IMG/VR virus record: IMGVR_UViG_3300023178_000038
Reading direction: 5' to 3' (one strand)
DNA: 20,000 nucleotides
DNA from: an uncultured virus (IMG/VR IMGVR_UViG_3300023178_000038)
Taxonomy: Duplodnaviria; Heunggongvirae; Uroviricota; Caudoviricetes
A program made the translations under genes and the position numbers. Each line of letters begins with the position of its first letter. Positions within the stretch are counted from its first letter, which is position 1. The notes under the pieces are model-generated. The model did no database searches. It was not told the DNA's origin and saw only the letters and a list, made by a program, of their open reading frames with translations. This document shows positions 1 through 20,000 of the stretch, in pieces.

Positions 1-324
1 TCCACCTACTGATTGCGTATTTTGATCCATAATCATTAAACGAAAACCTGATACAAGATCTTCATTAGCTTCATCAGCCAATGGTTCAATAACTAAATTT
101 AAATCACTTCTTCCTGCACCTACTAATTCTTCTAAATTATAAGGACCATAAACTAATAATCCATCTTCTCTAGGAAAAACGTCCATTAAATCAGACCACT
201 CTTCACCTACAAAATCTAATAATTTTTGACCGCCAAAATCTCTATTGTTGACTGTTTCTTTAGTAGCAGTTTCAACTAACTGATCTAATGCTTTTATTAT
301 TCTTATAAGTTCTTGGGGATCCAC
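1..324 (-). CDS. Hypothetical protein of the virion operon, 5' part only (runs off the window)
   Basis: Not in the ORF track. GTG at 324 overlaps the TAG of the upstream gene (TAGTG). The frame is open for 108 codons to the edge: MDPQELIRIIKALDQLVETATKETVNNRDFGG... Confidence 0.75.
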   Translation of the reverse strand, partial: MDPQELIRIIKALDQLVETATKETVNNRDFGGQKLLDFVGEEWSDLMDVFPREDGLLVYGPYNLEELVGAGRSDLNLVIEPLADEANEDLVSGFRLMIMDQNTQSVGG

Positions 325-2123
325 TATCCTCCAATCATGCGGTCAAATTGATCTATAGAACTAAACAAATAACTTAGATCGTTACGTTCTTGTATACCTC
401 TCTGTTGTGCTTGTAGCTGTGGTTCAAATTGTTGTTCTGCAAAAGCTGCTAGTTCTTCACCTGCTGTTGATGGTATAGATATTTCTGTTGGCGCACCAGG
501 AAATAATCTTTCAGCTAAATCTAAATTCTTTTGATACTCTGCAGTAGCTGTATCGTAATCTTTATCTGCTTGTATGTAAAAGTCAGAAAACGCTACAAGT
601 TCTGCGTCTGTAAGTTTACGTGTAACACCTGCAGATTTAAGTGCTGCGTCTATCTGATCTTTAATAAATCCTGGTGATGGTGTTTGATAAACTTTAGGTG
701 TAAGTGGTGGTTTTTTAAAGTAACGTTCCTTTTCTGCATTAAGTTGTGTATATACATCTATCATGTTTAAGTTAGCGTCAACCATTGCACTATACATTGC
801 ACCTGATGTTTTATCTTGCCATGCACCTTGTTCTAAGAAAAAATCTTCTACTCCTAAATAACCTGCTTGCATAAGATCTGTTTGCACTGCTTTTATTTCT
901 TGTGGTGCTAATGAGATCCAGGATATTTTTTGTGTATTGTTTAGTCCTGGACCTTGACCAGATATGTGATCTGTTGCACCATAAAACTGTTCTTCTGGAA
1001 TACTACCTGCATATATCTGTTCTGGAAGTAATGCGTCTTTCATCTGTGACGCTGTTGGTTCTCCATCTTTAAATGCGTCTGCTAAATCTGGTTGTTTATA
1101 TATTGCATATTCTGGTGTAATACCACCGAATATGTCATACTCTGGTGCAGCAGCTAAACTTGTGTTGTAATCTATCCAACCATCTAATGCTGCTTGTGCA
1201 GACTCTTTAGTACCTCCTGCAAATATCAATTCTTTTGTAGGATCTTCTGCTATCTCATCTTCTAGCAATAACAATTCATCTCTACTTAAAGTTTTCACTT
1301 CACCTACAGATGAACCGTCTGGTGTTTTAGTACCTATTGCTACACTAAATGTATCTCCTATATCTAAGTCTGTATTAAATTTACCATCAGAACTATACGA
1401 TTCTACAGCTTTTAAGTACTCGCCATCTACTGGTTCCCATGTATTTGTTTGTTCATTAAGTTTCATTGCAGGTCTTGTTAATATAGTTGGTTTTGCAAAA
1501 CCAGGATATTTTCTATAGTTCTTACCTTCTACAGGATAAAAACCTTCGCCTAAACTAACAGGTGCATTGTTTCTGAAGTATTCATCTAAATCTTCTGTAA
1601 CATATATTGTTCCGCCTTCACCTTGTGGTGGTCGTATAACAACACCTAATAAACCTGTATCTTCGTATATCTTATCTAGTTTTATATTTAAATATTCATA
1701 GTATTCTTCTGAAGCACCTGGAGAACCTGCACCTTTTAAACCTGCTGCAATATCTAGTCCTGCGTAAATATCTTCATTTCTTTTTTTATCTTCGTCACTC
1801 TGTGCTGTTTTCCAATCTGATACTCCATATAATTGTGATACTGCATTGTTTAATGCTTTGTTAAAAGTATTAAGTGGTGTACGTGATGTTCTTCTTCTAT
1901 TTACTTCTCCATAAGGTTCTTGAAATGATATGAGATCATTAGACATATTTGCACCTACAGTGTCATACACATTAAGTTCTGTGTAGACTTTTGCTATAAA
2001 TACTTGATCTGGTATTTCTTGACTAACTAAATCTTGTAATATTTTTGTTATTTCTTCATCTGGTGCAAAACCTCTAAGTGCAATAATGCTATCTACAAAA
2101 CCTTGCTTAAAATCTTTGTCCAT
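324..2123 (-). CDS. Putative internal virion/ejection protein, 599 aa, acidic, with a possible peptidoglycan-binding-like segment
   Basis: Long ORF coupled (TAATG) to the 1794-aa gene. EIKAVQTDLMQAGYL...QGAWQDKTSGAM resembles the PG_binding_1 pattern. Function inferred from position. Confidence 0.5.
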   Translation of the reverse strand: MDKDFKQGFVDSIIALRGFAPDEEITKILQDLVSQEIPDQVFIAKVYTELNVYDTVGANMSNDLISFQEPYGEVNRRRTSRTPLNTFNKALNNAVSQLYGVSDWKTAQSDEDKKRNEDIYAGLDIAAGLKGAGSPGASEEYYEYLNIKLDKIYEDTGLLGVVIRPPQGEGGTIYVTEDLDEYFRNNAPVSLGEGFYPVEGKNYRKYPGFAKPTILTRPAMKLNEQTNTWEPVDGEYLKAVESYSSDGKFNTDLDIGDTFSVAIGTKTPDGSSVGEVKTLSRDELLLLEDEIAEDPTKELIFAGGTKESAQAALDGWIDYNTSLAAAPEYDIFGGITPEYAIYKQPDLADAFKDGEPTASQMKDALLPEQIYAGSIPEEQFYGATDHISGQGPGLNNTQKISWISLAPQEIKAVQTDLMQAGYLGVEDFFLEQGAWQDKTSGAMYSAMVDANLNMIDVYTQLNAEKERYFKKPPLTPKVYQTPSPGFIKDQIDAALKSAGVTRKLTDAELVAFSDFYIQADKDYDTATAEYQKNLDLAERLFPGAPTEISIPSTAGEELAAFAEQQFEPQLQAQQRGIQERNDLSYLFSSIDQFDRMIGG

Positions 2124-5100
2124 TAAATATCCTCTGTATCAGGTAACTGTGGTAAGTATACACCGTATTCTTTAAGTGTATCATAATCGTATTGCAAATC
2201 CTCTAAGAAATCTGTACGTTCTTGGAATAATGGAAGCAATACACGTTCAGCTACAACCTGGAAATCTGGATTACTATTTATCAATGTACCTATAAGATCA
2301 CGTAATTGTTGTCTTTCTTTTAATAATGTACGTGATGTACGCCAACCATTCTTAGATAATCCTGCTCTAAGTGATCGCTTTTCTAATGTATTAATTAAAC
2401 TAAACACTACAAGCAAGTCTTTACCTACTGGTGTACCAGATAATTTAGAACTGTTTTTCCAATCTTTAAGTTCTTCATACTGCATTTCTAATGTAGATGT
2501 TTGTGGTAATCCTGGTACTGTAGCGTCAAATCCAGGAAATTTTTGTTTAGCTATATCTCTATGAAATGCTAACTCTCTGTTACGTACTAAGTTTTGATAA
2601 GGATCTGTTATATCGTATGTTTGTAATGTAGATACACGCTTTTCTTCCATATAAAACTGACCTAGTCTTTGGTTACGTTTAGCTAACCATTCTTCTGGTT
2701 TAAGTGGTTCTCTTTGTTCATTAGCAATAGTTCTTACGTATGCTTCATAATCAAAAGGACCACCACCGCCTTGTGGTATTGCATATTGTGCAGTAAATGA
2801 ATATTCTTCAAATATCTCTGGATTTTCTTTTTGAAACTTAACACCACGTTCATCTACTGGTCTAGGTTCTACTACAACTGTTTTAGGTGTAGCAATGTCA
2901 ATAGGATTAAATCCAAACTCATCTATAAAATATTTAGTAGCAGAATAGTTATCGCCAGGTGCATATAAAAATCTACCTGTAATTGGATCTTTAGGTGGTG
3001 TCTCTAATAACTCTCTATACCTATCTGACAATATTTGCATAGAATAAATATGACCTGCATTCTTTTCATTACCAATGTCAAAACGTGGATTAAGTCCTAC
3101 TGGACCAACAAACTGTGATATAGCTTTTATAAGTGTTAAACCTTTTGCAATAGATCGTGCTTCTTTCATTAACTCATCTTGTTGTCCTGCGGTTCTGTCA
3201 TCTCTACCATCAGCTTTAAGTATTCTGTAAACATCAATAGTTGTGTTAGAAGCAATACGTGTTATTTCGTTTTGACCTACATCTTCGTTATATGCGTACA
3301 ATGCCTGGTATGTATTACGTAACCATGCAGGTACACCTGCTGCAGCAATAAGATCTCCTGCAGATCGTACATCTGGCAAACCATACGGAAACAAAACTTT
3401 TTTAGCTTCGTCAAAGTTTGGACTTGCGTTTACAAAAAAGCTAGCAGGTATAGCAACTGCAGGTCCAATACCTGGTACTACTTCTAATGCTAGGTTAAGT
3501 GATCCTGCATAACCAGGTAATCTAACACCAACATTCCTATCTTCACCAAATAATCCATCAGATACAAGATCATCTATAAGCGGATAGTAAAATACTTCTT
3601 CACCAGTAACTTCATCTTCTCCTAAAAATCCTTCACCTTCTACTGGACTAAATGGATTACTAGCACGTGCAGCGTTAACTGTCACTTGACCTCTACGTAA
3701 TATCTCTGGGTTTTCTTTTAATAGCTTTGCCCATGTAGTCATAATCTCTATATATGCTTCGCCGAATGGAAATATACCACGTAAGTTATATGCTAGTTTT
3801 TTACGTTTAGTTAAGTCATACAATAGTTCTTGAACTTCTGTTAAAGCTCTAGCTTTTGCTATTCTATCAATTAAATCAACGTCACCAGATTTATCTGTAA
3901 ATCCTAGTAACTCTGCTTTTTCTTTCATGTTGTTGTTAAACACTTCTTGTACATCATCTATCTCTGATTCTATGTCAAATATGTCTTCTGCTAAATCATC
4001 TACACGTTTTTTTACATTTGCAGGTACTATGTCATCTTCGTATGTAACTCCTGATCCGTATGTACCAGTTATATCAAGTTCTAGTTTCATAAGTTCTTCT
4101 TGTTTGTCTGTTAACTTTTCTTCTAGTCTTGATCGTTTTTTATTTAGTGCTGTAGATAAATTCTCAAACTCTTCATCAAGATCTTCAAATCCTAAACCTA
4201 ATGCTGTATCTTTTTCATTAAGTTCTTTAACTTTACGTTGAAACATATCTATGTTTATCTCTGTATCTGCTTTACGTAGTTTTTGTGCAGGCAATCCTAT
4301 GTCAGCTCTAAATGTAGCTAACATGTTTTCTCCAGGTAAACTTGCATTTAATGCACCTGCAACTTTTATTTCTTTGCCATCAATTGTATATGTACCACCT
4401 TCTAACATAACTTGTCTCATTTTGCCTGACATGTATGGAAGAAGATCGTATATAGTTCTCCAGTATGCTTGTCTAAATACTGGTGATCTTGACGCGTTAT
4501 CTGTTCTTTGTCCCATTAATGCGTCAAATGCTTTGTTTGTATAAAACTCTAATTTACCAACATTGTCTATATAATCTGTTTTACCAACAGCAACTACGTT
4601 AGGAAGATCGTTAATGTATTCATCAGACATTAGTGTTTTCTTTACAGATTTATATAATGTTTGATCACCATTTTTTATACTGTCAAAAAAATCATCTAAT
4701 GTTTCATCAACATATTGTTTACCGTCTAATCTGTTTAATCTGTTACGCAACAACATTTCAAGTATGTTGTTATTTGCTGTTTTTTCTACTGACAATGGGA
4801 ATGGTGTTTTAGCAAAATCTAATTCATCAATGTTTATTTTTTTACTTAAATCATCTAATACATCTAAATTTTGATCAAAAGCACCACCTGCTAACTGATT
4901 TACTCTAGCTGTAATAGATTCAGCATAAGCATATCTACCACCTGCAGTATTCATTCTTGCTCTATAAGTTGGTCCGCCTTTACTATATGCTTCTATAATT
5001 TCTGTAGCACGTGAACTAGATCCTTCAATAAACTCTTTTAATCTAGCGTCTCTTTGTTTTTTAGTTAAGGCACCTCTGTATAAAAAGTTAAATAATCTGT

Positions 5101-7507
5101 CATAGTGTAAATGTGCTATTTCACGTACAATACCATCATCAAAATATTTTTGTATAAGTCTAGGTTGTGTCTCTTGGTTACGTAATGCGTCTTCTTTTGT
5201 AACAACGTCCATAGGGTGTACACCAGGTTTTTTACGTCTCCTACCTGCTTTGTATGCACCACCAAATAAATAGTCAAAGTTGCTAGATCCATATCTACGT
5301 GAACTAGCTTGCTGCCACTCTAATGCTTCATCTAGTGGATTACCTAACAAATCTGCAAACTTTACATTTTTGCTAGTCCATCTTGCAGCTTCTGTCTTGT
5401 TAGGTTTTTTAAGTAATCCCAGTGACAATACTGACAATGGTCGTGAAAATATATTGTCATAACCACGTGTGTACATACGTAGCTGCTCTTCTCCTACAAC
5501 ACGAAGTAACCAGGCACCACGTAACAATACAAATGGTTTCCAAAAATCTGAATAATAACTATCTATAATTTTAGACATTGTACCTGCACGTATATTGGCA
5601 GGTAACTTACTAAACATATCTATTCCTGCTTCTGACGCTTTAGCTCTTATTAGTGACATAGAATTCATAGCTTTTGCTAATTGTCCAGGATCAGGTAAAG
5701 GTATTGTTCTGTTAATAAACTCTGTAAGTAAGTGTGGATCTGGATTTACAAATGCTTTGTTATCTACAATTGTTTGACTAATCTTTGCACCTGGATTAGC
5801 AACATTGTTACCTGTAACTGCGTCAATAAAATATGCGCGTAGCTCTGGTAGATAATCTTCAAAGATTCTACTAAATGTAAATGCGTCTTCTTTATTTACA
5901 CCATACTTTTCTACTAAATCATCAGTAGCGTATGTAACCATATCTTTTACAACATTAAATAATCCTGTCTGATCACCATCTTCAAGTCTTACTGCTCTGT
6001 TAATTATCTGATCTTTAGCAACAGGATCTACAGTAGTTTGATCTAGCCAACCTTTAATGTTTGTTACTGCGTCATCTAATTGATTACTATCTACGTATCT
6101 GTATGGAAACTCACCTGCGTATGTAGCTAATATTCTTGCTGATCTATTAGGACTATCCATAAGTTTTGTCTTAATAACTTTTTTAGCACCAAATAATTTA
6201 CCTGTACCTTTAGGTACTCCTCCTAGTAATTCTTCTGTAGCACCACCTAAAAATCTACCTATAGCACCTACTGTTGGTGCTTGACCTGTACCAAAAGGAC
6301 CAAAAGGATCTTCTAAAAATTCTGTAATAAGATTAGACATAAGTTCACGTTTTTCATCTGCAGATTTTGTAAAGTCTTGTGATATATCCATAAATGCTGC
6401 AATAGCTTCTCTGTCTGTTATGCCAGTAAGTTCTATAAATTTATTAGGACTATCTAATTCTGACATATAATCTATAAGTTTTTTACCGCCAGGATCTTTA
6501 GATAAATAATTAGAAATAGATCTACCAGACATAAACGGTAGTCCCCAACCTTTATTAACTGCACCTATGTATTCTTTTTGTGCTTTAGTTAACTTGTCAG
6601 GTTCTATCTTCTGTAATTCTTTTACAAGATAATCTGGTACTTTTAATGCTTTTCTACTTTTAGCAAAGGCACCTAATCCTAATGTCATATAGTTTGCAGG
6701 ATCTAAAAACAATGCTTTACCTGCGTCTAATACACCAGATATAACATTAAATGGTCTACTGTTTGGTTCTGCAACTTGTAATGCAATAGTTCTACCTAAT
6801 GATATAGGTGCAGTACCGTATTGACTTGTAATAGTAAAGTTCTCATTACCTTCTTGCATACTTCTGTCTATGTCAGTTATTGGTGTACCTAAGTAATTTT
6901 GTATAACTTGTTGCGCTCTACCTTGATCAAAACCAGAACGTATCATGTACTGGTACTCATCATAAAATTTAGATTGTGGATTCTCTGGATCAAATACTTC
7001 TGACACTGGCAAAAATCCTTCGCCTAAATTTACTTTTGAACCTTTATTAAGTTCTCCTATAAGTTGTTTAATTGTTGACTTACCTGATTGTTTGTATGCT
7101 TCTTTAAATGTTAAATTTTCTGCATTGTCTCCAAACTTAGAAGCAATAAAAGAGTTAATAGGTCTATCTACTGTTGTTCTATATAAATCTTCTAAACCTA
7201 AAAATCCTAAACGTACACCTGCTTGCAACGGATCAAATACTTTATCTAATATTGTTTTGCTGTTTGATTGTGCAATCATCTTAGATATATCTTCTAATAC
7301 TGTTGCTTCTGGTTTAACTTGTAATGTTGTTAATGCAGTAATAACATCTGGTGAAAAGTTAGGATATGCTTGTGAAATAGAACTTGCACGCATAGCGTCT
7401 TCTTTAGTTATAGATTGTTTAGCACGTTTATATGTTGCTTGTCTACGTTGTAGTTCTTGATAAAACTCTTGCTCTTGTGCAGGATTATCTCTATGAAATT
7501 CTGCCAT
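2123..7507 (-). CDS. Very large putative internal virion (ejection/core) protein, 1794 aa
   Basis: Size, position after the portal, a helical/coiled-coil stretch (about aa 1090-1200) and a GIFPFGEAY segment typical of large podovirus core proteins. No tape-measure repeats or tail-fibre features seen. Confidence 0.6.
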   Translation of the reverse strand: MAEFHRDNPAQEQEFYQELQRRQATYKRAKQSITKEDAMRASSISQAYPNFSPDVITALTTLQVKPEATVLEDISKMIAQSNSKTILDKVFDPLQAGVRLGFLGLEDLYRTTVDRPINSFIASKFGDNAENLTFKEAYKQSGKSTIKQLIGELNKGSKVNLGEGFLPVSEVFDPENPQSKFYDEYQYMIRSGFDQGRAQQVIQNYLGTPITDIDRSMQEGNENFTITSQYGTAPISLGRTIALQVAEPNSRPFNVISGVLDAGKALFLDPANYMTLGLGAFAKSRKALKVPDYLVKELQKIEPDKLTKAQKEYIGAVNKGWGLPFMSGRSISNYLSKDPGGKKLIDYMSELDSPNKFIELTGITDREAIAAFMDISQDFTKSADEKRELMSNLITEFLEDPFGPFGTGQAPTVGAIGRFLGGATEELLGGVPKGTGKLFGAKKVIKTKLMDSPNRSARILATYAGEFPYRYVDSNQLDDAVTNIKGWLDQTTVDPVAKDQIINRAVRLEDGDQTGLFNVVKDMVTYATDDLVEKYGVNKEDAFTFSRIFEDYLPELRAYFIDAVTGNNVANPGAKISQTIVDNKAFVNPDPHLLTEFINRTIPLPDPGQLAKAMNSMSLIRAKASEAGIDMFSKLPANIRAGTMSKIIDSYYSDFWKPFVLLRGAWLLRVVGEEQLRMYTRGYDNIFSRPLSVLSLGLLKKPNKTEAARWTSKNVKFADLLGNPLDEALEWQQASSRRYGSSNFDYLFGGAYKAGRRRKKPGVHPMDVVTKEDALRNQETQPRLIQKYFDDGIVREIAHLHYDRLFNFLYRGALTKKQRDARLKEFIEGSSSRATEIIEAYSKGGPTYRARMNTAGGRYAYAESITARVNQLAGGAFDQNLDVLDDLSKKINIDELDFAKTPFPLSVEKTANNNILEMLLRNRLNRLDGKQYVDETLDDFFDSIKNGDQTLYKSVKKTLMSDEYINDLPNVVAVGKTDYIDNVGKLEFYTNKAFDALMGQRTDNASRSPVFRQAYWRTIYDLLPYMSGKMRQVMLEGGTYTIDGKEIKVAGALNASLPGENMLATFRADIGLPAQKLRKADTEINIDMFQRKVKELNEKDTALGLGFEDLDEEFENLSTALNKKRSRLEEKLTDKQEELMKLELDITGTYGSGVTYEDDIVPANVKKRVDDLAEDIFDIESEIDDVQEVFNNNMKEKAELLGFTDKSGDVDLIDRIAKARALTEVQELLYDLTKRKKLAYNLRGIFPFGEAYIEIMTTWAKLLKENPEILRRGQVTVNAARASNPFSPVEGEGFLGEDEVTGEEVFYYPLIDDLVSDGLFGEDRNVGVRLPGYAGSLNLALEVVPGIGPAVAIPASFFVNASPNFDEAKKVLFPYGLPDVRSAGDLIAAAGVPAWLRNTYQALYAYNEDVGQNEITRIASNTTIDVYRILKADGRDDRTAGQQDELMKEARSIAKGLTLIKAISQFVGPVGLNPRFDIGNEKNAGHIYSMQILSDRYRELLETPPKDPITGRFLYAPGDNYSATKYFIDEFGFNPIDIATPKTVVVEPRPVDERGVKFQKENPEIFEEYSFTAQYAIPQGGGGPFDYEAYVRTIANEQREPLKPEEWLAKRNQRLGQFYMEEKRVSTLQTYDITDPYQNLVRNRELAFHRDIAKQKFPGFDATVPGLPQTSTLEMQYEELKDWKNSSKLSGTPVGKDLLVVFSLINTLEKRSLRAGLSKNGWRTSRTLLKERQQLRDLIGTLINSNPDFQVVAERVLLPLFQERTDFLEDLQYDYDTLKEYGVYLPQLPDTEDI

Positions 7508-7962
7508 TAGATATTACGCTGCGTTCTACCTATCTGCCTATCAGAAGCAAATTTTAGTAAACCTAAAAGCTCTGCAGTAGGATTAACTTCTGCCATTGCA
7601 CGTATTAACATTACGTCATCTGGTTCTAAAAATTGATCCTCCATTGGTGGACGTGAGTACGCATTTAAATCATCTTCTCCTGGTGCAAATACATCTGCAA
7701 TACCAGGTGATACTCCACCTAATTGTTGTGGCTGCGGTTGTGGTGCAGCAAATGTAGTTTGTGGTTGTTCTATGTTTCCTTGTCTAACTTGTTCTACAAG
7801 TGCAGCTTCTTCACCTGCTGACTCATTAACCATACCTCTTACATCATCTATTGTTGGTGCGGCACCGTCAGTTCTTCTAGCTAATCTACCTGGACCGCTT
7901 ACTGCAGCAGGTCTCTTAACTCCACCTCTTCTACCACGACTTCTACTACTGCCATTCGCCAT
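7507..7962 (-). CDS. Phage hypothetical protein, 151 aa, basic N-terminus (RGRRGG...PAAVSGPGRLARRTDG); probably head-associated
   Basis: Start moved from 7983 to ATG 7962 because of the SD in caGGAGGActttaATG. Coupled to the next gene by TAATG. Confidence 0.65.
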   Translation of the reverse strand: MANGSSRSRGRRGGVKRPAAVSGPGRLARRTDGAAPTIDDVRGMVNESAGEEAALVEQVRQGNIEQPQTTFAAPQPQPQQLGGVSPGIADVFAPGEDDLNAYSRPPMEDQFLEPDDVMLIRAMAEVNPTAELLGLLKFASDRQIGRTQRNI

Positions 7963-8167
7963 TAAAGTCCTCCTGTTGTCCAAAAAATATAATTAAGCCA
8001 TTTGGTATGTATTGTACAACCATTCCTTGTGGCATGTCAGATATTATTGGTTCATCTGCGTATATTTCATCTTCGTAATCAGCAATTGCTTCTTCTGTTT
8101 TTTGCCATACATCAACTAAACAGTTGTTGACAATATCGCTAAATTCATAATCTAATGGTCTAGGCAC
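7946..8167 (-). CDS. Small acidic hypothetical protein (~73 aa)
   Basis: Fills the gap between the portal and the next gene. SD AGGAGG near 8176-8181 lies about 8 nt before GTG 8167. Confidence 0.6.
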   Translation of the reverse strand: MPRPLDYEFSDIVNNCLVDVWQKTEEAIADYEDEIYADEPIISDMPQGMVVQYIPNGLIIFFGQQEDFNGEWQ

Positions 8168-9908
8168 CTTGCACACCTCCTAAGAGTAATGATCTTATAT
8201 CTGGTGCAGGACCTTGTGGTACTGGTTGTCCACCGCCCATCATTTGATCGAGTAACGCAGCTTCACCTTCTGGTACTTCTGGTTCTTCTGCTGTATAAAA
8301 TTTATCTAGTATTGATTGCATAGAGTTAGGATTTTTATAAATCTGTACTAACGCCATTGTTGCTTTAGGATCACCTTGACTTGCTTGTACCTTTAATGTT
8401 TCAAACAAAGTACGTTCTGCTTCGTCTTTTAATATTCTGTCGTTAATCTTTTGTACATTATCAAGTCCGTCCATGTTTTCTTGTAATGTCTCTTTGTCAA
8501 TTATTCCTGCTTGCAATAACTGTAAACCAGAGACAATCTTTGTTGGCTCATCAAATCCTGCCATAACTCCATACACACGTCTAGTCTTGTACATACCTTG
8601 TATGTCTGTGCTAGGTGTATATTGTTCTGCATACGCTGTGCCTTTAAGATAACCTGCTAATGGTTTTTTCTTGTTACCATTTAATACTTCGTCCATCTCT
8701 AAACGTTTATAATCTAGTTCTTCTATTGCTGTTTTAAGTGCTAACTGATATTCTTTTACGTTTAGATCAACGGACGATAGTAACTCTTGTAATCCCCTAC
8801 CTGTAACAAATGAGTTAGGAGATATAGCGTCATCACTAACTGGATAGCTTGATCCAACACGAAGTTGTCGTTCTATCCTGTCTATCTGTTGAAACAACTG
8901 ATATGGAACATTGTTTGGTGGTTTAGCGACTTGTGAACCTGGTGTTAAATAGTTGACTGCAAATCTACCGCGTTTGTAGTTCCCACTCTCTAATTCACCA
9001 ATAATATTCGTTTCTGTGAATACGCTGTCTTCCATAGCAATTATGGACAAGACGTTAATCTTTGCCATAGCTGCCATCAAACCTAGTACATGGTCATACT
9101 GACCAGATAATCTATCAAAACTAAATCTTTTAGATATAACAAAACGTGGACCTGATTTAAGAGGATTAGGTGTAAAGTCTAGTATTTGTTTTTGTTCTGG
9201 TAAAAATACGTATGTACCATCTTCATCATAAAACTCTACAAGTTCTGTACCGTCAGCTAAATGATTATCCCAACTTCTTTGAAATCCGTCATGGTATTTA
9301 AACTTACTATAACCTGATGGGAACTGACTTGACTCATCAACCATAACTTGTGCTTGTGGGTACATCTGTTTAATAACAGCGTTAGGTACAAGTCTTATAA
9401 GTGCTAATTCTTTTGGATCTTGATCTGGTCCGTAATATCCTGGATAACAATCATAAGGATCACGTAGTTCTGCGTGTGGGTACATAATGCCATCTGGTGA
9501 CATCTTTTGTCTTATGATCCATACACAAAAACCATAACCAGGCAACCATCTAGCTGCTTGTGGTAACTGCATATCCATTTTAGAATTGCTATCTAAGTTA
9601 GTAACTATACGTTCTAACTTCTCTGCTTTGTTTTTAGCACGTTCGCTATCTGCGTAAGCGTCTACCTTTATGTCTGGCATACGTCCTAATTTTTGTGCTA
9701 AGTGTTCTAAACCTGAATTTATAAGATTAGGTATTGGTAAATCAATGTCGTAATTCTTTGCGCTCTCACCTAACAGTGCAGCAATACCATTGCTACCACC
9801 GTTCATAATGGATCTGACTCTATCACGATATTCATAGTGTCCACTATGTTCGTGCATTCCTTTTAGGTCGTCAGTCTTAATTAATAATTCGTCTGGGGTA
9901 TACACCAT
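8160..9908 (-). CDS. Portal (head-tail connector) protein, ~582 aa
   Basis: Directly follows TerL with a TAATG overlap at 9908. Size, the ELRDPYDCYP segment and the Pro/Gln/Gly-rich C-terminal tail fit podovirus-type portals. Confidence 0.8.
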   Translation of the reverse strand: MVYTPDELLIKTDDLKGMHEHSGHYEYRDRVRSIMNGGSNGIAALLGESAKNYDIDLPIPNLINSGLEHLAQKLGRMPDIKVDAYADSERAKNKAEKLERIVTNLDSNSKMDMQLPQAARWLPGYGFCVWIIRQKMSPDGIMYPHAELRDPYDCYPGYYGPDQDPKELALIRLVPNAVIKQMYPQAQVMVDESSQFPSGYSKFKYHDGFQRSWDNHLADGTELVEFYDEDGTYVFLPEQKQILDFTPNPLKSGPRFVISKRFSFDRLSGQYDHVLGLMAAMAKINVLSIIAMEDSVFTETNIIGELESGNYKRGRFAVNYLTPGSQVAKPPNNVPYQLFQQIDRIERQLRVGSSYPVSDDAISPNSFVTGRGLQELLSSVDLNVKEYQLALKTAIEELDYKRLEMDEVLNGNKKKPLAGYLKGTAYAEQYTPSTDIQGMYKTRRVYGVMAGFDEPTKIVSGLQLLQAGIIDKETLQENMDGLDNVQKINDRILKDEAERTLFETLKVQASQGDPKATMALVQIYKNPNSMQSILDKFYTAEEPEVPEGEAALLDQMMGGGQPVPQGPAPDIRSLLLGGVQGA

Positions 9909-11815
9909 TACCAAAAAACCTCGTTGTATTCACTTTGCTTATAATAGCTATATGAAGGAGTATAGTCGCTTTCTGCTTCAGCTAACATCATTTTTACATT
10001 GGTACGTATACGTTTCATTGGAAACCAACTTGCCATAACTAAGTCAGTTTTAGTTTTTACATTACGTGAATTACTTGCACCTGCTTGTGAAAAGTAAATT
10101 AACTGTTGTCTAAATATATTGACAAGTCTTTGTGTCTTAGAATCTGCATACGGTATGTTTATCTTTTCTTGTTCATACATACCTACCATACTGGTTACAC
10201 CAAATGTAGGATCCCATTTATTTTTATAAGTCTGGTGTCCTTCTATACGTACACCATGATTAGCAGCCCATAACTTTATATCTCTATCTTGACCAATAGC
10301 ACGTTGAAATCCATTTTCTTCTATGATCCAGTGACTTAACCAATACTTGTCATACCATTCCTTCATTAAGTTATGTGCTTTTTGTATACCACCACCTTGA
10401 TCGTTCTTCATATCTACAAGCCATACTTGTTGTGTTTTTACGTTATATGCCCAAAGAACTGCTGCCTGATAACCTGTACTAGCAGGATCGAGTCCTGCAA
10501 TAAGACTTGTGCCTGGTGGTATGTCTCCTAGCTTCCTTGATTTATCTAAACACTTATCAATCATCTCTGCTGTAAATAACTCCATACCTTGTGGTATAGC
10601 TTTGTTTAGATAGACCATCTCAAATATATTTCTACCACCTGTAGTCTCTGCTGCAGCTAACTGTTCCATTAACCATTTATGTGTACGTTTATTTGACCAT
10701 AACATGTGTTTTGTATGATCTATAGATTCGTCTTCTAGCGGTACTTCTAAATCATGCGCACGATCAACAATAGTTTCCCATGCTTTGTTTTCTAAGAGAT
10801 GATGGTAAAGATCGTCTGGGTGTTGTCTTGATCCAATAACGACCATTCCTGTATGTTCCTCTTTTCTTGACTGTAATGTTGTGGTCCACCAGTTCCTGGT
10901 GTTTTCTCTAGCACTTGGCTGCACAGTACTTCCATGATCTTCGATATCGTCTGCGATAATAAGGTCTGCGTCTCTGGAAAGGATCTTACCTCCTTTTCCA
11001 ATTGCGACAAGAGTTGGCGACTTAATACCAGAGACTGTTCTAGTTGCAACAGTAAATTGACTGGACGACCAACTCTTTCCACCTCTATTAGAAGGTCTAA
11101 ATCCGTCCCAGTCTCCGTAATCTTGTATGAGTCCTTCATTATTCTCCAAATGATCTAGTACCGCACCTACGGAGTTACGTGCAATGTCTTCGTTACCACC
11201 GCACCACATGATACGTATGTTAGGATTTTTACAAATCATGTATACGCAAAAGTGTGTAAGTAGATCTGTCTTACCATGTCTAGGCGGAGACAAGATCATT
11301 AACCGCTTACCGTGCTTTATACTATCTAAGATAGCACCAATCCACTTCTTTTGAAAGTCTGGTGTCTCATAATTTTTACCTTGTTCTGTTAAGAAATATT
11401 GATCACGAAACTCAACAAAAGAGTTTACGTCAGCTTGCAACTCGAAGGGGTCCCCACGCTTTTCGAGCTTTGCTTCTTTTTCTACATCTTCGAGATATGC
11501 TGCTACTGCACGTGACACTGTTGATGGACTGCAGCTTAATATGTTTGCTACTTCCTTCTTTGTCTTCTTACCTTCTAAAATGTCGTTAAAAAAATTTTTT
11601 TTCTTCATAATGGCGTAGTAATCTCCTCTACGCTTCTGTACATTCTCATCTACAGTCTTTTCTACCTGGATCTCTTTAGTAGGTTTGTTTGCACGCCACG
11701 CTCTCTGCCGTGTTCTTTTAGAACACCTCTCACTACAATACTTTTTACGACCTTCTGGTAAGGGGACTAAACAGTTGTCTGCTACGCAGATGGTGATTTT
11801 TTCATTATTTGACAT
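9908..11815 (-). CDS. terL: Terminase large subunit with N-terminal Zn-finger and HTH extension
   Basis: Walker A SPPRHGKT, Walker B LIIADDIED, coupling motif IGSRQHPDDL, RNase H-like nuclease motifs AGLDPAS, IIEENGFQ and DLVMASW. Confidence 0.95.
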   Translation of the reverse strand: MSNNEKITICVADNCLVPLPEGRKKYCSERCSKRTRQRAWRANKPTKEIQVEKTVDENVQKRRGDYYAIMKKKNFFNDILEGKKTKKEVANILSCSPSTVSRAVAAYLEDVEKEAKLEKRGDPFELQADVNSFVEFRDQYFLTEQGKNYETPDFQKKWIGAILDSIKHGKRLMILSPPRHGKTDLLTHFCVYMICKNPNIRIMWCGGNEDIARNSVGAVLDHLENNEGLIQDYGDWDGFRPSNRGGKSWSSSQFTVATRTVSGIKSPTLVAIGKGGKILSRDADLIIADDIEDHGSTVQPSARENTRNWWTTTLQSRKEEHTGMVVIGSRQHPDDLYHHLLENKAWETIVDRAHDLEVPLEDESIDHTKHMLWSNKRTHKWLMEQLAAAETTGGRNIFEMVYLNKAIPQGMELFTAEMIDKCLDKSRKLGDIPPGTSLIAGLDPASTGYQAAVLWAYNVKTQQVWLVDMKNDQGGGIQKAHNLMKEWYDKYWLSHWIIEENGFQRAIGQDRDIKLWAANHGVRIEGHQTYKNKWDPTFGVTSMVGMYEQEKINIPYADSKTQRLVNIFRQQLIYFSQAGASNSRNVKTKTDLVMASWFPMKRIRTNVKMMLAEAESDYTPSYSYYKQSEYNEVFW

Positions 11816-11819
11816 ATCT

Positions 11820-11840
11820 ATATGCTATAGTGTAGCATAT
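11820..11840 (-). promoter_or_regulatory. Palindrome containing a candidate extended -10 (TGcTACACT) just upstream of terL
   Basis: Inverted repeat ATATGCTA-tagtg-TAGCATAT. On the - strand TGCTACACT ends 13 nt before the terL ATG. No SD present. Confidence 0.4.
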
Positions 11841-11851
11841 CAGGATAAGCA

Positions 11852-11883
11852 TTGTGGTGTTCCTGCCTACACAAACACCACAA
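11852..11883. repeat. Perfect 10-bp inverted repeat (hairpin)
   Basis: TTGTGGTGTT-cctgcctacaca-AACACCACAA, flanked by GATAAG on both sides. Confidence 0.7.
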
Positions 11884-12066
11884 GATAAGGATTCGTTAAT
11901 AGGGTTGGCATAGCAGGACCGCCTTAGTCGTGGGTTGAGCCACATTCCTCACATTTTATTTATTAGAGAGAGAGCGCATTTACTGTTACTACACTTAATA
12001 AACTGGTTTGGGTTGGGAGTGACACAGGGATCGAACCACCTACTACTAGAACTCGACATATAAAGA

Positions 12067-12122
12067 GTACAATATATAGTACCACTACATATAGTACCTT
12101 TAGACTACACTATATATAGTAT
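12067..12122. promoter_or_regulatory. Three NrdR-box-like palindromes
   Basis: Cores CAATATATAG (12070), CTACATATAG (12085) and CTATATATAG (12110), each followed by TA. They match the NrdR consensus acaCwAtATaTwGtg. Confidence 0.5.
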
Positions 12123-12132
12123 ACTGTAGACT

Positions 12133-12209
12133 GGGGGTGATCTGGACAGGGTTAAATGCTTATCCAAATACTCATCTAACCAACGTGGGTTCGACTCCCA
12201 CCACCTCCA
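12133..12209 (+). ncRNA. Mini tmRNA-like / tRNA-Ala-like RNA (tRNA-like domain only)
   Basis: Acceptor stem GGGGGTG (12133-12139)/CACCTCC (12202-12208) with a G3.U pair; discriminator A 12209; T-arm GTGGG-TTCGACT-CCCAC. No D-stem. A central helix GGTTA.ATG/CAT.TAACC replaces the anticodon arm. Confidence 0.7.
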
Positions 12210-12480
12210 CAAATTGCCACATAAACATTGACGTATTCATCTATATTTTCTCCGCGCCGCGATTGAACTATGGGGGTTATATAATCATGTGTATATTGTG
12301 CGTGTGGTTGTGTTGCGCGGTGCTGCGGTTTGTAGTCGGTTTGTGTCGTACTGTCTCGATATGCGTTCGACAACTAGAACACCAGGCGCTGCTTTAAAAC
12401 TTCCAGGCGTACCTGGTTTTAAAATCATGATCTCCAATTATTTTTTTTTGCGGAGATCTAAATCTTTGCGCACGTGATAC

Positions 12481-12506
12481 AAAGAAAAAGCGGACCGAAG
12501 TCCGCT
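12481..12506 (-). terminator. Intrinsic terminator ending the early-type gene block
   Basis: - strand AGCGGAC-TTCG-GTCCGCT-TTTTCTTT (cUUCGg tetraloop plus U-tract), 25 nt after the stop at 12532. Confidence 0.9.
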
Positions 12507-12531
12507 CTCTCTCTTCCTGGTTATTAGTACG

Positions 12532-12870
12532 TTACGCTAAGGGCTGCGTGTCTCCAGGAACTAATTGCTTTTGTAAGTAATGAAGACTAACAAATATGTG
12601 ATTCGTGTCTTCCTGGTCAACGTGTAAATCTAGGTCACTGTCTAACCAAAGATAATTATTTGATTCCTCGCCGAAGGTCTCAATATAATGCTCTCGTTCT
12701 GTGTCATAACAATAATCTAACACGTGTCTAATTGCTGCATAGAGTTCATAATCTAAGCGGATAGTATTCTTGGCTTGATAACCTTTAGCAGCATAACCTG
12801 AAACAATCCAGGCAGTGCTAACAATCCACAATAGAATTAGAACACCAACGTAATTAATTTGCATATTCAT
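12532..12870 (-). CDS. Hypothetical protein with N-terminal transmembrane segment, 112 aa
   Basis: Hydrophobic VGVLILLWIVSTAWIVSGYAA; SD AGGAG upstream. Confidence 0.75.
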   Translation of the reverse strand: MNMQINYVGVLILLWIVSTAWIVSGYAAKGYQAKNTIRLDYELYAAIRHVLDYCYDTEREHYIETFGEESNNYLWLDSDLDLHVDQEDTNHIFVSLHYLQKQLVPGDTQPLA

Positions 12871-13060
12871 ATCTCCTATTTATTTTTTCCACTAGCTTAT
12901 TATATTTAACTCTTTGCTCTTCGTCTATAACAATTCTAATTTCTGTATCAAGAATCTGTATAGCTTTACCTACTCCCATGACTTGTTCAGCAATGGTTGT
13001 GTCAGCTTTGACTCCTTTGGCAAAATTTAAAAGTAATCTATAAACTTCGTTTCTATCCAT
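12854..13060 (-). CDS. Hypothetical protein, 68 aa
   Basis: Abuts the ardA stop; SD GAGGA upstream. Confidence 0.7.
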   Translation of the reverse strand: MDRNEVYRLLLNFAKGVKADTTIAEQVMGVGKAIQILDTEIRIVIDEEQRVKYNKLVEKINRRYEYAN

Positions 13061-13651
13061 TTATATTCCTCTCCACAAATATATTTTTCCGTTTACTTCT
13101 GCTCTTTGCATATCTATAAGCATATCGTGGCGCACTGTGGACCAATCAATATAATTATATAATCTATCTGTTTCGCTCACGTCATAGATTTCCATAAACT
13201 CATATTCCAGGTGCGTGTTCTGTTCGTCTATGTTGTCGAAGACCTGGACGGAGTCAGCAAATTCTTTGAACTGTTCGCTTGGCTCGTATTGTATGCCGCT
13301 ACCAAATTGTTGGAACTCATCTTGCATTAAATAAACTTCTTTAAACGCTTTGATGTAGTCAAAATTTGGGACCAGTTGCAGCAGCTCAACATATCCGTAT
13401 AATTCTTTTGCGGTCATGTACTCACCGCCGCCAAAATCATTATCTTGTATGTGAACTTCATCACCGCCACAAACAAATGGAGTTTTTGCTCTTCTGTGAA
13501 TCTCTTCCACGTCAAGCGCGCGCTCTATCTGTTCAAGCGTTGTGTCTTTGTTTATTTGGAACCAATAAAAAGTCAAGCGCCCTTGATTATAACAAGCAAG
13601 GCAGCCAGGACATATTTCTATAAAGTTCTTTGTCTCTGTTTGTTGTGTCAT
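13061..13651 (-). CDS. ardA: ArdA-family antirestriction protein (DNA mimic inhibiting type I RM)
   Basis: N-terminal GCLACYNQGRL..YWF, central DEVHIQDND..GEY, C-terminal YIDWSTVRHDM; strongly acidic; typical ArdA size. Confidence 0.85.
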   Translation of the reverse strand: MTQQTETKNFIEICPGCLACYNQGRLTFYWFQINKDTTLEQIERALDVEEIHRRAKTPFVCGGDEVHIQDNDFGGGEYMTAKELYGYVELLQLVPNFDYIKAFKEVYLMQDEFQQFGSGIQYEPSEQFKEFADSVQVFDNIDEQNTHLEYEFMEIYDVSETDRLYNYIDWSTVRHDMLIDMQRAEVNGKIYLWRGI

Positions 13652-13652
13652 C

Positions 13653-13841
13653 TTATCTTATTCCCTTCAAATAATCTCTAAACATTCTTTTTGATTCCTG
13701 GATAGAGTAACCAATATAAACTTGCTTTGTTGCGAAGTCTTCCGCGTCATGCAAGATAAGAGCGCCATTAACAACGTTCTTATATACTGATATTTTGTTT
13801 GTACTGTGTTTGTCTAATCTTTGGGGATATTCCCATATCAT
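13653..13841 (-). CDS. Hypothetical protein, 62 aa
   Basis: Strong SD AAGGAGGT and its own promoter upstream. Confidence 0.75.
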   Translation of the reverse strand: MIWEYPQRLDKHSTNKISVYKNVVNGALILHDAEDFATKQVYIGYSIQESKRMFRDYLKGIR

Positions 13842-13861
13842 AACAACCTCCTTCTAAATCA

Positions 13862-13889
13862 ATTTTACCTGGATTAATTAAGTAATCAA
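13862..13889 (-). promoter_or_regulatory. Sigma-70/SigA-type promoter for the ardA operon
   Basis: TTGATT (13889-13884)-16 nt-TAAAAT (13867-13862), between a terminator and an SD. Confidence 0.65.
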
Positions 13890-13895
13890 GAACAT

Positions 13896-13936
13896 AAAAA
13901 AAAAGCTGCAACAATTCGGCGCTGCAGCTCTTTTTT
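13896..13936 (-). terminator. Intrinsic terminator, possibly bidirectional
   Basis: - strand AGCTGCAGCG-ccgaat-TGTTGCAGCT followed by a T-run; a T-run also follows on the + strand. Confidence 0.8.
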
Positions 13937-13953
13937 ATTTTTACTTTAGATAT

Positions 13954-14160
13954 TTATATATCTTTTATTCTTTCCTTTATCTCTTCAATGTCTTCCTCCT
14001 GTATATATTCCCATAACGTATCTTTTATTTGTTCGTTCGCAATTCGTAGATCAATTTCTGTTTTCAATCGACCACGCAAAAGTGCGACTTCGTCACGACT
14101 TTGTCCTGTAATCTTTACGCCTTTGTATTCAAACAAAATCATAATGTCACTCCTATACAT
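13954..14160 (-). CDS. Hypothetical protein (~62-68 aa)
   Basis: In the coupled - strand operon; may start at the second ATG (14142), which has an AGGAG SD. Confidence 0.7.
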   Translation of the reverse strand: MYRSDIMILFEYKGVKITGQSRDEVALLRGRLKTEIDLRIANEQIKDTLWEYIQEEDIEEIKERIKDI

Positions 14161-14417
14161 TCTTCGCAGTAATCCATGTCACAATGAGTAAACAAGATAG
14201 AGTCAAACTTGTTGTCCGCAGGTGTGTATACGTGGTCAGCTATTTGCAAATCACAAATATTTACGTAAAGCACTACGTACATACCTTCTTTTCTTATCCA
14301 GTTGTTTTCTATTGAGACTTTAGTCCAGAACTTACGCGCCTTGTCATACTCTTGTTGTAATATTTTATAGCCACCTATCGCAGCAATAAAACGTACAAGC
14401 AATTTAAAGCTATTCAT
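14139..14417 (-). CDS. Hypothetical protein, 92 aa
   Basis: SD AAGGAG; TAATG coupling to the upstream micro-ORF. Confidence 0.7.
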   Translation of the reverse strand: MNSFKLLVRFIAAIGGYKILQQEYDKARKFWTKVSIENNWIRKEGMYVVLYVNICDLQIADHVYTPADNKFDSILFTHCDMDYCEECIGVTL

Positions 14418-14500
14418 TATTCACACTCTCCTTCTCTACAACTATTGCATACTAATTCATTGCCGCAGCAGTCACAATATGCGTCTTGACATTCGCACAT
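14417..14500 (-). CDS. Cys-rich 27-aa micropeptide (metallothionein-like composition)
   Basis: Not in the ORF track. MCECQDAYCDCCGNELVCNSCREGECE*; SD AAGGAG; TAATG overlaps at both ends exactly fill the gap between neighbours. Confidence 0.75.
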   Translation of the reverse strand: MCECQDAYCDCCGNELVCNSCREGECE

Positions 14501-14709
14501 TATTTTAACTCCTTTAACTGACTTACTAATGATTCGTTAATAGTTTCTAATCTATGTATCTCTGTCTCCTGGAGTCTTAACTGTTGTGTAATAGACTTCC
14601 ATTCCCACATACGATTATTTCTCCAGGACTCATTAGCAAAGTAATATCCAAGCAGCACGCCTGCAATACCGAAGATAAGATGACTTACTACGTTAAAGTG
14701 ATACTCCAT
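14500..14709 (-). CDS. Small membrane-anchored coiled-coil protein, 69 aa
   Basis: TM segment VVSHLIFGIAGVLLGYYFA then a heptad-like tail; SD GAGGAG. Confidence 0.7.
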   Translation of the reverse strand: MEYHFNVVSHLIFGIAGVLLGYYFANESWRNNRMWEWKSITQQLRLQETEIHRLETINESLVSQLKELK

Positions 14710-15128
14710 TATTTCTCCTCACATTCATTGCAGCGTGTTAATTGTCCGTCACCTTTGAAGTACATGTTGCACCAGTCACATAAAGTTGCGCCGTCCATTT
14801 CGTGACTACCAATGTGTATCAATTCACCAACTTCTTTATTATTTTCTGTTAGTTTTATATCAACAAATGCGTCAATTGGTTCTAGTTCATATCCACTCTC
14901 ATCTAATTGCAAATTATTTTCAGTTAGCAATTCAGAATAAGTTTGACCTAACAAGATAGGTTCAACGATTACTAATTTTTCGTCACAAAAATTACATTTA
15001 AAACTATCCCATAAATTTTTTGGATATTTAAATGTAATTGTACTTGTATATCCGCAAATACAATCCCAATCATCTTCTATCTCAACTTCTAAATGAGTAG
15101 TGATTGTTTCAACTTCGTATATTTTCAT
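14709..15128 (-). CDS. Hypothetical Zn-ribbon-like protein, 139 aa
   Basis: CxC plus three CxxC pairs; SD GGAGGAGG; TAATG coupling. Confidence 0.7.
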   Translation of the reverse strand: MKIYEVETITTHLEVEIEDDWDCICGYTSTITFKYPKNLWDSFKCNFCDEKLVIVEPILLGQTYSELLTENNLQLDESGYELEPIDAFVDIKLTENNKEVGELIHIGSHEMDGATLCDWCNMYFKGDGQLTRCNECEEK

Positions 15129-15958
15129 TATTCCTCCTCCAATTCACTGCGTTGCGGCATTATCCAGGCATGCTTGTTAGTTGCATTGTCAGTGCCGCTG
15201 CATGTTTTCTGAAACAATACTGCGTCAGCAAAATTGCCGTCATAGTTGTACATGTATGTAAAGTGGTCATCTTTATTGAAGGTTAAAAATGTCATAACCT
15301 TCTTTAGATGTACTGGAGAATACTGTATATGAGTAATTGGTCTGCGCTTGTCAGGTCCAATAGAACCACGTGCGTCACTCCAAAAGTTTCTGAATATGTC
15401 TCTTGCACCTTCAATGCCGTCAACTTTATTCAACATTGTGAAGACTCCTGCGTTGTCTATCTCAATACTTACCCAGTCAGTAGTAATCTCTTTGCCGTCA
15501 GGCATAGGATACTTTGCGCCAGTTATCTCATCTGTAATAACACGCGGCTGCAGTATCTGTGTGTGTCCTTCCAATCTAAGATACATGTGTCCGTCCAGTT
15601 GTTCTTTGTTGTAGTGTTTATTTATTTCTACTACATCAGTATTGAACTCTTGAACATCAACACTTGCATATACTCTGTCAACGTATTTCAGTAATGGTTG
15701 GGGATCATTTTTCTGATACTGCGCCATAACTGAATCGTCTTTACAAAACTCTGTTATACCAAGAACATAACTGTCTGTTGTCCAGGCATACCATACGTTT
15801 TGTTGTACAACAAAATATAATCTATTCAATTTATTAGTTGAATGAAATGTTTTCTTGCTGCTTGCTAGCGTTGTCATATTTTTAAGCAGCTTTAAATCTG
15901 CTAAGGTAATAGGAACTCTAACCTGTAATTTGCCGTCATGAATATCTAGTTTATCCAT
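15128..15958 (-). CDS. Divergent DNA polymerase III beta-clamp-like protein (two domains), ~276 aa
   Basis: LASSK...LNRLYFVV...AWTTDSYVLG parallels DnaN domain 2 (ATDxYRL). IQYSPVHLKKV...AVLF...AWIMPQR parallels domain 3 (FNPKYL...LIMPVR). Start moved to ATG 15958 (SD AAAGGAG). Confidence 0.6.
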   Translation of the reverse strand: MDKLDIHDGKLQVRVPITLADLKLLKNMTTLASSKKTFHSTNKLNRLYFVVQQNVWYAWTTDSYVLGITEFCKDDSVMAQYQKNDPQPLLKYVDRVYASVDVQEFNTDVVEINKHYNKEQLDGHMYLRLEGHTQILQPRVITDEITGAKYPMPDGKEITTDWVSIEIDNAGVFTMLNKVDGIEGARDIFRNFWSDARGSIGPDKRRPITHIQYSPVHLKKVMTFLTFNKDDHFTYMYNYDGNFADAVLFQKTCSGTDNATNKHAWIMPQRSELEEE

Positions 15959-15978
15959 ACAACTCCTTTCCACTATTA

Positions 15979-16007
15979 AATTTAGTTTATAAGAGTTATC
16001 TAGTCAA
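15979..16007 (-). promoter_or_regulatory. Sigma-70/SigA-type promoter for the clamp-like operon
   Basis: TTGACT (16007-16002)-17 nt-TAAATT (15984-15979), followed by TAATAGTGG and the SD. Confidence 0.65.
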
Positions 16008-16214
16008 GTTTTTATTCCAACGATTGTTTCTAATTATCTTTTTCCTGGAGTCATCTGATTCGCAGGGTAGTCCGTCAATGTGGTGCATAAATTTTTCTTT
16101 GCATACTAAACATGGTTCATGTCTGTTGTATTCAAATTCAACACGCGCCATTAAAGATTGCAGCGCAAGTGCAGTTGTGCGCGCAGCTTTGTCTATATCC
16201 TGCGTACGACTCAC
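15996..16214 (-). CDS. Hypothetical protein, 72 aa, possible Zn-binding (CxxC...HH...C)
   Basis: GTGA overlap with the resolvase stop. Confidence 0.65.
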   Translation of the reverse strand: MSRTQDIDKAARTTALALQSLMARVEFEYNRHEPCLVCKEKFMHHIDGLPCESDDSRKKIIRNNRWNKNLTR

Positions 16215-16588
16215 GGCAATTGTTTCCAGAAGGGATCATCATAAAAACTATTTCCGATTTTAGATTCAACGATCTCGACAAAAGTATCAAGAGTTAAACA
16301 AACTATGATTGGTACACCATCTGGCTGCCGCCGACTCTTGTCAGTTTTTACCAGACGTTTCCATACCAGTGCTGTAAATTGCGACTTCGACTTCTTTATA
16401 GATTTAGCAAGCTCACGTGTAACATTAAGTGATTGTCTTGCCTTACACTCAATAAAAAAATCTTGACCATTCCAATTAAATAGTACATCTCCCTTGTCAT
16501 TGATACCACCTTCCGCAATCCTAGAACCATTCAACATTTTTGCTACGAATGTCTCTAGCTTTGTACCCTGTTGTTTTTGTTTTGACAT
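16211..16588 (-). CDS. Hjc-type (PD-(D/E)xK) Holliday junction resolvase
   Basis: SKQKQQGTKLE...GINDKGDV...FIECKA: the E...D...ExK catalytic pattern; 125 aa. Confidence 0.85.
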   Translation of the reverse strand: MSKQKQQGTKLETFVAKMLNGSRIAEGGINDKGDVLFNWNGQDFFIECKARQSLNVTRELAKSIKKSKSQFTALVWKRLVKTDKSRRQPDGVPIIVCLTLDTFVEIVESKIGNSFYDDPFWKQLP

Positions 16589-17025
16589 TAGTCTTCTTTC
16601 TTAAATAGTTTTCTACCTTTCAATGCTTTAGAACTATTAAGAACTTTAGCTACAGCTTTTATGTAATCAATCATATCTGCACGCGGCAACCTACCATAAT
16701 CTATTTGTGTACCACGTGTGATAAAAGAATAACTAAAGTAGTCATACATATCATGCACGACTTCAAGTTCGCCGACTCCTTTGTTAGTAACGATACCGAC
16801 TCTAACCCCACCATAGTGTGGTCCAGGATCAGTTGGGAATGAAGGATCTATTTTAAGTATTGTTTGTACTAGATTAGATTCACTAGCACTATCGTATGGA
16901 AAAAAATCTATCTTCTTTGATTCGTCTTCTTCTATACAGTATGTAATAGCTTCAAGAAATCCATTACATTCGTCCATCATATCCCAGACGTTACGTGCGC
17001 CTTTGCTCTGTAATACTTCTCTCAT
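16588..17025 (-). CDS. Hypothetical protein, 145 aa
   Basis: Coupled ORF in the operon; no motif recognised. Confidence 0.75.
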   Translation of the reverse strand: MREVLQSKGARNVWDMMDECNGFLEAITYCIEEDESKKIDFFPYDSASESNLVQTILKIDPSFPTDPGPHYGGVRVGIVTNKGVGELEVVHDMYDYFSYSFITRGTQIDYGRLPRADMIDYIKAVAKVLNSSKALKGRKLFKKED

Positions 17026-17027
17026 TA

Positions 17028-17285
17028 CTATAACTGTAGCTGAATTTGATCTTCAAGTCTATTCAACAACTGTTGTTTTTTCTTCTGATCATTTAATTTA
17101 TACATGCTGACACCACCTCTGTGAGTGTGCATGTTGCACTTCTGACCTAAGATATAATCTTCGCCATGATCTGCACGTATCTCTGATATTCTATTGCGTG
17201 CTGACCAACCAAACTCTATAAGTTCTGTTGCACAATGCCACTTGTCATCATCAAGTAGCTGCAATATATCATCTCTCATTGTCAT
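17028..17285 (-). CDS. Winged helix-turn-helix DNA-binding protein, 85 aa
   Basis: ILQLLDD.KWH.ATEL....SARNRISEIR...YI...MYKL pattern of small phage wHTH proteins; SD AAGGAG. Confidence 0.7.
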   Translation of the reverse strand: MTMRDDILQLLDDDKWHCATELIEFGWSARNRISEIRADHGEDYILGQKCNMHTHRGGVSMYKLNDQKKKQQLLNRLEDQIQLQL

Positions 17286-17586
17286 TGTTATCTCCTTCTA
17301 CTTCATACCATTCGTATTTCAATGTTAATTCACTGCCCATAGGTATGTCAACGATCGTATATAAATAATATTTTCTATGATCTAAAACTTTTTTTAAGTT
17401 AGGTTTGTCACTATGATTTACAAAACCACCTAACGGTGTGCGTATTGTATCTAACGTAGGTGTGTCTATGATATGTGACATTCCTAAGTTCACACCTTTA
17501 TCTATATCTACTAATGTAAATAAACCTATGCCTTCTATCTTGCTTGGTTTAATTGTAAGGTAATCAGGTAAAGGTCTATATGTCAC
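17269..17586 (-). CDS. Stand-alone SET-domain protein (putative lysine methyltransferase)
   Basis: SKIEGIGLF...I.KG, FVNHSDKPN and DIPMGSELTLKY are the hallmark SET motifs. Confidence 0.9.
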   Translation of the reverse strand: MTYRPLPDYLTIKPSKIEGIGLFTLVDIDKGVNLGMSHIIDTPTLDTIRTPLGGFVNHSDKPNLKKVLDHRKYYLYTIVDIPMGSELTLKYEWYEVEGDNNDNER

Positions 17587-17729
17587 TTGCTAAGATCAAA
17601 GTCTTCATCAGGATCTAAATGTTTATTTATCATTACACCCATGACCATGTTCTTAAATTCTTCTGAACCTACTTTAACACCTGGTCCATCAAATGGATTT
17701 ATAGGATCATTTTGTTTATTCTTGCTCAT
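17583..17729 (-). CDS. Small hypothetical protein, 48 aa
   Basis: Not in the ORF track. MSKNKQNDPINPFDGPGVKVGSEEFKNMVMGVMINKHLDPDEDFDLSK*; its stop overlaps the GTG of the SET gene (GTGA). Confidence 0.65.
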   Translation of the reverse strand: MSKNKQNDPINPFDGPGVKVGSEEFKNMVMGVMINKHLDPDEDFDLSK

Positions 17730-17850
17730 ACCAGTTATCGTCTTCCCTAATTTCTTCTGTCACTTGTAAGTCAATGTGTGTAGGTTTTTCTACAATTTCT
17801 ACGTCTTGAAACACACCACCAGTATCAAGTATTATTTTTATATGAATCAT
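17716..17850 (-). CDS. Small hypothetical protein, 44 aa
   Basis: Not in the ORF track. MIHIKIILDTGGVFQDVEIVEKPTHIDLQVTEEIREDDNWYEQE*; TAATG coupling to the upstream gene. Confidence 0.65.
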   Translation of the reverse strand: MIHIKIILDTGGVFQDVEIVEKPTHIDLQVTEEIREDDNWYEQE

Positions 17851-18608
17851 TAGAACGGTGCTTCGTCTTCGCCAATATCCTCTATTGCTTTTGCTTCAGG
17901 CATTGCAGGCATAAACCATTCTTCTGGTGCTTGTTTAGCTGCGTTGAATGATTCCATGTAATATATACGTGGATTACCATTGTCACATTCTTTGTTCTTA
18001 CACTTCCAGTCAGGATAAGTATCTTTAATTTTACCGCTTGCTTTGTCTACTCTGTTATCCCATAGCTCACTACTGCAGCTTAAACATCTTGGCTCTATTG
18101 TGCCATTAGTTACTACAACTTTTTCCTGAACCACTACACCAATTTCTTCTAATGCTGCTTTAGTATCTTCTACTGGACCAGTAGGTACATCTTTAATCTT
18201 TTCTTGTACAGATGGTGAAGGAGTGTAGCTATTGCTGTTGCCAGTTTTAGCTGCACTCTTGGTAACTTGACTGTCCGACAAGTTCTCCACCTTCTGCATT
18301 TCTGTGACTGATGGTCTCTTCTTTGCTGCGTAAATCCAATTAGCTAATGCTCTACCAACTGCTGAAGTTGAACCATTTTCTATCCATGATGTTTGGTTTG
18401 CACCTTTTGATCCATGTTGGTCTTGTGCTATACCAGTTGATACTGGTACTTCATCTGCAATATCTTTATATATGCTTGCTCTAAATACAGCAGACTTATG
18501 ATCATCTGTTATATATAAAATTTCTGTGCTGACTCTACCATTAGGATTATCTTCCCAAAATTTTCTAAGTCTATCTTCTACTAAATCGTATTCGTCTTGC
18601 CATGCCAT
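17850..18608 (-). CDS. Rad52/Sak-like single-strand annealing protein with C-terminal Zn-ribbon and acidic tail
   Basis: YDLVEDRLRKFW...STGIA...TSWIENGSTSAVGRALAN core; CLSC..ELWDNR...PDWKCKNKEC; ends EDEAPF. Confidence 0.7.
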   Translation of the reverse strand: MAWQDEYDLVEDRLRKFWEDNPNGRVSTEILYITDDHKSAVFRASIYKDIADEVPVSTGIAQDQHGSKGANQTSWIENGSTSAVGRALANWIYAAKKRPSVTEMQKVENLSDSQVTKSAAKTGNSNSYTPSPSVQEKIKDVPTGPVEDTKAALEEIGVVVQEKVVVTNGTIEPRCLSCSSELWDNRVDKASGKIKDTYPDWKCKNKECDNGNPRIYYMESFNAAKQAPEEWFMPAMPEAKAIEDIGEDEAPF

Positions 18609-18853
18609 TAGTCGTTCTCCTCCTCATTCATGTCTTGTACTTTATCTATGTGGTATTCTACCCACACTTTTGTTTTTTTGCCAACACTATATTGTTTTAA
18701 AATATCTGTAATACTTTGTTCCATGTGATTAAATATTGTATCAAATACTTCTTCTGCTTCTTTTAAATTACTAGCAGTAATTATATAATCACGTGTACTT
18801 AGATCACTAAACATTACTTTTACATCTCTGTCCATTGGATCAGGTGCGCTCAT
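18608..18853 (-). CDS. Hypothetical protein, 81 aa
   Basis: Coupled ORF (ATGA/TAATG), SD AGGAG. Confidence 0.75.
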   Translation of the reverse strand: MSAPDPMDRDVKVMFSDLSTRDYIITASNLKEAEEVFDTIFNHMEQSITDILKQYSVGKKTKVWVEYHIDKVQDMNEEEND

Positions 18854-19050
18854 TCTTGTTCTCCTATAGCTAAAGCAGCATTCATCATTTCGTTGTAATC
18901 AGTTACAAACTTTGTTGTTAAATCTTCTACTTTTTTTGGATTAATTTTATTAAGTTTAATAGATGTCTGTGACACTTCTTGTCCACCACATGCGTTAGCC
19001 ATAGCTATCGCCCACTTCTTCATCTCCTTTTGACTTGTAAATAAGTTCAT
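18850..19050 (-). CDS. Hypothetical protein, 66 aa
   Basis: Coupled ORF in the operon. Confidence 0.7.
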   Translation of the reverse strand: MNLFTSQKEMKKWAIAMANACGGQEVSQTSIKLNKINPKKVEDLTTKFVTDYNEMMNAALAIGEQE

Positions 19051-19053
19051 AAC

Positions 19054-19290
19054 TTAATCGCCGCCGCGTTCTGATCTAACAAATACATAATGTATAACGT
19101 TATTCCAGTTCTCAAAATGGTATATATATAAACCATGTCTGTGTAACCAGTCACGTAACTCACCTGTGCTGTCTATGTACTTAGGACTGTTCTTATGTAT
19201 TACAACAAATCCTCTACCAGTCTCACCAACTGATTGTACAAGTTCTGACAACATAAAGTTATCATCAAACGTAGTATTAATTGCAGTCAT
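19054..19290 (-). CDS. Hypothetical protein, 78 aa
   Basis: SD GGGAGGT and a promoter directly upstream. Confidence 0.75.
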   Translation of the reverse strand: MTAINTTFDDNFMLSELVQSVGETGRGFVVIHKNSPKYIDSTGELRDWLHRHGLYIYHFENWNNVIHYVFVRSERGGD

Positions 19291-19308
19291 TACTACCTCC
19301 CACTATTA

Positions 19309-19337
19309 ATTATATAGCATAAATACAGAATCGTAAA
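19309..19337 (-). promoter_or_regulatory. Sigma-70/SigA-type promoter for the recombination operon
   Basis: TTTACG (19337-19332)-17 nt-TATAAT (19314-19309), followed by TAATAGTGG and the SD. Confidence 0.65.
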
Positions 19338-19348
19338 GAATTTATAGT

Positions 19349-19380
19349 AAAAACACCAGATCGAAGTTATGATCTGGTGT
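19349..19380 (-). terminator. Intrinsic terminator
   Basis: Perfect 10-bp stem (19353-19362/19371-19380) with a T-run on the - strand. Confidence 0.75.
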
Positions 19381-19428
19381 CAAGGATCAGAGTAAAGGAG
19401 GAAACCTCTGACCAATGAATTGACTTGA
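19349..19428 (-). ncRNA. Candidate sRNA 1 with anti-SD loop
   Basis: Extended -10 TGcTATAAT (19442-19434); hairpin GGTCAGAG-gtttCCTCCTtta-CTCTGATC; terminator ACACCAGATC-N8-GATCTGGTGT-TTTT. Confidence 0.6.
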
Positions 19429-19453
19429 CAACTATTATAGCATGCAGTAATCT
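19425..19453 (+). promoter_or_regulatory. + strand sigma-70-type promoter overlapping a divergent - strand extended -10
   Basis: TTGACA (19425-19430)-17 nt-TAATCT (19448-19453); the spacer contains the reverse-strand TGCTATAAT. Confidence 0.65.
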
Positions 19454-19459
19454 GTGGAT

Positions 19460-19538
19460 ATAGTTATCTTACGTGTCATAACGTTAGACAACTCCTTCCC
19501 ACAAGCAATAAAGCGGACCTGTGAGTCCGCTTTGCTTT
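19460..19538 (+). ncRNA. Candidate sRNA 2, antisense to a phage RBS
   Basis: Lies between the + strand promoter and the hairpin at 19510-19533. Contains ACAACTCCTTCCCAC, 14/15 complementary to the leader of the clamp-like gene. Confidence 0.5.
19503..19538. terminator. Hairpin, likely bidirectional terminator
   Basis: AAAGCGGAC-ctgtga-GTCCGCTTT immediately after the phosphoesterase stop; T-rich on both sides. Confidence 0.75.
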
Positions 19539-20000
19539 ATACTATCTCTTTATTATTGTGTCCTTTATGATCTATAACCATAGTCATTACACCTTGTTTG
19601 GTTTTCTTACCTGCTTGCTGCTCAAACCATGTTGACTCATCTAAGCTAGGTACCTGGATCCAGGTGCGTCCATCATGTAATTCACGGTGATGATGGTAAT
19701 GACCTGTCACAAGAATGTCACTGGATCCTGCATGGAATCCACCAAATGTCTGGTTCTTCCACCAGTTCATTAGTTTATTTTCTACCGATCCACTGTAACC
19801 TGCAAGATGTCCATGAGTAAAGCTCATGTTTGTGCCACATACATTTAATGATAAGTGTGGTTCATCTGGTATAACAAACTTTACATGTTTGTACTGTGGT
19901 TTATCTGCAAATATTTCTGCAATCTGTTCAAACACTTCTATGTCATAGTTGTCCATCTCACCTGTTGGTGCAAGATTCTTTGCAATTCTTTTAGTTCCAT
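19537..20000 (-). CDS. Calcineurin-like metallophosphoesterase/nuclease, C-terminal part (starts beyond the window)
   Basis: FTHGH and DILVTGHYHH motifs; the frame stays open upstream of 19956 to the edge (...GTKRIAKNLAPTGEMDNYD). Confidence 0.85.
   Translation of the reverse strand, partial: GTKRIAKNLAPTGEMDNYDIEVFEQIAEIFADKPQYKHVKFVIPDEPHLSLNVCGTNMSFTHGHLAGYSGSVENKLMNWWKNQTFGGFHAGSSDILVTGHYHHHRELHDGRTWIQVPSLDESTWFEQQAGKKTKQGVMTMVIDHKGHNNKEIV

Follow-up and report, generated by a model that had tools for sequence, protein, structure and literature searches.

The window analysed here, a stretch of 20,000 nucleotides held in IMG/VR as a virus record, encodes a phage form of the tRNA-like domain (TLD) of tmRNA as a gene of its own, 77 nt long and with no message. 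The phage origin of the stretch is further evident from family matches to terL, portal, RusA and exonuclease genes. The TLD is inherited together with a second conserved RNA, here termed RNA X, and the two are joined by a covarying docking helix. Judged from sequence comparison, the reading with a probability of about one half is that the TLD is a functional phage gene, a tag-less tmRNA of the type carried by mycobacteriophage DS6A, which would block or bypass SsrA tagging with X docked to it.

Structure and detection of the element

The features of the element are as follows.

12133-12209, plus strand: TLD-only tmRNA-like RNA, mature body from G1 to the discriminator A77 (RF00023 at 44.7 bits, CM R1, covariation)
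12133-12139, plus strand: 5' strand of the acceptor stem, GGGGGTG, pairing with CACCTCC at 12202-12208 in 7 bp that include G3.U70
12140-12149, plus strand: stemless D-loop analogue, ATCTGGACAG (from the list of variants)
12150-12154, plus strand: 5' strand of the outer, P2-like central helix, GGTTA, pairing with TAACC at 12177-12181
12155-12165, plus strand: segment L, AATGCTTATCC, in the central loop of the TLD, the docking site for RNA X (9-12 bp duplex, covariation)
12185-12201, plus strand: T-arm, GTGGG TTCGACT CCCAC (100% paired; double changes in 3 of 5 pairs)
12210-12212, plus strand: 3' trailer CAA, which CCA would have to replace

The details given in the initial annotation, namely the acceptor stem with its G3.U pair, the T-arm, the unpaired D-region, the AAC linker and the encoded 3' end ACAA, are all present in the sequence, and the element does lie opposite the genes, being on the plus strand while every gene with a family match is on the minus strand. 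The discriminator A is position 12209, ATCTGGACA stands unpaired where a D-arm would be, and neither a tag frame nor an anticodon arm occurs inside 12133-12209. CCA is left unencoded at this 3' end and in 17 of the 18 variants of the TLD. Read by eye, the central helix is GGTTA.ATG / CAT.TAACC, and it was first described as a single helix; its outer part is present and covaries, whereas the inner three pairs (ATG/CAT) more likely contribute to pairing with a different RNA molecule.

The Rfam tmRNA model RF00023 aligns to the TLD from end to end (model positions 1-374; 44.7 bits, E 1.6e-16), with 34 nt replacing 301 model positions and none of the pseudoknots PK1-PK4 present in the alignment. 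This score falls short of the gathering cut-off of 47 that defines the tmRNA family, which is why a default Rfam scan is silent; the element is seen by Rfam solely under an E-value threshold, where tmRNA is its top match within the clan. The canonical cloverleaf that might have explained the element otherwise was looked for as well, and ARAGORN reports 0 genes and no tRNA-Ala with a D-arm and an anticodon arm. As a single sequence the TLD folds unremarkably (z -1.83; 7 of 200 shuffles fold equally well), and what places it far beyond chance is the model match together with its conservation and covariation in relatives. A candidate coding piece downstream, at 12273 (GGGGGTTA, a weak match to the permuted model), was rejected, as no D-loop features follow it, and a column scan finds no covarying helix from the downstream region to any other part.

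Conservation in related phages

Homologues and covariation, proposed at the outset as a check on the element, were both found. A regular-expression search places the TLD at the same position in 55 of 79 terL-relative loci, in 18 variants, and the CM R1 returns 56 matches, namely the window and the same 55 loci. The other 24 loci comprise 17 in which the sequence breaks off within 400 nt upstream of terL, one with a deletion and six in a distant group whose terL is 56% identical. In the L070/L325 contig the T-arm is without its 3' part and the acceptor strand is missing; unless this assembly is wrong, at least one assembly can dispense with the gene.

Over the whole TLD, 94.9% of the alignment cells are paired, against 43-55% when the partners are slid, and double changes occur at 9 of 21 pairs. 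The T-stem covaries on a plain MAFFT alignment too, by compensatory changes of GC to AU and of GC to CG. The nine-pair central helix is 88% paired, with double changes at six pairs as counted on the CM-fitted alignment; folds with segment L masked give heterogeneous minimum-energy structures, and the central helix therefore rests on this CM-fitted count. The D-loop analogue and T-loop change in concert, TGG accompanying TTCGA or TTCAA in nine variants and TAG accompanying TGCAA in the other nine; the G at T-loop position 55 in the latter half is unusual for a tRNA-like elbow.

Every helix of the TLD varies except the acceptor stem. All seven pairs of GGGGGUG/CACCUCC, G3.U70 included, are invariant in 18 of 18 variants (CM alignment A3), and so are A77 and C78. 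The alanine identity set, G3.U70 in a 7-bp acceptor stem with discriminator A, is thus intact throughout, and the initial annotation had read it correctly in the window element. The TLD is a real phage gene, and selection on its sequence appears to fall exactly where AlaRS reads, a pattern that points to charging with alanine.

A second conserved RNA docked to the TLD

Between the TLD and the divergent terL gene lies a further set of conserved features.

9908-11815, minus strand: terminase large subunit gene, the divergent neighbour of the RNA module (phrog_38, E 1e-66)
11820-11838, plus strand: promoter-like motif ATATGCTATAGTGTAGCAT before X, twin of the motif before the TLD and overlapping a sigma-70-like site (TTGACA, 18 nt, TAGCAT)
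11839-12110, plus strand: RNA X, a conserved structured RNA without a known family (both ends predicted; covarying hairpins)
11843-11853, plus strand: segment a, GGATAAGCATT, the predicted 5' end of X, pairing with segment L (duplex, covariation, scan)
11852-11883, plus strand: hairpin hp1 of X, a 10-bp stem with the loop TCCTGCCTACAC in the window (100% paired; double changes in 7 of 10 pairs)
11902-11924, plus strand: hairpin hpA of X, GGGTTGG / CCGCCT, with the loop CATAGCAGGA (97% paired)
11930-11943, plus strand: hairpin hp2 of X, GTGG GTTGAG CCAC (100% paired; double changes in 3 of 4 pairs)
11976-12030, plus strand: nearly invariant block of X, GTTACTACACTTAATAAACTGGTTTGGGTTGGGAGTGACACAGGG (alignment A5; 59 stretches in a pattern scan)
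12114-12132, plus strand: promoter-like motif ATATAGTATACTGTAGACT before the TLD, with a -10-like TATACT ending 7 nt before G1 (conservation)

RNA X is about 270 nt long, and its hairpins contain many G.U pairs and are possible on the plus strand alone. Compensatory changes are seen in hp2 (GTGG/CCAC in some variants, GTCC/GGAC in others), and at one pair of hpA 12 variants have GC and 6 have UA, while CCTGCCT in the hp1 loop is invariant in 18 of 18. An AU helix between 11959-11965 and 11996-12002 is a further candidate within X. The invariant core of X occurs in 59 IMG/VR stretches, and the TLD accompanies it in 55 of them; of the four exceptions, three are truncated at a contig end and one carries a deletion. 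The two RNAs are thus co-inherited. The -10-like element before the TLD is kept as TATACT, TACAAT or TATAAT, preceded by TGn in some variants, and sites of the promoter-like motif lie before X and before the TLD alone in the window and three complete relatives, with one extra site in G001.

The pairing partner of the TLD loop lies about 290 nt upstream. Segment L and segment a form a duplex of 9-12 bp in all 18 variants (-13.8 to -18.7 kcal/mol), whereas shuffled X segments average -3.6 to -6.8 kcal/mol against segment L; the observed energy is matched by 0 of 300 shuffles in 17 variants and by 1 of 300 in L020. Pairing between non-cognate variant classes is far weaker. When the sequences are aligned with plain MAFFT, 89.5% of the helix is paired and 3 of its 9 pairs covary, and the helix also emerges from an unbiased scan of every column of the 725-nt intergenic region against every other. 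The initial annotation missed this docking helix, by which the loop of the element pairs with the 5' end of X; the element does not stand alone. A second contact, from the TLD junction (CAGGG or GCAG) to the hp1 loop, was rejected as unsupported, being 4 nt only with registers that shift.

The position of this helix invites another interpretation, in which X is the body of a split tmRNA, possibly with a template, tethered non-covalently to a complete TLD through segments a and L, and the pair carries out trans-translation itself with a short, altered or absent tag. This would constitute a third tmRNA architecture, a complete TLD and a separately transcribed body joined by a loop-docking helix alone and leaving a minimal tag or none on stalled chains. 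It is unlikely, at perhaps one chance in five, yet several features agree with it. The docking helix continues the 5' strand of the central helix, the site at which the body of a normal tmRNA is attached; X and the TLD together amount to about 350 nt, against 374 positions in RF00023; X has several covarying hairpins; and the permuted-tmRNA model maps the TLD interior to the trans-pairing strands of an acceptor piece (20.5 bits, E 0.03). The hp1 loop TCCTGC is complementary to the hpA loop GCAGGA, and a pseudoknot is possible, though its pairs are invariant and show no covariation. The hp2 loop holds a stop codon in the frame GTG GGT TGA, two sense codons and a stop, in 14 of 18 variants, and tags of two residues occur in bacteria according to passages of PMC11915505.

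That frame, however, has no stop in the other four variants (L016, L035, L050, L062), a second frame ending at a conserved TAG fails in two or three, and no frame in X is conserved across 18 of 18; the changes in hp2 keep the hairpin and not the peptide. Neither of the two known tmRNA gene forms has this gene order. The idea that X is a tmRNA body that has diverged was rejected, with no Rfam match at E up to 10 and, against 80 full-length ssrA loci, a best blastn E of 0.92 and nothing from nhmmer.

Genomic setting and transcripts

Parts of 11000-13000 are contained in 22 sequencing runs, and metatranscriptome contigs cover 11893-12195 (run X1), 11993-12145 (run X2) and 11872-12070 (run X3). 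The four metatranscriptomes were examined as contigs, from which strand, ends and level are not readable and in which DNA carry-over is possible; the depth of these contigs over X and the TLD is no higher than over adjacent genes. A 293-nt contig in run X2 and a loose-end pair with the same flank in run X3 share just 12183-12213 with the window and probably derive from a bacterial ssrA.

These contigs bear on a reading in which the TLD stays uncharged and off the ribosome and acts as a tRNA-like processing or stability module (by offering RNase P or RNase Z a place to cut, by carrying a CCA tag or by shielding the 3' end) for X or for a long plus-strand transcript, with X as the effector, acting for instance in antisense on the leader of the divergent late gene terL. 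X could be the real effector, lying directly upstream on the same strand and pairing with the TLD; the T-loop is non-canonical in half of the variants; and one RNA-library contig (run X1, record 2) spans the hp1 region into the TLD, as co-transcription would allow, although it has neither strand nor ends and may be DNA. A processing signal, however, needs pairing and not a fixed sequence, whereas the acceptor stem, the discriminator A and the C after it are the same in each of the 18 variants, against covariation in the T-stem, the central helix, hp1, hp2 and the docking helix alike. The TLD moreover has its own -10-like element, twin of that of X, and this suggests separate transcripts. Such a module is doubtful, slightly more so than a split tmRNA.

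The last 28 nt of the TLD, save CAA for CCA, are the 3' end of ssrA in several phyla, and this 28-nt end occurs in at least 120 genome-contig stretches. The bacterial loci fetched were full-length ssrA with CCA in 80 of 80 cases and the mini form in none, with GGGGGTG 322-379 nt upstream wherever the flank sufficed; they belong to Halanaerobium, Opitutae/Verrucomicrobiota, Acidobacteriota, Geobacterales and Clostridia, and the match therefore names no host. Blastn of the 80-nt element against phages gave T-arm matches in tRNA and tmRNA genes only, a megablast search of cultured phages with 9900-14000 found nothing, and a search for an SmpB gene in the phage found none.

The shared 3' end could also belong to an attP site or to a captured fragment of host ssrA, and the 11-bp inverted repeat at 11843-11853 and 12155-12165 could flank an invertible segment. 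In variants of the L020 type divergence has spared these 28 nt but not the remainder of the element, and an inverted repeat would remain matched in DNA as well as in RNA. These readings at the level of DNA are nevertheless very improbable. No tyrosine (PF00589) or serine (PF00239) recombinase is found in any of five records (G000 and four relatives at least 96% complete), and an attP site has no need of the 5' strand of the acceptor stem, the D-loop analogue or the central helix, which are conserved and covary; the T-stem variants are compensatory. The attP explanation that the initial annotation had set against its own proposal thus fails. The orientation and spacing of the X core and TLD are constant in 55 of 55 loci, where no inverted isoform is seen, the two positions at which the repeat is mismatched are G.U wobbles when read as plus-strand RNA, and the 80 bacterial loci are all full-length, with no mini form among them.

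Relationship to known tmRNAs

According to passages of two papers, mycobacteriophage DS6A carries a "TLD only" (CDS-less) tmRNA (PMC4131195, PMC11915505), so the initial annotation's remark that no phage RNA of this form had been described does not hold. With a tmRNA match at both ends, no body between them and a phage as its source, the window element belongs to the same TLD-only class. The DS6A gene is located at JN698994.1:28478-28560, where RF00023 aligns end to end, and is entry tmID 11587 of the tmRNA Website. Both RNAs are phage-encoded, about 80 nt long and stripped of the whole tmRNA body, scoring 43.2 bits in DS6A and 44.7 in the window, each under the cut-off; both have an acceptor stem with G3.U70, a stemless D-loop, a short central helix and a T-arm; and both lack CCA at the 3' end (ACTA in DS6A, ACAA in the window) and are missed by ARAGORN. 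The lineages are unrelated, the best cultured-phage match of the window's terL being 27% identical, and DS6A is temperate with a tyrosine integrase, whereas the family of the window has no integrase. In the window TLD a large loop stays open and is paired with a second RNA, a partner looked for in the window's family alone, while the flanks of the central helix typical of tmRNA are better preserved in DS6A. The TLD-only form is thus already known, and the partner RNA is the new part of the system.

The one-piece tmRNAs of RF00023 share with the window element the TLD architecture and alanine identity set, as well as a T-arm and 3' acceptor strand that, CCA excepted, are identical over 28 nt to ssrA of several phyla. 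Unlike them, the window gene has neither pseudoknots nor a tag frame, and the sequence next to the central helix, UUCGAC (5') and GGAC (3') in the Rfam consensus, is degenerate in the window (GGACAGGG and CCAAC), so that SmpB binding is not readable from the sequence.

Two-piece tmRNAs with permuted genes (RF04321) are known from Alphaproteobacteria, from cyanobacteria and from marine phages, Melnitz among them (PMC9004378). They consist of two RNAs held by base-pairing near the T-arm strands, as X and the TLD would be, and their model aligns weakly to the TLD interior, at 20.5-23 bits against a cut-off of 47. The permuted gene order, acceptor piece before coding piece, is not that of the window, where one RNA provides the whole TLD and both acceptor strands and the partner is encoded upstream and not downstream. 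That partner docks through one loop helix only, and the window system has no established tag frame.

The jakobid and oomycete mitochondrial tmRNAs (RF02544) are message-less. Message-less plastid forms of about 65 bp in Mallomonadaceae are described in passages of PMC11915505. All of these resemble the window element in keeping the TLD while the tag reading frame is gone, and differ in being organellar, with imported SmpB and, in mitochondria, usually permuted genes. RF02544 is not among the Rfam matches to the TLD in scans that hide lower-scoring matches of the same clan.

Proposed function

The preferred reading, a functional DS6A-type gene, can be set out as a series of steps. The TLD would be transcribed from the plus strand by means of its own -10-like element, with a start at or next to G1. 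Host enzymes would trim its 3' end and add CCA, and host AlaRS would then charge it with alanine through G3.U70 and A73. SmpB and EF-Tu may bring the charged RNA to stalled ribosomes, as they do with the TLD of tmRNA. Since it contains no reading frame, the TLD would compete there with host tmRNA, and SsrA tagging would likely be blocked or bypassed during infection. A molecule similar to that of DS6A is a strong inhibitor of tmRNA in E. coli, an effect that may come from titration of SmpB, according to PMC4131195 and PMC11915505 (citing Mao et al. 2009), and the isolated TLD is described in PMC3895274 (citing Shimizu and Ueda 2006) as capable of peptidyl transfer in vitro.

Eleven nucleotides of the central loop are predicted to pair with the 5' end of X, so that the active species would probably be a complex of two RNAs. 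X would hang from the end of the central helix, where a normal tmRNA attaches its pseudoknot and message body. The covarying docking helix suggests that the mini-tmRNA probably works jointly with the second conserved RNA, and together the TLD and X hint at a two-part RNA device aimed at ribosome rescue in the host.

Significance

To our knowledge, TLD-only tmRNAs are known from one cultured phage, DS6A, and a handful of database entries, and a generic pattern scan for the TLD-only form returns at least 120 IMG/VR stretches. The 18 natural variants described here, with their compensatory changes, define the structure of a mini-tmRNA and provide an unusually clean handle on it. The family makes the function of phage mini-tmRNAs approachable by experiment, through complex formation, alanylation, competition for SmpB and tagging. 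Should X and the TLD prove to be a split tmRNA, they would represent a new gene form for a molecule thought to have only three, and as a third tmRNA architecture they would provide a phage-owned ribosome-rescue RNA that finishes stalled chains with a minimal tag or none where the host would add its degradation tag. Trans-translation in the host is also a plausible target of phage control, and this side of the conflict between phages and their hosts has been explored little.

Genomic setting

The window is taken, in reversed orientation, from an IMG/VR virus record of 30,077 bases (estimated completeness 70%), of which it covers the first 19,996. Its genes are encoded on the minus strand, while the element discussed here, a tRNA-like domain (TLD) of the tmRNA type, lies on the plus strand. 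No close cultured phage was found by megablast, and the best match to the terminase large subunit (terL) among cultured phages, from Streptomyces phages, reaches 26.8% identity.

Features of the window
9908-11815, minus strand: terL (phrog_38, E 1e-66)
window, minus strand: portal protein (weak match)
window, minus strand: RusA (family match)
window, minus strand: exonuclease (family match)
13061-13651, minus strand: ArdA antirestriction protein, among the early genes (PF07275, E 6.5e-7)
17269-17586, minus strand: small SET-domain protein, among the early genes (PF00856, E 1e-7)

The TLD occupies a 716-nt gap bounded on one side by terL and on the other by the preceding minus-strand operon, which closes with a good minus-strand terminator at hairpin 12489-12506. 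Read on the minus strand, this hairpin is AGCGGAC CGAA GTCCGCT followed by a T-run; it is likely the terminator of the operon ending at 12532, and terL would therefore need its own promoter or read-through.

A tRNA-like domain of tmRNA ancestry

The plus strand at 12133-12212 reads GGGGGTG ATCTGGACA GGGTTAAATG CTTATCCAAATACT CATCTAACC AAC GTGGG TTCGACT CCCAC CACCTCC A CAA, and bears every feature listed in the initial annotation, which had described a message-less alanine TLD with a G3.U acceptor stem, discriminator A, T-arm, stemless D-loop, central helix and three-nucleotide linker. ARAGORN reports no tRNA or tmRNA in the window; a canonical cloverleaf was not found and a canonical tRNA identity is rejected. 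An Rfam scan of the window at gathering thresholds likewise reported nothing. With an E-value threshold instead, the element is matched over the full length of the tmRNA model RF00023 at 44.7 bits (E 1.6e-16, with the same result on repetition), below its cut-off of 47 bits, with 301 model positions replaced by 34 nt. Because the single-sequence fold is unexceptional (z -1.83; 7 of 200 shuffles equally good), the case for the TLD rests on this model match together with comparative data.

The 28-nt 3' end of the TLD, CCA excepted, is identical to that of full-length ssrA genes from at least five phyla among the matches listed, and full-length ssrA is present at all 80 bacterial loci examined among these matches. 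At the level of sequence, this identity shows a tmRNA ancestry of the element and points to no particular host. The initial annotation had also named an attP site, recognizable by an integrase and conservation of the 3' half only, as a competing identity. No match to PF00589 or PF00239 turned up in the virus's own record or in four relatives of 96-100% completeness, and conservation and covariation extend to the 5' half, so an attP site is rejected. Readings that place the function of the element in the DNA itself are highly improbable.

Conservation and covariation

Among 79 viral loci drawn from terL relatives, a regular expression for the two acceptor strands locates the TLD in 55, on the strand opposite terL and in 18 distinct variants, and a covariance model built from 8 variants recovers the same 55 loci and the window at 44.9-108.3 bits. 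The 24 loci lacking the element fall into three sets: 17 offer less than 400 nt upstream of terL; six form a group with 56% terL identity and coding sequence in the upstream position; and one (L070 = L325, an IMG/VR contig) has lost ~40 nt, comprising the 3' T-stem strand, the acceptor strand and some of the following conserved block, either a natural loss or an assembly error.

In the model-fitted alignment, 94.9% of TLD cells are paired, compared to 43-55% with the partners slid, and 9 of 21 pairs have changed on both sides. The T-stem is fully paired (100%) through the alternatives GC/CG/UA, UA/CG and GC/AU, also on a plain MAFFT alignment. The central helix is 88% paired with 6 of 9 pairs covarying, as counted on the model-fitted alignment. 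Its inner ATG/CAT pairs, drawn in the initial annotation, compete with a docking helix (see below) and are impossible in L033-type variants. The anticipated alternative of a decaying relic is rejected because compensatory changes maintain every helix; the element is a conserved gene for a structured RNA that carries a TLD of the tmRNA type.

All seven acceptor pairs, including G3.U70, are unchanged in the 18 variants, as are the discriminator A and the C that follows it. This alanine identity set is thus under sequence-level constraint. With a G3.U70 pair, even minihelices are substrates of AlaRS. Beyond the discriminator, the 3' end reads CAA in 12 variants, CTG in four, and CCA and CTT in one each; as the two bases after the conserved C vary, CCA would have to be added after transcription. 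In every variant, a -10-like hexamer (TATACT, TACAAT or TATAAT, with TGn in front in some cases) stops 6-7 nt short of G1, a spacing that points to the mature 5' end as the transcription start. At the elbow, a D-loop TGG co-occurs with T-loop TTCGA or TTCAA in nine variants and TAG with TGCAA in the other nine, which could be tertiary covariation at positions 18 and 55 or may be the trace of one single event.

RNA X and the docking helix

Upstream of the TLD, at ~11839-12110 (predicted ends), lies X, a structured plus-strand RNA whose hairpins contain many G.U pairs, which on the minus strand would become A.C.

Features of X
11852-11883, plus strand: hairpin hp1, 100% paired, 7 of 10 pairs covarying
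11902-11924, plus strand: hairpin hpA
11930-11943, plus strand: hairpin hp2, 3 of 4 pairs covarying
plus strand: near-invariant block of 55 nt in the variant alignment

Fifty-nine IMG/VR stretches contain the core of X, and in 55 of them the TLD follows downstream in the same orientation; of the remaining four, three are cut off by contig ends and one is the L070 deletion. The promoter-like motif of the TLD has one twin, immediately 5' of X (11820-11838) and overlapping a sigma-70-like site (TTGACA-18-TAGCAT), and apart from one extra match the motif is confined to these two places in the window and three complete relatives. X has no Rfam match at E values up to 10 and no similarity to the 80 ssrA loci.

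The central loop of the TLD carries AATGCTTATCC (12155-12165), the reverse complement of GGATAAGCATT at 11843-11853, ~300 nt upstream on the same strand and a few bases from the predicted start of X. A duplex of 9-12 bp between the upstream segment and its own TLD interior is predicted in all 18 variants, at -13.8 to -18.7 kcal/mol compared to means of -3.6 to -6.8 for shuffled segments; the observed energy is reached by 0 of 300 shuffles in 17 variants and by 1 of 300 in L020. Both sides change together (GGATAAGC/GCTTATCC, GGGATAAG/CTTATCCC, GGAACAAAC/GTTTGTTCC), with a G.U pair in GGAACAAGC/GTTTGTTCC, a U.G pair in GGGATAAC/GTTGTCCC and an additional CAG/CTG in L031. Non-cognate duplexes are much weaker: an L033-type segment reaches -3.4 with the window-type TLD, and that of L068 -15.6 with its own TLD versus -5.0 to -9.9 with others.

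In a plain MAFFT alignment covering 11839-12212, the docking helix is 89.5% paired, despite L020 and L068 being one column off, and 3 of its 9 pairs are doubly changed. On the same type of alignment, the complete seven-helix structure is 97.0% paired versus 46-51% when slid, with 17 of 42 pairs doubly changed and a score reached by 0 of 500 shuffles, a significance that such shuffle controls overstate because the 18 variants are mutually related. An unbiased all-against-all column scan of the 725-nt intergenic alignment recovers the docking helix, and the only other long or multiply covarying helices in it are hp1, hp2, part of hpA and the T-stem. Covariation and predicted duplexes together establish a conserved docking helix between X and the TLD, with the U25-A pair to X retained in all 18 variants. 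As the pairing segment directly adjoins the 5' strand of the central helix, X would hang from the helix end, the site of the body in a normal tmRNA.

This position raises the reading that X turns the TLD into a true split tmRNA. A loop-loop pseudoknot is suggested by 6 nt of complementarity between the loops of hp1 and hpA, a pairing that is invariant and hence does not covary. TAGTC (11925-11929) is followed by hp2 with a stop codon in its loop; in E. coli tmRNA, a similar short motif lies ahead of the resume codon. Two sense codons and a stop are found in 14 of 18 variants (not in L016, L035, L050 or L062), and a longer frame ending at a conserved TAG is also broken in some variants. The complementarity and the short frame are hints of a tmRNA-like layout rather than evidence, and a split tmRNA is considered unlikely. 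Slightly less credence is given to the docked TLD serving only as a processing or stability handle for X.

Two further observations concern X. TTTATTA (11959-11965) in one loop is complementary to TAATAAA (11996-12002) in another. This A/U-only helix of 7 bp, for which the unbiased scan gives one covarying pair, is a possible internal pseudoknot. Furthermore, GGGAGTGACACAGGGATCGAAC (12017-12040) resembles the TLD 5' end GGGGGTGATCTGGAC; its GGGAGTGAC part is invariant and the remainder conserved in the window group only, and the likeness could be a duplication relic, an alternative pairing partner or chance.

Downstream region and transcript data

Directly behind the TLD, a block of ~40 nt (12213-12255, AAATTGCCACATAAACATTGACGTATTCATCTATATTTT) is better conserved than the TLD interior in all 18 variants, among which it has no covariation; it may act at the DNA level or bind a protein, for instance as a late promoter or packaging signal. 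TATGGGGGTTA (12268-12283), conserved in 17 of 18 variants, is weakly matched (23 bits, E 0.011) by a permuted-tmRNA model, which takes it for a second 5' acceptor strand; D-loop features are missing after it, and the unbiased scan gave no covarying helix to any region. The G/T-rich plus strand at 12285-12400 varies in sequence and is constant in composition; its end is marked by a conserved ATGCGTTCG-like motif together with a hairpin and subsequent T-run (CCAGGCGTACCTGGTTTT, ~12403-12420). Six related contigs (L006, L022, L029, L032, L034 and L048) end 508-607 nt upstream of terL (~12320-12420 in the window), a position close to the RNA module that might be a true genome terminus or a point where assemblies break.

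Parts of 11000-13000 occur in 16 runs recorded as RNA, four of which were examined as contigs. Pieces spanning X and the 5' two-thirds of the TLD have a depth of 2-5, not above flanking genes, and as contigs reveal neither strand, ends nor transcription. In two freshwater metatranscriptomes, a 293-nt contig (run X2, depth 13) over 12183-12213 and a loose-end pair with the same flanks (run X3) match the window only over the 31-nt T-arm and acceptor stretch, with unrelated flanks; these are probably bacterial ssrA with the same 3' end.

Related RNAs and proposed function

The TLD-only form itself is already known, and the initial claim that no such phage RNA had been described proves wrong. Hudson, Lau and Williams (2014; PMC4131195) list 'Mycobacterium phage DS6A (TLD only)' and, with reference to Mao et al. 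2009, describe strong inhibition of tmRNA by a similar molecule, perhaps through SmpB titration; in the 2025 tmRNA database paper (PMC11915505), the DS6A statement recurs, and of 97,179 sequences 9 are classed as 'Standard, no CDS'. The DS6A element was located at JN698994.1:28478-28560 with 3' end ACTA and, like the window TLD, aligns to RF00023 end to end (43.2 vs 44.7 bits). No further papers on phage TLD-only forms were found in the literature searched.

Short elements that resemble TLD-only RNAs and differ widely in sequence are common in IMG/VR, where a generic pattern occurs in at least 120 stretches. Among the matches listed (80 loci, L084-L163), ARAGORN places a tRNA call over 11 and none over the other 69, a non-overlapping tRNA gene lies within 150 nt of 10, and a small internal hairpin between A-rich runs recurs in many. 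When 20 loci were picked for comparison to Rfam, 15 matched RF00023 at E up to 0.01, three of these above the cut-off.

The proposed function is that the TLD RNA would gain a CCA tail, be alanylated, be carried by SmpB and EF-Tu to stalled ribosomes and there, with X attached, compete with host tmRNA. This reading is given a probability of about 0.5, with the weight left over by the readings already discussed falling to some other explanation. An isolated TLD supports peptidyl transfer in vitro (PMC3895274), and inhibition of tmRNA in E. coli is described for a DS6A-like TLD-only RNA (PMC4131195, PMC11915505). Relative to the literature searched, what is new is the occurrence in this phage family, the covariation record and, above all, the covarying docking of the TLD to a partner RNA.
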